This document shows positions 1 through 64,000 of a DNA stretch of 64,000 nt, piece by piece. Made by a program: the position numbers and the translations under genes. How positions within the stretch are numbered: the first letter of the stretch is position 1; each line of letters begins with the position of its first letter. The notes under the pieces are model-generated. The model was not told the origin of the DNA. It searched no databases and saw only the letters and a list, made by a program, of their open reading frames with translations. This DNA comes from a virus (taxonomy: Duplodnaviria > Heunggongvirae > Uroviricota > Caudoviricetes), in the IMG/VR virus record IMGVR_UViG_3300036766_001364, positions 64,001 through 128,000 of that record; one strand, given 5' to 3'.

Positions 1-46
1 CAGGCGGGCTCTCGGGATCCGTTTTTCGGCCCGGTCGAAGGCGCAG

Positions 47-328
47 ATGGCGCTATCGATGGAGTCGCGTTTCTTTGCGGGAGACGACGAGCCGGGGATC
101 ATCCTGCTCGACGACAAGCGCCAGACGGGACAGATCGTGGCCGTGAACCGCGTGCTGAAGTCTATCGAGAACGCCGAGGGGCACGGAGACTCGATGTGGT
201 CGATCGCGCTCATGATCAAGGCCGCCGACGACGGCCCGATGATCCAGCTGCTCGGGAACGTTCAAGACATGTTCAACAGGCAGAGCCAGCGCCATTCGGG
301 ACTGTTGAACCTGATGCGCGCTCGGTAG
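47..328 (+). CDS. hypothetical protein
   Basis: ORF 93 aa, plausible composition, followed by a promoter motif. Confidence 0.55.
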   Translation: MALSMESRFFAGDDEPGIILLDDKRQTGQIVAVNRVLKSIENAEGHGDSMWSIALMIKAADDGPMIQLLGNVQDMFNRQSQRHSGLLNLMRAR

Positions 329-360
329 GTTTCTGGGAGACCTCGGTCTGGCAGTACTAT
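328..360 (+). promoter_or_regulatory. representative GGTTT-N20-22-TAnnAT promoter (at least 14 copies, see findings)
   Basis: GGTTT 328-332, TACTAT 355-360. Confidence 0.65.
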
Positions 361-377
361 CAAGGGGAGGTGTCGCG

Positions 378-596
378 TTGCCCGTATACATCAACCGCGT
401 TCGCCCGCTCGATTACGCGACGTCGGTGAGGCAGAAAGCGCGCGCGAAGGCCGAACGTTACGAGGACCTCAAGCGTGGATTCGAGGACTGGGCGAGGCAG
501 GAGAACAAGACGGACGGCGAGATCGCCGATGGCCTTAAGACGCTAGACGACCTCATCGCGTACTGGTGCGAGCAGGCAGAGACCGGCGAGCGATGA
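378..596 (+). CDS. hypothetical protein
   Basis: ORF with GGGGAGG RBS upstream; TGA overlaps next ATG. Confidence 0.6.
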   Translation: MPVYINRVRPLDYATSVRQKARAKAERYEDLKRGFEDWARQENKTDGEIADGLKTLDDLIAYWCEQAETGER

Positions 597-841
597 CTTT
601 TCCAGGGATGTTTTCGCCGTTCTCGACGCCCACGAACCTCCTGTCGATGACCGAGGACGAGTTCGCCGAAACGCTGAAGGAAGGGGGCTGGTCGGAACAC
701 GCGATCGGTCTTGAACTCGCCGACCTGCGCCGATATCGGGACGCGATCGCCCCGCGTCCTAAGGAAGATTCTGGCCCAATCGAGACGAACGAAGTGCTGC
801 TCGACGCGATGTCTCGACGGCGCGTGAGGAGGTCTCCGTAG
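593..841 (+). CDS. hypothetical protein (start probably ATG 593)
   Basis: ATGA overlap with previous gene; stop abuts next start. Confidence 0.55.
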   Translation: MTFPGMFSPFSTPTNLLSMTEDEFAETLKEGGWSEHAIGLELADLRRYRDAIAPRPKEDSGPIETNEVLLDAMSRRRVRRSP

Positions 842-1167
842 TGGCGCTCAAGCTCAGCGGATACACGCGCGTCGAGCGTGGGTTCGACGCGCTTCGCCTC
901 TCTGCAGACTACATCGCGGTCACAGAGGAGCTCGAGCGCGCGATGGACTTTGGCGTGGTCCTGCCGTCGCGCGGAAACGCGACCGTGGGCGTCGTCGACC
1001 GCGTCGCGCCGATGGTCGAGGAGATGTTCGGCGTCGCCGAGGGAGACCGCGTGCTCTTCTCAGAGTGGCAGGGTGGGCGCTGGGCGTTCCTCGATCCGAG
1101 CCGATCAGACGGCGAGAAGCGCTGCCTCATCATGTCGAGCGAGTACATCCTGGCGAAGCTGGAGTAA
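841..1167 (+). CDS. GroES/Cpn10-like co-chaperonin
   Basis: GroES-like pattern: L-x-x-D-Y-I-A-V, GVVLP mobile loop, GVVDRV, GDRVLFSEWQG, LIMSSEYILAKLE. Confidence 0.7.
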   Translation: MALKLSGYTRVERGFDALRLSADYIAVTEELERAMDFGVVLPSRGNATVGVVDRVAPMVEEMFGVAEGDRVLFSEWQGGRWAFLDPSRSDGEKRCLIMSSEYILAKLE

Positions 1168-1173
1168 CGCGCG

Positions 1174-4100
1174 ATGCCGACGGTCCTCGAACGCTTTGTC
1201 GACGCGATGATCGGTCCGCGATCGAGCCAGGTACAGAAGGCGCGGGTCGCCGACCCCTCGGATCTCGGCGGCTTCCTCGAGTCGACGATCAAACTCGGCG
1301 GACCAAACGCGTTCCACGCGACGATCGTCAAAGACTTCATGGAGAAGCAGCAATACGACCAGTCAGCGTTCGGCCAGATGATCAACATGTCGCGCAGCGC
1401 GACCGTGCTCTCGTCGAGCGGTGGGATGGTCGGGATCAATGACTACGGGGTCAAGGGACGCCGCCAATACGCCGCCGAGCGCCGTCGCCTCCTCGACCTG
1501 TACACGATCGTCTTGAACAACGGAGACATCCGCACCGCGGTCACGCATCTGCGCAACGAGATCTTCCGGCGCGGCCTCGAATGGGAGCCGGCATTCGAGT
1601 ACAAGTGCGATCTCTGCGACGAGACGTACACCGAAAAAGAGGCCAAGCGCATGAAGAAGCGGTGCGCCTGTCCAGAGTTTGAAGAGTACGCCGAGAAGCA
1701 CGAGCTCCAGGGAGACGACGCCGAGGGCTACCCGCTGCGGCGTCCCGACAAGAATGAGATCAAGAAGTTCGACAAGTTCCTCGACCGCGCAAATTACTTC
1801 GACCAGTCGTTTGAATCGATCCTCCGGATGGGAGAAGACGACATTAATGTTGTTGACGATGCGTTCATCTACCTGCGCAAGCACTACTGGACTGACGAAG
1901 AGATCATGTCGCGGGCCGAGGAAGACCCGTTCGACGACGCGTCCGAGCCGCGGTCCGAGGTCCTGCAGATCTTCAGGCTCGACCCCACGCTCATTGAATT
2001 CGACATGGATTCGCGCGGGATCCCCGGGCAGGCGCACCACGTGTGCGTCGTGCACCGCGACGAGCTGCTCACCGTCCCCTACGGCGAGGGCTGGGACGCG
2101 AAGTGGCGCGGGGTATGTCCAGACTGTGGGCTGCAGACGTACCCAGTCTACTACAAATACAGCGAACAGCAGTCGGGCACGATGGGCGCGAGCCGCCCGA
2201 TCGTGCTCTACCTCACGCGCGACGAGGTCATTCACTGGTCGCGCTACACCCCGTGCTACGACTTCAAGACCGAGGTCATGACCAGGAACGGTTGGAAGCG
2301 GATCGTGGACGTGGACGTGAATGCCGACGAAGTCGCGACGCGATCTGAAGACGGCTTCCTCGAGTGGCAGCGTCCGCTCGACAAGGTGGTGCGGCCATAC
2401 ACCGGTCCGATGTGGGTCGCGAAGACGCAGCGCGTCGACCTCGTGGTCACGCCGCACCACAGACTCTGGGTGCGAGGCGCCTACGCTGAGGAACCGGGGT
2501 ACACGCCCGTGCACGCCCACGACGAGTTCCCGTCGCATCACGTGGCCACGAAGCACCGCGAACTGGGCGAGCGCAATTCTGGATATGAGGCGCCGGTCCG
2601 CGAGAAGCTGACGACGGCCTTTGGGCTGGTCGAAGCGTACAGGGTAGACAACACCCAACGCATCTACATGTCGAACACCGCCAGATGGTCTGGGACCGAC
2701 ATAGACGAGTTCGAGATCCCAGGATACGCCGGTCCGTCGCCGCGCGCTAAGTACTTCGGGGACAGAGCGATCGCTTCGAAGACCGTCAAGATGTCAGATT
2801 GGCTCGAGTTCCTCGGGTATTTCTTGACGGGGGGTTCGTACGCGAAGTCGTCCAGCCCGTCGCGCTTGGTTGAGATCACGCAGAGCCGGACGGCTAACCC
2901 AGAGACGCGCGCGGCCATCATGAGCTGCGTCGAACGCCTCGGGCTGCGCTATTCGAGTCCCGGCGACAAGATCCATGTCTGGCACCCCGGATTGAGGCGG
3001 TATTTAGAGCAGTTCGGGCGCTCGAGGGATCGGTTCATCCCCGACGACGTCAAGCAGTTGCCAGTGCGGCGGCTCGCCGTGCTCTTCGACGCCATCATGC
3101 GCGGAGACGGACACTTCGATGAGCAGGGAAGACCAACCCTGTTCAAGTCTATTTCTCCGCGATTCCGTGACGACGTCGCCGAGATAGCGATCAAGCTTGG
3201 GTATCAAGTGGCGTTTCTTGGTGATGCTGCACTGCGGTTCGGGGTCAATCGAGAAGCTGACCTCTGCCTGAACTCCGGCACCTACGGCATGTCTCAGGAA
3301 GATCAGTCGGTGGGAGCGGTGTTCGGGCTGGAGGTCCCGAACCACGTGATGATGGTCCGCAGAAACGGAAAGACGGTGTGGTCTGGCAACACCGAGACCT
3401 ATGGGTTCAGTCCTGTCTTGAGCATCTACGAGAAGGCGCTCACGCTGATCGGGATGGACCGCTACCTGTACGACTATTTCTACGAGCGCAAGATCCCACA
3501 GGGCGCAGTGGCCGTGACGACGGACGACATCGAATCGTTCAACTCGACGAAGCAGGACGTCGAGGCGCACATGCAGCAGGACCCGCATTATATCCCGTGG
3601 GTGGCTATCGCTTCGAAGACTGGCCAGGGTCGCATGGAGTTCGTGCGGTTCGCGTACTCGCTCGACGAGCTCGACTACCTCCCCGTCAGGGACGAGATCA
3701 GGGAGCGGATCTCCGGGCTCTACGGTGTGTCGCAGCTCTGGATGTCGTCAACCGATGGCATAGGCGGACTGAATTCGGAGTCTCAGCAGCTCACGGTCAT
3801 GAGTCGCGTCGTCGAGGGCGCACAGCGCAGCTATCACGTGGACGTGTTCCCGAAGCTCGAGACCGCGCTGCACGTGCACGATTGGCACCTCAGGATCAAG
3901 ACCCCCGAGGAGTCTAACGAACTGATCACGCTGCAGATCAGGCAGACCAAGGCGGCGATCGCGCAGTCCATGGCGGGAATGGGGTTCGGCGTCGAATACG
4001 ACTCAGAGGAGGACGAGTTCATCTTCAGCGGGCGCGTGCTGTCGATGGAGGAGCAGCAGAAGCAACAGATGGCGCAGGCGAGCCCGTTCGATCCCGGCGG

Positions 4101-4320
4101 GGGCGGCCAGCCGCCGAACGCGCCAGGCGCCCAACCGTCGGCCCAGGCGGCTCCCATGGCAGCGGCCAACGGGAACGCCGGACGCGGGTATGGCGCGATG
4201 GGCGGAGGGTTCGGCGCGCAGCAGAACGCGCGCGGGACGGGGATGGTACCCACGGCCGGACGCCCGGCGATGCGCACCGCCATGCAGCAGGTCAGAGATC
4301 GTGGCCAGCGACCCACATGA
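1174..4320 (+). CDS. phage portal protein containing an intein
   Basis: Portal-type motifs DEVIHW...YGFSP (reconstituted after removing the intein) and SGLYGVSQLW; low-complexity C-tail; position upstream of a MuF-like gene. Confidence 0.85.
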   Translation: MPTVLERFVDAMIGPRSSQVQKARVADPSDLGGFLESTIKLGGPNAFHATIVKDFMEKQQYDQSAFGQMINMSRSATVLSSSGGMVGINDYGVKGRRQYAAERRRLLDLYTIVLNNGDIRTAVTHLRNEIFRRGLEWEPAFEYKCDLCDETYTEKEAKRMKKRCACPEFEEYAEKHELQGDDAEGYPLRRPDKNEIKKFDKFLDRANYFDQSFESILRMGEDDINVVDDAFIYLRKHYWTDEEIMSRAEEDPFDDASEPRSEVLQIFRLDPTLIEFDMDSRGIPGQAHHVCVVHRDELLTVPYGEGWDAKWRGVCPDCGLQTYPVYYKYSEQQSGTMGASRPIVLYLTRDEVIHWSRYTPCYDFKTEVMTRNGWKRIVDVDVNADEVATRSEDGFLEWQRPLDKVVRPYTGPMWVAKTQRVDLVVTPHHRLWVRGAYAEEPGYTPVHAHDEFPSHHVATKHRELGERNSGYEAPVREKLTTAFGLVEAYRVDNTQRIYMSNTARWSGTDIDEFEIPGYAGPSPRAKYFGDRAIASKTVKMSDWLEFLGYFLTGGSYAKSSSPSRLVEITQSRTANPETRAAIMSCVERLGLRYSSPGDKIHVWHPGLRRYLEQFGRSRDRFIPDDVKQLPVRRLAVLFDAIMRGDGHFDEQGRPTLFKSISPRFRDDVAEIAIKLGYQVAFLGDAALRFGVNREADLCLNSGTYGMSQEDQSVGAVFGLEVPNHVMMVRRNGKTVWSGNTETYGFSPVLSIYEKALTLIGMDRYLYDYFYERKIPQGAVAVTTDDIESFNSTKQDVEAHMQQDPHYIPWVAIASKTGQGRMEFVRFAYSLDELDYLPVRDEIRERISGLYGVSQLWMSSTDGIGGLNSESQQLTVMSRVVEGAQRSYHVDVFPKLETALHVHDWHLRIKTPEESNELITLQIRQTKAAIAQSMAGMGFGVEYDSEEDEFIFSGRVLSMEEQQKQQMAQASPFDPGGGGQPPNAPGAQPSAQAAPMAAANGNAGRGYGAMGGGFGAQQNARGTGMVPTAGRPAMRTAMQQVRDRGQRPT
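2254..3390 (+). mobile_element. intein (379 aa, LAGLIDADG-type) in portal
   Basis: Starts CYDFKTEVMTRNGWK; block B VTPHHRLW; LFDAIMRGDG endonuclease motif; ends VWSGN followed by Thr+1. Confidence 0.9.
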
Positions 4321-4927
4321 GCTGGTCTTCGCCGACGAGCGCGATCCTCTCATTGGAGAGCTCGCTGATGGATGGTCGCCGAAGCGGATCGGCGTGTGTT
4401 CCGACGGGAGCCGCTGGGTCATCAGGCCGACCATCGCCGAATACTCGGTCTATCGACTGTCAGAGAGGCTCGACATGAGCGTGATCCCAGAGACGCGACG
4501 TTTCAGGGGCGGCTCTGCCCAGCGGCTCGTCGACGGAGCGCTGACCGCGCACGCCCTCGACGGCGACCTCTACGAAGCGGTGAGGACGCCCGTCGCGGTC
4601 TCAGACCTCGCGTCGATCATCGCGCTCGACGTGCTCATCGGAAATGCGGATCGCCACGCGAACAACTGGCTCGTGGGCGACGACGGGAGGCTGATAGCGA
4701 TCGACAACGAGTTCAACGAGCCGACCCGCGTCATATCTCTCTATCATGCTGTCAGGCCGGCGCGACGCACAGGCATGCTCGATGACGCGGAGCACGCTCC
4801 CGCGCTTATCGCGGCGATCCGCGAGCGCTTCAAGCGCGCCGAGGAAGCGCTGGCCGTCGACCTCGCGGGACAGCGAAAAGAACTCGATGAGTGGGAGAAT
4901 GACCTCGTCGGGGGGTCTCCTCGATGA
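4301..4927 (+). CDS. HipA/PI3-PI4-kinase-like protein
   Basis: Catalytic-loop motifs LDVLIGNADRHANNWLV and LIAIDNE; GTG start at 4301 overlaps portal end. Confidence 0.75.
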   Translation: MASDPHELVFADERDPLIGELADGWSPKRIGVCSDGSRWVIRPTIAEYSVYRLSERLDMSVIPETRRFRGGSAQRLVDGALTAHALDGDLYEAVRTPVAVSDLASIIALDVLIGNADRHANNWLVGDDGRLIAIDNEFNEPTRVISLYHAVRPARRTGMLDDAEHAPALIAAIRERFKRAEEALAVDLAGQRKELDEWENDLVGGSPR

Positions 4928-5703
4928 CTGAGAAGCAGCTCAAGGACTCGCAGATGCAGGTCATCAAGGAGATGGCCAGGTCGTGGACGGCAGCCGTCCA
5001 GGAGATGCTCGAGCGCTGGTATCAGATGGCTAGGGGCGGGCTGGTCAGGCTGAGCGACGCGGTCGGCGAGATGCGCGCGATCTTGGGGGAATGGCCCGAG
5101 CGCGTCTACGCGACGGTCGCGGGGCTCATCGACAGGATGTTCAGCGACAGCTACCGAGATGGCGCGTCTGCCGCCGAGGTCGAGGCATGGGGGATGGGGC
5201 CTTCTGAGGGCCAGGCGCTCGCGTGGATGAAGAACAGCCCAAACGGTTTGGTGCCGGCGCTGAGGGACCTCACGAGGGGCGTCCAGAGGCGGATAGAGCG
5301 CGGGTTGTCGCGGATGGGCAGCGTGATCCCCGTGTCGAGTGCGCTCAGGCTCGCCATGGACGTCGCGTCGCGCGTCGTGTCGCGCCCCGAGCTGATCGTC
5401 AGGACGGAATCTGCCAAGGCCCGCGCGCTGGGGCGCATCTACGCGTGGGGACACGACCGGTACCGCGATCGCTATCATTACTGGTGGATCGCGATGGACG
5501 ACGATCGGACGAAGGACGTGAGCCTCCTGTTCGAGCGCGCGGGACCGTATGCGTGGCAGCAGATCAGACACCTCTGGGAGTTCGAGCACGACCAACCCCA
5601 GCTCGTGCGCAACAGGCACACGCGCGGGATGGAGATGCAGGTGTCGGCGTGGAACTGCAGGTGCACCGTGGCCAGGACTCCGCGTGGTGCCGTGGCAGTA
5701 TAA
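4924..5703 (+). CDS. phage head morphogenesis protein (MuF/SPP1 gp7-like)
   Basis: IVRTE...A, W...DDRT and NCRC motifs typical of Phage_Mu_F. Confidence 0.8.
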   Translation: MTEKQLKDSQMQVIKEMARSWTAAVQEMLERWYQMARGGLVRLSDAVGEMRAILGEWPERVYATVAGLIDRMFSDSYRDGASAAEVEAWGMGPSEGQALAWMKNSPNGLVPALRDLTRGVQRRIERGLSRMGSVIPVSSALRLAMDVASRVVSRPELIVRTESAKARALGRIYAWGHDRYRDRYHYWWIAMDDDRTKDVSLLFERAGPYAWQQIRHLWEFEHDQPQLVRNRHTRGMEMQVSAWNCRCTVARTPRGAVAV

Positions 5704-5710
5704 TCTCTCC

Positions 5711-6106
5711 ATGGCGAACATCGAAGAACGGATGATCGAGGCGTGCCTCGAGGGGATCAGGGACGTCGCCCAGCAGGCGTTCGCCGGCAGCCAGCGGAAC
5801 GTGCCCGTCCGCACGGGGCGCCTGAAGCGCTCGGGACGCGTGCAGTTCACGCGCGACGGAGCGGTCATCGTCTATTCGACGCCCTACGCAGCCGACGTTG
5901 AACTCGGTCATCTCAGGCGTCGCGTCACGGTCGCGCCGCGACTGCTGAAGGCGACGACGTCGCTCTCGAGGGGCAAGAGGATCCAGTACGCGGGATACAC
6001 CTACGTGCAGGGCGAGCGGAGGCCGAGGTATTTCGTGGGAAGGGGCGTGGACGACGCGATGCGCAGCCTGCCGAGGATCGTCGCGGGGAGGCTGTCGCGG
6101 GCATGA
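5711..6106 (+). CDS. HK97 gp10-like neck/tail-completion protein
   Basis: VPVRTGRLKRS, YAADVELG, RPRYF motifs. Confidence 0.7.
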   Translation: MANIEERMIEACLEGIRDVAQQAFAGSQRNVPVRTGRLKRSGRVQFTRDGAVIVYSTPYAADVELGHLRRRVTVAPRLLKATTSLSRGKRIQYAGYTYVQGERRPRYFVGRGVDDAMRSLPRIVAGRLSRA

Positions 6107-6417
6107 CGTCGCCGACTGGGATCGCGGGCGCCAGGCGGGCGCTCGCGAGGAACAACTACGTGTCAGTCATAGTCGACCAGCCAGAGGAAGTCGTCACCGG
6201 GAGGCACGGGATCGTGGTGCCGCCGAGGCAGGACCATCGCTTCAAGGCGACGGGCGTCGTCGAGTCCGTCGGACAGACGTGTCGAGTGCCCGAGCTGCGA
6301 CCGGGGATCCGAGTGTTATTCCCGCCGTACGGGGTCGGCAAGCGGACCGTCGTGGACAGGATCGAGCGCGTCGCGCTCCTCGATTGGGAGATCATCGGCT
6401 GGTTCGACGAGGGCTGA
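6103..6417 (+). CDS. second GroES/Cpn10-like co-chaperonin
   Basis: NNYVSV, GIVVP, ATGVVESVG, PGIRVLFPPYG, EIIGWF. Confidence 0.7.
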   Translation: MTSPTGIAGARRALARNNYVSVIVDQPEEVVTGRHGIVVPPRQDHRFKATGVVESVGQTCRVPELRPGIRVLFPPYGVGKRTVVDRIERVALLDWEIIGWFDEG

Positions 6418-6418
6418 C

Positions 6419-6913
6419 GTGGTCGGAATCCCCGAGCAGACGTCGCCCATCCACCTCATCCAAGAGGACTACATCGGCCAGCCGTGGCCAGTGCTCGTCG
6501 CCTCGATAATGTTGAATCGCACCAGTCACGTGCAGGTGCGCCCGGTCCTGGCGCTGTTCTTGCGGCGCTGGCCAGCGCCGGATGGCCTCAGCGAAGTCGA
6601 CGCGCCCGAGCTCACAGACATGATCAGGACGCTCGGCTTCCAGAACGTGAGGGCGCGTCGGCTCATCGATCTCGCCAAGGTCGTCTCTCCCGTGCTCCCG
6701 TGTACTATAATAGTGGATACGTTACCGGGGGTCGGAAGGTACGTCAGGGACGCATACACTCTCTTCGTGAAGCGTGAGCTCGTCCAGGGCGTCTCAGACG
6801 AGAAGCTTCGGCGATACGTGGAATGGACAAATGGATTTATCTCAGAGGACGATGCGGGGGAGGGGTCCCGATCCGGACTGGCACAAGAATCGATTGCTTC
6901 GCACGGTCGCTAA
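6419..6913 (+). CDS. HhH-GPD DNA glycosylase, MBD4-like
   Basis: PWPVLVASIMLNRT, LGFQNVRARRL, HhH LPGVGRYVRDAY, D-x-KL. Confidence 0.75.
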   Translation: MVGIPEQTSPIHLIQEDYIGQPWPVLVASIMLNRTSHVQVRPVLALFLRRWPAPDGLSEVDAPELTDMIRTLGFQNVRARRLIDLAKVVSPVLPCTIIVDTLPGVGRYVRDAYTLFVKRELVQGVSDEKLRRYVEWTNGFISEDDAGEGSRSGLAQESIASHGR

Positions 6914-7160
6914 GCGCGGCAAGCGCGCGACGCTGCGGATAGAGCCCGATCACGGTGGGCTGGTGGATATCCTGGGATCGACGCAGCCGCTCGCTCGGTT
7001 CGTGTACCGCGACGAGTCGTTCGCGGTGATCGACGTCCCGCCCGGAGTCATCCAGGTCTATCGCATCGACAAAGTCATGGGGGTCAACCACCTGATCGTC
7101 GAATTCATGCTCGAGTACCTAAAAGAAGAATCAGATGCCGCGCATGCCGACGGCGACTGA
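6774..7160 (+). CDS. hypothetical protein (true start probably downstream of 6774)
   Basis: ORF filling the gap and overlapping the next gene start. Confidence 0.45.
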   Translation: MSSSRASQTRSFGDTWNGQMDLSQRTMRGRGPDPDWHKNRLLRTVAKRGKRATLRIEPDHGGLVDILGSTQPLARFVYRDESFAVIDVPPGVIQVYRIDKVMGVNHLIVEFMLEYLKEESDAAHADGD

Positions 7161-8262
7161 TCCCGAGCTCGACAACGCGATGGAGCGGCTCTCCAAGGCG
7201 AAGTGCGCCGAAGACGTCTTCGGAGCGTTTTTTGGAGGCAAGCACGCGACGCTGTTAGACGTGAGACGCGTCTATCGGCGCCTCGCCAAGGTCGCGCACC
7301 CAGACAGGTACCCGTCTCCCGGCGACCGCGAGGTCGCGACCGCGGCCTTCAAACTGTTGGACGCGTTCTGGCAGACAGCGCAGCGCAGGATCGAGAGCGG
7401 GATGTACGGGTCTCCGATCGTCGCTGTGATCAGCACTCGCCGACGGCGATACGAGGTGGGGTCGCGCATCGCGCGCGGCGACATCGCCGACGTATATGGG
7501 TGCGCGTATGCCGATGACGCGGGCGTCGCGACTGGGATCATCAAGGTCGCGCGCAGCGGCGTTGACAATGATCTCATGGCGAACGAGGCGCGCGTGCTCA
7601 AGATGATCGAGACGCAGACGGCCGACGTCGGACTGCGCGCATACGCGCCTTGCGTCGTTGAGTCGTTCGGGTACAGCGACGGCAAACAGCCGGTCAGGCA
7701 GGCCACCGTGTTCGCGGCGATCGACGGACTGCGGACGCTGATGGACGTGCGCTGCCAGTATCCAGACGGGATCGACCCCAAACACGCAGCCTGGATGTGG
7801 ACGAGGCTCCTGATCGCCCTCGACGTCGCGCACGCTATCGGGGTCGTCCACGGATCGGTGATCCCACCGCATGTCCTGATCCATCCCGCCGAGCACGGGC
7901 TCGTCCTCGTGGACTGGACCAACGCGACGCGCGATCCCGAGGCGAGCGGCGAGAGGGTGAAGGCGATCAGCTCAGAATACGAGAGCTGGTATCCACGCGA
8001 GACGATCGCCGGGGAAGCGCCGACGCCGGGGATGGACATCCTCATGGGCGCGCGCTGCATGATCTACCTGCTCGGGGGAGACCCCGTGGAAGGGACGCTG
8101 CCGGACAGAGTCCCGCCCAAGCTGAAAAATTTCTTCAGGGCATGCATGTTCGAGAGCTCGCGCATGCGGCCGCAGGACGCCGGGAAGCTCCGTGAGGAGT
8201 TCCACGAGCTCATCGAACTGCTGTGGGGGAAGCGGAAGTTCATCGCTTTCTCCATGGCCTAA
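7135..8262 (+). CDS. J-domain (DnaJ) plus protein-kinase-like fusion
   Basis: YRRLAKVAHPDRY J-domain with HPD; kinase-fold motifs IARGDIADVY, IIKVAR, NEARVL, HGSVIPPHVLI, LVDW. Confidence 0.8.
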   Translation: MPRMPTATDPELDNAMERLSKAKCAEDVFGAFFGGKHATLLDVRRVYRRLAKVAHPDRYPSPGDREVATAAFKLLDAFWQTAQRRIESGMYGSPIVAVISTRRRRYEVGSRIARGDIADVYGCAYADDAGVATGIIKVARSGVDNDLMANEARVLKMIETQTADVGLRAYAPCVVESFGYSDGKQPVRQATVFAAIDGLRTLMDVRCQYPDGIDPKHAAWMWTRLLIALDVAHAIGVVHGSVIPPHVLIHPAEHGLVLVDWTNATRDPEASGERVKAISSEYESWYPRETIAGEAPTPGMDILMGARCMIYLLGGDPVEGTLPDRVPPKLKNFFRACMFESSRMRPQDAGKLREEFHELIELLWGKRKFIAFSMA

Positions 8263-8283
8263 AGCAGGAAAGAGGTACAGGAC

Positions 8284-9282
8284 ATGGGAAGTGGCATTTG
8301 GAGCCACGACACCTATCGGTCTCGCGTCACGGCGGACGCCGCGGCGGGGAGATCGACGTTCGCATACAGCGCGTCTGCGGCTTCGACGCCGCGTGATTCG
8401 TGGAAGGCGCACGACAGCCTCGACCCGAAGGGGATCGAGACGCGCGAGTCGCGCGACAGCGCTGAACACCCGAACGCGACGGCGATCGCCGTGTTCTTCG
8501 ACGTCACGGGCTCGATGCATGTCGTCCCCGAACAGCTCCAGAAGAAGCTCCCCGAACTGTTCGGGTTGCTCCTCCGCAAGGGGTTCGTCACCGATCCGCA
8601 GATCATGATGGGTGCGATCGGGGACGCGTTCGCCGATCGCGTCCCGCTGCAGGTCGGACAGTTCGAGTCTGACAACCGCATCGACGACGACCTGACGAAC
8701 CTCCTGCTCGAGGGCGGGGGCGGAGGCGGCAATCACGAGAGTTACGAATTGGCGCTCTATATCATGGCGCGTCACACGTCGATCGACTGCTTCGAGAAGC
8801 ACGGTCGGAAGGGTTATCTCTTCATCATCGGTGACGAGCGCGCGTATACCGTCGTGTCGCGCGGTCAGGTGTCCGACGTCATCGGCGACGGACTGCAGGA
8901 AGACATATCGCTCGCAGACATCGTCCGCGAAGTCGGCCAGCGGTACAACGTCTTCTATCTTCATCCCGAAGAAGCCAGCTACGTCGGCGACCAGGACAAC
9001 GTCCGATTCTGGACGGAACTCCTCGGGCAGAATTACATCCAGCACGTCGAGACCGGATCGATCTGCGAGACCATCGCGAGCCTGATCGCGGCCAATGAGG
9101 GCACGATCGGCGACATGGCCGAGTTGACCACGGCGCTCATCGACGTCGGGGCGTCGCCCAGCACGGTCAGTTCTGTCGAACGCGCTGTCGGCTCTCTCGT
9201 CGGCGCCGGGATCGCCGTCGGGACGTCCGAGGGTCCTGGCCTGCCTGGTTCAGACGGAACGTCTGGATCGCGTCGGATCTAG
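8284..9282 (+). CDS. von Willebrand factor A (vWA) domain protein
   Basis: MIDAS-like FFDVTGSM, GAIGDA, EGGGGGGNHESY, LFIIGDE. Confidence 0.8.
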   Translation: MGSGIWSHDTYRSRVTADAAAGRSTFAYSASAASTPRDSWKAHDSLDPKGIETRESRDSAEHPNATAIAVFFDVTGSMHVVPEQLQKKLPELFGLLLRKGFVTDPQIMMGAIGDAFADRVPLQVGQFESDNRIDDDLTNLLLEGGGGGGNHESYELALYIMARHTSIDCFEKHGRKGYLFIIGDERAYTVVSRGQVSDVIGDGLQEDISLADIVREVGQRYNVFYLHPEEASYVGDQDNVRFWTELLGQNYIQHVETGSICETIASLIAANEGTIGDMAELTTALIDVGASPSTVSSVERAVGSLVGAGIAVGTSEGPGLPGSDGTSGSRRI

Positions 9283-9288
9283 GCGGTG

Positions 9289-9415
9289 ATCTGCGGCGGT
9301 GTGGTGGGACACACTTCTGTCTAGTACGACTGCAGTTGGCCTCGGGGGTCATGCCCTTGACGAACCCAGCAGTCCGGCCGGCAGTAGTCGGTTCGAATCC
9401 GGCCCGCAGACTCCA
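9289..9415 (+). ncRNA. tRNA-like element with an expanded anticodon/variable region
   Basis: ATCTGCGG/CCGCAGAC acceptor plus T-CCA; T-arm GTCGG-TTCGAAT-CCGGC; D-like stem GGTGTG/CACACT; no canonical anticodon arm. Confidence 0.6.
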
Positions 9416-9432
9416 AAGAAGGAGGAAAGACC

Positions 9433-10788
9433 GTGGGAAACGCGATCGTCATCGCCGGGCTTGGTTTCGGCGACGAGGGCAAGGGCACGACGGTAGATTA
9501 CCTCGCTCGCGAGACGGGCGCGCGCCTCGTCGTCCGATACAACGGCGGACCCCAGGCAGCCCACAACGTTGTGACTGACGATGGGCGCCACCACACGTTC
9601 GCACAGTTCGGGAGCGGCGCGTTCGCCGGTGCCGCCACTCATCTCAGTCGCTTCATGCTCGTTAACCCAGAGGCGGTGTTCGTCGAGGCAGATCACCTCA
9701 GGCGCCGTGGGGTCTCAGACCCGTGTGCCGGCATGACTGTGGACCGCGATGCGCTGATCGTCACTCGCTACCACGTGGCGGCGAATCGCATACGCGAGAC
9801 GGCGCGCGGAGCCGGTCGCCACGGGAGCTGCGGGATGGGAGTCGGCGAGGCGCGTGGAGACTCGCTTCGACCTGGTGGAGACGCCCTGAGCATCTTCGCG
9901 CGCGACCTGTCGTTGGGCGCTAGCCAGCTGCGCGCAAAGCTCAACGTGATCCGCGAGCTCAAGCTCGCCGAGCTCGCCGACGAGATCGACGCCGCTGGTG
10001 ACGCGGCCGCAGCAGACGTTGAGGTCCTCACGTCGACGATGCGAGTTGACTTCTACGCCGCGCTGTACGTGCGCTTCGCCGGGTCGGTCAGGATCGTGGA
10101 CGGAGTCGACCTGCTCAAGAACTCCCTGCGCGGCGATGGGACGGTGATCTTCGAGGGGGCGCAAGGAGTCCTCCTGGACGAATCGTACGGGTTTCACCCG
10201 TACACGACGTGGACCGACACGACGTTTGGGAACGCCGATCGACTGATGGTCGACGCGATGCACGACCCGCAGCGGATCGAGCGACTCGGGGTGCTCAGGG
10301 CCATGGCGACGCGGCACGGTCCCGGGCCGTTCGTGACCGAGGACGCCGACCTCACGCACGATCGGCCCGACGCGTACAACGTCGACACCTCGTGGCAGCG
10401 CGATTTTAGGGTCGGGCACTTCGACGCCGTCGCCGTGAGATACGCCCTCGCTGTCGCCCCGCTATACGGGCCCATCGACGGGCTCGTCATCACGCACATG
10501 GATCTCCGAGGCAGCGGCGATCGGGTGTGCGTCAAGTACGGGCATAGAGAACGCGGCGCGATCTCTGATATCGCGATCTCTGAGAAGCCAGACCTCTCGT
10601 ATCAAGAACAGCTGACGTCGAGGCTATTCGAAGCGACGCCTGTCTACGAGACGCCGCCGTTTGACGATCGTGGGTTCTTCGAGTACGTCGAGGGCTTCAC
10701 CGAGAAGCCGATCCGGCTCGCGTCGTTTGGACCGAAGCCGTCTGACAAGATGGCCGTGCATGGTCTCTCTCGTAGCCTGAGGGGGTAG
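9433..10788 (+). CDS. purA: divergent adenylosuccinate synthetase (PurA-like)
   Basis: GFGDEGKG P-loop, GGPQAAH, GSCGMG, FEGAQGVLLD, TRHGPGPFVTE; AGGAGG RBS. Confidence 0.8.
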   Translation: MGNAIVIAGLGFGDEGKGTTVDYLARETGARLVVRYNGGPQAAHNVVTDDGRHHTFAQFGSGAFAGAATHLSRFMLVNPEAVFVEADHLRRRGVSDPCAGMTVDRDALIVTRYHVAANRIRETARGAGRHGSCGMGVGEARGDSLRPGGDALSIFARDLSLGASQLRAKLNVIRELKLAELADEIDAAGDAAAADVEVLTSTMRVDFYAALYVRFAGSVRIVDGVDLLKNSLRGDGTVIFEGAQGVLLDESYGFHPYTTWTDTTFGNADRLMVDAMHDPQRIERLGVLRAMATRHGPGPFVTEDADLTHDRPDAYNVDTSWQRDFRVGHFDAVAVRYALAVAPLYGPIDGLVITHMDLRGSGDRVCVKYGHRERGAISDIAISEKPDLSYQEQLTSRLFEATPVYETPPFDDRGFFEYVEGFTEKPIRLASFGPKPSDKMAVHGLSRSLRG

Positions 10789-10797
10789 CATGACTGC

Positions 10798-11268
10798 GTG
10801 TCGAGCCTTCTCTATATAGGGATCGATCCAGCCACGAAGTGTGGCTGGGCGAAGATCACGTCGTCGGGCGAACGCTTGGACAGCGGAGTGTGGAACCTTG
10901 AACGCCGTCGAGGAGACGGAGCGGGCATGCTCTATGTCCGCTTTGACAGGCTGTTCAGGGAGGTCGTCGAGGCCTCGCCCGGCGCGGTGGTCGCTTACGA
11001 ACAGCAGAGCAATCGATTCATCGGTTCGGCGCACGTCGGCCTCGGGATCATCGCGCACCTGCAGCGGGCGTGTGAAGAGCTCAGCGTGCCGTACACCGGC
11101 GTCACGTACTCGACGATCAAGAAGTTGGCCACGGGTTCTGGTGTCGCCAAGAAAGAAGCGATGGTGGCGGCCGCGCTCAAGAGGTGGCCCGAGCTGCCGG
11201 CCGACACGACCGACGATGAAGCCGATGCGCTGTGGAGCGCAGAGTGCGCGCGGACGGGCATGGTCTGA
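10798..11268 (+). CDS. RuvC-like Holliday junction resolvase
   Basis: IGIDPATKCGWA, VAYEQ, IKKLATGSG.AKKEAM, DDEADAL. Confidence 0.8.
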   Translation: MSSLLYIGIDPATKCGWAKITSSGERLDSGVWNLERRRGDGAGMLYVRFDRLFREVVEASPGAVVAYEQQSNRFIGSAHVGLGIIAHLQRACEELSVPYTGVTYSTIKKLATGSGVAKKEAMVAAALKRWPELPADTTDDEADALWSAECARTGMV

Positions 11269-11397
11269 AGTCGTGATCGCGCGTCGGCATGATCCGGAAG
11301 AATGATGTCAGGAGAGACCGTATCAGATGATGCGGTATGGTCTATCTGCCGTTCGGTTCTTTGAACGAAAACTGCTCGCGCTGAAAGGTCCTGTCTG

Positions 11398-12060
11398 ATG
11401 TCAGATGTCATGGCCGATCTCGAGACGCTGAGCACGCGTCAGCACGCGCTCTTCATGTCGATCGGGGCGGTGGCGTTTGACCCACGTGGGTCTAGGGTCA
11501 ACCGCGATCCGGGGAATGTCTTCTACCAGAACGTCGACATCGTGAGCGCCCAACGCGCTGGCCTCCACGTCGACGGAGAGACGATCGTCTGGTGGTTCAA
11601 GCAGTCTGATGCCGCGCGGAGCGCGTTCAAGGACCCCGCGCCGAGACCGATCGACGAGGTGCTCGAATCGTTCGCGCGGTGGTACAAACAGCACACCGAT
11701 CGGTCCAGCTTCGTGTGGAGTCATGGAGCGACGTTCGATATCCCGATCCTCACCGAGGCGTTCCAGCGCGTCGGGATGAAGGCCCCGTGGTTTTATTCGA
11801 GGGTCCACGACACGAGAACGCTTTTCGACCTCGTGGGGGTCAAGCTTCCACCCGCAGACCTGCGCGCCGGTGGGCACAACGCTCTTCACGACGCGATCGC
11901 TCAGGCAGAACACGTGCAGCTCTGCACCAAGCGCATCTTCGCGCTGGCCGGCGCGATCCCACAGCAGTCAGAGGGAGATCCGCGAGACGAAGCCGTCGAA
12001 CCGGTCGTCGACAGCGACGCTGCCGACGGCGCGAGCGCTGACGCCGAGATCGTGATCTAG
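11398..12060 (+). CDS. DEDDh 3'-5' exonuclease (phage type)
   Basis: MADLETL, WSHGATFDIPIL, HDTRT, HNALHDA. Confidence 0.85.
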   Translation: MSDVMADLETLSTRQHALFMSIGAVAFDPRGSRVNRDPGNVFYQNVDIVSAQRAGLHVDGETIVWWFKQSDAARSAFKDPAPRPIDEVLESFARWYKQHTDRSSFVWSHGATFDIPILTEAFQRVGMKAPWFYSRVHDTRTLFDLVGVKLPPADLRAGGHNALHDAIAQAEHVQLCTKRIFALAGAIPQQSEGDPRDEAVEPVVDSDAADGASADAEIVI

Positions 12061-12065
12061 GAGAG

Positions 12066-12287
12066 GTGGAGCGAGTCGTCCAAGTCATGCAGACTCTGCT
12101 CGTCCAGGGCCAACGCCAGCCAGACGGTGACGCGATCCCAGACGCGGTGCAGGTCATATGCTCTGACGGCACGGTGACGCTCTCGTTCAGGGCCGATCCC
12201 GATCCAAACACGGTCCCCGTCGTCGGCGAGCGCTACCTCGTCCAGATCACCAAGGTGCCCAGCCTCGGTGTGCGCGTCGGAGAATGA
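12066..12287 (+). CDS. hypothetical protein
   Basis: RBS GGAGAG, overlap with next gene. Confidence 0.5.
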   Translation: MERVVQVMQTLLVQGQRQPDGDAIPDAVQVICSDGTVTLSFRADPDPNTVPVVGERYLVQITKVPSLGVRVGE

Positions 12288-12706
12288 ATTCTCTTGGGTT
12301 TTTGATGACGGCCGCTGCATTTCATAATGGCGCTACTGAGTCGGTACTATTATCTCAGGAGCAGCGCGCGATGGGCCCACACCGCATGGTCATATCTGAG
12401 CTCGCAGACGGGCACGTCAACCCGATGGGCGCATGCGAAGCGATCGCTGCCGATGGCTACATCGACGCGGCGCTCGAGACGCTGACGCGGGACGAACCGA
12501 TTCTCGCGCGCTGGCTGCACGGCGACCCCGACCTCGATGTCGCGCTCAGGGGCACGATGTCGGCGATCTACGGAGTGATGCGGAGCGACGCCCAGTCGGG
12601 GATCCCGTTCGAGCTCTCGCTCGAGCGCATTCGAACAGTGATCTTTCGCCTGATGTGCGCCGTCGCCTGGGGAGCGGCCACGCGCGACCGGGCGTCGGTC
12701 AACTAG
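12284..12706 (+). CDS. hypothetical protein (start uncertain)
   Basis: ORF in operon; a promoter motif inside its 5' end suggests a later start. Confidence 0.5.
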   Translation: MNSLGFLMTAAAFHNGATESVLLSQEQRAMGPHRMVISELADGHVNPMGACEAIAADGYIDAALETLTRDEPILARWLHGDPDLDVALRGTMSAIYGVMRSDAQSGIPFELSLERIRTVIFRLMCAVAWGAATRDRASVN

Positions 12707-12728
12707 GCGCGTCGATAGGAGGCGTGAC

Positions 12729-13394
12729 ATGGAACCAGGGAAATATTGGATGGTCACTCACGATGGTCGCGAGATCTTCGCCGACGTCGTGGGAGAGATC
12801 GTGCTTGACGCGGGCGATCTGCTCGTCGTCTCGGCGTACGAGATGTCTGCGTTGCACGCGAGGGTGGAGCACGAGGAACCGATCATCGTCGACGGGAGGA
12901 TGATCCCGCTTGGAAAGCTCGCCACGCTGCACGTCGTCAGCGACTCCGGAAAGCGCGCGTCATACGTCGTCACGAGCAGCAAGATCTCCGACCTCATCGA
13001 GGTCACGAGCGACCAGGCTTCAATCGCCGAGACCGTCGTTCGCGCGACGGTCCGCGTTGCAGACGAGACCGCTGTAGACGTGCTGATCGCGAGTGATCAA
13101 TCAGATTCTAGTGATGAGAACGGCGATGGCGACTCGGGCGGCAGCGGCGAGAGCGACCAGGACGCTCGCCAAGACGAGGATGGCCAAGGCGAGCAGGCGA
13201 CTCCGCCTGATCAGGGCGACCAAGACGCCGGAACGACGCTGTCTATCAATGAATCGTTCACGGTCACAACGGTCATCGATCAGTCTGTGCGAGATGCGCT
13301 GGCCGGTGATCAGTCGACCCAAAGCGCGCCAAAGATCGCGAAGAAGCGGGCGAAGGCTCCTGTGCGCGCGTCGAGGTCGCCTTCGAAAAAGTAG
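12729..13394 (+). CDS. hypothetical protein with acidic low-complexity region
   Basis: GGAGG RBS, ORF 221 aa. Confidence 0.65.
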   Translation: MEPGKYWMVTHDGREIFADVVGEIVLDAGDLLVVSAYEMSALHARVEHEEPIIVDGRMIPLGKLATLHVVSDSGKRASYVVTSSKISDLIEVTSDQASIAETVVRATVRVADETAVDVLIASDQSDSSDENGDGDSGGSGESDQDARQDEDGQGEQATPPDQGDQDAGTTLSINESFTVTTVIDQSVRDALAGDQSTQSAPKIAKKRAKAPVRASRSPSKK

Positions 13395-13454
13395 GTCGTC
13401 GGGTTTCATCGCGGCGAGCTGAGCGACGACAATATCGCGTACCAGGAGCACGCA

Positions 13455-13910
13455 ATGGCCACAGAACCATGCCTGACGTTCATGAAGTCCGCGTCGCATT
13501 CGGGTGTCCCCGGATTCAGCATCGGCGAATCTGCGCGGGCGATCTGCCGCGCCATGGACTACGTGGTCGGCAGACAGCCGCTCGACAAGTCGGTCGACGC
13601 GGTCCGCACGAGCTACTGGCCGAACCTGTCAAAGCAGGTCGAGGGCGGGCTCCAGCACGTCATATCTGTCGACAACGCCGCCGGGTACGCAGAGCTCTGG
13701 TCGCGCGGCGGGAACTGGTATGCCGTCACGGGCGCGACCATGCCGGGAGACGCTTCTCTCAAGAAGTCGGCGAAGTGGGCGGTGTACGAGATCCCGAGGC
13801 TGCGCAAGGGGCTGGGCATCGAGGAGGCCACCGCGATTTTCCTCTCGCGCCTGTTCGGCGACGAGCCGCTGAAGAAGAGCGGCGGCTGCAACTGCGGCGG
13901 GAGACGGTGA
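13455..13910 (+). CDS. hypothetical protein, putative head-associated
   Basis: AGGAG RBS; LxK-S motifs (LDKS, LKKS twice). Confidence 0.65.
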   Translation: MATEPCLTFMKSASHSGVPGFSIGESARAICRAMDYVVGRQPLDKSVDAVRTSYWPNLSKQVEGGLQHVISVDNAAGYAELWSRGGNWYAVTGATMPGDASLKKSAKWAVYEIPRLRKGLGIEEATAIFLSRLFGDEPLKKSGGCNCGGRR

Positions 13911-14167
13911 TGGGAGACTCGATCGTCGACGCGATCGACGCCGTCCTCGCTGCGGTCTTCTGGCTGCCGGCCCACCTGATCGGCTACAAGAAGTGCAGCA
14001 AGTGCACAGCGCGCGTGCGCTGGTTTCAGTTCGTTTTCATCGCGACTGCGCCGATACGTCGCGTGCCCGCCGTCAGAAGTCGAAGGATCGATTGGGGCAT
14101 CAGGTCGCACACCATGGACGAGCGCAAGGCGCTTCGCCCAGCATCGTTCAAGGAGACAGTGACATGA
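13910..14167 (+). CDS. small hypothetical protein with CxxC
   Basis: ATG overlapping previous stop; stop overlaps next ATG. Confidence 0.45.
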   Translation: MGDSIVDAIDAVLAAVFWLPAHLIGYKKCSKCTARVRWFQFVFIATAPIRRVPAVRSRRIDWGIRSHTMDERKALRPASFKETVT

Positions 14168-15366
14168 CTATCGCCTTCGGTCAGGTGATCATCGAGAAGG
14201 GTGGACGCCGGTCGCTCGGTATGCAGTCGGCGATCTCCAAGTCGGAGACCGCGACAGAGCTCGAGCGGCGCCAGGACGGCGAAGGACCGTTCGTCGAGCA
14301 GGGCCCGATCGAAGCCGAGACTGTCGACGAATCGTTCACGCAAGCGCCGATCGACGTCCGCGAGAACGAGCGCTCGCTCGAGCACCGGCACTTCGGGCAC
14401 CCCGACGCGCACCCCGTCGGGATGCGGCACCGCAAGATCAGCTCTGACCCGAGCCACAGAGAAGAGGACCACCTGCTCGACGAGTGGAAGGACCTGTACG
14501 ACAAGGCGAAATCGGGGTCGTGCACGCCCATGGAGCTGCGTCGGATCCGCGACATCAGGGGGCGGCTCGAAGAGCTCAACGCGACGCGCATCGAGGACGC
14601 GCGCCGGATCATCGGCGACCAGCTCGAAAACCCGATGCGGGGCGACGAGCGGGTCGAGAACGCCGGGGTGGGCGCTGTGCCTCCGGTCGGAGGCGCTAAG
14701 GCCGCAGCCGGACAGTTAGCCGCACCCAAATGGAACGAAAGGGCCGATGCGCTGAGACCCGCCGGCGATCCATATGCGTGGCCGAAGAGGCAGATGGGGA
14801 AGAATTCGGGCTTGCGAAAGTCTATGGACGCCGCGATCATGCTGTCGAGCGCGATCATCAACGGCAGAGACGAGCCGCCGTATCCGGCAGACGAGCCTGA
14901 GGACGATGGGACCTACGGGGCGATGCCCGATCCCGCCGACGGTGAAGTCGCGCACGATCTCGCGGGTTCGGCGCGCAACGTCGGACCGTACGCCGGGGAC
15001 GTCAAGGAGCGCGGCGGTCCGGGGATCCCCGTCGAGAAGAGCCGACCGAAGGGCTGGACGAAGTCGTCCAGCAGCCAGTACTGGGACAAGGTGTCGAAGG
15101 GCTCGCACGACGAGTGCGTCGAACACGTGGGCGGGAACGTTGACGACCCGCACGCGTTCTGCGCGTGGGCCGAGCACGAGGGCACGGGGCACTGGCCTGG
15201 AGAGCGCCGGAAGGCGGAGAAGCAGATGCCGACGGCTGGGATGGCCCCGCAAGCGCCGCCGACTCCTCCCACGGTGTCGACGCGGCCGACGATCTTGGCC
15301 AGGTCGCAGCCAAACTCGGTGAACGTCTTCAAGGACGGGATCTCCACGGGCAGGCGGCCGCTCTAA
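14164..15366 (+). CDS. hypothetical protein, putative head cargo
   Basis: AGGAG RBS; ISKS/LRKS/VEKS motifs; Cys/His motif CVEHVGGNVDDPHAFCAWAEHEGTGHWPG. Confidence 0.7.
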   Translation: MTIAFGQVIIEKGGRRSLGMQSAISKSETATELERRQDGEGPFVEQGPIEAETVDESFTQAPIDVRENERSLEHRHFGHPDAHPVGMRHRKISSDPSHREEDHLLDEWKDLYDKAKSGSCTPMELRRIRDIRGRLEELNATRIEDARRIIGDQLENPMRGDERVENAGVGAVPPVGGAKAAAGQLAAPKWNERADALRPAGDPYAWPKRQMGKNSGLRKSMDAAIMLSSAIINGRDEPPYPADEPEDDGTYGAMPDPADGEVAHDLAGSARNVGPYAGDVKERGGPGIPVEKSRPKGWTKSSSSQYWDKVSKGSHDECVEHVGGNVDDPHAFCAWAEHEGTGHWPGERRKAEKQMPTAGMAPQAPPTPPTVSTRPTILARSQPNSVNVFKDGISTGRRPL

Positions 15367-15421
15367 CTGGGTATCATCGACTTGCACACCTCCGCCTCAC
15401 GGGGCGGGTGAGGATCGAAAC

Positions 15422-18400
15422 GTGTCTCCTTCAGCCCTGACTCAAGACCAGATCCGCATCTTTCAGGACAGGTACGCGACGCGCGACTCGGCGGGTGAGC
15501 TCACCGAGAAGTGGCCCGAAGAGTCGTGGAAGCGGGTCGCGCTGGGCGTGGCCGAGGCCGAGAGATACTACGCCGCGAGGAAGATCGGCGTCGACATCGA
15601 CGGCGCCGTGAGTGAGAACGCAGAGCGCTTCTACGAGCTGATGCGCGACTTCCGCTACGTGCCGGGCGGGCGCATCATCGCGGCGATGGGCACGGACGTG
15701 CAGGTCACCGCCCAGAACTGCTACGTCATCCCGAGCCCCGAGGACAGCCGGGGAGGGATCCTCCACAGCCTCTACGAGTGGGTCGAGATCCAGTCGCGCG
15801 GCGGGGGAGTCGGGGTTAACCTGTCGAGCCTCAGGCCGTCTGGCGCGCCCGTCAGGGGGGTCAACGGGACGTCGTCTGGTCCCGTGTCGTGGGCGCGCCT
15901 GTTCGCCGACGCGTCGCAGGTCATCATCCAGGGCGGGTCGCGCCGCGGGGCCGCGATGATCATGATGAACGACGACCACCCCGACGTCAAAGAGTTCATC
16001 CACGCGAAGGAGACTCCGGGAGTCCTTGAGGGCTGCAACATGAGCGTCTGCATCAGCGACGCGTTCATGCGGGCCGTGACCGACGACGGGCCGTGGGAGC
16101 TCAAGTGGGGCGGGAAGGTCTACGAGACGCTCAGGGCCCGCGACATGTGGCAGGACGTCGTGACCGCAGCGTGGCGCAGCGCCGAACCCGGCATCTACTT
16201 CATGGAGCGCGCGAACCAGGAAGCGAACTCGGGCTACTTCGAGACACTGATCTCCACCAACCCGTGCTTCACGGGCGACACCCTCATCGCGGTGGCCGAC
16301 GGGCGCGACGCGGTCTCGATCAAGCAGCTGGCCGAGGAGGGCGCGGACGTCCCGGTCTACTGCTGCGACGCCGACGGCGTGGTCCAGATCAGGACGGGCC
16401 GCCACCCGCGCGTGACGCGCGAGCGGGCGGAAGTCTGGAGGCTCACGCTCGACGACGGGAGCGCGATCCGCACGACGCCCGATCACAAGTACCTGCTCAG
16501 GGACGGGACCAAGGTCCCGATGCGCGACCTCAGGCCCGGGGACCGGCTGATGCCGTTCTCTAAGGCCGTGCTCAAGCGCAGGACCAACTCGTATATGACT
16601 GTCAATCGGAATGATGGACGCGCGCCAGTCATGGAACATCGCATGGTCGTCGAATCTAATCTTGGACGCCCACTGCGTGGTCATCCGGAAGAGATCATCC
16701 ATCACGCTGATTTCAATGGACTGAACAATGTGCTTTCAAATCTGCTTGTGATGAGCGATCGAGAGCACAAAGCACTTCATTATCAGACAGCGATAGGTCT
16801 TCAGGCTTGGTGGGCAGAGCAGGACTCTGAGGCAAAGACGCGACTCAACGGCATGAGCGGAAAGCGACATCGGCCAGAGTCGCTTGCTAAGATCGGAGCG
16901 AAGACGCGGGCCTACATGGCGGATCCTGAGGTCAAAGAGAGACAGCGTGCCGGAGTGCGCGAATGGTATGAAAACCACGGCACGGACTTTCTCAAGGGCG
17001 AACGCATCGAGCGAGAGAAGCGCGTCTGCGCTAATGGACATTGTAGCGTCCGGTTCGAGGCGCTTCCGAAGTCAACGCGGCGACACTGTTCGACCTATTG
17101 CAGCTTGGTCGTGCTCAATGAGGCGCAGCGTGGAGTGCCGCTCACGCCTGAGCATCGCGCGAAGGTCGGCGTTTCGTCTAAAGTGTGGGCGGAAACGCCT
17201 GAAGGACGCGCCTCGAAGGCTAAGGCCGGGCGCGAGACGTTCAGAAAGTACGCGCTGATGAACGGGAAGATTGCGTTCGAGCAAACAGGCGCTATCGACA
17301 TGAATCGATGGGATGATTATCGCGAGCTGGCGAAGGGCAATGGTTGTACTAAATTCGTCAGCAGAGCGACGATCGACAGGTTGTTTAGTACACGTGAGCA
17401 ATTCGTCGAACTGGCCGAGGCCTGGAATCATCGCGTAGTCTCGATCGAGCCCGATGGGTTCCAGGACGTATATAACCTGACCGTTGATGAGTTCCATACA
17501 GTGGCCGTCATTACAGTGCCTGACGGGGTCTCAAAGCGTTCTGGAGCGCGGGTGAAGACAGGTATCGTGACTGCCCAGTGCGGCGAACAGCCGCTCGGCC
17601 CCTATGGTGCCTGCCTGCTCGGCGCGTTCAACCTGGTCGCGTTCGTCAAGCAGTCAGACCACGGCGGCCGGGGCGAAGCGGGAGACGCCGCCGCGAACGC
17701 GTCGAACGCGAAATACTTCGACCTCGCCGAGTTCAAGAGGCTCGTCGCCGTCGCGGTCCGCTTCAACGACAACATCGTCGACATCAGCAGCTACCCGCTC
17801 CCCGAGTGCAGGGACTCTCAGCAGCGCATCCGCCGGATGGGCATCGGCGTCATGGGCCTCGCCGACGCGCTCATCGAGCTCGGCATGCGGTACGGCAGCG
17901 GCGAGGCGATCGAGTTCACCGGCAACGTGTTCAGGGAGATGCGCGACGCCGCGTACATGGCTTCCGCGCGCCTCGCAGAAGAGCGCGGGCCGTTCCCCCT
18001 GTTCGACAGCGAGAAGTTCCTGGACCGGCCGTTCGCCAGGCGGCTGCCCGAAGACGTGCGCCAAGAGATCGCTCGGTACGGCGTCAGGAACTGTTACCTC
18101 CTGACCCAGGCGCCCACGGGCACGACGGCGATGGTCGCGAACGTCAACAGCGGCATCGAACCGTTCTTCGACTTCCGCTATCGGCGCGTCGACCGGACCG
18201 GATCGTCGTGGATGTTGAGCCCGTACGCGCACCGCGTCTACGGCGACGATGGCCAGGGAGAGAGGCTCAAGAGCGTCGATCCGGTGTACGTCACGGCCAA
18301 CGAGGTCACGCCCGCAGAGCACGTGCTCATGCAGGCCGCAGCGCAGAAGTTCGTTGACGCCAGCATCAGCAAGACGGCGAACATGCCAGAGTCGGCGACA

Positions 18401-19030
18401 GTCGGCGACGTCGGAGAGATCTACGCGATGGCGTGGGACGTCGGGCTCAAGAGCCTGAGCGTGTACCGCGACAACAGCCGCTCTGAGCAGGTCCTCTACC
18501 ACGATAAGGAAGACGAGGCGGCCGCCCAGGCGCCGCCGCCGATCGCCGCGCGGCACAAGCTCCCCAACGATCGCGCGGCGCTGACGCACAAGTTCGAGAT
18601 CGGAGACTACGAGGGGTACATCACGGTCGGGATGTACGAAGACGGGACACCCGGAGAGGTGTTCGTCAAGGTCAGCAAGCAGGGGTCGACGGTCAACGGG
18701 CTCGTGGACGTGATCGCGATGCTGATGTCGTTCTGCATGCAGTACGGCGTTCCCTACGAGACGCTCAGGGACAAGCTCTCCGGATCGCTGTTCGAGCCGG
18801 CCGGACGCACGTCGAACAAGGACGTGCCGTTCGCGACGAGCCTTCCCGACTACGTGGTGCGCTTCTTAGACAGGAAGTTCTGGTCGAGGGAAGCGGCCGA
18901 ACCGGCGTTCGTAGAACGCGCGATCGCGGGGTCTCCGACGGGAGAGGCCTGTCCCAAGTGTGGCGGGACGCTGTGGAAGGCAGAGGGCTGTGCGTCGTGC
19001 CGCAACTGCACATACGAGCGGTGCAGCTGA
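15422..19030 (+). CDS. nrdJ: class II (B12-dependent) ribonucleotide reductase with intein
   Basis: PGGRI, GGGVG, SRRGAAM, NP|CGEQPL, RRMGIGVMG, APTGT, DASISKT, C-terminal TSCPD-like domain and Zn ribbon. Confidence 0.92.
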   Translation: MSPSALTQDQIRIFQDRYATRDSAGELTEKWPEESWKRVALGVAEAERYYAARKIGVDIDGAVSENAERFYELMRDFRYVPGGRIIAAMGTDVQVTAQNCYVIPSPEDSRGGILHSLYEWVEIQSRGGGVGVNLSSLRPSGAPVRGVNGTSSGPVSWARLFADASQVIIQGGSRRGAAMIMMNDDHPDVKEFIHAKETPGVLEGCNMSVCISDAFMRAVTDDGPWELKWGGKVYETLRARDMWQDVVTAAWRSAEPGIYFMERANQEANSGYFETLISTNPCFTGDTLIAVADGRDAVSIKQLAEEGADVPVYCCDADGVVQIRTGRHPRVTRERAEVWRLTLDDGSAIRTTPDHKYLLRDGTKVPMRDLRPGDRLMPFSKAVLKRRTNSYMTVNRNDGRAPVMEHRMVVESNLGRPLRGHPEEIIHHADFNGLNNVLSNLLVMSDREHKALHYQTAIGLQAWWAEQDSEAKTRLNGMSGKRHRPESLAKIGAKTRAYMADPEVKERQRAGVREWYENHGTDFLKGERIEREKRVCANGHCSVRFEALPKSTRRHCSTYCSLVVLNEAQRGVPLTPEHRAKVGVSSKVWAETPEGRASKAKAGRETFRKYALMNGKIAFEQTGAIDMNRWDDYRELAKGNGCTKFVSRATIDRLFSTREQFVELAEAWNHRVVSIEPDGFQDVYNLTVDEFHTVAVITVPDGVSKRSGARVKTGIVTAQCGEQPLGPYGACLLGAFNLVAFVKQSDHGGRGEAGDAAANASNAKYFDLAEFKRLVAVAVRFNDNIVDISSYPLPECRDSQQRIRRMGIGVMGLADALIELGMRYGSGEAIEFTGNVFREMRDAAYMASARLAEERGPFPLFDSEKFLDRPFARRLPEDVRQEIARYGVRNCYLLTQAPTGTTAMVANVNSGIEPFFDFRYRRVDRTGSSWMLSPYAHRVYGDDGQGERLKSVDPVYVTANEVTPAEHVLMQAAAQKFVDASISKTANMPESATVGDVGEIYAMAWDVGLKSLSVYRDNSRSEQVLYHDKEDEAAAQAPPPIAARHKLPNDRAALTHKFEIGDYEGYITVGMYEDGTPGEVFVKVSKQGSTVNGLVDVIAMLMSFCMQYGVPYETLRDKLSGSLFEPAGRTSNKDVPFATSLPDYVVRFLDRKFWSREAAEPAFVERAIAGSPTGEACPKCGGTLWKAEGCASCRNCTYERCS
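16265..17578 (+). mobile_element. intein (438 aa) with HNH endonuclease, C-terminal Gln
   Basis: Starts CFTGDTLIAV; block B TTPDHKYL; HNH EHRMV...IIHHADFNGLNNVLSNL; block F VYNLTVDEFH; ends TAQ before catalytic Cys (CGEQ). Confidence 0.9.
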
Positions 19031-19081
19031 GGTTTTCTCAGACGCCGCAGCTGTCCGATAATCACGGTGGGGGATCAGCCT

Positions 19082-19993
19082 ATGGACGTCCAGTTGGTCT
19101 CGTCGGTCAACGTGTCGCACAGGTCGATCGTGCAGAAGGCGGTCGATGAATCGCCCGACGAACTCGTCAAGAAGCGCCCCCTCGAGTTCGAGAGCGGCGA
19201 CAAGGCCGATCCGGGATGGAGCCGCTCTCCCGATTCGACGGAACACGGCGATCGGGGCCTGACTCCAGAGCAGATGCTGCGCATGGCCAAGCGCGCCGCG
19301 GACGCGTCGCAGACCGTCGAGAAGTGGGGGACGATCAATTACTCCGAAGACGGGAGCGCTTCAGACCTAGACAGGGACATGATCGAGAACATGCCCACTC
19401 CCGGGCAGAAGCTCTACCTCCGCGACTTCGAGGAGGCGCCCGAGGGGGCCGTCACCGGGGTCGGCCCGCGCGGTGGCAAGTTCTTCTACTACACGTCTGG
19501 CCCGCAGCACGACAAGTGGCTCGTCCAGCGCCGCGAGCACAACGGGTTGGGAAACGTGCCCGAGAACAAGCGCGAGGGGCACCCCGAGCTCGCGAAGCGC
19601 GGGCTCCTCGACAGGCCGCAGCCCGAGCCGACGCGCTCGGACAGGCCAGCGCCGGGCGAGGGCCCCGAGGGCTTCGACTATCCAGAGGACGTGTTCAACC
19701 CGCTGAAGCCGAGCCGGTACATGGAGACCGGCAAGAAATACCAGGTCCGCCTCGGGATGGACAGAAACCATCCAGGCACGTTCGCCGGGAACATGATGAA
19801 ATTCTCAGACGGGAGGGTGGCCGCGGCGATCGGTGGCAACAAGCGCGCCTTCAAGACGGTCGACGACGCGCACGATTGGCTCGTCCACATGACGCGCCAC
19901 GCTGGCAAGATGGGTCCGCAGTTCTATCGTTCGTTCGACTACATCAGGGGCATGACGAGCAAGGCGATCCTCGCCGTCGACGTCGGCGTCTGA
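19082..19993 (+). CDS. hypothetical protein, putative head cargo with GPRGG module
   Basis: ORF downstream of GGTTT promoter; VQKA motif; YLRDFEEAPEGAVTGVGPRGGKFFY. Confidence 0.65.
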   Translation: MDVQLVSSVNVSHRSIVQKAVDESPDELVKKRPLEFESGDKADPGWSRSPDSTEHGDRGLTPEQMLRMAKRAADASQTVEKWGTINYSEDGSASDLDRDMIENMPTPGQKLYLRDFEEAPEGAVTGVGPRGGKFFYYTSGPQHDKWLVQRREHNGLGNVPENKREGHPELAKRGLLDRPQPEPTRSDRPAPGEGPEGFDYPEDVFNPLKPSRYMETGKKYQVRLGMDRNHPGTFAGNMMKFSDGRVAAAIGGNKRAFKTVDDAHDWLVHMTRHAGKMGPQFYRSFDYIRGMTSKAILAVDVGV

Positions 19994-20011
19994 GAAGGGG
20001 GGCGACACCGG

Positions 20012-20284
20012 ATGGCAGCCATGCGCAATTTCGTCGTCGAATGCGGGTGGGAGTTCGACCTGCCGACGGGTTCGATGTACACGGTCGACCGCTGCCCGAG
20101 GTGCGGAAGCGACCACGGTTCGTTCATCGCGTTCGGCGGCGACGGACGGAGCGAACGCGAGAAGATCATCGCCGGGTTCTCGGCGCACGACAGAGCGGCG
20201 TGCGAGCGATGTGGGGGTACGATGTCGGTACCAAGCCTCGATGACGCGATGGGGTCGACGCCGTGTCCAGCGTGCCAAACGTAG
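20012..20284 (+). CDS. zinc-ribbon protein (FmdB-like)
   Basis: Multiple CxxC pairs. Confidence 0.55.
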   Translation: MAAMRNFVVECGWEFDLPTGSMYTVDRCPRCGSDHGSFIAFGGDGRSEREKIIAGFSAHDRAACERCGGTMSVPSLDDAMGSTPCPACQT

Positions 20285-20478
20285 TCAAGTTCCCGCAGAG
20301 CCGCCGGGTGTTCAGGCCCGACACGGTCATGCCGGCGTTCGGGCTCTGCGTGTTCGCGTCTAACGGGAACCTGATCGTCATCCCCGGCTGGCACAGGTTC
20401 GCGTTCGCGATCAGGGTGCGCGACCGCGCCGCGGCGCCCAAGCTGTACGACGCATTGGAGCGCAGGCGCAACAGGTAG
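20263..20478 (+). CDS. hypothetical protein
   Basis: Short ORF overlapping previous stop. Confidence 0.4.
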   Translation: MSSVPNVVKFPQSRRVFRPDTVMPAFGLCVFASNGNLIVIPGWHRFAFAIRVRDRAAAPKLYDALERRRNR

Positions 20479-20574
20479 CTCTGGAGCGTTCTGGACGGTC
20501 GAAGCCCCGGGTTTTCTCCGTCTCGACGGTTGCGCTACCATCCTTCGCATAGAACAGGTCGAACGAGGCGAGCG

Positions 20575-22287
20575 ATGCCGATCCACAGGGTCAAGGGCGG
20601 GTACAAATGGGGCGGTCACGGAGCCGTGTACCCGACGAAAGCGGGGGCGCGGCGCCAGGCCGCCGCGGCTTTCGCTCACGGCTACCAGGGCAAGGCCATG
20701 ATCGACCGTGCCGAGGGCCTCTCGACGCTGATCGCGCTGGGGATCGACGGGCGCGACATCTTCTTGGACGACGAGACCGAGCGCACTAAGGAAGACCTCT
20801 CGAGGGCTCTCGGCGCTTCTGTGCGGCTGTCGAGGGGGTCGTCTCTCAGGGGGCGGAAGGCGAAGGAAGACTACTTCGCTGTCAGCGAGAGCGCAAGCGG
20901 GAAGCGCGTGAAGCTCCCCAAAGAGCGCGTCTACGTCGAGACGAAGCGCGAAGCCCCGTCGGGAGCGTTCGTGCGGCGCGGTCCGCGCGGCGGACTGTTC
21001 TACATGGGCGACCCAAAGACCGGCGATCCGGCGCCGCGTGGGCCAGGAGACGGCCCCGCGGACCGACGGCCGGCCGGCGACCGCCGTACCCGTCGCGGAG
21101 CGCCCGACGGAGCTCCGACCCCCGAGTTCGGAGAGGAAGCCGACGAGGCGACTGCAGATGACACGCTCAGCCGCATCAGGCGCGAGCTCGCGCGGCACCA
21201 GATCGAGCAGGCGCAGCCGATCGAGAGCGGCGGATTCACGCCGGGGTACCGCATCGGAGAACGCGCAGGTGGATACGAGATCAGGGCGCTCGGCCCGAAC
21301 CCCAAGCAGGCGAGATCGGTCGCGCGTCAGATAGTCGAAGCGATGCGCGACGGGCACCTCTTGTTCTCGCGCGACGGGAACTCGATCGTCGTCCGGCCGC
21401 CTGGGGAGCGACGCGGGGGCGACATCGACGCGCCCGAGCCGAAGGTCGAGCAGAGCGACGCGATCAGGTCGCTGGGAGACATCGTCGATCCCATCGGACC
21501 GCTGCGTCTTGACCGCGCGGCGCTTCCCGGTATCGTCGTCGATCTGTCCGCGATGATCAATCTCCAGATGGGCGGATCTGATGTTGAGCGGCGACCTGGT
21601 AGATATGGAGCGCCGTCTTATGGTCGTGTGTATTTGAGACCTGGTGAATATCCGCCTGAGGGCCATTCGGTCCAGCAGGGCCCGCGCGGTGGCATGTTCT
21701 TTGTTCCGCATGATGGTCCGGCGCTCACTAAATGGAAGAATCAGCGTCAGGGGATTCCAGATCCGTTTGCCGGGGGGAAACTGCAGCCGCAAGAGCAGAC
21801 TCCTTCTCAGGGGTTGGGGCAGGAGCAGCAACAGCTGCCGGCCACGGTCCCGTCTGGCAGCGGCGGCGAGCAGACCTATCTTCCGTCTGGCCACGAGGCG
21901 GATCAGCGGAAGAGGATGGACGCCGACGCGGCCGCGCGAAAGAGGTTCGCGACGCGCCAGTCCGAGCCGCCGGCCGTCGGTCACGACGCGCTCATCGGGC
22001 ACCTGACGGGGTCGAAGGGCGAGATCGCCGACCGGTTCGGAGACGTGGTGAACCAGATAGCGACGAAGGACCGCAAGCCGTCTGGAGCGTTCGGCGACCT
22101 CTACGACGCGTTCGTGCGCCAGAACCCAGAGACGCGGCGCAAGTTCGGAGAAGACGCCATCCGTCACGCGCTGTGGGATTCGGCCGTGCAGGTCGCGGGA
22201 CAGAGAAATTCTTCAGCTCAAGGGAGATCATCCGCTGGCGGGGTCTCGCTGGACGCGCCAGTCAGCAGGCCAGAGCCGACGCGCTGA
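20575..22287 (+). CDS. hypothetical protein, putative head cargo with two GPRGG modules (possible frameshifted extension to 22556)
   Basis: N-terminal MPIHRVKGGYKWGGHG motif, QGKA site, two GPRGG modules. Confidence 0.65.
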   Translation: MPIHRVKGGYKWGGHGAVYPTKAGARRQAAAAFAHGYQGKAMIDRAEGLSTLIALGIDGRDIFLDDETERTKEDLSRALGASVRLSRGSSLRGRKAKEDYFAVSESASGKRVKLPKERVYVETKREAPSGAFVRRGPRGGLFYMGDPKTGDPAPRGPGDGPADRRPAGDRRTRRGAPDGAPTPEFGEEADEATADDTLSRIRRELARHQIEQAQPIESGGFTPGYRIGERAGGYEIRALGPNPKQARSVARQIVEAMRDGHLLFSRDGNSIVVRPPGERRGGDIDAPEPKVEQSDAIRSLGDIVDPIGPLRLDRAALPGIVVDLSAMINLQMGGSDVERRPGRYGAPSYGRVYLRPGEYPPEGHSVQQGPRGGMFFVPHDGPALTKWKNQRQGIPDPFAGGKLQPQEQTPSQGLGQEQQQLPATVPSGSGGEQTYLPSGHEADQRKRMDADAAARKRFATRQSEPPAVGHDALIGHLTGSKGEIADRFGDVVNQIATKDRKPSGAFGDLYDAFVRQNPETRRKFGEDAIRHALWDSAVQVAGQRNSSAQGRSSAGGVSLDAPVSRPEPTR

Positions 22288-22623
22288 GATCTGTCCAAGA
22301 CGTGCTTTCATCGACGCGCGGCGTGCGCACGCTGACCGATCAGAACACGGGCAGACCGGGGCCAAAAGTCGTCTTTGGGACCGATGACGACGGATCTGTC
22401 GGAGTCGGATACGTGCACGGGGGAGCCCCGTCAGCTGAATCGACGCGCGCTGGTCGCCGGATGATCGAACACGCGCGACAGGCTCTCATGCAGCATGGAG
22501 AGATGAACGTGCGCGGCGACCGAGACGGACTGACGCGGGTTCCACGGCAAGACTGAATGTAAGCGCTTTCCAGCGCGACGCCCTTCATGGGAAACGTCGC
22601 GCGTGAACGACGAAAGAGGGCGA

Positions 22624-22651
22624 TGTACTCTTCTCCTCTGCGGTGGTACTT
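22624..22651 (+). promoter_or_regulatory. representative TGTAC-N16-17-GTACT promoter driving the tRNA array
   Basis: Same spacing at 22624, 23559, 25337, 31085. Confidence 0.55.
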
Positions 22652-22663
22652 TGATCTCTAGGC

Positions 22664-22738
22664 GCGGGGATCGTTCAGCGGCAAGGATCCTCGACTCCAA
22701 ACCGAGGGACCCTGGTTCGAATCCAGGTCGCCGTGCCA
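22664..22738 (+). tRNA. trnW: tRNA-Trp(CCA)
   Basis: Cloverleaf, loop CT-CCA-AA, TTCGAAT, CCA end. Confidence 0.85.
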
Positions 22739-22922
22739 GAACAGGAAAGGACAGCAGGCTTGCTAGCGCATAAAAGTCCGTCACGCCCCGCTGACGCTGC
22801 GATCACGCAGCGTCAACCGTCCTTTCCTATCCAGCGCAGAAGGCATGAACCCAATACGCTGGATCCGAGGAACGGCCACGCCGGCTAGGTAGAAACCAAA
22901 GCCGCTGGGGTCGCAGAAGAGG

Positions 22923-22998
22923 ACCCCAGAAGCTCAAATGGCCGAGCGCCTCTCTCACATAGAGGAAGTTGAAGGTTCGAAGCCTTCCTGGGGTACCA
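22923..22998 (+). tRNA. trnV: tRNA-Val(CAC)
   Basis: Cloverleaf, loop CT-CAC-AT, CCA end. Confidence 0.9.
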
Positions 22999-23148
22999 AA
23001 GGAATACCAGGCGTCAAGCCTGTTATCCGTACCCCGCAATGGGAGCCGACCAAGGGGTTGGGGCTCAACAGGATGAGTCCGGCCAGTCCAAGCGGAAGAC
23101 GCATGAACGAAAGTTCGTGGGGAGCGCCAGCGCGCGCTCCCCACTCTC

Positions 23149-23225
23149 ATCCCGGTAGATCAATCGGACAGATCGGCGTTCCCCTAAAGCGCAGACTGCG
23201 GGTTCGAACCCCGCCCGGGATTCCA
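23149..23225 (+). tRNA. trnR: tRNA-Arg(CCT)
   Basis: Cloverleaf, loop CC-CCT-AA. Confidence 0.85.
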
Positions 23226-23228
23226 AAT

Positions 23229-23302
23229 GCCACGATGGTGTAGTGGTCTAGCACACCGCTCCTTCAAAGCGGAGATCGCGGGTTCGAAGCCCGCTCGTGG
23301 CA
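23229..23302 (+). tRNA. trnE: tRNA-Glu(TTC)
   Basis: Cloverleaf, loop CC-TTC-AA; no encoded CCA. Confidence 0.88.
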
Positions 23303-23307
23303 CAAGT

Positions 23308-23383
23308 CTCGCGGTCTGCTAATCGGACAGGCACCCTGATTCTCAATCAGGCAATCGGGGTTCGATCCCCCGTCGCGAGACCA
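23308..23383 (+). tRNA. trnE: tRNA-Glu(CTC)
   Basis: Cloverleaf, loop TT-CTC-AA. Confidence 0.85.
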
Positions 23384-23472
23384 GTTTCTTCTCGATGCGA
23401 CATGGGAATTCCAGCGCAGTGTCGCCTGAGGCTGCTGGAACCACGCGATCGATGGGTCAGATCGGCATACGC

Positions 23473-23547
23473 GGTGACGTTAGCTCAGTGGCAGAGCGAC
23501 CGGCCGTGGCCCGGTCGACGCGGGTTCGATCCCCGCACGTCACCCCA
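23473..23547 (+). tRNA. trnH: tRNA-His(GTG)
   Basis: G-1/C73, loop CC-GTG-GC. Confidence 0.9.
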
Positions 23548-23721
23548 GAAAAGAGCCGTGTACGCGTCGCTCCGCGGTGGTACTCTGAAGACAGATCAGG
23601 GAATGCCTCTCCATTTCCGGATGGAGATGGCGTTCTATGATCCATAGGGCCCCCGGTGCTCGACGTCGTGTCCGCTCCACACGTCGACTCGGGGGCTCTC
23701 TATTTTCCCAGACACGCGCGT

Positions 23722-23799
23722 CTGTCTGTAGCGCAGCCCGGTCAGCGCGCAGCTCTGGGGGAGCTGAGGTCGCGGGTTCGAATCCTGCCAGACAGACCA
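23722..23799 (+). tRNA. trnP: tRNA-Pro(GGG)
   Basis: C1-G72, loop CT-GGG-GG. Confidence 0.9.
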
Positions 23800-23868
23800 A
23801 GAATTGACGTGACAAATTGCCATTTTCTCACACCGACCTGGGGCGCGATGCGTCGGGTCTAGTAGAAT

Positions 23869-23945
23869 CTAGATGTAGCTCAGTTAGGTAGAGCGCCGCG
23901 CCTGGGACGCGGAGGTCATCGGTTCGAGCCCGGTCATCTAGACCA
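23869..23945 (+). tRNA. trnP: tRNA-Pro(TGG)
   Basis: Loop CC-TGG-GA. Confidence 0.9.
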
Positions 23946-23947
23946 AT

Positions 23948-24024
23948 CAGTCTGTAGCTCAATTAGGCAGAGCGCAGCCTTCGGGAGGCTGAGGCAATCG
24001 GTTCGATTCCGATCAGACTGACCA
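23948..24024 (+). tRNA. trnP: tRNA-Pro(CGG)
   Basis: Loop TT-CGG-GA. Confidence 0.9.
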
Positions 24025-24028
24025 GAGT

Positions 24029-24103
24029 GTCGCCAAGGTGTCATCGACAGCACGGTGCGTTGCCAACGCACAGGAGCGGGTCTGATTCCCGCTGGCGACT
24101 CCA
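24029..24103 (+). tRNA. trnG: tRNA-Gly(GCC), atypical T-loop TCTGATT
   Basis: Loop TT-GCC-AA, U73-CCA. Confidence 0.8.
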
Positions 24104-24105
24104 AC

Positions 24106-24181
24106 ACTTCCGTAACTCAGTTGGACAGAGTCCTGCCTCTTAAGCAGCGAGACGCCGGTTCGATTCCGGCCGGAAGTACCA
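24106..24181 (+). tRNA. trnK: tRNA-Lys(CTT)
   Basis: Loop CT-CTT-AA. Confidence 0.88.
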
Positions 24182-24338
24182 AGCCATCACCTGGGCCGCC
24201 AGGGGTCGCGTAGACGCGGTCGGAGCGTCGATAATGCGATTCCACACGGCCTAGCGCTCTTGGGTCACTGGTCATCGGGACAACGCGTGCCGACCGCGCT
24301 GCCGCGTTGAGCGGCTCACCGGTGATCAAACAGTCCGT

Positions 24339-24424
24339 GTCGAGGTGGCGAAACGGCAGCCGCGCTGGCTCGAGGGGCCAGTGCCCGCGAGGGCGTGTGG
24401 GTTCGACTCCCATCCTCGACACCA
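24339..24424 (+). tRNA. trnL: tRNA-Leu(GAG), long variable arm
   Basis: Loop TC-GAG-GG. Confidence 0.9.
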
Positions 24425-24425
24425 C

Positions 24426-24500
24426 ACCACGATCGTCCAATCGGTAGGACGCGCGGCTGTTAACCGCAGAATCGGGGTTCGAACCCTCGTCGTGGTGCCA
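24426..24500 (+). tRNA. trnN: tRNA-Asn(GTT)
   Basis: Loop CT-GTT-AA. Confidence 0.9.
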
Positions 24501-24504
24501 AAAC

Positions 24505-24591
24505 GCTGTCGAGCTCATAACGGACTTGAGGCCGGACTGTAGATCCGGTGCGCGAAGGCGCAAGAGTGTTCGATCCATTCCGACAGCACCA
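24505..24591 (+). tRNA. trnY: tRNA-Tyr(GTA)
   Basis: Loop CT-GTA-GA, long variable arm. Confidence 0.85.
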
Positions 24592-24896
24592 AAGGACTCG
24601 ACGCGCACGCCTCGCTCAGTCGGGGTAACGCGGGAAAACTGCAGTTCGCCGCCCGGCAGCGGCGTGAGGACGGGCGAAGTACAAGCCCGTCTGCCGGATC
24701 CCTCGACGGCGGCGCTTCACGGCGTCGGTCAACCGTCGAGGGACCAGACACGGCGCCTCGGCCATGGGGCGCGCTCCCGGCTTGGTCCCCTATGGGGGCG
24801 ATAAGATCCGGAATCGAGCGTCATCGCAACGCCCGGCGTCCAGCCGATCACTGGACGACTGGAGTGAGGAGAAGCCTCCTCAGGGCGCCGTTCAAT

Positions 24897-24971
24897 CTCG
24901 CGGTCGTTCAACGGCTAGGATGACAGATTGTCGATCTGTGGATCGGGGTTCGACTCCCCGTCGCGAGACCA
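24897..24971 (+). tRNA. trnD: tRNA-Asp(GTC)
   Basis: Loop TT-GTC-GA. Confidence 0.85.
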
Positions 24972-24975
24972 ATGT

Positions 24976-25050
24976 GGGCCTGTGGTGTCAATGGGAGCAC
25001 GGCTGCTCCGCACGCAGCGAGTCACAGTTCGAGTCTGTGTGGGTCCACCA
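24976..25050 (+). tRNA. trnA: tRNA-Ala(CGC)
   Basis: G3.U70, loop TC-CGC-AC. Confidence 0.88.
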
Positions 25051-25057
25051 AGATCAT

Positions 25058-25135
25058 TGGTCCATAGCTCAGACGGACAGAGCGCGGCCCTCCGAAGGCC
25101 GAGGTTCGCGGGTTCGAGTCCCGCTGGACCAACCA
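25058..25135 (+). tRNA. trnR: tRNA-Arg(CCG)
   Basis: Loop CT-CCG-AA. Confidence 0.9.
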
Positions 25136-25136
25136 T

Positions 25137-25226
25137 GGAGAGAGCCCGGCACGGACGAGGACGTCGTCTCGAAAACGATCGCCGGTGAAGAGCCGGTCTG
25201 GAGTTCGATTCTCCATCTCTCCGCCA
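25137..25226 (+). tRNA. trnS: tRNA-Ser(CGA)
   Basis: Loop CT-CGA-AA, long variable arm, G73. Confidence 0.85.
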
Positions 25227-25231
25227 CACGT

Positions 25232-25309
25232 ATGCCCGTAGCTCAGCACGGACAGAGCGTCGGCCTGCGGAGCCGAAGATCGGCGGTTCAAGTCCGCCCG
25301 GGCATACCA
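25232..25309 (+). tRNA. trnR: tRNA-Arg(GCG)
   Basis: Loop CT-GCG-GA. Confidence 0.88.
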
Positions 25310-25423
25310 TCAAACGCCGCAACGGTTGAGTCGATGTGTACTAATATGAGCGGATGATGTACATAATAACAGACGAGAAATGTCGATCGATCGACTGGGA
25401 AGGACCGCGCCGTGACGCGTCAA

Positions 25424-25499
25424 GCCGCCGTAGCTCAAAGGAAAGAGCGCTTCGCTTCTATCGAGGGTGATGCAGGTTCGAGTCCTGTCGGCGGCGCCA
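25424..25499 (+). tRNA. trnR: tRNA-Arg(TCT)
   Basis: Loop CT-TCT-AT. Confidence 0.88.
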
Positions 25500-25501
25500 T
25501 C

Positions 25502-25858
25502 ATGAGGACCGACCTGTTCGACGAGCCGCTCGAGAGGGCGATGGGCGCGTCGATCACCGTCCACCGCGACCCGTCTGGGCGCTGCGTGTGGACGGCCAGG
25601 CGCGGGAGCCGAGCGACCAGGTTCACAGAGCCGCGCGTCCCGGCGCTCCCCGTGCGTCCAGCGTCGCCGAGGAACCCATTCGCTCTCGCGCGGTACCTGG
25701 CTGCGCGCCGCGAATGGGAGGGAGAGGTCAGGAGGCTCCGAGAGGAGTGGGACCTCAAGCGCGCTCTGGGACTGCAGCAGATGAAGGCTAGGCTCGACGC
25801 AGACAGAGAGCAGACTCGGGCCGTATCCCCTCTGCCTTCGAAGCAGGCGAAAGGGTAA
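25502..25858 (+). CDS. hypothetical protein inside tRNA array (3' end overlaps atypical tRNA)
   Basis: ORF from ATG 25502, no recognised motif. Confidence 0.35.
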   Translation: MRTDLFDEPLERAMGASITVHRDPSGRCVWTARRGSRATRFTEPRVPALPVRPASPRNPFALARYLAARREWEGEVRRLREEWDLKRALGLQQMKARLDADREQTRAVSPLPSKQAKG

Positions 25859-25897
25859 TCGGAGCCCATGTGGGTTCGAGTCCCACCGGCCCGACCA
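25817..25897 (+). tRNA. atypical tRNA-Arg(TCG)-like, no D-arm at the normal position
   Basis: CGGGCCG/CGGCCCG-A-CCA acceptor, arm TCTGC-CTTCGAA-GCAGG, canonical T-arm; only 7 nt between acceptor and anticodon stem. Confidence 0.65.
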
Positions 25898-25900
25898 AGT

Positions 25901-25978
25901 GTTGCCGTAGACCAACTGGCAGGAGTCGCTACGCTCAGACCGTAGAATGTGTGAGTTCGAATCTCATCGGCAACACCA
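25901..25978 (+). tRNA. trnL: tRNA-Leu(CAG), short variable loop
   Basis: Loop CT-CAG-AC. Confidence 0.82.
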
Positions 25979-25982
25979 TTTC

Positions 25983-26060
25983 ACCCCCGTAGGCAAACTG
26001 GAAAAGCCGCTCTCTTCAAAGGTGGGTGTTCTGCGGGTTCGACGCCCGCCGGGGGTACCA
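25983..26060 (+). tRNA. trnL: tRNA-Leu(CAA), short variable loop
   Basis: Loop TT-CAA-AG, weak anticodon stem. Confidence 0.75.
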
Positions 26061-26063
26061 GAC

Positions 26064-26142
26064 GCTGCCGTGCGTCCAATTGGCAGAGCGGCCCGGTTTA
26101 AAACTGGGCAGATTGCAGGTTCGAGGCCTGCCGGCAGCACCA
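26064..26142 (+). tRNA. trnL: tRNA-Leu(TAA), short variable loop
   Basis: Loop TT-TAA-AA. Confidence 0.82.
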
Positions 26143-26145
26143 AAT

Positions 26146-26220
26146 GACCCGCTGGCCGAGTGGCTTAGGCGGCAGGCCGCAACCCTGTTCACGCCGGTTC
26201 GATTCCGGCGCGGGTCTCCA
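26146..26220 (+). tRNA. trnC: tRNA-Cys(GCA)
   Basis: Loop CC-GCA-AC, U73. Confidence 0.9.
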
Positions 26221-26223
26221 AAC

Positions 26224-26300
26224 ACGCCCGTGGCGCAATTGGTCAGCGCGGCCGACTTTTAATCGGCGGGTTGCAGGTTCGAGTCCTGTCGGGCGTACCA
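26224..26300 (+). tRNA. trnK: tRNA-Lys(TTT)
   Basis: Loop CT-TTT-AA. Confidence 0.92.
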
Positions 26301-26303
26301 AAT

Positions 26304-26380
26304 CGCGAAGGGGTGACACGGTCTCCACGCAGGCCTCATAAGCCTTGAGACAGCGGGTTCGACTCCCGCCTTCGCAACCA
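26304..26380 (+). tRNA. trnM: tRNA-fMet(CAT)-like, atypical D-arm
   Basis: C1.A72 mismatch, loop CT-CAT-AA. Confidence 0.75.
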
Positions 26381-26382
26381 AT

Positions 26383-26457
26383 GTCTCTGTAGCTGAGTTG
26401 GCGTAGCGCGGGCTTGAAGAACCCGATACGCAGGTTCGAATCCTGCCGGAGACACCA
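26383..26457 (+). tRNA. trnF: tRNA-Phe(GAA)
   Basis: Loop TT-GAA-GA. Confidence 0.85.
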
Positions 26458-26496
26458 ACAATCGACCCGTCTGCGCGATCGCGGTACTATAGACGC

Positions 26497-26715
26497 GTGG
26501 CAGCCAAGTGTCCGGTCTGCGGCGAAGAGATCCCGGCGGATCGAACGGGAGCGATCGACCACCTCGCGGAGGAGCACCCCAAGGAGCTCATCAGGATGTC
26601 GCGCGTCGACAACGACATGAGCTGGGCCGGGGGAGAGCTCGAGAAGGCGTTCGGCCTCCAAGAGGGGCTGGTGAAGACCGACTCGTCGGACCCGTTCGCC
26701 CCCAACCAGCGATAG
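26497..26715 (+). CDS. small C2H2-like zinc-finger protein
   Basis: CPVC...HLAEEH; preceded by GGTACTAT -10-like box. Confidence 0.6.
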   Translation: MAAKCPVCGEEIPADRTGAIDHLAEEHPKELIRMSRVDNDMSWAGGELEKAFGLQEGLVKTDSSDPFAPNQR

Positions 26716-26716
26716 C

Positions 26717-26793
26717 GCTCCGGTCGTCTAGCGGCCTAGGACGCCTGCGCGACCTGCAGGAGATCGCGTGTTCGAATCACGCCTGGAGCACCA
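26717..26793 (+). tRNA. trnV: tRNA-Val(GAC), atypical loop GC-GAC-CT
   Basis: Cloverleaf with CCA. Confidence 0.75.
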
Positions 26794-26804
26794 TTTCAGT
26801 ACAC

Positions 26805-26893
26805 GGAAGGTCAAGCGCTGAGGTAGCGCGCCCGCCTGCTAAGCGGTGCGGTCCTGTCATGGGGCTGTGGGTCGGGTCCACGGCCTTCCGCCA
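26805..26893 (+). tRNA. trnS: tRNA-Ser(GCT) with degenerate T-arm
   Basis: Loop CT-GCT-AA, long variable arm, T-loop TCGGGT. Confidence 0.7.
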
Positions 26894-26894
26894 T

Positions 26895-26968
26895 AGGTCC
26901 TTGGTTTAACGGCAGAACGGCTCTCTGATATAGAGCTGACGAAGGTTCGACTCCTTCAGGACCTACCA
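26895..26968 (+). tRNA. trnI: tRNA-Ile(GAT)
   Basis: Loop CT-GAT-AT. Confidence 0.88.
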
Positions 26969-26969
26969 A

Positions 26970-27500
26970 TTAATTTTCAGGAATCAGAGCCATGGCAGTT
27001 CTGATGTCTGCACACGAGAGCAGTCCTCTCGTCTTTTCAAAATGATGGTTCGGACATAGCCCAGCCAGGTTTTCGGGGAACACTGAATCCCATGGATTTT
27101 CAAACATAGATCTTGGGATGACGTGGTCTACTTGAACGATGCGCTCATAACCGCAGATACAACAGACGTGCGGATGCAACGAGAAATAGATATCGCGAGA
27201 CACCTGACCGATGGCAACCTGTTTGCTGTGCGACGTGGGCCATGGTGACGTGAGATGGTTGAAACATAGAGAGCCAGTTCGTGTGGCAGTCGGCGATCCG
27301 CAGTGTTTGCAGACATGAGGTGCCCTAGTTCTTTTGTGGAATAGAGCGTTATTGACTTTGGCCGAACATGATCTTGAGCAGTATTTGAGCAGAGTTTGAT
27401 TGTCACAGTCTGGCGCGTGACAGCAGTGGGTGACATGTTTGACTGCGGCAGTCTTCCGTCGTGACGCAACAGCTTTTTCGCGATGGGCGGCAGTCCACAC
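26970..27500 (-). CDS. HNH homing endonuclease (antisense, inside tRNA array)
   Basis: CCICGY...VDHVIP...NLAGLCPNHH; N-terminal YCSRSC Zn motif; lower GC than flanks. Confidence 0.85.
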   Translation of the reverse strand: MWTAAHREKAVASRRKTAAVKHVTHCCHAPDCDNQTLLKYCSRSCSAKVNNALFHKRTRAPHVCKHCGSPTATRTGSLCFNHLTSPWPTSHSKQVAIGQVSRDIYFSLHPHVCCICGYERIVQVDHVIPRSMFENPWDSVFPENLAGLCPNHHFEKTRGLLSCADIRTAMALIPEN

Positions 27501-27548
27501 GGATAGAGCTTACCGGCAATCAGGGTTCGATTCCCTGCGACTCTACCA
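27501..27548 (+). pseudogene. partial tRNA (3' D-loop, T-arm, acceptor strand, CCA)
   Basis: GGATAGAGC...CAGGG-TTCGATT-CCCTG-CGACTCT-A-CCA with no 5' half or anticodon arm. Confidence 0.6.
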
Positions 27549-27587
27549 ATTTCATGATCCGCGGCGTGGCGGTTACAATCGCGCCAA

Positions 27588-28318
27588 TGGACGCCATCCG
27601 GTTGCTCAAGGGAATCATCGAGATGACTGATGGCGGATATGAGTATGTCGCGCCAGGTGAGAAGCCGCCGCATGGAGAGCCTCTTGAGCAGGGCCCGCGC
27701 GGCGGCAGGCGATATATCCCCGGCGGTCAGCCTTCAGCGGTGCAGAAGCCGGTCAAGAAGGGACCGATCGACATCGCACGGATGTTCACTGAGGGGCGTA
27801 ACCCGCGGATGCAGCCCGACCCGCAGTGGATGCTTACGTCCAAGCAGGCGAAATGGCTCAAGGACGTGATGGACCGCAGCAAGAAGTTCGGCGGTTCGGT
27901 AGGTAAGGGCGTGCTGTACGAGCTTGAGGACGACGATGGTCATATGCCGTTCTCAGTGATGTTCATGGACAACGGCGCGGCGATCCTGCACGGTCATGAT
28001 CACGAGAAGCCCGAGCGTGAAAAGCCAGAGCAGCCGAAGTCAGAAGAGCCCGGCAAGACGACGCCGTATGATCAGGTGCGCAACATACTGCGGGGCGATC
28101 GCGGGCAGCTCTATCGGAACACGCTCCATTGGAAGCTCGATCCCAAGTGGACGGGCGTACTGAGAGACTACTTGACGGCGCGAGGGATCGATATAGATGC
28201 GGTCACCGGTAGGGCGTATGTCCCACCGGAAGGCGCCGGGAAGTACGACGGCTATCTGGTCGACTTCTATGACGACACCGCCAGGGTGTCACATACCTTC
28301 GATCGATCGCACAGTTAG
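27588..28318 (+). CDS. hypothetical protein with GPRGG module (start 27554-27626 uncertain)
   Basis: YEYVAPGEKPPHGEPLEQGPRGGRRY. Confidence 0.65.
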
Positions 28319-28320
28319 AC

Positions 28321-28396
28321 ACAGACGTAGCTCAAATGGCAGAGCGCCGATCTCATAAGTCGGATTATTTCGGTCCGAGTCCGAACGTCTGTACCA
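28321..28396 (+). tRNA. trnM: tRNA-Met(CAT) elongator or Ile2; T-loop TCCGAGT
   Basis: Loop CT-CAT-AA. Confidence 0.82.
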
Positions 28397-28403
28397 AGCG
28401 ATC

Positions 28404-28537
28404 AACGGCCCATCGGCAGTCATGGCCGCGGGATACTTCGGATAGCCGGTTCGAATCCGGTCGTCGTCCCGAGAGGGACGAATGAGTAGCCAATCCTAGC
28501 GGTTGGTCCCGCTCCGATTTTCCTCCGATGGGCCGTT
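28404..28537 (+). ncRNA. YrlA-like Y RNA 1
   Basis: Terminal stem AACGGCCCATCGG/CCGATGGGCCGTT enclosing T-arm GCCGG-TTCGAAT-CCGGT and a capped acceptor-like hairpin; upstream of Ro60. Confidence 0.75.
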
Positions 28538-28560
28538 CTCCACCGTGGTACTATTCCCTC

Positions 28561-28627
28561 GCTGCGGCAGTCAGCAATCCGGGTTCATCTTCGTCGATAT
28601 CCCCGAGTCGCGATGATCCTCCGCAGC
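28561..28627 (+). ncRNA. short Y-RNA-like element 2
   Basis: GCTGCGG/CCGCAGC stem followed by shared CAGTCA motif. Confidence 0.5.
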
Positions 28628-28644
28628 ACGGATAGAACAAGAGC

Positions 28645-28785
28645 GGGTCCTGGCACTCACTTCTGGGATACTTCGTATGGTTCCGCGGGTCGACGGTTCG
28701 AATCCTTCTCGGTGGGCGAAAGCCCAACGATAGCTCAGCGGTAGAGCAGCGGATAAGACACCCGGTCGAATATGGTCCAGGGCTC
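28645..28785 (+). ncRNA. YrlA-like Y RNA 3
   Basis: GGGTCCTGG/CCAGGGCTC stem; T-arm TTCGAAT, then hairpin TCGGTGGGC-GAAA-GCCCAACGA, then D-arm TAGCTCAGCGGTAGAGC (permuted tRNA order); GGTCGAA near 3' end. Confidence 0.8.
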
Positions 28786-28807
28786 ATTTAAGAAGGAGGG
28801 CACGAAG

Positions 28808-30283
28808 ATGCCGAGGTTCAACACGGCGACGATCTCGCGGACCGTCCCGACGGCGGTCAATCGCGCTGGCGGGCTCGCCTACGACGAATCGGCGAAGCTC
28901 AGGCTGGTCAGCCACGCCCTCACATCGTTCGTGAACGACCAGTATTACAGGTCGGCGGGAGACGGGATCGCCGAGATGCGCGGCCTGCTCGATGTGGTCG
29001 ACCCGATGTTCGCGGCGAAGGCGGCGATCGTGGCGCGGACTCAGTTCGGGATGCGCAGCATCTCGCACGTCATCGCGGGTGAGCTCGCCGGCCGCGTCAA
29101 GGGACAGTCGTGGATGAAGCATTTCTTCCGCAGGGTCGCGCTGCGGCCCGACGACATGCTCGAGATCCGTGCCTACTACAACCAGTATGTCGCGACCGGC
29201 AAAGGAACCCGCAAGGACGGCCTGCCGATGGTCCCGAACCAGATGAAAGACGGCTTCGCCCTCCGCTTGAGGGAGCTCGACGGCTACCGGCTCGCGAAGT
29301 ACCGCGGAGACGGCAGGACCGTCAACATGTTCGACGTCGTCAACGCGACGCATCCCGGCAAGACCGAGCCGATCGACGCCCTGATGAAGGGGACGCTCGG
29401 GTCGGCGGACACCTGGGAGGTCGCGCTCTCGGCAGCCGGGCAGGCGGAAGGGGAGGACGTCGATACCAAGGACCTCAAGGCCGACGCGTGGAAGAGGCTC
29501 CTGGAGGAGCGCAAGCTCGGGTACTTCGCGCTGCTGCGCAACCTGCGCAACATCATGAAGCAGGCGCCAGAGGTCGTGACGCTCGCGTGCGAGCAGCTGA
29601 TGGACGAGGACGCCATCAGGAAGAGTCTCGTGCTCCCGTTCCGGTTCACGACGGCGTACGACACGCTCCAGAAGGAGGCCGGCGCGTCACAAGTCCTCCA
29701 TGCAGTCTCGCGTGCCATGGACATCTCGGTCGGGAACGTCGCGATGCCTGAGGGCACGACGCTCGTCGCGCTCGACGTGTCGGGATCGATGGGCGGCCGA
29801 CCGATCGAGATCGGGTCGCTCTTCGCGGCGGCGTTCGCGTCGCGCGGAGCAGACCTCATGCTCTTCACGGGCGACGCGAAGTACCTGTCGGTCCCGCTCG
29901 GGGCTTCGGCGAGCGCGATCGTCTCCGACATCAAGCGGATGATGACGCCGCGAGGCACAAACTTCCACTCGATCTTCGAGACGGCGAAGGTCGCGTACGA
30001 CAACATCGTCATCATCTCTGACATGCAGGGGTGGATGGCGAGCGAGCGCCAAGCGCTGGGCGGCGCTCCGCGAAAGGCGTACGCAGAATACCGCAAGAGG
30101 ACGGGAGCGACGCCGAAGATCTTCAGCTTCGATATCGCCGGTTACGGGACGCTCCAGTTCCCAGAGGACGACGTGTACGCCCTCGCCGGGTTCAGCGACA
30201 AGACGCTCGACATCGTCTGCGCCCTCTCTATCGGAGGCAAGGACGCGCTCGTCAGGACAGTCGAGGAGACCACATTCGACTGA
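28808..30283 (+). CDS. rsr: Ro60/Rsr TROVE-domain RNA-binding protein with C-terminal vWA
   Basis: NRAGGLAY, AAIVARTQFGMRS, LGYFALLRNLRNI, VLPFRF, LDVSGSM, ISDMQ; RBS AGGAGG before ATG 28808. Confidence 0.9.
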   Translation: MPRFNTATISRTVPTAVNRAGGLAYDESAKLRLVSHALTSFVNDQYYRSAGDGIAEMRGLLDVVDPMFAAKAAIVARTQFGMRSISHVIAGELAGRVKGQSWMKHFFRRVALRPDDMLEIRAYYNQYVATGKGTRKDGLPMVPNQMKDGFALRLRELDGYRLAKYRGDGRTVNMFDVVNATHPGKTEPIDALMKGTLGSADTWEVALSAAGQAEGEDVDTKDLKADAWKRLLEERKLGYFALLRNLRNIMKQAPEVVTLACEQLMDEDAIRKSLVLPFRFTTAYDTLQKEAGASQVLHAVSRAMDISVGNVAMPEGTTLVALDVSGSMGGRPIEIGSLFAAAFASRGADLMLFTGDAKYLSVPLGASASAIVSDIKRMMTPRGTNFHSIFETAKVAYDNIVIISDMQGWMASERQALGGAPRKAYAEYRKRTGATPKIFSFDIAGYGTLQFPEDDVYALAGFSDKTLDIVCALSIGGKDALVRTVEETTFD

Positions 30284-30366
30284 GGGGAGTCAGGGCAGTC
30301 ATCGCGAGCGTTCCATCGTCAGGCTTAGAACCTGCTAGCCGTTACGCTCCTGAGTCTATCCTCCCC
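30284..30366 (+). ncRNA. Y-RNA-like element 4
   Basis: GGGGAG/CTCCCC and GAGCGT/ACGCTC stems, GGCAGTCA motif, directly after the rsr stop. Confidence 0.45.
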
Positions 30367-30378
30367 CGACGCTCGAAC

Positions 30379-30455
30379 GCCGCCGTAGCTCAGTCTGGAA
30401 GAGCGGCCGTTTTGTAAGCGGCAGGTCGCGGGTTCGATGCCCGTCGGCGGCCCCA
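30379..30455 (+). tRNA. trnT: tRNA-Thr(TGT)
   Basis: Loop TT-TGT-AA. Confidence 0.88.
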
Positions 30456-30457
30456 AC

Positions 30458-30531
30458 GCCAGCTTCGTCTAGAGGCAGGACGCCATCTTGGTAAGATGAA
30501 GACGAGGGTCCGATCCCCTCAGCTGGACCCA
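30458..30531 (+). tRNA. trnT: tRNA-Thr(GGT), T-loop TCCGATC
   Basis: Loop TT-GGT-AA, 1:72 mismatch. Confidence 0.75.
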
Positions 30532-30534
30532 CGC

Positions 30535-30612
30535 GCTACCGTAGCTCAGTTTGGCACGAGCGACGCTCCCGTAAAGCGTAGGTCGCAGGTTCGAGGCCTG
30601 TCGGTAGCTCCA
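30535..30612 (+). tRNA. trnT: tRNA-Thr(CGT)
   Basis: Loop CC-CGT-AA. Confidence 0.9.
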
Positions 30613-30613
30613 C

Positions 30614-30687
30614 CCGATAGTGATATAATGGCAGCATTCGACGCTTCCAACGTCGCCGCGTCGGTTCGAGCCCGGCCTGTCGGTCCA
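30614..30687 (+). tRNA. trnG: tRNA-Gly(TCC)
   Basis: Loop CT-TCC-AA, U73. Confidence 0.8.
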
Positions 30688-30698
30688 TTCAGGTGAGT

Positions 30699-30772
30699 TT
30701 CAGGATGGTATAACGATAGCACGTCTGGCCCTGGACCAGAAGATCGGGGTTTGAATCCCTGTCCTGAAACCA
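30699..30772 (+). tRNA. trnQ: tRNA-Gln(CTG), T-loop TTTGAAT
   Basis: Loop CC-CTG-GA. Confidence 0.8.
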
Positions 30773-30775
30773 ATT

Positions 30776-30997
30776 CCTCTCTCGTCTAACGGAAGGACGC
30801 CACTCCCCCTGAAGGTCTGTTCAGTCTGTGGGCTGAGTCCAGAATGGAACGGGCAGTCATTAATTTTCATTCTCGATCACGTCAACGGCGTGAGGAACGA
30901 CAATCGACTCGAGAATCTCAGGTTCGTCTGTCTTAATTGCAACCGCCAGCTTCCGACGTTTTGTGGCCGTAATCTCAAGCGTTCCTCCATAGTGTAA
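30776..30997 (+). pseudogene. 5' half of a tRNA fused to a truncated HNH endonuclease fragment
   Basis: TCCTCTC-TC-GTCTAACGGAAGGAC-GCCAC, then a frame reading CSVCGLSPEWNGQSLIFILDHVNGVRNDNRLENLRFVCLNCNRQLPTFCGRN with no start codon. Confidence 0.75.
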
Positions 30998-31058
30998 CTG
31001 GGTAGCACATCGCCCTTTGAAGTCGAGAGTCCACGTCCGAACCGTGGTGGAGGAGCCA
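30983..31058 (+). tRNA. trnQ: tRNA-Gln(TTG), T-loop TCCGAAC
   Basis: Loop CT-TTG-AA. Confidence 0.82.
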
Positions 31059-31121
31059 AGATCGCGTCTTCCCGCCGGCTCGCCTGTACAGATCGGCGCT
31101 CTTCCGTACTAAAATAGGGAC

Positions 31122-31358
31122 ATGAAGACGCTGGACATCGTCATCGGCCGCGACGGCTGCGAGACTGTCATCGCCACGGTCGACGAAGAGGGGCGCGTGT
31201 CGGGTTTTCCGGGGGTCGTCAGGGCGATCGACGAGACGATCGTCCGCGACCCGCGCACCGGGTCGCCGCTGCCCCACCGCGGAGAGCTTTATCTTGACGC
31301 TCTCGCGGGCGCGATGACTGACGGATACATACGCTGCCGCGTGCGGATCGCGGCGTGA
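31122..31358 (+). CDS. hypothetical protein
   Basis: ORF after promoter-like TGTAC...GTACT. Confidence 0.6.
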   Translation: MKTLDIVIGRDGCETVIATVDEEGRVSGFPGVVRAIDETIVRDPRTGSPLPHRGELYLDALAGAMTDGYIRCRVRIAA

Positions 31359-31608
31359 TGAAGGAGATCCCTGCGCGCTAAGCTGTCGAATCCACGGCAG
31401 CCGTAGTGGATGCTCGGTCCCAGACGGACACCTCAGACGGGCCGTCAGGGATGAGAAAAGCGCGAATCTCCGGTCGGCGCATCAGGGTTCTGCGCCGATC
31501 ATTTTCTTGTCTTCTCGCTCTCTCGGGTTTATGTGCCCATCTCCATCACTGGTATGATGGTCTGTGCGATGACTGGCGTCGCGTTACATCTGACCGTGGA
31601 GAAGACGA

Positions 31609-31902
31609 CTGACGGCCCCAAAGCAAGAGAAGATCTACACGGCGATCGACGTCTATGACAGGCGTGGGTTCAGGGCTCAGCTGCGCGTCGTCGCGATCAA
31701 GTGGAAGGGCCGATACAGGATCCACGTCAGGGACTTCTACCTCGACGACGAGAAGAACTTCCTGCCCGGTCGCGGCGTCGCGTTCTCGCTCGACCAGCTC
31801 GAGCGCGTCGTCTACGGCCTGCGCCTCGCGCACGAGGACTACGTCAACGGAGGTCTGGTGGACGATGGGCTCACGGGGGAACCCCCAGAGGATGGTATCT
31901 AG
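31609..31902 (+). CDS. PC4/YdbC-like ssDNA-binding protein (probable CTG start, absent from ORF track)
   Basis: Frame reads KWKGRYRIHVRDFYLDDEKNFLPGRGVAFSLDQLERV; GGAG 7 nt before CTG; in-frame TGA just upstream. Confidence 0.65.
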   Translation: MTAPKQEKIYTAIDVYDRRGFRAQLRVVAIKWKGRYRIHVRDFYLDDEKNFLPGRGVAFSLDQLERVVYGLRLAHEDYVNGGLVDDGLTGEPPEDGI

Positions 31903-31909
31903 GGCGCTG

Positions 31910-32185
31910 ATGCGCAGCCGCGATCCGCGGACGCGAGCGTTCGGTCGAGCCCTCGCTCGCGGGCGCGTCACGCCCGGGTCGCAGCTCGACCTGGCGATCA
32001 GCATCTCGGCCGCCGTGATGAAGCAGGCCGGCGGCAGTGGCGGTGGTGGCGACGGGGGCGGCGGCGCCGGTCCCGCGACGGGGAGCCCTATGATCGGGTC
32101 CGACGTCTACACGCCGACGCCGTCGTCTGGGCGCAGGCGGGTTTCACGGCTGTCGAGGGCGAACTATGATCTCGCACAGGAATGA
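31910..32185 (+). CDS. small Gly-rich hypothetical protein
   Basis: ATG 31910, stop overlaps protease start; VMKQ motif. Confidence 0.5.
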   Translation: MRSRDPRTRAFGRALARGRVTPGSQLDLAISISAAVMKQAGGSGGGGDGGGGAGPATGSPMIGSDVYTPTPSSGRRRVSRLSRANYDLAQE

Positions 32186-34275
32186 CAGTCTGGGCTAGCG
32201 TCATCGACAACACCCTCCCGCAGTACGAACTGCGGAGATACGGTGCCGTCTCGGTCATCTCTAAGGCGGATCCCGGCCCGCTCAAGGCCAGGCGCGAGGT
32301 CATCGTGGCGGGCTACGCGTCGCCGCAGGTGATCGATCGCGACAAGCACGTGATCACCAAGGAGGCCCTCGCGAAGGACCTCCCGCGCTTCATGGCGCAC
32401 CCAAAGTATCGAAACGTCAATCTCTTACACTGTCTTGAGGCCGGCACGCAGATACAGGTGCCAGAAGGCGTGGGATCGTTCAAGCCGATCGAGCAGATCG
32501 AGGTCGGCGATCGCGTGTACACCCACAAGGGCAGAATCATGCCGGTCACCGAGGTGTTCAAGCACAAGGGACCGGACGAGCTGATCGAGCTGACGCTCGA
32601 AAACGGCGTGACCGTGCGACTGACTGATGAGCACCAGATCCTCGTCGTGGATCGCGGTTGGATCAGAGCTGGAGATCTCGCTCAGGGCGATATCCTGCAT
32701 CATCTCGTCGATCATGAGCCGCCGGAGATGCTCGTCACTGGAGTGCGAGTCGTGTCGGCTACGCGGGTAGCCTTCGAGGGTTGGGTCTATAATGTCGAGG
32801 TCGACGGGGACCACTCATACGCCGGCGACGGAATCGTATTCCACAACTCGAACGTCCAAGTCGGCGAGGTCATCCCGTCGTGGACAGACTCCGAGACGGG
32901 CAAGCGCTACGAGACGAAAGTGGACGACGTCGGTCTCTTCGTCGTCGTCAAGATCCGCACCGATCCCTATCGCCCGCCCATCGTCGACAAGGTCATCGAG
33001 GACATCGAATCGGGAAAGATCGCCTCGTTCTCGATCTCGGCGGACGCGCCGTTCGAGTCGCGGAGGCACGAGTGCGCGAACGGGACCTGTTTTTGGGTAA
33101 TTCACGACATCGTCACGTACGAAATAACTTTGGCCGCGATGCCGGGGACCGTCGTGACGACCGCGAAGGGCGATCTTCTGATCGAAGATGTCCAGGTCGG
33201 AGACCAGGTCTTCACGCACCGTCGACGCCGACGGATGGTCAACGCCGCTGGCATGATCTGGTACACGGGCGACGTCATTCGCATCACGACCGACGATGGT
33301 GCAATAGAAGTGACGCCAGAGCACCAGATTAGAATCATCCGTAAGGGCCAGACTCGCGCTCATTGGATCGACCCTACGGACATCAATGAGGGTGATACTG
33401 TCGTCAAGGGCGATAATTTTCGAGGGGGCATCAGGACTGTCGATGGTCGCAAGCGACAGATCGCTGGCGTGACTTCGCCCGAATTCAGGAAGAAGCGCGC
33501 CGAGATCATGCGTCAGGCGTGGGCAGACCCGAGCTATCGGGCAGCGATGGTAGTGAGGCTCGCCGAGACGAGGAGCAAGCACACGCGCGAGAGCTATGTG
33601 AAGCTCTCTGAATCGCTCAAGGCATCGTGGGACGACGAGCGCAGACGAGCGCTCAGTGAAGAGATGCGAGATCGTTGGCTCGACATCGAATATAAAGAGC
33701 GGGTCATCGATTCGATGAGAGAGACGGCGTCTACGCCCGAGAGACGCGAGGCGCATAGCATGGCTTCGAAGGCCGTCATGGCCGATGAGACCGTGCGGGC
33801 TAGAATCGGTGACGCGTCAAAACAGCGTTGGCAGGACGATGAGTATCGTCGGCGCGTAAAGAGAGCTCAACTCGACTCGTGGGACGATCGCGACGATAGG
33901 CGCGAGGGCGCGAGGCAGACGTTGAGCCGGCTCAAGCGGGATCCCGCGTTCAACGAGGCGCGGTTCAAGTCGTTGAGACTGTCGCCAAATAATCTGGAAA
34001 AATCGCTGTGGGCGAGGATCGGCGAATTCGGCTACCTCTACACTGGCGATGGCAAGCTCATCACGAAGAGCGGCCTGTGTCCGGACTTCGAGCATCGCGG
34101 CAAGCCCAAAGTCGTCGAAGTCTTTGGTGACTACTGGCACGCCGGGCAGGATCCTCTCGACAGGATTCAGCGGCTCAAGGGCGACGGCTTCGACAGCATT
34201 ATCGTTTGGGAGCGAGAGGTGAATGAGGACATCGACGGGGTCGTCAGGCGGATAGAGGAGTTCACTAATGCCTAA
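32182..34275 (+). CDS. prohead (capsid maturation) protease N-part with mini-intein and IntN of a split intein
   Basis: IVAGYAS...DRDKHVI, NLLH, GLFVVVKI, IESGKIASFSISA, YEITL (HK97-type protease motifs). Confidence 0.85.
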   Translation: MTVWASVIDNTLPQYELRRYGAVSVISKADPGPLKARREVIVAGYASPQVIDRDKHVITKEALAKDLPRFMAHPKYRNVNLLHCLEAGTQIQVPEGVGSFKPIEQIEVGDRVYTHKGRIMPVTEVFKHKGPDELIELTLENGVTVRLTDEHQILVVDRGWIRAGDLAQGDILHHLVDHEPPEMLVTGVRVVSATRVAFEGWVYNVEVDGDHSYAGDGIVFHNSNVQVGEVIPSWTDSETGKRYETKVDDVGLFVVVKIRTDPYRPPIVDKVIEDIESGKIASFSISADAPFESRRHECANGTCFWVIHDIVTYEITLAAMPGTVVTTAKGDLLIEDVQVGDQVFTHRRRRRMVNAAGMIWYTGDVIRITTDDGAIEVTPEHQIRIIRKGQTRAHWIDPTDINEGDTVVKGDNFRGGIRTVDGRKRQIAGVTSPEFRKKRAEIMRQAWADPSYRAAMVVRLAETRSKHTRESYVKLSESLKASWDDERRRALSEEMRDRWLDIEYKERVIDSMRETASTPERREAHSMASKAVMADETVRARIGDASKQRWQDDEYRRRVKRAQLDSWDDRDDRREGARQTLSRLKRDPAFNEARFKSLRLSPNNLEKSLWARIGEFGYLYTGDGKLITKSGLCPDFEHRGKPKVVEVFGDYWHAGQDPLDRIQRLKGDGFDSIIVWEREVNEDIDGVVRRIEEFTNA
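32431..32847 (+). mobile_element. mini-intein (139 aa) inserted right after the putative catalytic His
   Basis: CLEAGTQI..., LTDEHQI, VYNVEVDGDHSYAGDGIVFHN, Ser+1. Confidence 0.92.
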
Positions 34276-34375
34276 GGTGCTGTCTGTCGAGCGCGTCCCA
34301 TACGAGGGTTGGCTGTATTCGCTCGATGTGGATGAGGATCGATCATTCGTCGCTAACGGGCTGGTCGTCCATAAC
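33133..34375 (+). mobile_element. split intein, Ala1 N-part with endonuclease (33133-34275) plus 36-aa IntC (34268-34375)
   Basis: AAMPGTVVTTAKG block A, VTPEHQI block B, NUMOD3-like and Vsr/DUF559-like nuclease, stop; separate MPKVLSVERVPYEGWLYSLDVDEDRSFVANGLVVHN then Cys+1. Confidence 0.8.
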
Positions 34376-35287
34376 TGCAGCACGCCAGTCAATCAGGACG
34401 CTAACTTTGCCGTCCTGTCGAAGGCGTTCGACGAGGTCGGTGAATACGCAAAGTCGGCGTTCTGTCGGGGCGGCGAATGTCCCGTCAACCCACTGCAGGC
34501 GGCGGCGATACTGAAGGCCGAGGGGCGCACCTTCCGGTGGTCGCGCCCGTCCGTCACGGGGATGCTCGGCGCGGGCGACCTGCTCGACGCGGCCGCGAGC
34601 GGTGACTGGGATGAAGACCTCCATCCGCGCGACGAGGGCGGACAGTTCTCCGAGACAGAGGGAAGCGGCGCGGGAACGCGGGGACCGGGGGGCGGCGGCG
34701 GACCCGTGCGGTACAAGCGCTTCACGGTGAGGGTGATCGGGGAATCCGACGAGAGGGCGTTCGATGGGAGTCAGCGGTCTGTCGAGCGAACGCTCGACAA
34801 GGCCCAGACGGGTGAGCTCGGCCAGGCGATCCTGATGGCGTACCTCGGCCACGCTCACGGCGTGGAGTCCGTCCCGTTCAACGAGCGCGACCCGCACTCG
34901 CCCATGGATTTCAGGGTGGGCGACGTTGTCGTCGAGGCCAAGGCTGGGCTCGTCAGCAACAGTCGCGACGCGCAGAGATGGCGCGTCACGCTCGGTGAGC
35001 CGGGACCGGCCGAGAAGCGGATGATCGCAGCGATGAACCCGAGCGAACGCGCGGCGTGGAACGCGCGAAAGGGAGAAGACGCGATCGCGCGCAAGCGACG
35101 GGCCCTCGACGACGCGTCGGAAGCGGTGGGCCGATCGCTCAGCATGAGGACCATGACGGCGATCATCGATCCCGACCGCGAGATCGCCGACATCTTTGAG
35201 TTCGATGATGTGCACCCGCGGATCGGGTGGAACAGCGAAGCGGCGCGGAAGGGATACGTGGGGAGCGTTCGATATGGCGCAGCGTAG
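34268..35287 (+). CDS. IntC plus protease C-extein plus PD-(D/E)xK nuclease-like cargo domain
   Basis: GAGGAG RBS 7 nt before ATG; HN|CSTPVNQDANF; HPRDEGGQF; PMDFRVGDVVVEAKAG. Confidence 0.8.
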   Translation: MPKVLSVERVPYEGWLYSLDVDEDRSFVANGLVVHNCSTPVNQDANFAVLSKAFDEVGEYAKSAFCRGGECPVNPLQAAAILKAEGRTFRWSRPSVTGMLGAGDLLDAAASGDWDEDLHPRDEGGQFSETEGSGAGTRGPGGGGGPVRYKRFTVRVIGESDERAFDGSQRSVERTLDKAQTGELGQAILMAYLGHAHGVESVPFNERDPHSPMDFRVGDVVVEAKAGLVSNSRDAQRWRVTLGEPGPAEKRMIAAMNPSERAAWNARKGEDAIARKRRALDDASEAVGRSLSMRTMTAIIDPDREIADIFEFDDVHPRIGWNSEAARKGYVGSVRYGAA

Positions 35288-38200
35288 TGTCTTCAGTAGG
35301 ATCGCCGCGCTGACGGCGGCGGAGAACCAGGAGAGCGCCGATCGCTGGAAGCGAGCGCTCGTCGGATCGTTCAACGCGGGCGAAGAGAAAGCAGAAAAGA
35401 ATGGCGGTGGATCGAGCGGGACTACGGGGCTGCCCGTCGTCGCGAAGCCAGAGCGCGGACTGGTCAGCGCCGAGAGCGAATCAGAGCCGAAGTCTCCCGC
35501 GAGGAGGCTCGTACCAGACCCGAGCATCCCCGACGTCGCGAAGGCCGAAGCGGGCGGACCGATCGCGGCCGGGCTGGCCGTCGTGGCGGCAGACACGGGC
35601 CGCGTCCTGATGCTGCAGAGGGCTCTTGCCGACGGCAGAGACGACCCCGCTGCCGGGACGTGGGAGTTTCCTGGCGGCCACGTCGACGCCGGAGAGAGGC
35701 CGCTAAACGCGGCCAAGCGCGAGTGGGCAGAAGAAGTGGGCGTCGCGCTTCCAGACGGCGTTGTGGTCTCACGCTGGAGATCGCCCGATGGGGTCTATGC
35801 GGGGTTCGTCTGGAGGGTGGAGAGCGAGGGGCTCGTGCCGTTCGGCGACCGCGACCAGGTGACGAACCCAGACGACCCGGACGGTGACCGGCTCGAAGCG
35901 ATCGCCTGGTGGGAGCCCGACGACGTGCCCGACAACCCGGCCCTTCGCGACGAGCTCAAGGGCCGTATCGGAGATGCTCTCGGACCCGTCATGAAGAAAG
36001 CCGACGAGGCCATCGCGAACGCCGTGAGGGATCGCCTCAGGGAGGACCCGCGCTACTATTCGGGGGCGCTCGCCGATGGGGGCGGACTGAGTTCGGCGGA
36101 CCCCGAGAAGCTCGAGAACGTGCTGATGATCACGACCAGCGTCCCGCCCGAGGGCGCGCAGAGCGGCGGTGGGCGCAAGGACCGCACGGTCAGCAACGCG
36201 ACGGCGGCGACTACGGGGCTCGCGACCACGGGGCTCGCGACTCTCTCGCTCTCGACGTACGCGATCGGGGACAACGGTGCGGGGGCGACCGTGAAAGACG
36301 TCGAGCCGCGACCCGCCGATGGGGTGGCGCCGCACGCTCCCGAATCGGACCTCAAAGACGAGGTGCAGTACCTCAACAAGGGCGCAGACCCGATGAACTG
36401 GACGCACGGGGTCGTGGACTTCACGACGGGCGAGGACGACAAGAAGAAGCCGGTCACGTCTGAGCCGCTGAAGCGCCCGAGGCTCGCGTACGCAGACTTC
36501 AACCCGGGCATCCGCAAGGACATCGTCGAGTCGCTCGAGCGCGCCGTCGTGTCGCTCGCGGTCGCCGATCCGTCGCCGTTCATCGCGCTCGCGGCGCTCG
36601 CGTCTCCGGAGCTCGGTCTCTCGTGGGACCCGGCGAAGAGCGACTACGCGGTCCTCGACCCGCGCGTCGACGACATGATCGGAGCGACGTTCGGGAAGCT
36701 CGCAAAGATGGCCCGTCGGATGGGCGACGGAGCGCTCGTCAACGATTTGTCGCTCCTGAGGTCGCGCGTGCAGCGCGCCCTCCCGATGGGGCCAATGGAG
36801 ACCGTCGCCTCGATGCATCAGGTGGCCAAGGCGGCCCGTCACCTCGGGGTGCCGTGTGAATCACCGTCAGTGGTCTCAAAATCGAAGGACACGGCGGATT
36901 CGATCGGGCGCGCGGCCCAGGCCGTGTTGAGGGTCAGGGACAGCCTGGAGGACAGCGTCTTCGACAAGGGCAAGCGCCGAGAGCTCGACCCGACCATCAT
37001 GACGGCCGTCGATGCGCTGTACGAGGACGCCGTCTCGCTCATGGACGGGCTCGAGCTCAGCAGGTTCGTGGACCACGGCGACGACGAGCCGGAACACGAG
37101 GTCATCGAGGCCGCGGACGTCGAGAACACGGTCAGCGACGTCGAGAAGACCGATATCTTGCTCGACGCCGTGAACAGCAAGACGAATAAGTCACATTCGC
37201 AGACGAAGTGCATGAGCTGCGGCATGGCGCCGACGAAGCTCGTCAAGTGGGCCGAGGGCATGGCGCTGGCGTGGTTCTGCGACCGCGACTTCGACGACTG
37301 GAAGAAGAAGAACGGCGGCGAGATCGTCTGGGTCCACGACGTCAGAGACGGCGACGTGGGGCCGATGATCAAGAAGGGCAGCGTGTCGGTCAGCGACACG
37401 TTCGAGGACCCGACCGAAGACAAGGGCGGTCCCGAGAACCTGCCAAAAAAGTGGGAGAAGCGCCACCTTGAGGCCGAGGTGGACAAGACCGAGCGCCCGA
37501 TAGACAGGATCGGCGTTGCGATCCCCTCTGAACCGGAGCTCGAGCAGATGAACGACTCAGGACACCCCCTCCCGCGCAACGTCGTGACGGGAGACGCGCC
37601 CCCGCAGCACACGGGGACGATGATCGCGTGGTACCCGACGACGGGACAGTCGCGACAGATCGCCGAGGAGGGCGGGGAGAGCGCCGACGAGCTGCACGTG
37701 ACGATCGCGTACCTCGGCGAGACGTCTGACCACGACGAGCGAGCCGTCGAAGCGATCAGGCGTGTCCTGCGCGAAGAGACCCTCAAGCAGCCCCCGATGG
37801 ACGGGTCTCTCGGTGGCGTCGGACGCTTCAACCCGAGCGAGGGGGGCGACGGCAAGTCGCCTGTGATCGCCCTCGTGGACGTGCCCGGGCTCTCTGAGTT
37901 CAGGACGCGGATCGTGCACGCGCTCGAGCGCGAGGGCGTCGAGTTCCCGCGCGACCACGGGTTCACGCCGCACATGACGATCCGATACGACGAGCCCGGC
38001 ATGGACGACCTCGCGGCGCGCGGGATCCCGCAGATCGAGACGACTCCGATCTCCGTGGACAAGGTCTGGCTCGTGCGCGACGGGAAGCGCGAGGAGTTCA
38101 CCCTCGACTCCGGCGTCGGGCAGGTGTCCGGGATGGTCCCTTCGCACGTGAAGGCCGCCGACGACGACGCGCGGAACTTTGGCAGGTCGTTCGGCCGCCT

Positions 38201-38288
38201 GTGGAGCCGTTCGTTCCTCGATCGCCGCTACCGGCTCGCCGTCGTCAAGGACGCCGACGGCGACCGCGAGATACTGGAGCTCGACTGA
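35274..38288 (+). CDS. multidomain protein, NUDIX hydrolase plus 2H phosphoesterase, putative head-packaged polyprotein
   Basis: Nudix box GGHVDAGERPLNAAKREWAEEVG; LREDPRYYS; HVT and HMT 2H motifs; many xxK-A/S/G/T motifs. Confidence 0.85.
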   Translation: MAQRSVFSRIAALTAAENQESADRWKRALVGSFNAGEEKAEKNGGGSSGTTGLPVVAKPERGLVSAESESEPKSPARRLVPDPSIPDVAKAEAGGPIAAGLAVVAADTGRVLMLQRALADGRDDPAAGTWEFPGGHVDAGERPLNAAKREWAEEVGVALPDGVVVSRWRSPDGVYAGFVWRVESEGLVPFGDRDQVTNPDDPDGDRLEAIAWWEPDDVPDNPALRDELKGRIGDALGPVMKKADEAIANAVRDRLREDPRYYSGALADGGGLSSADPEKLENVLMITTSVPPEGAQSGGGRKDRTVSNATAATTGLATTGLATLSLSTYAIGDNGAGATVKDVEPRPADGVAPHAPESDLKDEVQYLNKGADPMNWTHGVVDFTTGEDDKKKPVTSEPLKRPRLAYADFNPGIRKDIVESLERAVVSLAVADPSPFIALAALASPELGLSWDPAKSDYAVLDPRVDDMIGATFGKLAKMARRMGDGALVNDLSLLRSRVQRALPMGPMETVASMHQVAKAARHLGVPCESPSVVSKSKDTADSIGRAAQAVLRVRDSLEDSVFDKGKRRELDPTIMTAVDALYEDAVSLMDGLELSRFVDHGDDEPEHEVIEAADVENTVSDVEKTDILLDAVNSKTNKSHSQTKCMSCGMAPTKLVKWAEGMALAWFCDRDFDDWKKKNGGEIVWVHDVRDGDVGPMIKKGSVSVSDTFEDPTEDKGGPENLPKKWEKRHLEAEVDKTERPIDRIGVAIPSEPELEQMNDSGHPLPRNVVTGDAPPQHTGTMIAWYPTTGQSRQIAEEGGESADELHVTIAYLGETSDHDERAVEAIRRVLREETLKQPPMDGSLGGVGRFNPSEGGDGKSPVIALVDVPGLSEFRTRIVHALEREGVEFPRDHGFTPHMTIRYDEPGMDDLAARGIPQIETTPISVDKVWLVRDGKREEFTLDSGVGQVSGMVPSHVKAADDDARNFGRSFGRLWSRSFLDRRYRLAVVKDADGDREILELD

Positions 38289-38289
38289 C

Positions 38290-38478
38290 GTGGGGCTCTA
38301 CGACCAGCGACGCGTCCTCTCGCGGGCAGAGCTCAAGAAGGAGATCGAGCTCAGGCTGGCGAGGCTCGTCCCCGGGAACATGCGGACGGGGCCGAACGAC
38401 TCGGCGCTGATGAAGGCGAGCAACTACCTCGAAGAGATCATGGCGCTGGTCGATTCGTACGCTCCGCCGCGCCGGTAG
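38290..38478 (+). CDS. small hypothetical protein
   Basis: GTG start after previous stop; LMKA motif. Confidence 0.5.
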   Translation: MGLYDQRRVLSRAELKKEIELRLARLVPGNMRTGPNDSALMKASNYLEEIMALVDSYAPPRR

Positions 38479-38565
38479 GAGCGTCTCACCGTCGGCTCAC
38501 GGGTTTCAACGCCGCGGATCGCAGCGCTAGGATCCGCTGGACGAACCGAGTGGGGGAGATGACCC

Positions 38566-39249
38566 GTGCAGATAGCAGACCCGGTGACGCACCGCACAGA
38601 GTGGCGCCTCGAGAAGAGAGACGGCTCAGTCGAGGATTTCATCGCCGATCGACGCGCCGAGGCGCGGGAAGTCATCGGCGGCCATCGACCGAGCGGACAG
38701 ATCGACGAGGGCGGCCTTCGCGGCGAAGTGGACGTCATCCAGCGGTGGCTTCGCGACCCCGCGACGCCCGAACCGGTGCGCGGTCTCTGGACGCCCGACA
38801 GGGTGATCGACGCCGCTCTTCAGCGGCTCTTCGAGAAGGGCGTCGACCCGTTCGAGGTCGTCGAGCGCGCCGGGAACCTCATGGTCACCGCGGGGATCAC
38901 CGTCCTGCTCCACCTGCTCACGGGCGGGGCAGACACCGTGTTCTCGAACGCGACCGCGTACCTCGGTGTCGGCGACTCGACGACGGCCGTCTCCGTCGGT
39001 CAGACGGACCTCCAGGCGGGCTCGAACAAGCTGCGCAAGGCGATGAACGCCACGTACCCGATCGTCGCGGCCCCGAGCGTGCAGTTCCAGGCCACGTTCG
39101 GCTCGGGCGAGGCCAACTTCGCGTGGAGCGAGATCGCGACGTTCAACGGCCCTTCCGGTTCGTCGATGCTCAACCGCGTCGTCCAGAGCCTGGGCACGAA
39201 GTCGTCGGGCGCAACGTGGAGCGCGACCGAGGCAATAGCGTGGGCCTGA
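38566..39249 (+). CDS. virion structural protein (fibre/baseplate-associated type)
   Basis: GNLMVTAG, LGVGDSTTA...QTDL, ANFAWSEIA, MLNRVV, K...W pattern common to phage fibre-attachment proteins. Confidence 0.65.
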   Translation: MQIADPVTHRTEWRLEKRDGSVEDFIADRRAEAREVIGGHRPSGQIDEGGLRGEVDVIQRWLRDPATPEPVRGLWTPDRVIDAALQRLFEKGVDPFEVVERAGNLMVTAGITVLLHLLTGGADTVFSNATAYLGVGDSTTAVSVGQTDLQAGSNKLRKAMNATYPIVAAPSVQFQATFGSGEANFAWSEIATFNGPSGSSMLNRVVQSLGTKSSGATWSATEAIAWA

Positions 39250-39276
39250 CGGGATCGGCTTAGGGGTCGCCGAGAG

Positions 39277-39771
39277 ATGCGTGGTGCGACGGATGCCCAC
39301 AGGCGGCTCGACGCCGCGATCGCGTCTTCAGAATCGATTGCGAGGACGTACCTCGGGCCGGGCGAGCGACCGCCAGACATGTCTCCCGTCCAGACGGGTC
39401 CGAGGGGCGGACACTTCTACACGGGCGGCCGCGCCGCGGGGGGATCGACCGCTCAGAGCTCCGTGAAGAGGTGGCGGAGAAACATCGACGCGTACGTCAG
39501 GTCCCACGGGAGACGCGACATGGACCGTCTGGCCAGGGGCGTCGTCGAGCTGGTGGCGGGGAAGCCGACCGGCCCGAACGCTCTTCGGCGCTGCGGTGAT
39601 TGCGGCGGACCGAGGGCGCGCCGGGGTGTGTGCCGATCCGAGAGCTGTCCAGCGCGAGCTGAGTGGAAGTTCGTCGGAGACCTCCTCAGGGGGATCGCAG
39701 AACACCCCGGTGACGAGATGATCGGGGCTCGCGGGAGATCCCCCGCGAAGAGCGCTCAAGCGGGCCGGTGA
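39277..39771 (+). CDS. hypothetical protein with GPRGG module and Zn ribbon
   Basis: YLGPGERPPDMSPVQTGPRGGHFY; CGDC...C...C. Confidence 0.6.
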   Translation: MRGATDAHRRLDAAIASSESIARTYLGPGERPPDMSPVQTGPRGGHFYTGGRAAGGSTAQSSVKRWRRNIDAYVRSHGRRDMDRLARGVVELVAGKPTGPNALRRCGDCGGPRARRGVCRSESCPARAEWKFVGDLLRGIAEHPGDEMIGARGRSPAKSAQAGR

Positions 39772-39775
39772 ATCC

Positions 39776-40015
39776 ATGGAGCACGGGCTCGTCGGGATCA
39801 TGCTGACGGATCGGCCGGGGAGGCCGAACGTCGCCTGCGGATGCGGCCGCGTGGCGTCGGGCGCCGTCGGGGCGACCTGGACGGTCACCGACAACGGGGA
39901 CGGGACGGCGTCGTGCTCGCCGTCGTTCGACTGGAAGGGACACTTCCACGAGACGGCCGTCCGCGTCCCGATCATGGACGGGCTGCCCGAGAACTTTCGC
40001 GACGGGACAGACTGA
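39776..40015 (+). CDS. DUF6527-like small Cys/His protein
   Basis: CGCG...WT...SPSF...HF. Confidence 0.5.
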   Translation: MEHGLVGIMLTDRPGRPNVACGCGRVASGAVGATWTVTDNGDGTASCSPSFDWKGHFHETAVRVPIMDGLPENFRDGTD

Positions 40016-40569
40016 TGGCGGACGGCATCGCGTGCTTCATGGTCGCGCTCACGGGAGAGATGCGCCGGTGCCTGCGCCGCTACGCGTCCGAGTCAGAGTG
40101 TCCCGTGGCGCCGGGCTACCACGACGCGCGCGGACAGATCGAGAAGTGTCGGGCGACGCGGGACGACGCGGGCCACTACGATGGCGGCGGGAGCGTCGAA
40201 GACTTCGCCGGAGATCCCAGGTGGCCGACCGATTGCGCCTGCGGGTACGTCTTCGCCGAGAGCGACGCGCGGCAGGTGTTCGTCGAGCTGCTGTACGGGG
40301 ACGGCGAGGGCCGCGAGATGACGATCGCGGAGATGCCGCCCGGAGCGATGTTCGACGTCGCCTGGACTCACGAGAAGGGCCCCGACGGGAGGTCGCTCGC
40401 CGTCAAGCTCCCGGGAGGGCCGCACGACGTCTGGTTCATCGACGGGCCGAGCACGAGCGGGGGGTACTGGACGCGCACGGGTGAGCCTCCGAGACTCACG
40501 GTGTCGCCGAGCATCCTCACGCCGAAGTACCACGGGTTCCTCAGAGACGGGACCCTCGTCCCGACCTAG
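40015..40569 (+). CDS. DUF6527-like protein
   Basis: CACG; WTRTGEPPRLTVSPSI...YHGFLRDG. Confidence 0.55.
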   Translation: MADGIACFMVALTGEMRRCLRRYASESECPVAPGYHDARGQIEKCRATRDDAGHYDGGGSVEDFAGDPRWPTDCACGYVFAESDARQVFVELLYGDGEGREMTIAEMPPGAMFDVAWTHEKGPDGRSLAVKLPGGPHDVWFIDGPSTSGGYWTRTGEPPRLTVSPSILTPKYHGFLRDGTLVPT

Positions 40570-40619
40570 GTTTCGACTTTCATCCAGTTGTGTATTAATA
40601 GGCGCGAAGCCAGTGAAAT

Positions 40620-40919
40620 GTGCGAGCAACAGCGTATCAACCGATCAACAAGAAGCTGTCTGTCCCCGGTGAGACGGAAGTCGCGGCGCTTGTCGACCGC
40701 AGGCACATGATGTCAGCCTCCAAGATCAACGTCACGGTGGACAAGGACGCGTACGTAGCGTTCGACCGCGACGGGACGCTCGACGCTTCGAACGCTCTGG
40801 AGCTCAAGGCTGGCGAGAGCTATTCGGACGACGACGTCTTCATCGGAGGAATGATATCGTTCGTCAACAAGAACGCGGATGAACGCCCCACCATCCGCGG
40901 GATCATGTGGGGGAATTGA
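40620..40919 (+). CDS. small beta-rich virion protein (decoration-like)
   Basis: Paralogous to next ORF (ELKAGESYS vs LIKEAEGYS; IRGIMWG vs VRGVLWS). Confidence 0.6.
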   Translation: MRATAYQPINKKLSVPGETEVAALVDRRHMMSASKINVTVDKDAYVAFDRDGTLDASNALELKAGESYSDDDVFIGGMISFVNKNADERPTIRGIMWGN

Positions 40920-40928
40920 GGGATTAGG

Positions 40929-41279
40929 ATGCCTATCTACCCGAGGGTCAACGTCGTGACGACGGTCGTGACCGAGAAGATCATGGCCGACGAATCGACG
41001 CCGATCGACGTCACGCTCGCCGTCGCTGCGACCGCCGAAGATCTCGCCACGGTGCCATTCGGAAAGAAGGGGCGCTCGATCTCGCTCATCAACGAGGGAC
41101 CGGGCGACGTCGCGCTCAAGTTCGACGGCGTGGCCACCGAGGCCGACGTGCTCATCAAGGAGGCCGAGGGCTACTCAGAGGCGAACCTCGAGATCGCGGC
41201 GAACGTCTCGTTCATCAACGTGACGCCCGCACAGACTCCACGAGTGCGCGGGGTGCTCTGGAGCGGCGCGATCTCCTGA
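40929..41279 (+). CDS. small beta-rich virion protein (paralog)
   Basis: See above; GGA-containing RBS. Confidence 0.6.
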   Translation: MPIYPRVNVVTTVVTEKIMADESTPIDVTLAVAATAEDLATVPFGKKGRSISLINEGPGDVALKFDGVATEADVLIKEAEGYSEANLEIAANVSFINVTPAQTPRVRGVLWSGAIS

Positions 41280-41286
41280 TCGACCT

Positions 41287-41928
41287 ATGGCGTTCATATT
41301 CGGGGCTCACGGCTTCAACTTCAACTGGCAGGGGCAGTGGCTGACGGGGTCGCTCTACTTCGTGGGGGACGCCGTCTTCAGCGCCGGTTCTTCCTACGTG
41401 TGCGTCCAGTCGCACGCTGCGTCGCCCGGCAACGCGCCGCCGTCCGCTTCGTTCTGGTCCGCGCTCGTCGCGCAGGGACCGACGGGACCGATGCCGCCCG
41501 TCGTGCAGGCTCCCGCGGACATCACCAACTCGACGGTCACCCTCGCAGACGCCACGGGGCTCGCGTTCCCGGTAGCGTCGAGCAATGACTACTACTTCGA
41601 GTTCGCGGTCACGTTCAGGTCGGCCGCGCTCAACACCGGCATAACCCTGGCGGTGAACGGCCCGGCGGCCCCGACGTCGATCGTGACCATGACCGATATC
41701 TCGACGTCTCTCGCCGCACGCGTGCTCGGGGCAGCGCGCGCCTACAACGGCACGGTGGGGTCGACTGTCATCGACACGGCGAACGCCGACACGATGGCCT
41801 TCGTGTCGGGAGTCCTCCGCAACGGAGCGACGGCCGGGGCGCTCGTCCTGCGCTTCGCGTCGTCGCGCGGTGGGACCCTCGTCACGGTCAGGGCGGGGTC
41901 TGTCGTCCGGTACCACCAGTTGAACTAG
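41287..41928 (+). CDS. virion protein with N-terminal carbohydrate-binding-like (CBM5/12-type) motif
   Basis: W..GSLYFVGDAV...SSYVC...H.A...P....FW. Confidence 0.6.
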   Translation: MAFIFGAHGFNFNWQGQWLTGSLYFVGDAVFSAGSSYVCVQSHAASPGNAPPSASFWSALVAQGPTGPMPPVVQAPADITNSTVTLADATGLAFPVASSNDYYFEFAVTFRSAALNTGITLAVNGPAAPTSIVTMTDISTSLAARVLGAARAYNGTVGSTVIDTANADTMAFVSGVLRNGATAGALVLRFASSRGGTLVTVRAGSVVRYHQLN

Positions 41929-42034
41929 GCGTGAGGTTTCATCGCGATGCGCGGCCGCCGTATGATCCTGATAGGTTTCCCGGGGCCTGTCCCCGGCGCC
42001 ACGATCTCACCGAATAACGCGGGAGGCCCGTAGA

Positions 42035-42796
42035 ATGTCCATCGTTGCGTCTGAACTCATCGCGTACGCGGCCGCGAATATGCCGACGGACGAGTCGTCG
42101 ACTGTCGGTGGGGCGATCGACCCGCTGCGCCGCGTGACGTTCACGGACATCGCGGCGACCGACACCGTCCAGGCGCTCTCTGACTCGGCGTCAGACACGG
42201 CCGGTCCGACGGTCACGGTGACGGGCCGCAACGCGGGCGGCGCGACGGTGTCTGAGACGAAGGCGCTGACCGGCACGTCGGCCATCACGTTCAGCACGAT
42301 GGGGGCCGTCGAGCGCGTCCAGATCGTGGAGCTGAGCGCGACCTGCGTCGGGAACATCACCGTCAGGCGGACGACGGGCGCGACGCTCATCGGGACGGTC
42401 CCGATCGGCGAGCGCGGCTTCAGGCGCATGTTCATCAACGCGTTCTCGGACGTCGGCTCGAAGAACTACTACGAGAAGTTCTTCTGGAAGAACACCAACG
42501 GGTCGCTGGCGCTCCTGAACGCGCTCGTCCAGCAGAACTCAGACCCGACGGGCAAGGTCACGCACCTCATCGCGGCGGCCGTGGGGGACACGGCGACCTC
42601 GGCGAACAGGCTCACGGCCCCGTCGGCGGCCAACACGCTCGACCCGGACACCTTCGACGACGTCGACAAGGCCGTGCCCGGCACGGACCTCGCGTCGGCC
42701 GCGGCGATCGGCGTGTGGCTCAAGCTGGCGCTGGGAGCGGCGGATTCTCCGATCAAGAGCTCGTATACGAGTCAGCTCAGCGGGCAGTCAGTTTGA
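42035..42796 (+). CDS. virion structural protein
   Basis: Thr/Ala/Ser beta-rich ORF with clear codon bias, own promoter. Confidence 0.65.
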   Translation: MSIVASELIAYAAANMPTDESSTVGGAIDPLRRVTFTDIAATDTVQALSDSASDTAGPTVTVTGRNAGGATVSETKALTGTSAITFSTMGAVERVQIVELSATCVGNITVRRTTGATLIGTVPIGERGFRRMFINAFSDVGSKNYYEKFFWKNTNGSLALLNALVQQNSDPTGKVTHLIAAAVGDTATSANRLTAPSAANTLDPDTFDDVDKAVPGTDLASAAAIGVWLKLALGAADSPIKSSYTSQLSGQSV

Positions 42797-42829
42797 GAGG
42801 TCAAAGGGTCTGCTTACATGCACAGAAAC

Positions 42830-42849
42830 GGGCCCGCAGTTGCGGGCCC
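42830..42849 (+). terminator. GC-rich hairpin between structural gene and GIY-YIG gene
   Basis: GGGCCCGC-AGTT-GCGGGCCC; weak U-tract. Confidence 0.45.
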
Positions 42850-42940
42850 ATTCGTTAGGAAGATCTCAACTCTCTGGGCAATCAGTTTATCCAACCAATT
42901 ATCTAGTCTCTTTTGACTCTTTCATTGTACAATCTAGTAC

Positions 42941-43666
42941 ATGGCAGTCATCTACGCGCTCATCCAGCCGAAGACCGAGGAGATTAGGTACATCGGCAAG
43001 ACAGAACATGACCAATGGAAGCGATACGGACAGCACATCGCTGGTGCCACGGCCGAGAAGGCAAGATCGCGCCGCCTGACGGCGTGGATCAAGTCTGTCC
43101 GTCCCGACCTTCCCGGTCTCATCGTCCTCGAGACCGATCCCGATGGCCTGAACGAAGCGGAGAAGCGATGGATCGCTTGGGCGCGTGCTAACGGGTATCG
43201 CCTCGTCAACATGACAGACGGCGGCGACGGCCAGTCGAGGAGCTACGTCCCGTCAGCGGAAGCGCGCGCCAAAGTATCGGCTTCGCTCAAGGGCCGCGTG
43301 AAGACCGACCTCGAGAGGCAGCACATCTCCGAGGCGCTCAAAGGTCATCCGGTCTCTGATGAGACCAAAGCCAAGATAGCCGCTGGACACAAAGGCAAAC
43401 CTCTGTCTGACGAACACAAACAGGCGATCGGCCGCGGCGTCACCGGTGAGAAAAACGGGTTCTACGGGAAGATGCACACTGAAGAAGTCAAGGCTAGGAT
43501 AAGTCGCCTCGGCTGGCATCATTCAGATGAGACCAAATCTCAGCTTTCTGTCACCAATAGGCAATACCGGCATTCGCCCGAGGCCAGGGAGAAGATGCGC
43601 CAAGCCGCCCTCGCGCGAGAAGCCGCCAAGAAGGCCCTGACCCAGGTTTCTGCGACCGACACGTAG
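42941..43666 (+). CDS. GIY-YIG homing endonuclease with NUMOD3 repeats
   Basis: VIYAL...RYIGKT...R..QH, E..WI, N.TDGGDG; HxxExKxKIS repeats, NGFYGKMH. Confidence 0.88.
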   Translation: MAVIYALIQPKTEEIRYIGKTEHDQWKRYGQHIAGATAEKARSRRLTAWIKSVRPDLPGLIVLETDPDGLNEAEKRWIAWARANGYRLVNMTDGGDGQSRSYVPSAEARAKVSASLKGRVKTDLERQHISEALKGHPVSDETKAKIAAGHKGKPLSDEHKQAIGRGVTGEKNGFYGKMHTEEVKARISRLGWHHSDETKSQLSVTNRQYRHSPEAREKMRQAALAREAAKKALTQVSATDT

Positions 43667-43682
43667 GCGCGACGATTGTCCC

Positions 43683-44111
43683 ATGGACGCCTCTGCTGCG
43701 AAGGAGCACTCGCCCGCCCTCGTCCTGCAGCGCGAGGGGCGCGCGGCCGTCCACGGCGCGCACCGCGTCGGGAGGCTCAACGCTCGGCTCGCGGTCGCGG
43801 TCACGCGGCGCGTGGGCTCGATGTGGGCGGCGTACGCGTTCGCGCTCCTCGCCCTGATCTCCCTGCCCGCGGCGATCGCGACCGGCGAGCCGATCGTCAT
43901 AGTCGCCTGGATCGCGCAGACCTTCCTGCAGCTGGTGCTGCTGCCGATCGTCATCGTGGGGCAGAACGTCCAGGCGGCCGCGAGCGACGCGAGGGCGACG
44001 GCCGACCACGCGACCCTGAACGCGGTGCATGCGCTGACGGCCGACGTGCACACGATCAACGAGCGGCAGAGCGAGATCCTGGAGCGCCTCGACGCGCAGA
44101 CGGGCGGGTGA
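43683..44111 (+). CDS. DUF1003-like membrane protein
   Basis: GSMW, hydrophobic segments, LLPIVIVGQN, coiled C-terminus. Confidence 0.7.
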   Translation: MDASAAKEHSPALVLQREGRAAVHGAHRVGRLNARLAVAVTRRVGSMWAAYAFALLALISLPAAIATGEPIVIVAWIAQTFLQLVLLPIVIVGQNVQAAASDARATADHATLNAVHALTADVHTINERQSEILERLDAQTGG

Positions 44112-44116
44112 GGCCG

Positions 44117-44557
44117 GTGGACGTCGGGCAGGCGAAAGAGCACAGCCCGGCCGCGGTGCGCCGCAGGGACGTGTACGTCGCGGTGCACGGCAACCACCAC
44201 GTCGGCCAGTTCAACGCGCGCGTCGCGGTGGCGATCAGCAGGGCCGTCGGCTCGATGTGGTGCGCGTACGCCGTCGCGCTCTGTTCGGTCCCGCTCGTCG
44301 CGCTGGCGCTGAAGACGGGAGACGCGCTCACCGTCGCGTGGTTCTCGGTCGGCGCGATCGACCTCGCGCTCCTGCCGATCCTCCTGGTGGGGCAGAACGT
44401 CGAGGCGGCGGCCCACGACGCCCGCGCCGAGGCCGACCACCTCACGCTCACGGCGCTCCACAGGCTGACGGCGAACGTCCACGAGATCAACGAGCTGCAG
44501 ACGAAGATCCTCGAGCAGCAGAGCGAGATACTGGCGCGCCTCGACGCCGGCGCGTAG
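44117..44557 (+). CDS. DUF1003-like membrane protein, tandem paralog
   Basis: AKEHSPA, GSMW, LLPILLVGQN shared with previous ORF. Confidence 0.7.
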   Translation: MDVGQAKEHSPAAVRRRDVYVAVHGNHHVGQFNARVAVAISRAVGSMWCAYAVALCSVPLVALALKTGDALTVAWFSVGAIDLALLPILLVGQNVEAAAHDARAEADHLTLTALHRLTANVHEINELQTKILEQQSEILARLDAGA

Positions 44558-44593
44558 GTTTACTAGCGGCGTAGGTTAGACCATGATGGGCGC

Positions 44594-44776
44594 ATGGCGA
44601 CTCGCGCCGGCGCGGCCAACCCATTCTACGGCAGGCACCACACCGTCGAGGCGCGCGAGCGCATCGCCGTCGCGCGGCGCGGGCGCGCGCACGACCCCGA
44701 GGTGAGGGCCAGGATCTCGGCGTCGGTGAGGCTCGCCATCGAGTCGCGCCGCGCTGTCAGGAGCGGACCGCTGTGA
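44594..44776 (+). CDS. stand-alone NUMOD3 mini-protein
   Basis: NPFYGRHHTVEARERIA...HDPEVRARIS. Confidence 0.55.
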   Translation: MATRAGAANPFYGRHHTVEARERIAVARRGRAHDPEVRARISASVRLAIESRRAVRSGPL

Positions 44777-47559
44777 CGGCGTTCTACGTGAGGAAGACCG
44801 GGGTCAACACGAACGGCGGGACGTCTCCGACGGTCCGCTCGACGGGCACCGACGGGCACTCTAACAGCAACACGACGTTCACAGCGGCGTCGGCTTCATG
44901 GACGTCGGCCGACATCGGGCACTACATCCAGGTCAACACCACGACCGTCTCGATCAGGAAGATCGTGGCCGTGCCAGACGGACAGACGTTGACGCTCGAC
45001 TCTGCGCTCGGCACCACTCAGACGGGTAGGACGTGGACCGTCGGCGGGGCCTTCCTGACGCTGCAGAAAGCCGTGTTCGACCTGAAGACGGTCAACGGCG
45101 CGCCCGCGTCAGCGCAGGGCGACGTCGTGTACGTCGGTCCCGGCGACTATCGGTCTGACGCGTTCGTCGTGGGTTCTTCGCCCGGTCAGACGGGCCTAGT
45201 CCTGATCCAGGGCGACTACGAGGGCGACGAGACCGGAGACGCGCCGGGAGAGATCCAGCTCAGCAACGCGGATCTTCAAAATGCCACCGCTCTGGAAATC
45301 AGAAACGTGTCTTTTTACGGCAGCGGCGTGAACATCCGAATAGGCAACGCCGCCGCCGGCAACGTGTTCAGGTTCATAGACTGCGCGTTCATATCGGCGG
45401 TCGGCGCCACCACTGGATTCCCCAACAGCAGCATAGGGCTCTTCAACGTCTTGCTCGGCGTAGCAGCCCAATCTATGGGAGAGATCCTCATCGACCGCTG
45501 TTATTTCAGCAGCATAAGCGCGAGAGGCGGATCGGCAAACCCGTCGATCTACATAGGGTACAACGTGTCCGGCACGACGACCGAATTCTCGTTGGCCATG
45601 ACCGTTCGAAACACGATGATCCTCCATCTTCGCAACGCATCCCCTATACAGATAGCCTCTAGCAACGGCGCGACTGGCGCGGACAGCGCCATAAAGCTGT
45701 CGGATCTCACGGTGACTCATTGCACGTTCATCACCAGCGCTTCAGACACTGGCGTCGCCGGTGTCCTTCAACTTCTTTCGACGAGCGGCAAGGTCACGGG
45801 CGTGCCGACCAGGAACTGGAAGTTCTTCTACAACGTCGGGATAGTGGCTGGAGCCGGAGGCGAAGTCTACGGCAACATCACCACCGGACAGATCACGGAG
45901 AACAACAACGTGTGGGCCGCGAACAAGGGCGCGGCGCCGGTCATAGGCGCGAACGTGACTGCCGGCGGCAACACGTCGCTATTGGCCACCACGGCGACGA
46001 ACTACCCGTGGTTTCTATTCGGTCAGGAGAGGACTTACGGACAGTCGCCCAAGCCGTTCGGCACTCCGGTGCTTGGGATCTCGACGGCCATCGGGCTCGC
46101 CGCCGAGAGCACCGTGGCGTCTGCCGCTGAGGACGCGACGAGGGCGTCGAGGCCGTCGTCGGCGAAGGTCGCGATCACGTCTGGGGCTCTCGAGATCCCG
46201 ATCGCGGCGCGTGAGACCTCGACGGTCCGCACGGGGGCGAACGCGCTCAGATTAGACCAGAGCGGTTCACAAGAGTTCTTGCTGCCGGTGAACGCCGGTC
46301 AGACGACGATCAGCGTGTACGCCAGGTACGACTCGAACTACGCGGCGTTCAAGTTCGGCAATCAAGTGGCCCCACCGCAGGTCGTCCAGGCGTCGGCGCC
46401 GACGAACATCGCCGTGCACCCGACGGGCAGATGGATCGCGATCGTGGGCGGGACCAACAACATCCTGGTCTACGCCCTCGATCCGTCCACGGGCGCGATC
46501 GGCGCGCGACGCGCGAGCCCGGCCACGATGCCGGCCGGCGGCGCGACCCACGCACAGTGGAACCCCGCCGGGACATACCTCGCGGTGGCGAGCACCAGCA
46601 GCCCGTTCATCGAGGTATACCCGTTCGACCCCGCGACGGGAGCGATCAGCGACAAGGTCGCCAACCCGGGCACGCTCCCGACGGGTGCCGGGAACTCGGT
46701 CGCGTGGAGCCCCGACGGCGCGTACGTCGCCGTCACCCACACGACCAGCCCATTCATCAGCGCATACCCGTTCTCGACTTCATTCGGAACGAAGGTGGCA
46801 GACCCCGGCACGCTCCCCGCCGGCATCGGCCGCCAGGTGGCCTGGAACCCAGCCGGAACGTGCGTAGCGGTCGCCCACGACACGAGCCCGTTCGTCACCG
46901 CCTGGCCGTGGAGCGCGGGGTTCGGGACGAAGGTGGCGGATCCCGGCACGCTGCCGTCGGCGGCCCGGACGGCGATCGCGTGGAGCCCCGACGGATCGTA
47001 CGTCGGCGTGGTCGGGGGGACGACTCCGTTCATCGAGGTGTACCCGTTCACCACGGGCTTCGGCGCGAAGGTGGCGGACCCAGGCACGCTGCCGTCTGGG
47101 TCTTCCACCGAGGCGGGCGGCATCCAGTGGACGGCCAGCGGCAACTACGTCGTCAGGACGAGCAACAGCAGCGCTTTCGTTGAGATCTGGCCGTGGAGCG
47201 CGGGGTTCGGGACGAAGGTGGCGGATCCCGGGACGGTGCTCGGCGGCTTAGCCGGCGGTCTCGGCATCGTCGGCAAGGGCAAGTTCATCTTCAGCCAGAA
47301 CGAGTCGGCCGCCGCAACCGCCTATTCGACGTTCGGATACCGGTTCAACCACGCCCCCACGATGTCGGTCAAGGACGGGCTCGAGATCGGAGTGGCCGAC
47401 GCAGAGACTCAGATGGTCGGCGCGGCGAACCAGTGGGAGCAGCTCTCTCTCGTGTTCACCGCAACGGCGGCGGGGTTCGTCACCGTCAGGTTGGCCGCCC
47501 CCGGGTCTCCGGGCAGCACGACTGGGAAGGCGTTCTTCGACGACTTCGCGGCCGCGTAG
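44773..47559 (+). CDS. fibre/receptor-binding protein with beta-helix-like region and beta-propeller repeats
   Basis: Repeated FG(T/A)KVADPGTLP and AWSPDG blades. Confidence 0.75.
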   Translation: MTAFYVRKTGVNTNGGTSPTVRSTGTDGHSNSNTTFTAASASWTSADIGHYIQVNTTTVSIRKIVAVPDGQTLTLDSALGTTQTGRTWTVGGAFLTLQKAVFDLKTVNGAPASAQGDVVYVGPGDYRSDAFVVGSSPGQTGLVLIQGDYEGDETGDAPGEIQLSNADLQNATALEIRNVSFYGSGVNIRIGNAAAGNVFRFIDCAFISAVGATTGFPNSSIGLFNVLLGVAAQSMGEILIDRCYFSSISARGGSANPSIYIGYNVSGTTTEFSLAMTVRNTMILHLRNASPIQIASSNGATGADSAIKLSDLTVTHCTFITSASDTGVAGVLQLLSTSGKVTGVPTRNWKFFYNVGIVAGAGGEVYGNITTGQITENNNVWAANKGAAPVIGANVTAGGNTSLLATTATNYPWFLFGQERTYGQSPKPFGTPVLGISTAIGLAAESTVASAAEDATRASRPSSAKVAITSGALEIPIAARETSTVRTGANALRLDQSGSQEFLLPVNAGQTTISVYARYDSNYAAFKFGNQVAPPQVVQASAPTNIAVHPTGRWIAIVGGTNNILVYALDPSTGAIGARRASPATMPAGGATHAQWNPAGTYLAVASTSSPFIEVYPFDPATGAISDKVANPGTLPTGAGNSVAWSPDGAYVAVTHTTSPFISAYPFSTSFGTKVADPGTLPAGIGRQVAWNPAGTCVAVAHDTSPFVTAWPWSAGFGTKVADPGTLPSAARTAIAWSPDGSYVGVVGGTTPFIEVYPFTTGFGAKVADPGTLPSGSSTEAGGIQWTASGNYVVRTSNSSAFVEIWPWSAGFGTKVADPGTVLGGLAGGLGIVGKGKFIFSQNESAAATAYSTFGYRFNHAPTMSVKDGLEIGVADAETQMVGAANQWEQLSLVFTATAAGFVTVRLAAPGSPGSTTGKAFFDDFAAA
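46903..47231 (+). repeat. exact 44-nt direct repeat (46903-46946 and 47188-47231)
   Basis: TGGCCGTGGAGCGCGGGGTTCGGGACGAAGGTGGCGGATCCCGG twice. Confidence 0.85.
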
Positions 47560-47565
47560 GCGGCT

Positions 47566-50500
47566 GTGACAGACACGAAGGGCTTCGACTTCTTCAGGGT
47601 CGGTGAACCGTACCCGGCGCTCGGCAGCCTGGGAGCCATCGGCTTTGACCTGTGGCGCGTCGGCGAGCCGCTCTCCGATTTCGTCTCGGCGCTGATCAAC
47701 GTCAGCGGCTCGGCTGCGATCAACGTCGAGGCGAGCGGCAACAGCGTCAGCAGCGCGGCGGTCGTCCCCATCGAGCAGGGGGCGACGGTCCATTCCACGG
47801 CCCTGACTCCCGTCGAATGGGATCGCGCTGTCGCCGAGGCGGGCGCGTCGCCGATCGAGGCAAAGATCGAAGTGTCCGGTCAGAGAGCGCCGCTGATCGA
47901 GGCCGCCGACCGCGTCGCCGGGCTGTCTGTGACAGAGATCGAGGCGACCGGATATTCCGCCAGTGATGGACAGATCAACCTCGAGACCGCGCTCTTTGGG
48001 CTCGCAGCGCTCCGCGTCGAAGCGACCGGATATACAAAGAGCGACGGACCGATCAACTTCGAAGCGCGCCGGTCAGAAGCGGCGACAGCAGAGATCGAAG
48101 TCGAGTCTCTCAGGCGATTCAGCGTCATCGTCGACGTCGTGGCGACGGCCGAGATCGGCGTCGAGTCCAGCAAGAAGATCGCGCCGAGCGCGGCGGGCAT
48201 CCGCGTCGAGGCGAAGAAGACCGTCGGGCCGCAAGTTTCCATCGTCAGGCTCGAGTTCGGATCGGCCTTGACATTCCTGCACGTCCAGCAGACCGTCCGC
48301 TTCGAGCACCTCACCGCGCCGGGGGCGGTCGTCCGGACCGCTAGGGCCAGCTTCGAAGCGAACGCGGCGATGGACCCGCCCGGCGCTGCGGAGGTGAGCC
48401 TCGAGATCGTGAACGCGATGAACCAAGCGCTCATCGCGACAGAGAGCGCCGCGGTCGTGACCCAACAGCTGAGCGTTCAGATCGAGAGCCTCCCGAGCAA
48501 CATCGCGCAGCCTAGCGAGATCGCCGTAGAACAGCTCGAACTGGTGCTCGGCGTGGCCGTCGAGCAGATCGAAGCGGTCAACCTCACGCCGCTCGCTACG
48601 GAACTCGCCGAGATCAACGTCGAGTCGTTCAGGCGGGCCGGGACGGCGTCGGCTGCGCTCCCGATCGAGAGCCACGCGACCGTCACGCGGGTCGCTGGCG
48701 TCAACATCGAAGCGATCCTCGCGCGCGCCGGCGAGACAGAGATCGAATCGCTCGCAGCCATCGCGGTCGCGAGGGCGACAGCGTTCGAGGAGACGACGGC
48801 CGCGGCCCAGTCGGCCGCTGTCGGAGTCGAGTCGTGGGGGCCACCGATCGACCAGCAGGCCGGCGTCCGGTTCGAGGTCCTCGGGCCCGAGATCCGTGGT
48901 CTGAGGAAGATCCCGATCGAGAGCCGCAGGTGGTCGATCCAGATCGAGTGGATGGAGGTCGTCACCGGCCTGGCGCTGGTCCCTATCGAATCCAAGGCGG
49001 TCCAAGGAACGACCGCCGAAGTGCCCATCGAGTGGCTGCACGCGGGCAACGTCTCGGAGACGCATGACCTGCAGTTCGAAGAGACTCTGGGAGCGTCTGA
49101 ATCGAACGACGCTCCGCTTGAATCTACGGGGTACGTCGCCAGCGCTCTCGCCGAGCAGGTCGAATCGGTCGAGACGATCGACGCCGCGCGGGAGTCAGCG
49201 TTCGAAGAGACGACGGCCGCTGCCGTGGCGTCTGAGGCGCTCGTCGAGTCGCTCGTTCAAGTGGACGGCGTTGAGTTCGTTCCGATCGAGAGCGTCGAGC
49301 TGCTGGGCGTTGCCGTCCAGATTGCGGTCGAGTCAGAGACCGAAGTCGCGACCGACGTAGACGAGCAGTTCGAGCAGTTCATCGCCGCCGTCGGGACGAA
49401 CGAAGTCGAGATCGAGCAGCTCATCGACATCAGGGCGATGGACGTGTCGATCCCAATTGAGTCAAAGAGAGCGCTCGCCGTCGCTGGGGCCGCCGCGCTC
49501 GAAGAGACGCTCGCCGTCGCGCTCGCGCTCGACGCGCAGGTCGAAGCGAACGTCGCGGCCGATTCGATCTCCGAGATCGGCGTCGAGGCGTCTCCCGGAC
49601 TCGTCTCTTCGACGTCTGACGTCAACATCGAGTCTTTCGGACCGCTCGCGGCCGCGACCGTCGCCCCGCTCGAGTGGGACACCGGTCGCAGCATGCTCAG
49701 GCGTCCACCGATAGAGTGGCTCGCCGAGGTCTCTGCTCGGTCGGACATGCTCATCGAAGCGCGGGGGGTCGTCTCCGGAGCCGGCGGCGTCCAGCTCGAG
49801 GGAGAGCTCGCCGTCGCGCGACAGAGCCAGATCGGACTCGAAGAGACGCTCGGCGCTTCTCGAGCGGCGGCCGCACCGTTCGAAGAAGAGGCCTCTGTCA
49901 AGAGAGCTCCCGTCGCGCCGATCGAGGCGCTCTCTCTGCGGACATTCATCGCGGCCGACCCGATCGAGGCTCTGGGACTCGCCGCGGGCGTCTCTGACAC
50001 CGCGATCGAATGGCGACACGTGGTCGTCACAGTCGCGCAGCAGGGCACGGTCAACGTCGAGTGGGTCGCCCCCATATCGGACGCGCGAGCCGCCGATCTC
50101 GAAGCGCTCAAGGCCGTGCGCGGGCGCGCCGTCGAACACATCGAGTCGCGCGCTCCGGTGTCTGTCGCGGTCACCGAGCCAATCGAATCGACCGCCGCAG
50201 CAGCGCGACTGGCAGCGATCGTGATCGAATGGCGCACCGTCGGCGTCAGAGCGACCGCGCGCGCTCAGTTCGAGGTCGTGAGGGGACCGCGCGGGACCGC
50301 CGCGATCGGGCTTGAGTGGACGCGTCCCGGGTCGCAAACGCGCCAGTCTCCGCTCGAATGGACGATCGCAGCGACGGCCGCGCCCGCAGCGAAGATCGAA
50401 TCAGCGACGCCGTCGGTGGGACGGCGGGAGATCGACTGGGAATCGGGAGACGCTTCTGGACAGTTCGCCGTCAGGCAGGCTGAGCCGACGACGGTCGGCG

Positions 50501-50598
50501 AACTCATCGTGGACAGGCTCGTTCTCGGTGAACTGGAGATCACGGTCGTCACGGTCGGCCAGCTCACCGTCAAAGCTTTCGACGAGGAGGCGACATGA
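47566..50598 (+). CDS. repetitive (I/F/V)E-repeat fibre-like protein
   Basis: About 13-15 aa period with PIE(S/A/W) motifs across about 950 aa. Confidence 0.7.
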   Translation: MTDTKGFDFFRVGEPYPALGSLGAIGFDLWRVGEPLSDFVSALINVSGSAAINVEASGNSVSSAAVVPIEQGATVHSTALTPVEWDRAVAEAGASPIEAKIEVSGQRAPLIEAADRVAGLSVTEIEATGYSASDGQINLETALFGLAALRVEATGYTKSDGPINFEARRSEAATAEIEVESLRRFSVIVDVVATAEIGVESSKKIAPSAAGIRVEAKKTVGPQVSIVRLEFGSALTFLHVQQTVRFEHLTAPGAVVRTARASFEANAAMDPPGAAEVSLEIVNAMNQALIATESAAVVTQQLSVQIESLPSNIAQPSEIAVEQLELVLGVAVEQIEAVNLTPLATELAEINVESFRRAGTASAALPIESHATVTRVAGVNIEAILARAGETEIESLAAIAVARATAFEETTAAAQSAAVGVESWGPPIDQQAGVRFEVLGPEIRGLRKIPIESRRWSIQIEWMEVVTGLALVPIESKAVQGTTAEVPIEWLHAGNVSETHDLQFEETLGASESNDAPLESTGYVASALAEQVESVETIDAARESAFEETTAAAVASEALVESLVQVDGVEFVPIESVELLGVAVQIAVESETEVATDVDEQFEQFIAAVGTNEVEIEQLIDIRAMDVSIPIESKRALAVAGAAALEETLAVALALDAQVEANVAADSISEIGVEASPGLVSSTSDVNIESFGPLAAATVAPLEWDTGRSMLRRPPIEWLAEVSARSDMLIEARGVVSGAGGVQLEGELAVARQSQIGLEETLGASRAAAAPFEEEASVKRAPVAPIEALSLRTFIAADPIEALGLAAGVSDTAIEWRHVVVTVAQQGTVNVEWVAPISDARAADLEALKAVRGRAVEHIESRAPVSVAVTEPIESTAAAARLAAIVIEWRTVGVRATARAQFEVVRGPRGTAAIGLEWTRPGSQTRQSPLEWTIAATAAPAAKIESATPSVGRREIDWESGDASGQFAVRQAEPTTVGELIVDRLVLGELEITVVTVGQLTVKAFDEEAT

Positions 50599-52241
50599 CG
50601 ATCGCGTTCCGTGTCGCCTTGGGGTCGTCTGTCAGCTCGGGTTCGCCCGTGACGCTCGTGGTAACGGTGCCCGCCGGCGTCCAGAACAACGACGTCATGG
50701 TGATGGGAGTGACCGTCTATAACGGGTCGAACAGGTCTGTCTCGACCCCCAGCGGGTGGACGCTGCTCTCGAGGTTCAATCAGGGGGCGTTCGTCGCGCA
50801 GGTTCTCTTCTGGCGCAGGGCGAGCAGCGAGCCAGCGTCCTATAGCATCTCTATCGCCGGTTCGGGGACGACCTTCGCCGCTTCGGCGATCATCATCGCG
50901 CTGTCGGGAGCAGACACGTCTGCCCCGACGTCGGCCCAGTACGGCGGACAGGCCGGGCACGACAGCTCGAACACGATCTCGGCTGGGTCGATCGGCGCGT
51001 TCGCCGTGAGGAACGGCCTGAGCCTCTTCTTCGCCTCAGCGGAGGTGGCTTCGGCGCGCACGCCGGTCCCGCCGACGGGATACACCCAGCCCGCGGGCGG
51101 GAACGTCTTCGTAGCGCTCGCACAGACAGAGGTCGCGTACAAGGCGCTCTCGGCCGTGACGAGCGTCGGCGCACTGTCTGAGACGTGGGCGGGCACCACG
51201 TTCTCAAGCGTCGGCGGTCAGGTATTCATATTCGAGCCGCCCAATCCGATCGGCAATTCTGCGACGATCGGCGTCGAAGCGCGCGGGTTCGTGACGGCGG
51301 ACGCCGCCGTCCCGATCGAATCGAGAGAGGGCGCGGCCATCGTCCCCGCGATCGTGAACTTCGAGTCGCTCGCTTCCACAGTCGCGCAGACGGCGCTCGC
51401 CGGGCTCGAGTCTCTCGCTCGCGCGCGTGACCAGAGAGCGCCGCCGATCGAAGCCATGGCTGTCGCGCGCCGCGCCGCGAGCGTCCTCATTGAATCGAAA
51501 GCGGGCGCGACCGTCTCCGCTCAGGCGAGGGCGAACTTCGAGTCGCTCGCCACGACGGTCGCGCGGACGGCGCTCGTCCCGTTCGAGTCGCGCCGGAGCG
51601 CGCGTCGCTCCGCGCTCTTGCCGCTCGAGGCCACTGGCTATTCGGTCAGAGACGCTCTGGAGAACGTCGAAGTTGTCGGTCCGGCCTCTAGCCCGATCTC
51701 GGTGGACGCGAAGTCTGCGCTGGAGGCGAACACCGTCGTCCGCACGGCGCTGACTGTGGTGCTGGAGGTCAAGCGCGAGACGCGCGCCGTGGCCGGCGAC
51801 CAGATCGAAGTCGTGCGCGTCGTCGGCTCGCTGCTCAACGTCGTCCAGTCGGGCATACACAACGTTGAGGCGACGCGTCGACCCGCGCCAGACGGTGCGA
51901 TCAAGATCGAGGCGCAGTCTCGACTGGCGACGATCCCGGCGTCGCGTCCATTCCCGATCGAATGGATCAGGCGGGACGCCGTCCATCCCGACGCGCCGCT
52001 AGAGTGGTTCTTTGCCGGGATCGCGCCGGAGGCAGAGATCTCTGTCGAATCGGAGACGAGGGTCTCCCGAGCGGACGGGCGCGCTTTCGAATCGCTGGTC
52101 TCCGTCTCCGCCTCGGCGAAGATCCCATGGTCGCGCGACACGACGCAGCCGATCCCACCGACGCGCCTCGTCGCGGCGTCGACTATCGAGATAGACAGGT
52201 CGAACGCCGGCCGAGACCTGGGCGTCGTCGACCGTCCCTAG
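50595..52241 (+). CDS. fibre-like protein, N-terminal beta-sandwich plus IE repeats
   Basis: PAGVQNNDVMV...PSGWT...ASSEPASYS domain then PIES repeats. Confidence 0.7.
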   Translation: MTIAFRVALGSSVSSGSPVTLVVTVPAGVQNNDVMVMGVTVYNGSNRSVSTPSGWTLLSRFNQGAFVAQVLFWRRASSEPASYSISIAGSGTTFAASAIIIALSGADTSAPTSAQYGGQAGHDSSNTISAGSIGAFAVRNGLSLFFASAEVASARTPVPPTGYTQPAGGNVFVALAQTEVAYKALSAVTSVGALSETWAGTTFSSVGGQVFIFEPPNPIGNSATIGVEARGFVTADAAVPIESREGAAIVPAIVNFESLASTVAQTALAGLESLARARDQRAPPIEAMAVARRAASVLIESKAGATVSAQARANFESLATTVARTALVPFESRRSARRSALLPLEATGYSVRDALENVEVVGPASSPISVDAKSALEANTVVRTALTVVLEVKRETRAVAGDQIEVVRVVGSLLNVVQSGIHNVEATRRPAPDGAIKIEAQSRLATIPASRPFPIEWIRRDAVHPDAPLEWFFAGIAPEAEISVESETRVSRADGRAFESLVSVSASAKIPWSRDTTQPIPPTRLVAASTIEIDRSNAGRDLGVVDRP

Positions 52242-52278
52242 GTTTCTGGACGGACCGTCTGGAGGTAGGTTCTGAACT

Positions 52279-52638
52279 ATGCCAAGTGAACGTTTCCCCG
52301 AGGGAACTACTGCGAGGTTCCTCTACACGCTTCGAGACAAGCAGCGTCGCGTGATCGACCTGACGGGGGCCCAACTGACGTACGCCGTATACGCGGAGGA
52401 TGCGGCTGTGACCGGTTCAGTGCCGCCCGCGTTCACTCCCAAAGAAGTGGGATCGGGAGTCGCTCTCGTCAACGCGGCCGGCGGAGTGATCAGGATCGAC
52501 TGGGACCCGGCCGAGAGCGTCGATCGGGCGGGCATATACGATTGGGAACTGCAGCTGCTCGAGTCGAACGGCGACAAGTGGCTCGCCGGTGAGGGGAAGG
52601 TCGTCATCAGGCCGGCGCGCCGCCTGGACACGGCGTAG
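52279..52638 (+). CDS. BppU-N-like adaptor protein
   Basis: IDLTGAQL, GVIRI...S....G.Y.WELQL. Confidence 0.6.
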   Translation: MPSERFPEGTTARFLYTLRDKQRRVIDLTGAQLTYAVYAEDAAVTGSVPPAFTPKEVGSGVALVNAAGGVIRIDWDPAESVDRAGIYDWELQLLESNGDKWLAGEGKVVIRPARRLDTA

Positions 52639-55137
52639 ATGCCCCGCCTCGAGAGCTCGAGCAGTCTAAGCGGCACGTCGACGCTCTTGGTGTCGTCGCC
52701 GATCGCCGGTTCGGGACGCGCGCTGATCGTCACGGTCTCTTGTCCGTCGTTCGCGCTTGGGTCGACGCGTTTTGTGTCGGCGATGGACCGCGGAGGAGTC
52801 CCGCTCACGCTGATCGCGATCAGGGACGCCAGCGGGCCATCCGCGAAGGCTCACGTCGAGATATGGGGGCTCAACAACCCGACTGCGGGCGCGGCGACGC
52901 TCACGATCACGCTCGCGGGGACGAGCGCCGCGTCGGTGACGGCGGTCACCTCTGTCTGGACCGGAGTCGATCCGTCGACGCCGTGGGTCGATCCCGAGAC
53001 GTACGCCACGACCGGACCCGGCGCCGGAACGACCGTTGCGACGTCGCAGGGCGACGTGGTGATCCACGCTAAGTCGCAGGGAGTGCCGAGCCTGACCTTC
53101 CCCGAGAGAGCGATCGACAGCGGCGCGTACGTGTCGATGCGCGGGGCCGACGCCACAGACGCGAGCACGACAGTGCTGGGGAATGCCGGGACGTCGTACA
53201 CGGCCGGCGCCGCGATCGCTCTGAAGGCGGCCCCGGGGACGGGACTGACGCCGCTCCTCGTGGGCGCGACGTCGCACGTGGAGACGAGCGCGACGTCGGC
53301 CTCTGTCGCCGCCCCCTTGGGGATCCCAGACGGCGCTCTGGTCGTCTTGGTCGCTGCGCTGTCCCCGGCGACGGGATCTGAGGCGATCGGCCCTCCAGTC
53401 GGGTTCTCGCTCGTGATCGACCAGCTCAGCCCGGGTAGCCTGAGCGTCCAGCGGCTCGTCGTCTACACCAAGACCGCGTTCGGCGAAGCTGGGACGTACG
53501 CCGTCGGCGTGAGCGCCGCGAGGAACATCACGCTCGCGTGCATGGCGTTCGCCGACTGCAACAGCGTCAACGCGATCGCGTTCGGGAGCAGCTATTTCAC
53601 GTCTCTGGCGAACACGAACGCGAGCCTGCTCAACAGCTTTCAAGACGATTACCTCCTCAGCGTCGCGGCGAGGTTCGCGGGTTCCGCATCGGCGCAGGAG
53701 CTCACGCTGCCGGCCGGGTGGAAGCAGCTCTTTGACGCGCAGAGCGCGGCGAACGGACAGGGCCTCGAAGCGTGGGGAGCCCAGCTCTGTACGACCCGCG
53801 TCGGGAACAGTTGGACGTACGTGCCCGGGAGCGGGACGGTCCCGTACAGCGTCGCGTGGTTCGCGCTCTGTCTGTCGACGGGACCGACGCTCAACCCGGC
53901 CGTCGTGGCAGAGATCGGGTCGGCATCGGATCCCGATCTCATCGCATACCCATTCGCGGGCGGGACGCTCGGGGCGACGTATCGCAGCTCGGCGGCGTTC
54001 ATCGCGAATGCGCTGGTGGCCCGGTTCTCCCCGGATGGCCGATGGGTCGCGATTGGGTCACTCACTGCTCCCTATCTCAGGATCTATCCGTGGAACAATG
54101 GTCTCGGCGACAATCTGGTCTCCCCCAGCGCATCGTTAGGCGGTACGGTCCTTGATATAGCGTGGTCGCCTGACGGAAAGTTTATCGTGGCGATCGTCGG
54201 TGGCGCGATCAAGGGTTGGGTATGGACTGGATTCGGGTTCGGCGCGCAGCTCGCAGATCCCCCCGGCACGATCTTCGGCTGCAACTCATTGGCGTTCTCT
54301 CATGACGGACAGGCGCTCGCTGTGTTGGGTAACGCGTCCCCATTCATCCATGCGTGGCATTTCTCGAGCGCTGGATGGGGGGCGAAACACGCTAATCCAA
54401 GCGCGGCGATCGTGGGCACATTTGCGATTCCAAAAGCGATCTCTTTCTCGCCAGACAGCGCTTATCTCGCCGTGCCGATGGCAGACACGCTCTCGTCTGT
54501 CAACGTGTACAATTGGAGCGCATCGGGTGGGTTTGGCGCGAAAGTGACGCTTCCGTCGACGACTCCGACGCAGGCCCGTGCGGCGAGGTGGTCGCCCGAC
54601 GGCAAGGCCATCTTCATAGGATCTGGGGGCGGCCTCCTCTACGCCTGGAAGTGGTCGGCCGGGTTCGGGGCGGCGTTCACGGGCGCGACGGTATCTGGGA
54701 TCATCCAGGACGTCGCGGTGGCCCTGACCAACCAGCACGCGGTGGTCGCGTATGGCACGCCGAGCGCGATCTGCGTCTACGCTATCGACACCGTTGCCGG
54801 CACGATCTCTCTGTCGCAGACGGTGAGCCAGAGCGTGGCCGTCGGTTCGGTCACGGTCGCGCCCGTGACTGGCAACGCGGTCGCGCGAGCGCAGGCCGTC
54901 GAGCCCGTCGAGGCGCGCGGGAGAGTCACCGCGACGGCTCTAGCGCCGATCGAATCGCGGAGCCCGGCGGCGGGTGCGGTGTCGCGCGCGTCGGCGCTGC
55001 TCTTCGAGAGCGCGCGCCGCGTATCGGCCCAGGCAGCAGAGCCGTTCGAGTTCATCCTCAATTCGCGCGTGTCAGACTCGGGTCGCGGCGTCGAAGCTAC
55101 GATGTACATTAACCACATCCTGAGGAGGTTCCCGTGA
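52639..55137 (+). CDS. fibre/receptor-binding protein with beta-propeller and IE-repeat tail
   Basis: FSPDG/WSPDG blades; C-terminal PVEA/PIES repeats. Confidence 0.7.
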   Translation: MPRLESSSSLSGTSTLLVSSPIAGSGRALIVTVSCPSFALGSTRFVSAMDRGGVPLTLIAIRDASGPSAKAHVEIWGLNNPTAGAATLTITLAGTSAASVTAVTSVWTGVDPSTPWVDPETYATTGPGAGTTVATSQGDVVIHAKSQGVPSLTFPERAIDSGAYVSMRGADATDASTTVLGNAGTSYTAGAAIALKAAPGTGLTPLLVGATSHVETSATSASVAAPLGIPDGALVVLVAALSPATGSEAIGPPVGFSLVIDQLSPGSLSVQRLVVYTKTAFGEAGTYAVGVSAARNITLACMAFADCNSVNAIAFGSSYFTSLANTNASLLNSFQDDYLLSVAARFAGSASAQELTLPAGWKQLFDAQSAANGQGLEAWGAQLCTTRVGNSWTYVPGSGTVPYSVAWFALCLSTGPTLNPAVVAEIGSASDPDLIAYPFAGGTLGATYRSSAAFIANALVARFSPDGRWVAIGSLTAPYLRIYPWNNGLGDNLVSPSASLGGTVLDIAWSPDGKFIVAIVGGAIKGWVWTGFGFGAQLADPPGTIFGCNSLAFSHDGQALAVLGNASPFIHAWHFSSAGWGAKHANPSAAIVGTFAIPKAISFSPDSAYLAVPMADTLSSVNVYNWSASGGFGAKVTLPSTTPTQARAARWSPDGKAIFIGSGGGLLYAWKWSAGFGAAFTGATVSGIIQDVAVALTNQHAVVAYGTPSAICVYAIDTVAGTISLSQTVSQSVAVGSVTVAPVTGNAVARAQAVEPVEARGRVTATALAPIESRSPAAGAVSRASALLFESARRVSAQAAEPFEFILNSRVSDSGRGVEATMYINHILRRFP

Positions 55138-58100
55138 GCCTCTCTTCGATCTCGAAGGCGACGTATTTCCCCGCTGGCGCAGCGATGTTCGCGCACCCGA
55201 CGACGCACGAGATCATCGCTGTCTATCAGGCGGGATCGCTCGGAGTCACGGGCCTGGCCTACAGGACGTCGAACGACTTCGGGGCGACGTGGTCGTCCGA
55301 AGCGCAGCTCTCGCCGAGGCAGAACGTGGTCCCTTCGGGCGTCGTCAACCCGGCGACGGGAGACGTCCACCTCGCCTACGGTCAGTACGGAGATCCGTCC
55401 CTGTCGGCGGCGTTCGGCATCTGGGCGCGCTTCCTCGTGTGGAACGGGTCCGGATGGACGATCGGCGGCGAGTTCACGATCGAGGCCGGTGACGGGACAC
55501 AGGGGCTCTCGAATCCGTCGCTGGCGGTCGATCTAAACGGTTTCATCACGGCACTCTACTATCGCAAGACGGCGTCGGCATCGGTCGTCCGCTCGGCCGT
55601 TTCGAACGGACCGTGGGACCTCACAGCGTCCACGACAGCCGACGCCGTCACGCTCGCGCTGGGCGGACCGATCTCGATCTCGACGCGATTCCTCTCCGTC
55701 CTCAACTGGTGGGCGGCGACGTTCCATCAGGACGGCGTGCTCAGGATCACTCGCTCGTCGGCGATCCTGTCGCCGGTGCAGCACGCGCACTCGTGGATCG
55801 CGTCGCAGACGATCTTCTTGCCGACGGCGACCGACGAGATGGACACGTCGTGGAACCCGGCGCCGACGGGGTCTCCCAATGGGCAGCTTGGGATCGCCTA
55901 TCGCAAGGGGACGGCGGGGATCGTCTACAGGACATGGACGGCTTTCACGAACTCCCTGAGCGCCGAGGTCGCGCTGTCGGCGACGGGTCGCTATCCGGCG
56001 ATCGCGAAGTACTTTAAGGACTGGATCGCCGGTTGGTTTGAGCCCGTGTCTGGCGACAAGAACAAGCTCCAGACCGCGTACATGAGCGATCCTGCAACGG
56101 TCTACGGGCTGGACGTCGACCCCGGCTTCGACGGCTGGGGCAACTTGCGGATGCCACTGGACGTCGAGGGTTTTGAGATCCTGCTGTTTCAGTGGTCTGA
56201 CACGGCCGATCCGGGCGTCGACGGGTACACGGTCTATCTGGCGTCTGTGGCGGTCGCCATCTTCAAAGACGTCGTCGACGCGGCTCGCGCGACGGAGTCG
56301 TTCGTTCAGGGCCCATTTGTGTCTGATTCTGCGACGGGCACCGACAGCGTTGTTCAGGCGGGGATCGTCGGCGTCCCGATCTCGGTGTCCGATTCAGCGC
56401 TTGCCGTCGAATCGCTCGTCGTCGGGCCAGACGTGTTCGACACCGCTACGGGTGTCGAGGACCTGACTCAATTCGCGATCCGATTGGCCGTGCCCGACTC
56501 GGCGTCTGCCATCGAGACGATCTCGCTCGTCGCCGACATCGCTGTGGACGACGTGGCGACGGCGGTCGACACGGCGCTGGCGAACGTGCCCGTCTCCGTC
56601 ACCGACGCGGCGGCGGCGACCGAATCGATCTCGATGAAGACGGCGCTCATCGACGCCCTAGCGTCGCCCGTCGAATCTGTGGAGATCGGTCTTCACGTCA
56701 GCGAGACGGCGACTGGCTTCGAGTCTATCGTCTCTGGCCCAGACGTCGCCGATTCTGTTGCAGCGATGGAGGGTCTCGCGATCGGTGTATCTGTCGCTGA
56801 CACGGCGTCTGCGACGGAGTCGTTCGGCAACCTCGCGGTCGACAGGATGCGTCGCGCGATCGCCGTCGCGACGAACTCTGTCGAGGTGTATCCCGGCTAT
56901 AAGAACGGGTGGACGCGCCGCGGACGGGCGCAGTTCGAGGCGGAGCCGCATTCTCGGATGTTCACGTTTGAAGACGTCGATCAGTCGTACGCGGGGATCG
57001 TCTTCATCTGCACGCCCGAGACGCTGTCCGCCTGGAAGAGGATGCAGCGGAGCGTCAACGGCGGAGTCACGTTTTCGCCAGTCGGGCCTCCGCAGATGGC
57101 GTGCGTCGCGCGCGGCGCCGACGGGGCGCTCTGGGGGGTCGGAAACGACGGGAGCAGGCCCGTCAATACCCCCCAGCCGCCGATCGCCGCGGCCGACGGG
57201 ACGGGGGTCATGGGATGGGCAGTGACGCAGCGACAGATCTTCCGTTCAGACGACAGGGGGTTGAACTGGATACGGGTCTACGACGACGCTGATTACGGCA
57301 ATCAGGGGCGCTTCCCGTCGTACGTCCACGTTGCCGCCGATCCGTCAGACCAGAACCGCATCATGGCCTTTGGGGTCGCGCGCGGGTCGGCGTTCCTCGA
57401 CGACGTGCAGATCGCTGCGTCCGTGGACCGTGGCCGGACGTGGACGGTCGCACGGCCGTCTGTGTCGCAGCTGTCGAACTTTCCAGTCTTTGAGTGGGCG
57501 CTCCATTCTGATTCGATCCTGACGGCGCTCGCCGGCGGTCGATTCATGCTCGGGTGCACGACGACCAAGCTTCTCAGAGGGCAGGACCTCGCTTTTTTGG
57601 GCGTAGTCGCCTGGCAGAGTCCGTTCTCATTCGCCGGGTTCGACCAGAACCATTCGACTGCGTTCTGGTCGACGACGTACGCGACGGGCGACATCTGCGA
57701 CGCGTCCGAGTTGGCGGATGGGTCTGTCTACGCGATCACAGACGTGGGGTTCTTGGTGAGCGTCCGCAGCGGAGTGTTCCTGAACGTCGGGAGGTCGCTG
57801 CGCGCGATCGCTTCTGACGGGACGAACGTCTTCGTCGGCTCGTCCGTCGGTGGGCCGCCGACCATCTACGCGTTCGATTCGGGCTTCCACCTCCTGTCGT
57901 CTCTGCCGTTAGACGCGGGTGACTCGGGGATCGTCTCGATGGCCTACGCCTCGGGCAGCCTGTACGCCTCGGTAGGCAACTCACCGGCGCGGCTCGTCCG
58001 CATCGACGTGAGCGACCCGCACAGCATGTCTCGCGTGGGCGCGTTCGACCTGGGAGCGGGCGAAGTCGACCTCCGAGGGCTCACGCTCGGGATCGACGGC

Positions 58101-59354
58101 TTCGTCTACGGCGTGATCTCGAGCAGCCCGGCGCGCGTCTTCCAGTTCGACGTCAGCGGCGCGGTCCCGGCGATCAGTTCGCAAGCGGACGGCGATGCGG
58201 GTGAGAACGTAGGCATCGACCTCGCCGTCCAAGGATCGAACGTGTACGCTCTGGTCAATGGGAGCGTCGTACAGTTCGTCGCGGCTGGTCCGACGATCGC
58301 CCGCTTTCAGGCGACGACCTTCTCGGGGATTGGGGTCGGAGTCGGCGCGTTCGGCCAGTTCGTGGCGGTCCTACAGAGCGTCGGCGGGCGCAGCGTCCTC
58401 TCAAAATATGACTCGCTCTCGGCCCTGGCGCTCATCGTCAGCGCCGACGTCGGGCCGAACCCGTTCAGCATATATGTGTCGGCGGCGGGCAGCGCATACA
58501 TCGGCGTCCTTGAGTCGTTCTCGGTCGCGGGGACGTCGCCGGCTGGGGCGACTTTCCCGACCACGTACACGACACGGGCGCAGATCTCGGCGTACATCGT
58601 CTACGCGATCTCTGGTTCATCGGCTGGGAACCATCAACTCGGTCCGACGGCGATCCTGATAACTGACGATATGGGCATCGCGTGGCTGGCGAGATGGGTC
58701 GACGGTTCGTTCGTCGGGCAGGACGTCGCGCCGTTCGTGGACGCCGCATTCAGAGGATCGAAAGCGTTCGCAGTCCGCAACGACATGGGAGACGCTGGGC
58801 TCGGGCAGCGCGCCCTGTTCAGCGTCGACAACGGGATGACGTGGGATTACGTGCCCGATATTGGCCAGGTGGGTGACCCGACAGCCCCCAGCGCATACGC
58901 GGCGGTGGCCTATGATTTCAAAGCGAAGACGCTCTACATCGGGACGCTCACGGGCGGGACATCGGTGTTCATGATGGATGATCCGTCGTCAGGCCGATGG
59001 GTCGACGTCACAGATAACCTCGCCGACGCCGCCGGCGACGCGACGCCGCAGGTCTCATTCCGTGGTCTCGGGATCCTGTCAGACGTCCTCTCGGTCATCG
59101 ACCCCGAGGTCTCTGACGCTGCGACGGCGGTCGAATCGCTGTCGGTCGACGTGCGTGTCGCCGATGGTTTCACGGGGCTGGACTTCGCCGGGGTCGCCAT
59201 GATCGCGCTCGACGCAGCGACGGCCACCGAGAGCTTCAAGATCGACATACGGACTGGGCTCACTGTGCGCCTCGTCATGTCGCGCGGCGGCCGTACGATC
59301 CTCAGGGTCTCTGGGGCGCGCGAACCGGCGGTCATAGCGAACCCAAATGGATAG
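55134..59354 (+). CDS. large virion protein with SD-A-A-E repeats and Asp-box (BNR) repeats
   Basis: V(S/P)DSATAxE repeats; SNDFGATW, SDDRGLNW, SVDRGRTW, SVDNGMTW. Confidence 0.7.
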   Translation: MSLSSISKATYFPAGAAMFAHPTTHEIIAVYQAGSLGVTGLAYRTSNDFGATWSSEAQLSPRQNVVPSGVVNPATGDVHLAYGQYGDPSLSAAFGIWARFLVWNGSGWTIGGEFTIEAGDGTQGLSNPSLAVDLNGFITALYYRKTASASVVRSAVSNGPWDLTASTTADAVTLALGGPISISTRFLSVLNWWAATFHQDGVLRITRSSAILSPVQHAHSWIASQTIFLPTATDEMDTSWNPAPTGSPNGQLGIAYRKGTAGIVYRTWTAFTNSLSAEVALSATGRYPAIAKYFKDWIAGWFEPVSGDKNKLQTAYMSDPATVYGLDVDPGFDGWGNLRMPLDVEGFEILLFQWSDTADPGVDGYTVYLASVAVAIFKDVVDAARATESFVQGPFVSDSATGTDSVVQAGIVGVPISVSDSALAVESLVVGPDVFDTATGVEDLTQFAIRLAVPDSASAIETISLVADIAVDDVATAVDTALANVPVSVTDAAAATESISMKTALIDALASPVESVEIGLHVSETATGFESIVSGPDVADSVAAMEGLAIGVSVADTASATESFGNLAVDRMRRAIAVATNSVEVYPGYKNGWTRRGRAQFEAEPHSRMFTFEDVDQSYAGIVFICTPETLSAWKRMQRSVNGGVTFSPVGPPQMACVARGADGALWGVGNDGSRPVNTPQPPIAAADGTGVMGWAVTQRQIFRSDDRGLNWIRVYDDADYGNQGRFPSYVHVAADPSDQNRIMAFGVARGSAFLDDVQIAASVDRGRTWTVARPSVSQLSNFPVFEWALHSDSILTALAGGRFMLGCTTTKLLRGQDLAFLGVVAWQSPFSFAGFDQNHSTAFWSTTYATGDICDASELADGSVYAITDVGFLVSVRSGVFLNVGRSLRAIASDGTNVFVGSSVGGPPTIYAFDSGFHLLSSLPLDAGDSGIVSMAYASGSLYASVGNSPARLVRIDVSDPHSMSRVGAFDLGAGEVDLRGLTLGIDGFVYGVISSSPARVFQFDVSGAVPAISSQADGDAGENVGIDLAVQGSNVYALVNGSVVQFVAAGPTIARFQATTFSGIGVGVGAFGQFVAVLQSVGGRSVLSKYDSLSALALIVSADVGPNPFSIYVSAAGSAYIGVLESFSVAGTSPAGATFPTTYTTRAQISAYIVYAISGSSAGNHQLGPTAILITDDMGIAWLARWVDGSFVGQDVAPFVDAAFRGSKAFAVRNDMGDAGLGQRALFSVDNGMTWDYVPDIGQVGDPTAPSAYAAVAYDFKAKTLYIGTLTGGTSVFMMDDPSSGRWVDVTDNLADAAGDATPQVSFRGLGILSDVLSVIDPEVSDAATAVESLSVDVRVADGFTGLDFAGVAMIALDAATATESFKIDIRTGLTVRLVMSRGGRTILRVSGAREPAVIANPNG

Positions 59355-59363
59355 GAGGAGCGC

Positions 59364-59729
59364 GTGAACACGGTCGCTGAACTCGTCGAGATCGGTCCAT
59401 TCTTCGCGGGGAACACGGGGCCATCGCTGGATTTCATCCTGACGTGGGACACGGGCGGATACGTAGACCTGACAGAAGCGGACGTGCAGGCGTTGATCAG
59501 GCGTTGGGACCCGCGGCGCAAGGTGCCGATCGGTCCCGCGGTGACCAGCGGCCCGTGTGACATCGCGTCAGCGAAAGGCGGAGAAGTGACCTACGAATGG
59601 ACCGACGGAGATCCGATCGATACCGTGCCGATCGACCCGGGATGGTACTACGTGCAGATCGAGGTGACCGACAACCGCGGAAGGCTTCAGCTCGGTCAGC
59701 GCGCGATCTTCGAGGTCCTGCCGTCGTGA
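59364..59729 (+). CDS. BppU-N-like adaptor protein (second)
   Basis: VDLTEADV, GEVTYEW, PGWYYVQIEV; GGAGGAG RBS. Confidence 0.6.
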   Translation: MNTVAELVEIGPFFAGNTGPSLDFILTWDTGGYVDLTEADVQALIRRWDPRRKVPIGPAVTSGPCDIASAKGGEVTYEWTDGDPIDTVPIDPGWYYVQIEVTDNRGRLQLGQRAIFEVLPS

Positions 59730-59832
59730 CGCCGGTCGCTTCGCTCTGGGGTTTCATACACTCTAGCGAGTGATCTAGGATGCTGAGGATACGCGTCGGT
59801 CCATCCGGCGTAGACCATCCAGGAGCATCTGC

Positions 59833-60687
59833 GTGGGCAGTCGGAAGCCAAGCGGTCTTATCAAGCTCGCTGAGAACCCTGACGACGAAGAATACTTCGA
59901 CGACGATGACGGGTACGGGGACGGCGACGAGCTCGGCGACGACGGCGGAGACGCCGAAGGGGAGATGGAAGACACCGAGATGAAGGGCCGTCGGGTCGTG
60001 GGACCCCGGACCAAGCTCGCGTCTGCCGATCGCCTCGGTCGCATCGAGAACTCGGTCAGTTCGCTCGCGAAGGCGGTGAACGCGATCGCTCGCGTCCAGA
60101 AGGCCATCATCGAGAAGGACATGGACGAAGACGACGTCGACGGCCTTGACGGGTACGAGGACGACGATGACGACGATGACGACGGAGACGGTGGCGGCGG
60201 CGACGAGTCGCGGCTCGACATGAACCGAAACGTCAAGAAGGCCAAGATGAAGAAGGCCAAGACCAAGGCGTCTTCCACGGTCGCGAAGGACGACGCCGCG
60301 TCGTCGTTCGGCGAGAAGGACGACGACACGCCAGGGAACCGCCCGTTCGACCAGACCGGCGTCGGCGACGACGACACGGTCATCCAGGGCGGACCGGGCG
60401 CGGGCCCGGGCCCGATCAGCAAGTCGCGCGAGGCTTACGTGACGCGAAACGAGATGCGCTCGATGATCAGGAACGCGGTGCGCGAGTCGCTCGGCGCTGC
60501 CGGACTGACGGCCATCCACAAGGCCGACGGCCCCATGATCGACGGACCCTCGTCCAAGATCGACAAGTCCGCAGAGCCGGTCGACCTGAGCGACCTGTTC
60601 GTCCAGATGAAGGATCGCTCCTTCAAGCAGATCAACTCCATCCGCGAGGAGATCGGGGATCTGCCGCGCGGCTGGTCGATGCAGTAG
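59833..60687 (+). CDS. capsid scaffold-like protein
   Basis: Very acidic, coiled segment, directly upstream of MCP, xxK-S/A motifs. Confidence 0.7.
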   Translation: MGSRKPSGLIKLAENPDDEEYFDDDDGYGDGDELGDDGGDAEGEMEDTEMKGRRVVGPRTKLASADRLGRIENSVSSLAKAVNAIARVQKAIIEKDMDEDDVDGLDGYEDDDDDDDDGDGGGGDESRLDMNRNVKKAKMKKAKTKASSTVAKDDAASSFGEKDDDTPGNRPFDQTGVGDDDTVIQGGPGAGPGPISKSREAYVTRNEMRSMIRNAVRESLGAAGLTAIHKADGPMIDGPSSKIDKSAEPVDLSDLFVQMKDRSFKQINSIREEIGDLPRGWSMQ

Positions 60688-60728
60688 GCACGGGCCAAAG
60701 ACACCGAGGCAGGAGAAGGCACGACTCA

Positions 60729-62153
60729 ATGACAACGAAGCTTCCGCTTTCCACGATCAGCAAGTCCGCGATGAGCGGCACCGGCGTCTACCAGCCGAGG
60801 AGCATCCTCGACTGGCTGCAGCGGATGCCGGGCGGCGGGCCCGCTGCGGACCTCAACTACGGGTACTTCGGGCCGCAGAGCTCGATCATCCGCAAGGACA
60901 TCACCACGGCCGGCGACACGTTCGTCGGCACAGACTTCTTCACGAACACCTTCGGGGCGAAGGTGTGGGACTCGCTCAACAGCCAGACCCGCCTGTTCAA
61001 CCTGATCAGGAAGGTGGCATGGGGGAACACCACCGGCTACCGTATTCGGTCTGGCCGCAACACGTCGACGCAGCCGGTCTCTGAGACCGCGGCGCTGCCG
61101 ACGATCGACAAGCCCGACCTCCAGACGATCTTCGTGCAGCCCGGGTTCATCGTCACCTCGCTCGGCGTGAGCGCGCTGGCGCAGTTCCTTGGCACCCTCG
61201 AAGGCGGCATCGGAGACGCGCTCGCCGTCGCCCAGGAATCGGCGATGATCGACCACGTCAAGCGCATCAACCAGATGCTCACGGCGTCGAACAACCAGCG
61301 CGTCGTCGCCGGCGCTTCTGGCAACAGCAACGTGACCGTCGTCGACGCGACGTGGGCGTCGGTCGGAGACGTCTTCCGCGAAGCCGGACAGTCGCAGGAC
61401 ATCGTCTGCACGGTCGGCGGCCTCGCGCTCACTCTCCAGTTCGACCAGACGACGACGACCGACAGGATCCTGTACACCAGGTCCCGCGCCGGCATCTACT
61501 CGGTCGACGACGTCGTCCAGCAGACGGGGCTCCACATCAACGGTTCGACGTTCTCGGGCGCCGAGGCCGGCGGGTACGGCAACCTCGTCGTCGCCGACCG
61601 CGACCCGCTTGCGTGGAACGCGGGCAACGTGTTTGAGTCGGGAGACGCGTCGCTTCGGCACCTCTCGACGGGCATGATCGACCAGGCGATCGACACGGTC
61701 CGCCGCAACGGCGGCGAGCCAGACCTGATCGCCACGGGGATCGAGCAGCTCACGCGGCTCGGGACGATCCTGCAGGCCAACCAGCACTTCATCGGCGAAG
61801 GCACATTCCAGGTGAAGCAGGGCGGCGAGGGCACGCTCCTCGGTTACCCGACGGGCTTCCAGGTCGCCACGTACAAGGGCATCCCCTGCTGGCACGACTT
61901 CGACATCGCCACCAGCTACCAGCAGGCGGCAACGGGCGACGCCAAGCGCGGCGCCAACGCCTACGTCCTCGACACCCGATTCATCGAGATGCCGGTGCTC
62001 TTCACGACCCAGTACCTCGAGAGCCGCGACTACCTGCAGAACAATATGCTAGGCGTGAAGGGAATTTTCCTCACGGCCCTACAGACAAGGTGTTACGATT
62101 TTCGCAAGCAGTCGAAAATCTCCGATTTGAGTGACGGAATCAATCTCACGTAG
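60729..62153 (+). CDS. major capsid protein
   Basis: After scaffold; FGAKVWDSLN, HVKRINQML, MIDQAI...GGEPDLIAT, VATYKGIP, YVLDT (HK97-fold pattern). Confidence 0.85.
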   Translation: MTTKLPLSTISKSAMSGTGVYQPRSILDWLQRMPGGGPAADLNYGYFGPQSSIIRKDITTAGDTFVGTDFFTNTFGAKVWDSLNSQTRLFNLIRKVAWGNTTGYRIRSGRNTSTQPVSETAALPTIDKPDLQTIFVQPGFIVTSLGVSALAQFLGTLEGGIGDALAVAQESAMIDHVKRINQMLTASNNQRVVAGASGNSNVTVVDATWASVGDVFREAGQSQDIVCTVGGLALTLQFDQTTTTDRILYTRSRAGIYSVDDVVQQTGLHINGSTFSGAEAGGYGNLVVADRDPLAWNAGNVFESGDASLRHLSTGMIDQAIDTVRRNGGEPDLIATGIEQLTRLGTILQANQHFIGEGTFQVKQGGEGTLLGYPTGFQVATYKGIPCWHDFDIATSYQQAATGDAKRGANAYVLDTRFIEMPVLFTTQYLESRDYLQNNMLGVKGIFLTALQTRCYDFRKQSKISDLSDGINLT

Positions 62154-62212
62154 CAATACGCGAACAACAGTCACCCTTAGAGGGCGCCAGAAACGGCGCC
62201 CTCTTCCGTTGT

Positions 62213-63082
62213 ATGATGGCATTGATGACGCGCGAGGACGGTCGGTTCGAGAAGGGCCACAAGGCCGGTCCTGGTTGGAAGAGGAATGTCGGTCATGGAT
62301 GGACTGACGAGGATCGCGCCAAGCGAAAGAATCCAGGTGGACGCGGATTTAAGCACACGCCCGAAGCGAAGGCGAAGATCTCCCGGGCGTCGCGCGAACG
62401 AGCCCAGGATCCGGAGTACAGAGAGCGCCACGGCGTCGCACTGAAGAAGGCGTGGGAGACGCGCGATCGGACAGTCTCCGAGGAGACGCGCCAGAAGCTG
62501 CGGGCCAGCCGGCTCGGCAAGATCCCGGCCAACAAGAGGGGCCGTGAGGCGGAATGCGCCAGGTCAGGATGTACTAATATCATCTGGATATCGCCGTCGC
62601 GCGAGGGCACGAAGCGACACTGTTCGACGCCTTGCGCTCTCTCGGATCGCGCCCCTGAGATTGTGTCGAGCACGATCGGCAAGATGCACGCTGCCCTCCA
62701 GGACGGTCGGCTGATCAGCGACCCAGAGCTGCGCCTGGGAGCGTTCCTCCTCGTCTGCGGGTTCGACGTCCACGGGCAGCGCGAGGTCGGCGCGTATCGC
62801 GCGGACTGGCTTGACGACGAGAACGGCCTCGATTGGGAATGCGACGAGCCGTACTGGCATTCGCGGCCTGAGGTGATGAAGAGGGCCGCGAACCGCTCAT
62901 ACGCCTTCCGTCGCGCGGGCTACGCTCGGATCGGACTCGAGCCGTCAGAGATCCCCTCGTGGGACGACATAAGTGATATTGCCACCTTCTCATCCGGCAT
63001 GATGCTCTGCGCTGATGAAGGCGAGACCGTCTGCGACTGCTCGCCACGCTCTCGGCTCTCGCGTGATAAAATACGAGCATGA
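62213..63082 (+). CDS. homing-type endonuclease (NUMOD3 plus Vsr/DUF559-like)
   Basis: FKHTPEAKAKIS; HCSTPC; SDPELRL...EVGAYRADW...ECDEPYWH. Confidence 0.75.
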   Translation: MMALMTREDGRFEKGHKAGPGWKRNVGHGWTDEDRAKRKNPGGRGFKHTPEAKAKISRASRERAQDPEYRERHGVALKKAWETRDRTVSEETRQKLRASRLGKIPANKRGREAECARSGCTNIIWISPSREGTKRHCSTPCALSDRAPEIVSSTIGKMHAALQDGRLISDPELRLGAFLLVCGFDVHGQREVGAYRADWLDDENGLDWECDEPYWHSRPEVMKRAANRSYAFRRAGYARIGLEPSEIPSWDDISDIATFSSGMMLCADEGETVCDCSPRSRLSRDKIRA

Positions 63083-63255
63083 AGAGATTGTTGAGAGCGG
63101 CGCTCGCCGTCCTGCTGATCTACACCGTCGCGCACGAGGTCATCGCGCCCGCGTCGGGCGGCGAGTACCCGAAGCGCATCTACACGGGCGAGCTGCCGCC
63201 GGCGGTCTCGGAGCTGAGGGCCGGAGCGGGGGCGCCCGATGCGAGAGCTCGATAG
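63079..63255 (+). CDS. small membrane protein (not in ORF track)
   Basis: MKRLLRAALAVLLIYTVAHEV...; ATG overlaps previous stop. Confidence 0.45.
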   Translation: MKRLLRAALAVLLIYTVAHEVIAPASGGEYPKRIYTGELPPAVSELRAGAGAPDARAR

Positions 63256-63424
63256 CGCTCTTCCCGCGTGCGCCCATCGGTGGACGATCGACGAGCCCAA
63301 GGGGCCCACGTCTCGCGGCGTCTGTCGCGCGTGCGGGGCGTCGCGCGACTTCCGCAACTGGGGCGACGACCCCGATTGGTCCGATCACAAGCCGAAGCGT
63401 CGCGGGGCTCGGGTCCCTCGCTGA
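63239..63424 (+). CDS. small Zn-finger protein
   Basis: CAHRWTIDEPKGPTSRGVCRACGASRDFRN. Confidence 0.6.
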   Translation: MRELDSALPACAHRWTIDEPKGPTSRGVCRACGASRDFRNWGDDPDWSDHKPKRRGARVPR

Positions 63425-63514
63425 ACCGTCCTCGGGTTTCTCTCTGATCGGTCACGGCGTATCTATTCAATAGCCTGGACTTGCTGAAAAGCTCACGTCC
63501 GCAGAGAGCAGGCC

Positions 63515-63622
63515 ATGAAGCGACCGCTCGTCGCCCTCGCGATCTTCGCCGTTGCCGCGGCCGCGCTGTGGTTCTTCATCGAGAGCACTGGTCGCGCTTT
63601 CGGCTACGGAGTGGGGCGATGA
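63515..63622 (+). CDS. 35-aa single-TM peptide, possible holin/lysis accessory
   Basis: MKRPLVALAIFAVAAAALWFFIESTGRAFGYGVGR; TGA overlaps M23 ATG. Confidence 0.4.
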   Translation: MKRPLVALAIFAVAAAALWFFIESTGRAFGYGVGR

Positions 63623-64000
63623 ACGAACCAACCGCCCTCTGGGAGCGCTTGCCGTGGCATCCCGACTGCCCCATCACGCAGCCGTTCGGGGGCGACCACC
63701 TCGGCGTGGACGCTGGTCCGCGATACGGCGTGCCTGAAGACGAAGAACTCATCTACGCTCCCTACCCGTGCAAGGTGAAGCTCCACGTACCCGGCGACGG
63801 GTACGGCAACGGCACCTTTGGAAACCATGTTGTTCTGGACGGCGGCGACGACTTCCCGACGACGCTCGCGCATCTCAAGCGTTTCCTCGTCGCTGACGGC
63901 TACGAGGCCAAGACGGGCGATCCACTTGGTGTCATGGGCTACACCGGGCTCACTCGCCCTGCGGGCCCTGGAGGCCGCCATACGCATGCCCAGCGCGACG
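63619..64000 (+). CDS. M23 peptidase (probable endolysin), truncated by window end
   Basis: HLGVD, AHLKRFLV, GDPLGVMGYTG, HTH. Confidence 0.8.
   Translation, partial: MNEPTALWERLPWHPDCPITQPFGGDHLGVDAGPRYGVPEDEELIYAPYPCKVKLHVPGDGYGNGTFGNHVVLDGGDDFPTTLAHLKRFLVADGYEAKTGDPLGVMGYTGLTRPAGPGGRHTHAQRD

What the first reader, a model, noticed from the sequence alone, without database searches (positions are those of the whole stretch)
28404..30366. Ro60 gene bracketed by up to four Y-RNA-like elements sharing a GGCAGTCA...TACTTCG motif, embedded in the tRNA array
Seen: three stem-closed RNAs upstream and one downstream of rsr. Two are full permuted tRNA mimics (T-arm, capped acceptor, D-arm). Three share GGCAGTCA and one has GGCACTCA; GGGATACTTCG recurs in elements 1 and 3, and GGGTTCATCTTCG in element 2. 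Known: bacterial Rsr binds YrlA/YrlB RNAs, is linked to RNA decay and RNA-damage responses, and phage-encoded Rsr/YrlA exists. Inference: a diversified Y-RNA set co-transcribed with 38 tRNAs suggests a tRNA quality-control or anticodon-nuclease decoy system, with different tethers for different partners. No RtcB is present in this window.
Basis: partly seen in the sequence, partly recalled or inferred. Interest (0 to 1): 0.75.

Follow-up and report, generated by a model that had tools for sequence, protein, structure and literature searches.

The report
Phage Ro60 gene with Y-RNA array
A large uncultured phage carries a Ro60-type RNA-binding protein gene preceded by three small partner RNAs (two shaped like tRNAs) inside its tRNA gene cluster; this is a clear but fairly ordinary example of a layout that turns out to be common next to this gene in phages and bacteria.

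Summary
Three stem-closed RNAs precede it and a weaker one follows.

- **E1 (28404-28537) and E3 (28647-28783)** are YrlA-type Y RNAs: T arm, GNRA-capped acceptor-like hairpin, D arm.
- **E2 (28562-28626)** is a short hairpin that keeps the bulged closing stem but has a degenerate inner motif.
- **E4 (30284-30367)** is only a candidate.

I found this signature next to rsr in 67 of 71 viral loci and in bacterial loci, always on the rsr strand, in arrays of up to about eight copies, with strong covariation.

Models trained only on other loci score:

| Element | Score |
|---|---|
| E1 | 28-31 bits |
| E3 | 20-25 bits |
| E2 | 7.5-12 bits (third-best hit in the window) |
| E4 | missed by two of three models |

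Rfam YrlA gives only a sub-threshold hit, on E3. RtcB is absent from the window but is encoded about 76 kb upstream in the same genome.

The decoy or tRNA-repair function remains inference. Verdict: a new member of a known kind, of moderate interest.

The parts
28321..28396 (+). tRNA-Met(CAT), the last tRNA before the Y-RNA array. It ends 7 nt before E1's closing stem.
   Evidence: ARAGORN; Rfam tRNA 59.7 bits.
28404..28537 (+). E1, a YrlA-type Y RNA. 13-bp closing stem (28404-28416 with 28525-28537); bulged C at 28417; AG:CU pairs; UCA; helix GCGGG/CCCGC; AUACUUCG; T arm GCCGG-UUCGAAU-CCGGU; 7-bp hairpin capped by GAGA; divergent D-like arm; 3' strand GAUUUUCCU.
   Evidence: MFE z = -3.35. 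Full-length matches to models built only from other loci: R1 17.5 bits, R2 28.4 bits (E = 1.5e-4 over the whole window), R3 30.8 bits (E = 5e-7). Aligned with relatives.
28562..28626 (+). E2, a short Y-like hairpin. Stem CUGCGG/CCGCAG; bulged C at 28568; AG:CU; UCA; helix CGGG/CCCG; degenerate inner motif UUCAUCUUCG in a pyrimidine-rich loop. An outer extension can pair at 28551-28557 with 28630-28635.
   Evidence: Passes the strict module scan. R1 9.8 bits, R2 7.5 bits, R3 12.4 bits (third-best hit in the window, E = 0.14), matched through the closing stem only. Occupies the 'short' slot of the long-short-long layout seen in L020, L022, L051 and L013. Aligned with short relatives.
28647..28783 (+). 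E3, a YrlA-type Y RNA. Stem GUCCUGG/CCAGGGC; bulged C at 28654; AC:GU (a compensatory variant of AG:CU); UCA; helix CUGGG/CCCGG; AUACUUCG; extra 4-bp helix CCGC/GCGG; T arm; 9-bp hairpin capped by GAAA; canonical D arm GCUC-AGCGGUA-GAGC; AAGACAC before the 3' helix strand.
   Evidence: Rfam YrlA RF02553 27.7 bits, below the gathering score of 69, but the best hit in the genome. R2 19.8 bits, R3 25.2 bits (E = 2.2e-5 over the whole window). Aligns along its whole length with relatives' long elements.
28790..28807 (+). Ribosome-binding region (AAGAAGGAGGG) and spacer in front of the rsr start codon.
   Evidence: Read from the sequence. The 491-aa product starting at 28808 is identical to the database protein P0001.
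28808..30283 (+). rsr: a Ro60 orthologue, TROVE ring plus vWA domain with an intact DxSxS MIDAS motif.
   Evidence: Pfam TROVE 1.1e-15. phrog_850 'RNA-binding protein' 3.7e-36. 4130 homologues, about 50% identity to bacterial Rsr. D323/S325/S327 are invariant. Nearest solved structure is phiLo Ro60, 9KOP/9L5Y.
30284..30367 (+). E4, a candidate degenerate Y-like hairpin that starts directly after the rsr stop codon. It has two tandem AGUCA copies (GGGGAGUCAGGGCAGUCA), helix GAGCGU/ACGCUC, UUCCAUCG in place of UUACUUCG, and 3' strand GUCUAUCCU-CCCC.
   Evidence: R1 11.8 bits (second-best in a 10-kb search with filters off). Not found by R2 or R3. MFE z = -1.07. Layout compared with short relatives.
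30379..30455 (+). tRNA-Thr(TGT), the first tRNA after rsr and E4. The array continues to 31058.
   Evidence: ARAGORN.

Best explanation
This is a phage-borne Rsr (Ro60)/Y-RNA module set inside the phage's tRNA gene array.

**Composition.** rsr is preceded by three Y RNAs in the order long tRNA-mimic (E1), short hairpin (E2), long tRNA-mimic (E3). It may be followed by a decayed fourth copy (E4).

**Docking module.** Each RNA closes with a terminal stem that carries a bulged pyrimidine, two further pairs (AG:CU, or AC:GU in E3) and an internal loop (UCA opposite a U/C-rich strand). Then come a second helix and the (A/U)UACUUCG motif. This module is conserved next to rsr in hundreds of elements elsewhere, so it is most likely the Rsr docking site.

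**Variable inner part.** This is either a permuted tRNA (T arm, capped acceptor-like hairpin, D arm) or a small pyrimidine-rich loop. By analogy with characterised Y RNAs it is the effector side.

**Inferred mechanism.**
1. The RNAs are made as part of the same long + strand transcript as the tRNAs and rsr.
2. They are cut out by tRNA-processing enzymes.
3. They bind phage Rsr.
4. They gate its cavity or tether it to a host exoribonuclease such as PNPase, or to tRNA-binding factors.
5. Structured or damaged RNAs, plausibly tRNAs, are then degraded or handed to repair. The phage's own RtcB ligase fits such an RNA-repair and quality-control programme.

**Shown versus inferred.** Shown: gene identity, RNA architecture, family membership of E1 and E3, conservation and covariation of the module. 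Inferred: expression, processing, Rsr binding, the partner and the biological role.
For: **Rsr identity:**

**E1 and E3 anatomy:**

**Signature enrichment:** the bipartite signature occurs at 1.44 per kb in the 1 kb upstream of rsr on the rsr strand in 80 viral loci, against 0.16 per kb elsewhere.

**Distribution of matches:**
- Model R1, built from 17 short elements of other loci, finds 136 matches in 67 of 71 viral loci. All are on the rsr strand; 133 are upstream and 3 downstream; there are 1-6 copies per locus.
- Model R2 finds 202 matches in 80 bacterial rsr loci, all on the rsr strand, in arrays of up to 8.

**Covariation:**
- 85% of cells are paired against 60% in shuffles. The covariation score is 0.678 against 0.222, and at most 0.235 in the slid controls. 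All 15 pairs show changes on both sides.
- In the long elements, 26 of 28 pairs are compensatory, including the T arm and the capped hairpin.

**Independent models on the window:** E1 28.4/30.8 bits, E3 19.8/25.2 bits, E2 7.5/12.4 bits. These are the top three hits of the whole 64-kb window with R3.

**Supporting detail:**
- E3's AC:GU replaces AG:CU, as it does in both L080 elements.
- The base after AGU is locus-specific (99 of 123 within-locus pairs agree; 0 of 2000 permutations reach this). The rare C variant (11 of 136) is carried by all four window elements.
- The long-short-long layout is shared with L020, L022, L051 and L013.
- RtcB is in the genome.

**Literature:**
- Y RNAs lie upstream of rsr, are processed from one precursor, and tRNA-Asp is co-transcribed with them in D. 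radiodurans (PMC4201824).
- Phage phiLo Ro60 binds two upstream Y-like RNAs and host PNPase (PMC12135203).
Against: - No expression or binding data exist for this phage.
- Rfam YrlA does not reach its gathering score: 27.7 against 69 bits for E3, nothing for E1. Adjacent tRNA pairs in the array score up to 24 bits with the same model.
- The published GNCGAAN0-1G motif is not matched literally.
- E2 matches the independent models only through its closing stem (E = 0.14-1.2).
- E4 is missed by two of three models.
- Folding-energy z-scores of E2, E3 and E4 are ordinary.
- No close relative's DNA could be obtained, so there is no orthologous covariation for E2 or E4.
- Concordance of the AGUCA variant within a locus could reflect recent duplication rather than co-evolution with Rsr.
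- Promoter and terminator scans were uninformative.
Confidence: 0.85

Rival explanations
1. Only E1 and E3 are working Y RNAs, an ordinary YrlA pair. E2 and E4 are decayed duplicates or mere spacer or processing hairpins of the polycistronic transcript, and Rsr does not bind them.
For: - E2 scores only 7.5-12.4 bits and only through its outer stem. E4 is absent from the R2 and R3 results.
- Both deviate from the nearly invariant UUACUUC core.
- Their MFE z-scores are -1.7 and -1.1.
Against: - E2 has a perfect bulged closing stem, a configuration found only about 7 times in 344 kb. It sits in the slot where relatives carry a bona fide short element.
- Both E2 and E4 carry the rare locus-specific AGUCA variant.
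- Downstream elements exist in relatives L080, L082 and L073.
- E4 was second-best in 10 kb with R1.
Confidence: 0.2
2. The tRNA-shaped E1 and E3 act mainly as decoys or competitive inhibitors for host tRNA-cleaving defence nucleases or other tRNA-binding enzymes. They protect the phage's and host's tRNAs, largely independently of Rsr-directed decay.
For: - Full T arm, acceptor-like and D arm mimicry without an anticodon loop.
- Location in a 37-tRNA array.
- RtcB in the genome.
- A competitive-inhibitor role was proposed for Salmonella YrlA, which is not cut by the SOS-induced anticodon nuclease (PMC7790460).
Against: - The mimic lacks the anticodon stem-loop that most anticodon nucleases recognise.
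- The same RNAs occur next to rsr in many bacteria that are not under phage-defence pressure.
- The most conserved part is the Rsr-type docking module, not the tRNA part.
- There is no direct test.
Confidence: 0.1
3. The upstream elements work chiefly in cis, as a structured leader through which Rsr autoregulates the translation or stability of its own mRNA, rather than as free small RNAs.
For: - E3 ends about 25 nt before the rsr start and 7 nt before its ribosome-binding site.
- 133 of 136 family elements lie directly upstream of rsr on the same strand.
Against: - In M. smegmatis and D. radiodurans the upstream Y RNAs are processed into stable free RNAs bound by Rsr (PMC4201824).
- Salmonella Y RNAs lie downstream of rsr.
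- Arrays of up to 8 copies are hard to explain as a leader.
Confidence: 0.07
4. The elements are remnants of broken tRNA genes, or chance hairpins in a GC-rich tRNA array, with no connection to rsr.
For: - tRNA-tRNA junctions in the array give up to 24 bits with Rfam YrlA, close to E3's 27.7.
- An HNH endonuclease remnant shows that the array has been disrupted.
Against: - The T and D arms are joined by self-complementary GNRA-capped hairpins, which junctions of two tRNAs do not form.
- E1 and E3 match full-length models trained on rsr-linked elements of unrelated loci at whole-window E = 5e-7 and 2e-5, and nothing else in the tRNA array does.
- GGGATACTTCG (about 0.03 expected per strand) occurs in both.
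Confidence: 0.02

Closest known systems
YrlA-type bacterial and phage Y RNAs (Chen et al. 2014, PMC4201824; Rfam RF02553; crystal structure in bioRxiv 10.1101/312249)
   Same: - Encoded within a few hundred nt of rsr on the same strand.
- The 5' and 3' ends pair into a stem carrying the protein-binding module.
- The effector module is a permuted tRNA: (V), T arm, acceptor-like capped hairpin, D arm.
- E1's 7-bp capped stem resembles that of M. smegmatis YrlA, which is an RNase P and CCA-adding substrate.
   Different: - Scores are below the Rfam gathering threshold. None of the 48 related viral records searched reaches it either (best 44.8 bits).
- The published 5' motif GNCGAAN0-1G appears here as (A/U)UACUUCG(G/U)AU, sharing only the CG core.
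- An additional conserved bulged-stem element (GG-Y-AGUGA opposite UUUUCU-CC) lies outside the Rfam model.
- E1 lacks the V hairpin and has a divergent D arm. E3 has an extra 4-bp helix.
Second, short Y RNAs: S. Typhimurium and M. smegmatis YrlB, D. radiodurans Yrn2 (PMC4201824)
   Same: E2 (and E4, if real) is a long hairpin closed by the 5' and 3' ends, with the same docking module as the tRNA-like partner and a small pyrimidine-rich loop. It is encoded in tandem with the YrlA-type RNA.
   Different: - No sequence homology could be tested because the published sequences are held only in figures.
- E2's inner conserved motif is degenerate.
- Binding is unknown.
Thermus phage phiLo Ro60 with Yrl1 and Yrl2 (PMC12135203; PDB 9KOP, 9L5Y)
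   Same: - A phage-encoded Ro60 with Y-like RNAs directly upstream.
- phiLo Ro60 is the nearest solved structure (E = 2.9e-13).
- That system binds host PNPase in vitro, which gives a precedent for the proposed mechanism.
   Different: - Only 24.8% protein identity.
- phiLo has two Y-like RNAs defined by a CGAA bulge, with no tRNA mimic reported.
- The window's Rsr belongs to the bacterial-type clade (about 50% identity to Chloroflexota, Bacteroidota and Verrucomicrobiota Rsr).
D. radiodurans rsr locus (Yrn1, Yrn2, RNAs a, b, d and tRNA-Asp in one precursor; PMC4201824)
   Same: Several Rsr-linked small RNAs in tandem upstream of rsr, co-transcribed with a tRNA. Some carry T arms.
   Different: Deinococcus Y RNAs are metazoan-like (GGUCCGA-type helix) and their tRNA-like part is arranged differently. 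Here the context is a 37-gene phage tRNA array.
rsr-yrlBA-rtcBA RNA repair operon of Salmonella (PMC7790460)
   Same: The same genome holds Rsr, Y RNAs and an RtcB ligase. That operon is linked to tRNA cleavage.
   Different: - Here rtcB lies about 76 kb from rsr, not in one operon.
- RtcA and RtcR were not searched for.
- No Rnl-type ligase (PF09414), CCA-adding enzyme (PF01743) or AAA_33-type kinase (PF13671) was detected.

Membership tests
Rsr / Ro60 protein | TROVE (HEAT-repeat ring) domain | tested here: met
   PF05731 at 1.1e-15, 58 bits against a cut-off of 23. phrog_850 at 3.7e-36.
Rsr / Ro60 protein | C-terminal vWA domain with a MIDAS DxSxS motif | tested here: met
   D323, S325 and S327 are invariant in a 24-sequence alignment. 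Relatives carry PF25045/PF13519.
Rsr / Ro60 protein | Full-length homology to characterised or solved Ro60 proteins | tested here: met
   phiLo Ro60 9KOP/9L5Y at E = 2.9e-13 over residues 21-478. Xenopus and human Ro60 match over the central region.
YrlA Y RNA (Rfam RF02553; Chen 2014) | Within about 4 kb of rsr and on the same strand | tested here: met
   E1 to E3 lie 25-404 nt upstream and E4 lies 1 nt downstream, all on the + strand.
YrlA Y RNA (Rfam RF02553; Chen 2014) | Score at or above the Rfam gathering threshold (69 bits) | tested here: not met
   E3 scores 27.7 bits and E1 has no hit at E <= 10. No related viral record reaches the threshold either.
YrlA Y RNA (Rfam RF02553; Chen 2014) | tRNA-like module: T arm, acceptor-like stem-loop, D arm in permuted order | tested here: met
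   E3 aligns to the Rfam T, AS and D positions and to relatives' long elements. E1 has a canonical T arm, a 7-bp GAGA-capped hairpin and a divergent D-like arm.
YrlA Y RNA (Rfam RF02553; Chen 2014) | GNCGAAN0-1G motif near the 5' end | tested here: not met
   The aligned positions read CUUCGUAUG (E3) and CUUCGGAUA (E1), so only the CG core is kept. Relatives have UUACUUCG instead.
YrlA Y RNA (Rfam RF02553; Chen 2014) | Bound by Rsr in vivo or in vitro | not testable with these tools
   Needs RIP/CLIP or EMSA.
rsr-linked Y-like RNA family defined here (models R1, R2, R3) | Full-length match to a covariance model trained only on other loci, significant over the whole window | tested here: met
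   Met for E1 (28.4 and 30.8 bits; E = 1.5e-4 and 5e-7) and E3 (19.8 and 25.2 bits; E = 0.023 and 2.2e-5).
rsr-linked Y-like RNA family defined here (models R1, R2, R3) | The same test applied to E2 | tested here: inconclusive
   9.8, 7.5 and 12.4 bits. It is the third-best hit in the window, but E = 0.14 and only the closing stem aligns. It passes the strict stem scan.
rsr-linked Y-like RNA family defined here (models R1, R2, R3) | The same test applied to E4 | tested here: not met
   11.8 bits with R1 only (E = 0.23 in 20 kb). Not reported by R2 or R3 at E <= 10.
rsr-linked Y-like RNA family defined here (models R1, R2, R3) | Closing stem with a bulged pyrimidine followed by two pairs (AG:CU or the covarying AC:GU) | tested here: met
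   E1 and E2 have C bulge + AG:CU. E3 has C bulge + AC:GU. E4 is ambiguous. Across the family the pair is GC 92 / CG 5 / GU 13.
YrlB-type short Y RNA | Long hairpin closed by the termini, small pyrimidine-rich loop, encoded beside a YrlA | tested here: met
   E2 is a 65-nt hairpin whose 17-nt loop region contains 11 pyrimidines, lying between E1 and E3. Homology to published YrlB was not testable.

The most novel reading that the evidence does not exclude
The phage deploys a graded set of Y RNAs: two different tRNA mimics and one or two short hairpins. All are keyed to its own Rsr by a lineage-specific docking variant (AGUCA instead of AGUGA). This lets one Rsr ring be retargeted to several partners during infection and, together with phage RtcB and the 37 phage tRNAs, forms a counter-defence that clears or repairs tRNAs cut by host anticodon nucleases. 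More generally, the locus-specific base in the docking heptamer would be a specificity code between each Rsr and its own Y-RNA array.
Probability: 0.15. Interest if true: 0.7.

Novelty: new member of a known kind. Interest (0 to 1): 0.45.

Why it matters
For this window the result is mainly annotation: a phage Rsr with two YrlA-type RNAs, one probable short Y RNA, and an RtcB elsewhere in the genome.

The wider by-product may be more useful.
- A compact bulged-stem plus UUACUUCG signature finds both tRNA-like and short Y RNAs next to rsr in hundreds of viral and bacterial loci that Rfam's YrlA model scores below threshold.
- It shows tandem arrays of up to about eight copies.
- One docking-site base is concordant within loci.
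- Short Y RNAs were said to have 'eluded bioinformatic discovery' (PMC4201824). I found no description of such arrays in the papers I could search, but two reviews (PMC10870794, PMC6047535) were not available.

If the docking variant really tracks the cognate protein, it gives a testable handle on how Ro60 recognises Y RNA. Phage loci that combine rsr, Y RNAs, RtcB and full tRNA sets are natural systems for testing whether Ro60 RNPs take part in the contest over tRNA cleavage.

Tried and rejected
1. **Rfam YrlA as a classifier.** It gave only a sub-threshold hit on E3. Neighbouring tRNA pairs score nearly as high, so I did not use it as the test.
2. **Close relatives, for orthologous covariation.**
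   - The 77%-identical protein P0002 has no contig on record.
   - Viral and metagenome scans with it found only relatives at 42-51% identity.
   - L003 is the same phage, with 3 SNPs in 7.5 kb and none in the elements.
3. **Pattern scan of viral contigs** for GCAGTCA-N6-14-GATACTTCG. It gave 83 hits, none positive with model R2, consistent with chance.
4. **Folding energy as evidence.** Only E1 is significant (z = -3.35). E2, E3 and E4 are not.
5. **Promoter and terminator scan.** Counts were no higher than in shuffles.
6. **Extra GGCAGTCA at 30852 and the GGGATACTTCG copy at genome position 52065.** Both lie in coding sequence (an HNH remnant and an ORF) and were rejected as elements.
7. **Other RNA-repair enzymes.** Rnl-type ligase (PF09414), CCA-adding enzyme (PF01743) and AAA_33 kinase (PF13671) are absent. 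No recognised domain is found in the nine other ORFs scanned around rtcB or in the ORFs that flank rsr.
I reached bacterial loci through the genome-contig scan instead.
9. **Reviews PMC10870794 and PMC6047535** are not held.
Full report
**What is there**

The window is bases 64001-128000 of a 171,975-bp, 64.6% GC viral record estimated to be 98% complete. ARAGORN finds 37 tRNA genes between 22664 and 31058, all on the + strand.

The largest gap in the array (28397-30378) holds an ORF at 28808-30283. Its 491-aa product has these properties:
- It matches Pfam TROVE (1.1e-15) and phrog_850.
- It has thousands of homologues at about 50% identity in Chloroflexota, Bacteroidota and Verrucomicrobiota.
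- It keeps the DxSxS MIDAS residues.
- Its nearest solved structure is the Ro60 of Thermus phage phiLo.
- Among deposited phages the best match is an uncultured 635-kb phage at 47%; cultured phages are at or below 34%.

It is therefore an Rsr of the bacterial type.

**The four elements**

*E1 (28404-28537).*
- A 13-bp closing stem, a bulged C, AG paired to CU, then UCA.
- A GCGGG/CCCGC helix and AUACUUCG.
- A perfect T arm, a 7-bp hairpin capped by GAGA, and a divergent D-like arm.

*E3 (28647-28783).*
- A 7-bp closing stem, a bulged C, AC paired to GU, then UCA.
- A CUGGG/CCCGG helix and AUACUUCG.
- An extra CCGC/GCGG helix and a T arm with one mismatch.
- A 9-bp hairpin capped by GAAA and a canonical D arm.

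*E2 (28562-28626).* A 65-nt hairpin with the same bulged closing stem, but UUCAUCUUCG in a pyrimidine-rich loop.

*E4 (30284-30367).*
- It begins right after the stop codon.
- It has two tandem AGUCA copies and a good inner helix.
- It has UUCCAUCG in place of the inner motif, and only a weak or ambiguous closing stem.

The capped self-complementary hairpins between the T and D arms rule out the idea that E1 and E3 are junctions of two broken tRNAs.

**Chance**
- GGGATACTTCG is expected about 0.03 times per strand. It occurs in E1, in E3 and once inside a coding region.
- A strict scan for the bulged closing stem with A[G/C]UCA finds seven sites in 344 kb of strand. Three of them are E1, E2 and E3.
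- Only E1 folds significantly better than shuffles.

**Rfam**

RF02553 (YrlA) gives only 27.7 bits for E3 against a gathering score of 69, and nothing for E1. tRNA pairs in the array reach 24 bits. In 48 related viral records no hit reaches the threshold either, although sub-threshold hits cluster upstream of rsr, often in pairs. The curated model therefore does not cover this clade.

**Relatives**

I collected 80 viral loci encoding Rsr at 41-50% identity.
It occurs at 1.44 per kb in the kilobase upstream of rsr on the rsr strand, against 0.16 per kb elsewhere.
- Seventeen short elements align cleanly. The order is: stem, GG, bulged Y, AGUGA, helix, UUACUUCG, loop, AAAACAC, helix, AUUUUCU, CC, stem.
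- Model R1, built from them, finds 136 matches in 67 of 71 loci. All are on the rsr strand, 133 upstream and 3 downstream.
- Copies per locus are distributed as follows:

| Copies per locus | Number of loci |
|---|---|
| 1 | 33 |
| 2 | 13 |
| 3 | 11 |
| 4 | 7 |
| 5 | 2 |
| 6 | 1 |

- 43 matches are long, 40 of them with a T loop; 93 are short.

Covariation in the family:
- 85% of cells are paired, against 60% in shuffles.
- The covariation score is 0.678, against 0.222 in shuffles and at most 0.235 for slid partners.
- All 15 pairs change on both sides. A caveat is that this alignment was fitted to the model.
- A MAFFT alignment of 30 long elements gives 26 of 28 pairs with compensatory changes, including the T arm and the capped hairpin.

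Model R2, built from the 136 matches, finds 202 matches in 80 bacterial rsr loci. All are on the rsr strand, in arrays of up to eight copies.

rsr lies beside or inside arrays of at least five tRNAs in six of 60 viral loci. The order long, short, long, rsr, at similar spacing, recurs in L020, L022, L051 and L013.

**Testing the window with models that never saw it**

| Element | R1 (10 kb, filters off) | R2 | R3 (whole window) |
|---|---|---|---|
| E1 | 17.5 bits | 28.4 bits (E = 1.5e-4, whole window) | 30.8 bits (E = 5e-7) |
| E3 | 8.4 bits | 19.8 bits (E = 0.023, whole window) | 25.2 bits (E = 2.2e-5) |
| E2 | 9.8 bits | 7.5 bits (2.2-kb search) | 12.4 bits (E = 0.14) |
| E4 | 11.8 bits | absent | absent |

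- With R1 these four are the top four hits in the 10-kb search.
- R3 was built from the 150 best matches in bacterial rsr loci. With it, E1, E3 and E2 are the three best hits of the window and the next hit scores 9.6 bits.

Two further observations favour E2, and weakly E4.
- The pair after the bulge covaries: AC:GU in E3 and in both L080 elements.
- The base after AGU is concordant within loci (99 of 123 pairs; 0 of 2000 permutations). The rare C form (11 of 136) is shared by all four window elements. Shared descent by duplication could also produce this.

My estimates that each is a real Y RNA: E1 and E3 about 0.95, E2 about 0.7, E4 about 0.35.

**Mechanism**

Known work gives these precedents:
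- Y RNAs upstream of rsr are processed from one precursor and bound by Rsr in M. smegmatis. A tRNA is co-transcribed with them in D. radiodurans. A YrlA with a 7-bp acceptor-like stem is cut by RNase P and receives CCA (PMC4201824).
- In D. radiodurans the Y RNA tethers Rsr to PNPase.
- phiLo Ro60 with its two upstream Y-like RNAs binds host PNPase in vitro (PMC12135203).

By analogy I propose co-transcription with the tRNA array, excision, binding to phage Rsr through the bulged-stem and UACUUCG module, and recruitment of an exoribonuclease or tRNA-binding factor by the inner module.

The phage also encodes a complete RtcB (genome 15180-16532, 293 bits), about 76 kb from rsr. That fits an RNA repair and quality-control programme, possibly aimed at tRNAs cut by host nucleases. 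The decoy idea has been voiced for Salmonella YrlA (PMC7790460). None of these functional steps is shown here.

**Comparison and novelty**

Phage rsr genes with Y RNAs, pairs of Y RNAs, and several Rsr-linked RNAs co-transcribed with a tRNA are all known. The window is a new member of that kind.

In the papers I could search I found no description of any of the following:
- the extended docking signature;
- its use to find short Y RNAs;
- arrays of up to eight copies;
- the locus-specific docking base.

**Limits**
- No close relative's DNA was available.
- E-values from the session's models are rough.

Noticed in passing
window 30773-30988 (+): The 210-nt gap between tRNA-Gln(CTG) and tRNA-Gln(TTG) is one open frame. 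It encodes an HNH endonuclease fragment (CxxC ... DHxNG..N..N ... CxxC) with no obvious start codon, and matches positions 102-157 of a 245-residue PHROG profile (phrog_10822, 2.7e-19). It is probably the remnant of a homing endonuclease that landed in the tRNA array. The fifth GGCAGTCA of the region lies inside it by coincidence.
   Followed up: partly
outside the window: genome G000:C1:15180-16532 (+), read as L181:4181-5533: A complete RtcB RNA ligase gene (PF01139, 293 bits, profile positions 1-426), about 76 kb upstream of rsr. None of the nine other ORFs scanned in that stretch has a Pfam match.
   Followed up: partly
L077:2395-2525 and L080:2633-2763: In these two rsr-linked Y elements the tRNA-like part is not permuted. 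A D arm and an anticodon-arm-like hairpin come before the T arm, followed by a capped hairpin. The docking module can therefore carry either a permuted or a normally ordered tRNA mimic.
   Followed up: no
L244:482-1831 (Chthoniobacteraceae MAG); also L245, L194, L190: Bacterial rsr genes are preceded by tandem arrays of 6-8 Y-like elements, all on the rsr strand. That is far more than the two to five Rsr-linked RNAs described in the papers I could read.
   Followed up: partly
L053:2523-2599; L056:2447-2540 and 2590-2665; L046:2820-2896: ARAGORN calls tRNAs, some with undetermined anticodons, that overlap Y-like elements. Automatic annotation may therefore mislabel these tRNA mimics as tRNA genes.
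   Followed up: no
window 24592-24896, 25500-25900, 26458-26716: Gaps of 305, 401 and 259 nt inside the tRNA array have no tRNA, no Y-like element and no recognised protein family. The ORFs tested in them gave no PHROG hit.
   Followed up: partly
window 27461-28318 (+): A 285-aa ORF sits between tRNA-Ile and the tRNA-Met that precedes E1. It has no Pfam or PHROG match, and its position inside the tRNA/rsr transcription block makes it a candidate partner.
   Followed up: partly
48 viral records behind L004-L053: Rfam YrlA (RF02553) reaches its gathering score in none of them (best 44.8 bits), although sub-threshold hits sit directly upstream of rsr. The curated model appears to miss this whole clade of Y RNAs.
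   Followed up: partly

Follow-up and report, generated by a model that had tools for sequence, protein, structure and literature searches.

A split intein that begins with alanine interrupts the prohead protease gene of a tailed phage and may splice by direct attack of Cys+1

Can an intein that starts with alanine and is divided between two genes still restore the protein it interrupts? The question is raised by a stretch of 64,000 nucleotides (the window; positions 64,001 to 128,000 of IMG/VR record IMGVR_UViG_3300036766_001364) from a 172 kb tailed phage. A sequence-only reading had placed such an intein in the prohead protease gene, and the open reading frames, motifs and coordinates that it gave are all present in the sequence as stated. 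Two reading frames carry the protease and its insertions:

32182-34275, plus strand: N-ORF of 697 aa, comprising the N-part of the protease, intein 1, IntN and a nuclease
32182..32430, plus strand: prohead protease N-extein part 1 (aa 1-83), ending in NVNLLH, the presumed catalytic-His region
32431..32847, plus strand: intein 1, a contiguous class-1 mini-intein of 139 aa (Cys1...FHN, followed by Ser+1)
32848..33132, plus strand: protease extein part 2, 95 aa (N-ORF aa 223-317), FSISAD...YEITL
34268-35287, plus strand: C-ORF, comprising IntC, Cys+1 and the remaining protease
34376..34560, plus strand: C-extein, with Cys+1 at 34376-34378, then STPVNQDA and the conserved protease-domain end CSTPVNQDANFAVLSKAFDE...

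The identification of the host gene as an HK97-type (Pfam S78) prohead protease is supported through its intein-free homologues. The window's own protease pieces give no match to Pfam PF04586 Peptidase_S78, as expected because the domain is cut in three. Three intein-free homologues with 62-79% identity to the window's extein segments pass the curated cut-off of 21 bits (P0009 with 31.3, P0025 with 26.1 and P0012 with 26.5 bits), and P0056, more distant at about 40% identity to the window extein, scores 49.5 bits. In intein-free homologues this match spans the insertion site of the split intein. More than 40 of them read YE[IV]T[LVI]/C[ESQ]x[PG]VNQDA there, the slash marking the insertion point; because the motif is uninterrupted in these proteins, both junctions can be set exactly to the residue, and joining the exteins restores a motif of the protease family, as had been proposed. 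The counterpart of N-extein part 1 reads NANIVH/SN in the homologues that pass Peptidase_S78. Intein 1 (Pfam Intein_splicing, E 1e-14, and also Hint_2) is missing from P0003 and P0004, which both read H/SN at its site. Extein part 2 shares 65-81% identity with the exteins of four further loci (L001, L002, L005 and L006), and the C-extein 58% with the C-ORF of L005 over aa 1-100. The gene of this capsid-maturation protease is interrupted at YEITL/C by a naturally split intein.

The break between the two intein halves is marked by the following elements at the end of the first gene:

34255..34260, plus strand: Shine-Dalgarno sequence GAGGAG for the IntC gene, within the nuclease coding sequence and 7 nt before the ATG at 34268
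34268..34275, plus strand: 8-nt overlap between the start of the IntC gene and the end of the IntN-nuclease ORF (A ATG CCT AA)
34273-34275, plus strand: stop codon TAA of the IntN-nuclease ORF

The ATG at 34268 lies in the +1 frame relative to the IntN-nuclease ORF, and a one-base indel near 34268-34275 would join both frames. The intein could then be contiguous in truth, the break being an assembly indel or being bridged by programmed ribosomal frameshifting. We give this explanation hardly any credence, since the same split layout occurs in seven other assemblies with GC contents of 34-68%, six of them at the DNA level (L001, L002, L003, L005, L006 and L007) and P0065 by gene calls only, which brings the split members to eight. 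Seven assemblies from different samples share the boundary, each with a start codon and a Shine-Dalgarno sequence; in all seven DNA-level loci an SD-like motif stands 6-8 nt upstream of the IntC start. The ORFs overlap by 8 nt in six of these loci, where the IntC gene is in the +1 frame, but by 13 nt in L002, where it is in the +2 frame. The junction contains no slippery heptamer, and identical N- and C-proteins have been recorded from two contigs. The two HINT halves, N- and C-terminal, therefore lie in separate ORFs, each joined to a portion of the protease, and the recurrent boundary makes the split intein genuine rather than a product of chance or error. With its own SD and an ATG that overlaps the preceding stop, the IntC gene is translationally coupled to the IntN-nuclease gene.

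A tblastn search of phage GenBank records found no relative of the split intein, only generic HINT matches to intein 1, and a search of viral contigs with an IntN-nuclease profile gave a single weak HINT match and nothing else. The IntC profile detected 80 loci in viral contigs, all of them inteins in other host proteins and none in a protease; because these share the block G motif ANG.VVHN, it is not specific to the split clade. Word searches with IntC led to nothing beyond the window's own protein and the C-ORF of L005.

Where, then, does the split intein come from? Our tree unites the split members in one clade (support 100/99), whose sister group consists of ten Cys1 cis-inteins inserted at the identical point of the protease. 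Eight of these relatives carry the Vsr-like nuclease (P0069, P0070, P0072, P0073, P0027, P0103, P0175 and P0085), and two are mini forms (P0008 and the second intein of L007). Both groups share the insertion point E[IV]T[LIVFY]/C..GVN, the order of domains and the nuclease family, and they are colinear to the residue, the cis forms reading EEFSNNSWSKI... where the split forms read EEFTNA, the stop and then MPKV... They differ in that the cis-inteins are single ORFs with Cys1, F:4 Asn (10 of 10) and B:11 Pro (9 of 10), whereas the split clade has two ORFs, Ala or Gly at position 1, F:4 S/D/G and B:11 Q/K/R. Judged by these sequences, the split intein has as its ancestor a contiguous Cys1 class-1 intein that already carried this nuclease and occupied this protease site. 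This placement overturns the kinship with KlbA inteins that had been suggested earlier.

A single branch of the tree saw the origin of both Ala1 and the split, which therefore count as one event and not as a repeated correlation. Independent origins were considered since the first residues of L007 look nearer to the cis forms, and were ruled out by the single clade in the tree. Horizontal transfer was likewise examined as an explanation for the GC spread of the carriers; because the identity of the intein rises and falls with that of the extein, the spread calls for no more than largely vertical descent or homing between relatives. One ancient lineage has retained the split arrangement ever since.

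The residues on which splicing would depend lie in the two HINT halves:

33133..33432, plus strand: IntN HINT half of about 100 aa, beginning AAMPGTVV with Ala1 at 33133-33135, without Cys
33313-33324, plus strand: block B TPEH, with Thr at 33313-33315 and His at 33322-33324
34268..34375, plus strand: IntC, 36 aa, with block F WLYSLDV and F:4 Ser at 34319-34321
34370-34375, plus strand: terminal His-Asn of IntC block G (VVHN), His at 34370-34372 and Asn at 34373-34375

The IntN half matches Hint_2, IntC matches positions 122-155 of Pfam Intein_splicing (E 9e-4), and in the alignment to the Cys1 cis-inteins A1 stands opposite C1. Position 1 is Ala in seven of the eight split members, among them the window as had been read, and Gly in L001. 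Neither half contains a Cys in the window and none is conserved across the clade, which leaves the obligate block F nucleophile of class 3 inteins (Cys at F:4 / C2:4) without a counterpart. The P-E-H of block B is invariant in eight members and preceded by Thr (Ser in one); the terminal His-Asn and Cys+1 are invariant as well, and within IntC 16 of 36 positions are invariant among six members. This constancy of block B, His-Asn and Cys+1 persists while HINT-N identity within the clade ranges from 38 to 60% and extein identity falls to 36%. F:4 varies across seven members (S/S/D/D/S/G/G; Ser in the window, L002 and L005). The WCT triplet of class 3 (B:12 Trp, F:4 Cys, G:5 Thr) is absent from the split clade, in accordance with the initial reading: the window has Ile, Ser and Val at these positions, B:12 is Ile or Val in the clade with Trp in L006, G:5 is Val, and no member has Cys at F:4. 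Without a conserved Cys and the triplet, the intein is not of class 3.

Class 2 inteins are defined by the lack of an N-terminal nucleophile and of the WCT triplet and by the use of T7 and H10 of block B (PMC2807308). The split clade has no Ser, Thr or Cys at position 1 and no WCT triplet, and the residue set of class 2 is complete with B:7 Thr (Ser in one), B:10 His, the terminal Asn and Cys+1. The KlbA inteins, such as Mja KlbA (PDB 2JMZ/2JNQ; Southworth 2000 as related in PMC2807308), are alike in their Ala1, their Cys+1 and the lack of WCT, and also in block B Thr/His and the terminal His-Asn, the residues that a direct attack by Cys+1 would call for. They are, however, unbroken mini-inteins of archaea with Asp at F:4, whereas the protease clade is divided between two genes, belongs to phages, carries a nuclease and varies at F:4. 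This Asp (Asp147) assists the activation of Cys+1 in Mja KlbA (PMC2807308), but just two of seven members of the protease clade have Asp at F:4, and the window has Ser. The F:4 Asp is a trait of KlbA that lies outside the formal definition of class 2. The profile match of the window intein to 2jmz (E 3e-4) is a generic HINT match, and because the tree derives the protease clade from Cys1 inteins at its own site, the likeness to KlbA is convergent at best.

Because position 1 is Ala or Gly and no internal Cys is conserved, we infer a direct attack by Cys+1, and we lean towards trans-splicing by such a class-2-like route. The first gene encodes a single polypeptide of N-extein, IntN, helical repeats and nuclease, and the second encodes the 36-aa IntC, Cys+1 and the remaining protease. 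The two intein halves would associate through the HINT fold, and Cys+1 would attack the scissile Leu-Ala bond directly, activated by the Thr and His of block B. As the terminal Asn cyclises, IntN-nuclease and IntC would be set free, and the protease would be made whole by an S-to-N shift. Held together again without a covalent bond, the two freed intein parts would serve as the homing endonuclease that spreads the element. That the intein gates capsid maturation, as had also been proposed, is speculation. Structure prediction of the IntN-IntC complex (110 aa and 56 aa) lends weak support to the association: at least 70% of the contacts recur between runs with a partner pLDDT of at least 56, and the score of 0.43 (best of three controls 0.00) passes a mark that 58 of 80 solved complexes cleared, as did 2 of 110 mismatched pairs, but scores of 0.60 or less past the mark were given to only 7 of the 80 solved complexes and to both passing mismatches. 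Since split inteins have been solved, the pass may also reflect likeness to known structures. Against the direct-attack reading, it may be observed that the split clade has class-1 ancestors and that F:4 is variable, with Ser in the window.

In ordinary class-1 inteins the exchange of Cys1 for Ala abolishes splicing and only C-terminal cleavage remains. The split clade might accordingly be a remnant that lost Cys1 and no longer ligates, in which IntN and IntC serve only as a tight heterodimerisation module for a two-chain protease complex, whether or not the Asn still frees the C-extein. Such an outcome would fit the derivation from class-1 Cys1 inteins, in which the exchange normally blocks the first step, and the lack of conservation at F:4 (S/D/G), a position important at both junctions in several inteins (PMC2807308). 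Aeh1 NrdA (PMC3045599) provides an example of a fragmented phage enzyme that assembles without splicing. We consider this explanation the main rival, though less likely than splicing. Although extein identity falls to 36%, no member departs from the block B His, the Thr/Ser in front of it or the terminal His-Asn, and pure docking needs none of them. The HINT halves are conserved on a par with those of the Cys1 clade, which looks competent to splice (HINT-N 46 versus 45%, HINT-C 62 versus 54%). Moreover, Asn cyclisation that freed the C-extein would undo the tether that this model itself proposes. The conservation of Cys+1 is uninformative on splicing because this residue is invariant in the intein-free proteases too.

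The split intein could also splice through another internal nucleophile, in a class-3-like manner, with F:4 Ser (window, L002 and L005) or another Ser/Thr taking the part of the block F Cys. A precedent for atypical class 3 inteins that are split and have Ala1 is AceL NrdHF (Hoffmann et al. 2020, PMC7891396; PDB 6ZGQ), a natural split class 3 intein whose initial Ala shows the earlier statement, Cys or Ser at the start of described split inteins, to be wrong. Like the protease intein, it is naturally split at the endonuclease site, stems from a phage-like metagenomic contig and has atypical motif residues. However, AceL NrdHF has an obligatory block F Cys (MCT triplet) and its class 3 route has been demonstrated, whereas Ser at F:4 is confined to three of seven members of the protease clade, the other four having Asp or Gly. 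AceL NrdHF also lacks the penultimate His that the protease clade keeps, its endonuclease is a separate GIY-YIG gene, and its sequence likeness to the window intein is weak (E 0.15). In the alignment the split clade has no newly acquired and fixed Ser, Thr or Cys when compared with the Cys1 clade, B:12 Ile/Val and G:5 Val leave no WCT triplet, and Cys+1 is atypical of class 3 (PMC2807308). A splicing route through an internal nucleophile is thus very improbable.

Behind the IntN half, the first gene continues with a repeat region and the nuclease:

33433..33942, plus strand: helical repeat region, presumably DNA-binding, between HINT-N and the nuclease core
33943..34272, plus strand: Vsr-like / EDxHD (I-Bth0305I-type) homing-endonuclease core, in frame with IntN

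The nuclease is in frame with IntN and no stop separates the two in any of the eight split members, which confirms the fusion of the endonuclease to IntN in a single ORF. Its description as Vsr/DUF559-like holds as well, with matches to Pfam DUF559 (E 0.024) and, by profile, to Vsr 1cw0 (E 0.0024) and 3r3p. A Foldseek search with the AF2 model of the nuclease (pLDDT 87.8) found I-Bth0305I (3r3p; prob 1.00, TMt 0.63-0.68), followed by Vsr (1vsr and 1cw0, prob 0.99). I-Bth0305I, of the EDxHD group (Taylor et al. 2011, PMC3239194; PDB 3R3P), thus is the best structural match and has a Vsr-like catalytic motif, but it is intron-encoded whereas the window nuclease is part of an intein half. The window carries PDF ... 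E..GDYWH ... WE.E; D, E..GDYWH and WE.E are invariant in 60 homologues, a number that includes the window copy, where all nine residues invariant in this set are kept by definition. The repeats between HINT-N and nuclease had been called NUMOD3-like, a label that found no backing, as no Pfam NUMOD match was obtained at E<=10. The AF2 model of this region consists of helices only, a repeated W.D..YR motif can be discerned by eye, and weak matches exist to the PHROG HEG families phrog_22215 and phrog_655. In the alignment the region is enlarged in the window by about 100 residues compared with the other members.

The fractured genes of Dassa et al. 2009 (PMC2677866; gp41-1, NrdJ-1, IMPDH-1) are similarly phage genes split at the canonical endonuclease insertion point, with a Vsr-like nuclease and an IntC of about 36 aa. 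In both cases the IntC gene begins within the 3' end of the nuclease coding sequence, the overlap being 6-69 bp there and 8-13 nt here. In the fractured genes, though, the nuclease is a free-standing gene placed between those for IntN and IntC; in the protease no stop separates IntN from the nuclease, so that there are two genes and not three. Furthermore, gp41-1 has Cys1 and Ser+1 (PMC11766414) in contrast to the Ala/Gly1 of the protease intein, and the prohead protease is not among the fractured-gene hosts (PMC2677866). The two-gene layout with the nuclease still on IntN represents an undescribed intermediate between nuclease-bearing cis-inteins and three-gene fractured genes.

An intein laboratory stated in 2020 that split class 2 inteins were as yet unreported (PMC7891396), and we found no report of one in the literature up to 2026. 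Among split inteins, the one described here may be the first to splice although it contributes no nucleophile itself. The wider proposal is evenly balanced in our judgement: the clade would be the first natural split intein family to trans-splice without a nucleophile of its own, Cys+1 attacking directly, by a class-2-type route that evolved from a class-1 ancestor independently of archaeal KlbA on the branch where the split arose, and that has persisted from then on in a gene essential to phage morphogenesis, in hosts whose GC spans 34-68%. If this is true, the only thiol would be that of the extein Cys+1 and no hydrolysis-prone N-terminal thioester would form, which would constitute a new mechanistic type of split intein and could give a cleaner tool for protein ligation. 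The split clade and its contiguous Cys1 sister provide a natural before-and-after pair for the loss of residue 1, with the changes of F:4 from Asn to S/D/G and of B:11 from Pro to Q/K/R as candidate permissive substitutions. For the phage, it would mean that two protein-splicing reactions, one in trans, are needed for an essential capsid protease.

The split intein studied here lies in the window with the following features:

15422-19030: ribonucleotide reductase large subunit, containing an intein with HNH endonuclease (Pfam Intein_splicing and HNH_3; PHROG HNH families)
32182-34275: ORF of 697 aa, beginning with protease extein (aa 1-83, ending NVNLLH)
32431-32847: intein 1, a complete, contiguous 139-aa class-1 mini-intein (CLEAG...IVFHN, then Ser+1)
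aa 223-317 of ORF 32182-34275: second extein stretch, ending TYEITL
from 33133: HINT N-half, opening AAMPGTVVTTAKGD..., with block B VTPEHQIRII
later in ORF 32182-34275: nuclease core PDF...VEVFGDYWH...VWERE, preceded by a long helical region
34255-34260: GAGGAG, 7 nt upstream of the ATG at 34268
34268: ATG of a 339-aa ORF in the +1 frame, overlapping the upstream stop by 8 nt and starting MPKVLSVERVPYEGWLYSLDVDEDRSFVANGLVVHN, then CSTPVNQDANF
34273-34275: stop of ORF 32182-34275

Reading the window ORFs bore out every coordinate and residue that the sequence-only reading had assigned to this locus. Among 5.8 billion proteins searched, 64 relatives were found. In more than 40 of them the site is free of any insert and the sequence is YE[IV]T[LVI]-C[ESQ]x[PG]VNQDA[KN]F, which places the insert precisely between Leu317 and Cys+1. 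Relatives that lack the intein exceed the curated cut-off of Pfam Peptidase_S78 (21 bits) with scores of 31.3 (P0009), 26.1 (P0025), 26.5 (P0012) and 49.5 (P0056), and the match spans the insertion site; the window's own protease pieces are too short to score and give no match to this family. Judged by these profile matches, the host protein is probably an S78 prohead protease. Intein 1 is inserted directly after the conserved NVNLLH histidine in the window, L005 and L007 and is absent from the loci L001, L002, L003 and L006. With both inteins in one protein, the small protease domain would need two splicing events. In L005 and many relatives, the C-terminal part of the protease, NUDIX and a 2H (LigT-like) phosphoesterase are encoded together in a single long ORF. 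The window's C-terminal ORF (to 35287) has about 240 extra residues after aa ~100 (34560-35287) that terminate it and contain an HPRDEGGQF motif and a PD-(D/E)xK-like D...EAK domain, and the NUDIX/2H part restarts as a separate overlapping ORF (35196-38288). The same polyprotein gene thus seems to have been fractured a second time, here without an intein.

The two-gene layout recurs in seven other assemblies with GC contents of 34 to 68%, six of them read from DNA (L001, L002, L003, L005, L006, L007) and one from gene calls only (P0065), and each of the window's two proteins is on record from two contigs. At every locus an SD-like motif lies 6-8 nt upstream of the IntC start. In six loci this start overlaps the upstream stop by 8 nt and is in relative frame +1; L002 has a 13-nt overlap and relative frame +2. 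It is very improbable that an artefact or recoding accounts for the ORF break: given this recurrence with differing overlap and frame, a sequencing error common to the loci is ruled out, and conserved signalling for a frameshift is disfavoured. Other arrangements were also observed. L007 (4595-5521; ENA ERZ1292627 contig, GC 34%) carries two inteins in tandem at one site: the split Ala1 IntC, which terminates in VVHN, runs straight into a complete Cys1 mini-intein (CLLPETKI...GVVHN), and CNEGVNQGA comes only after that, so that Cys1 of the mini-intein sits at position +1 relative to the split intein with no extein between them. On three IMG/VR contigs (L009, L051, L084), ANG.VVHN intein C-halves begin 0-21 codons from an upstream stop, which makes them candidates for additional split inteins within other hosts' proteins or other host genes.

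An exhaustive profile search found contiguous inteins with the same protease site and domain order (P0069, P0070, P0072, P0073, P0027, P0103, P0175, P0085), and mini forms occur there in P0008 and in L007, where the mini form is the second intein; all of them start with Cys. Cis and split forms align colinearly to the residue, with cis ...EEFSNNSWSKIISIEKIPYQG opposite split ...EEFTNA(stop) / MPKVLSVERVPYEG. In a maximum-likelihood tree with ten cis inteins all eight split inteins group on a single branch (support 100/99), which points to a single origin of the clade. Four changes fall together on this branch: position 1 goes from Cys to Ala (Gly in L001), F:4 from Asn in all ten cis inteins to S/S/D/D/S/G/G, B:11 from Pro in nine of ten to Q/K/R, and the frame is broken at the boundary of nuclease and HINT-C. 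Identity declines in parallel in inteins and exteins, with exteins down to 36% and IntC still at 53-78%, so the clade is as old as a deep divergence of its host proteases.

The HINT halves in the window contain no Cys, and the clade has no conserved one. The earlier statement that a class-3 WCT triad is missing agrees with the alignment: F:4 is Cys in no member, B:12 is Ile in the window and Ile/Val in the clade (Trp in L006), and G:5 is Val. Class 3, whose nucleophile is thus lacking, is excluded on sequence, and splicing via another internal nucleophile appears decidedly improbable. In block B, P-E-H is invariant in all eight members, preceded by Thr (Ser in one), and the terminal H-N and Cys+1 do not vary among the six members aligned. 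Conservation of the HINT halves in the split clade is not lower than in the Cys1 clade, at 46 vs 45% for HINT-N and 62 vs 54% for HINT-C. By residue pattern, the split clade fits the class 2 definition. Three points weigh against this assignment: the clade does not conserve the F:4 Asp of KlbA type, class-1 inteins are normally unable to splice once Cys1 is replaced by Ala, and conservation of Cys+1 is uninformative because intein-free proteases retain it too. A module that docks or cleaves but does not ligate is the less likely alternative, albeit a serious one, and we lean slightly towards class-2-like trans-splicing. The original observation stood, its interpretation only in part.

Complex prediction with IntN (110 aa, 8-row alignment) and IntC (56 aa, 6 rows) gave a score of 0.43 (best of three controls 0.00), with at least 70% contact agreement between runs and a partner pLDDT of at least 56. 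Of 80 solved complexes 58 attained the mark, and of 110 mismatched pairs 2 did; at scores of 0.60 or below, only 7 of the 80 attained it, as did both passing mismatches. The prediction lends weak support to an association of the halves, and the pass may reflect likeness to solved split-intein structures.

The 281-aa region after HINT-N, modeled with a 60-row alignment (mean pLDDT 87.8), begins with a run of helices and continues into an alpha/beta core. Best Foldseek matches of the core were the I-Bth0305I catalytic domain (3r3p; probability 1.00, target-normalised TM 0.63-0.68, identity 23-25%) and then E. coli Vsr. Profile searches agree (1cw0, E 0.0024; 3r3p, E 0.066; Pfam DUF559, E 0.024), in line with the proposed Vsr/DUF559-like nuclease; the additional label "NUMOD3-like" found no support from Pfam. 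Nine residues are invariant over the 60 aligned homologues; as the window copy is one of these 60, it has all nine by definition. More than 5,000 proteins match at E<=1e-10, and most of the 150 matches listed are 110-400 aa long. In all eight split members the nuclease is in frame with IntN.

The window (GC 64.5%) spans bases 64001-128000 of a 171,975-bp virus record with an estimated completeness of 98%. Near the protease it encodes a Ro60/TROVE protein, a portal protein and a weak major head protein match. The portal match is confined to aa 741-993 of a 1048-aa ORF (1174-4320), which may carry an insert or fused domain; aa 359-432 weakly and unexpectedly match a thymidylate-synthase PHROG. 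The phage has several mobile nuclease elements, among them a free-standing homing-endonuclease gene at 42941-43666 (phrog_314, E 1e-20; phrog_655). Outside the window, a weak block G match (G000:C1:56347-56409, E 0.003) within a 741-aa open frame may represent a further intein of the same phage.

AceL NrdHF starts with Ala and is presented by Hoffmann et al. (2020, PMC7891396) as the first class 3 intein that is naturally split; according to the paper, there were no earlier reports of split inteins of class 2 or 3. The earlier premise that Cys or Ser opens split inteins is thus out of date. We found no split class 2 intein in the literature up to 2026 and no description of an S78 prohead protease that carries an intein. 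Dassa et al. (PMC2677866) described the Vsr-like nuclease family as free-standing genes inside fractured genes, whereas here the nuclease is fused in frame to IntN. This split intein or fractured gene unites three unusual features: a nucleophile-free intein, a nuclease kept on IntN and a new host protein.
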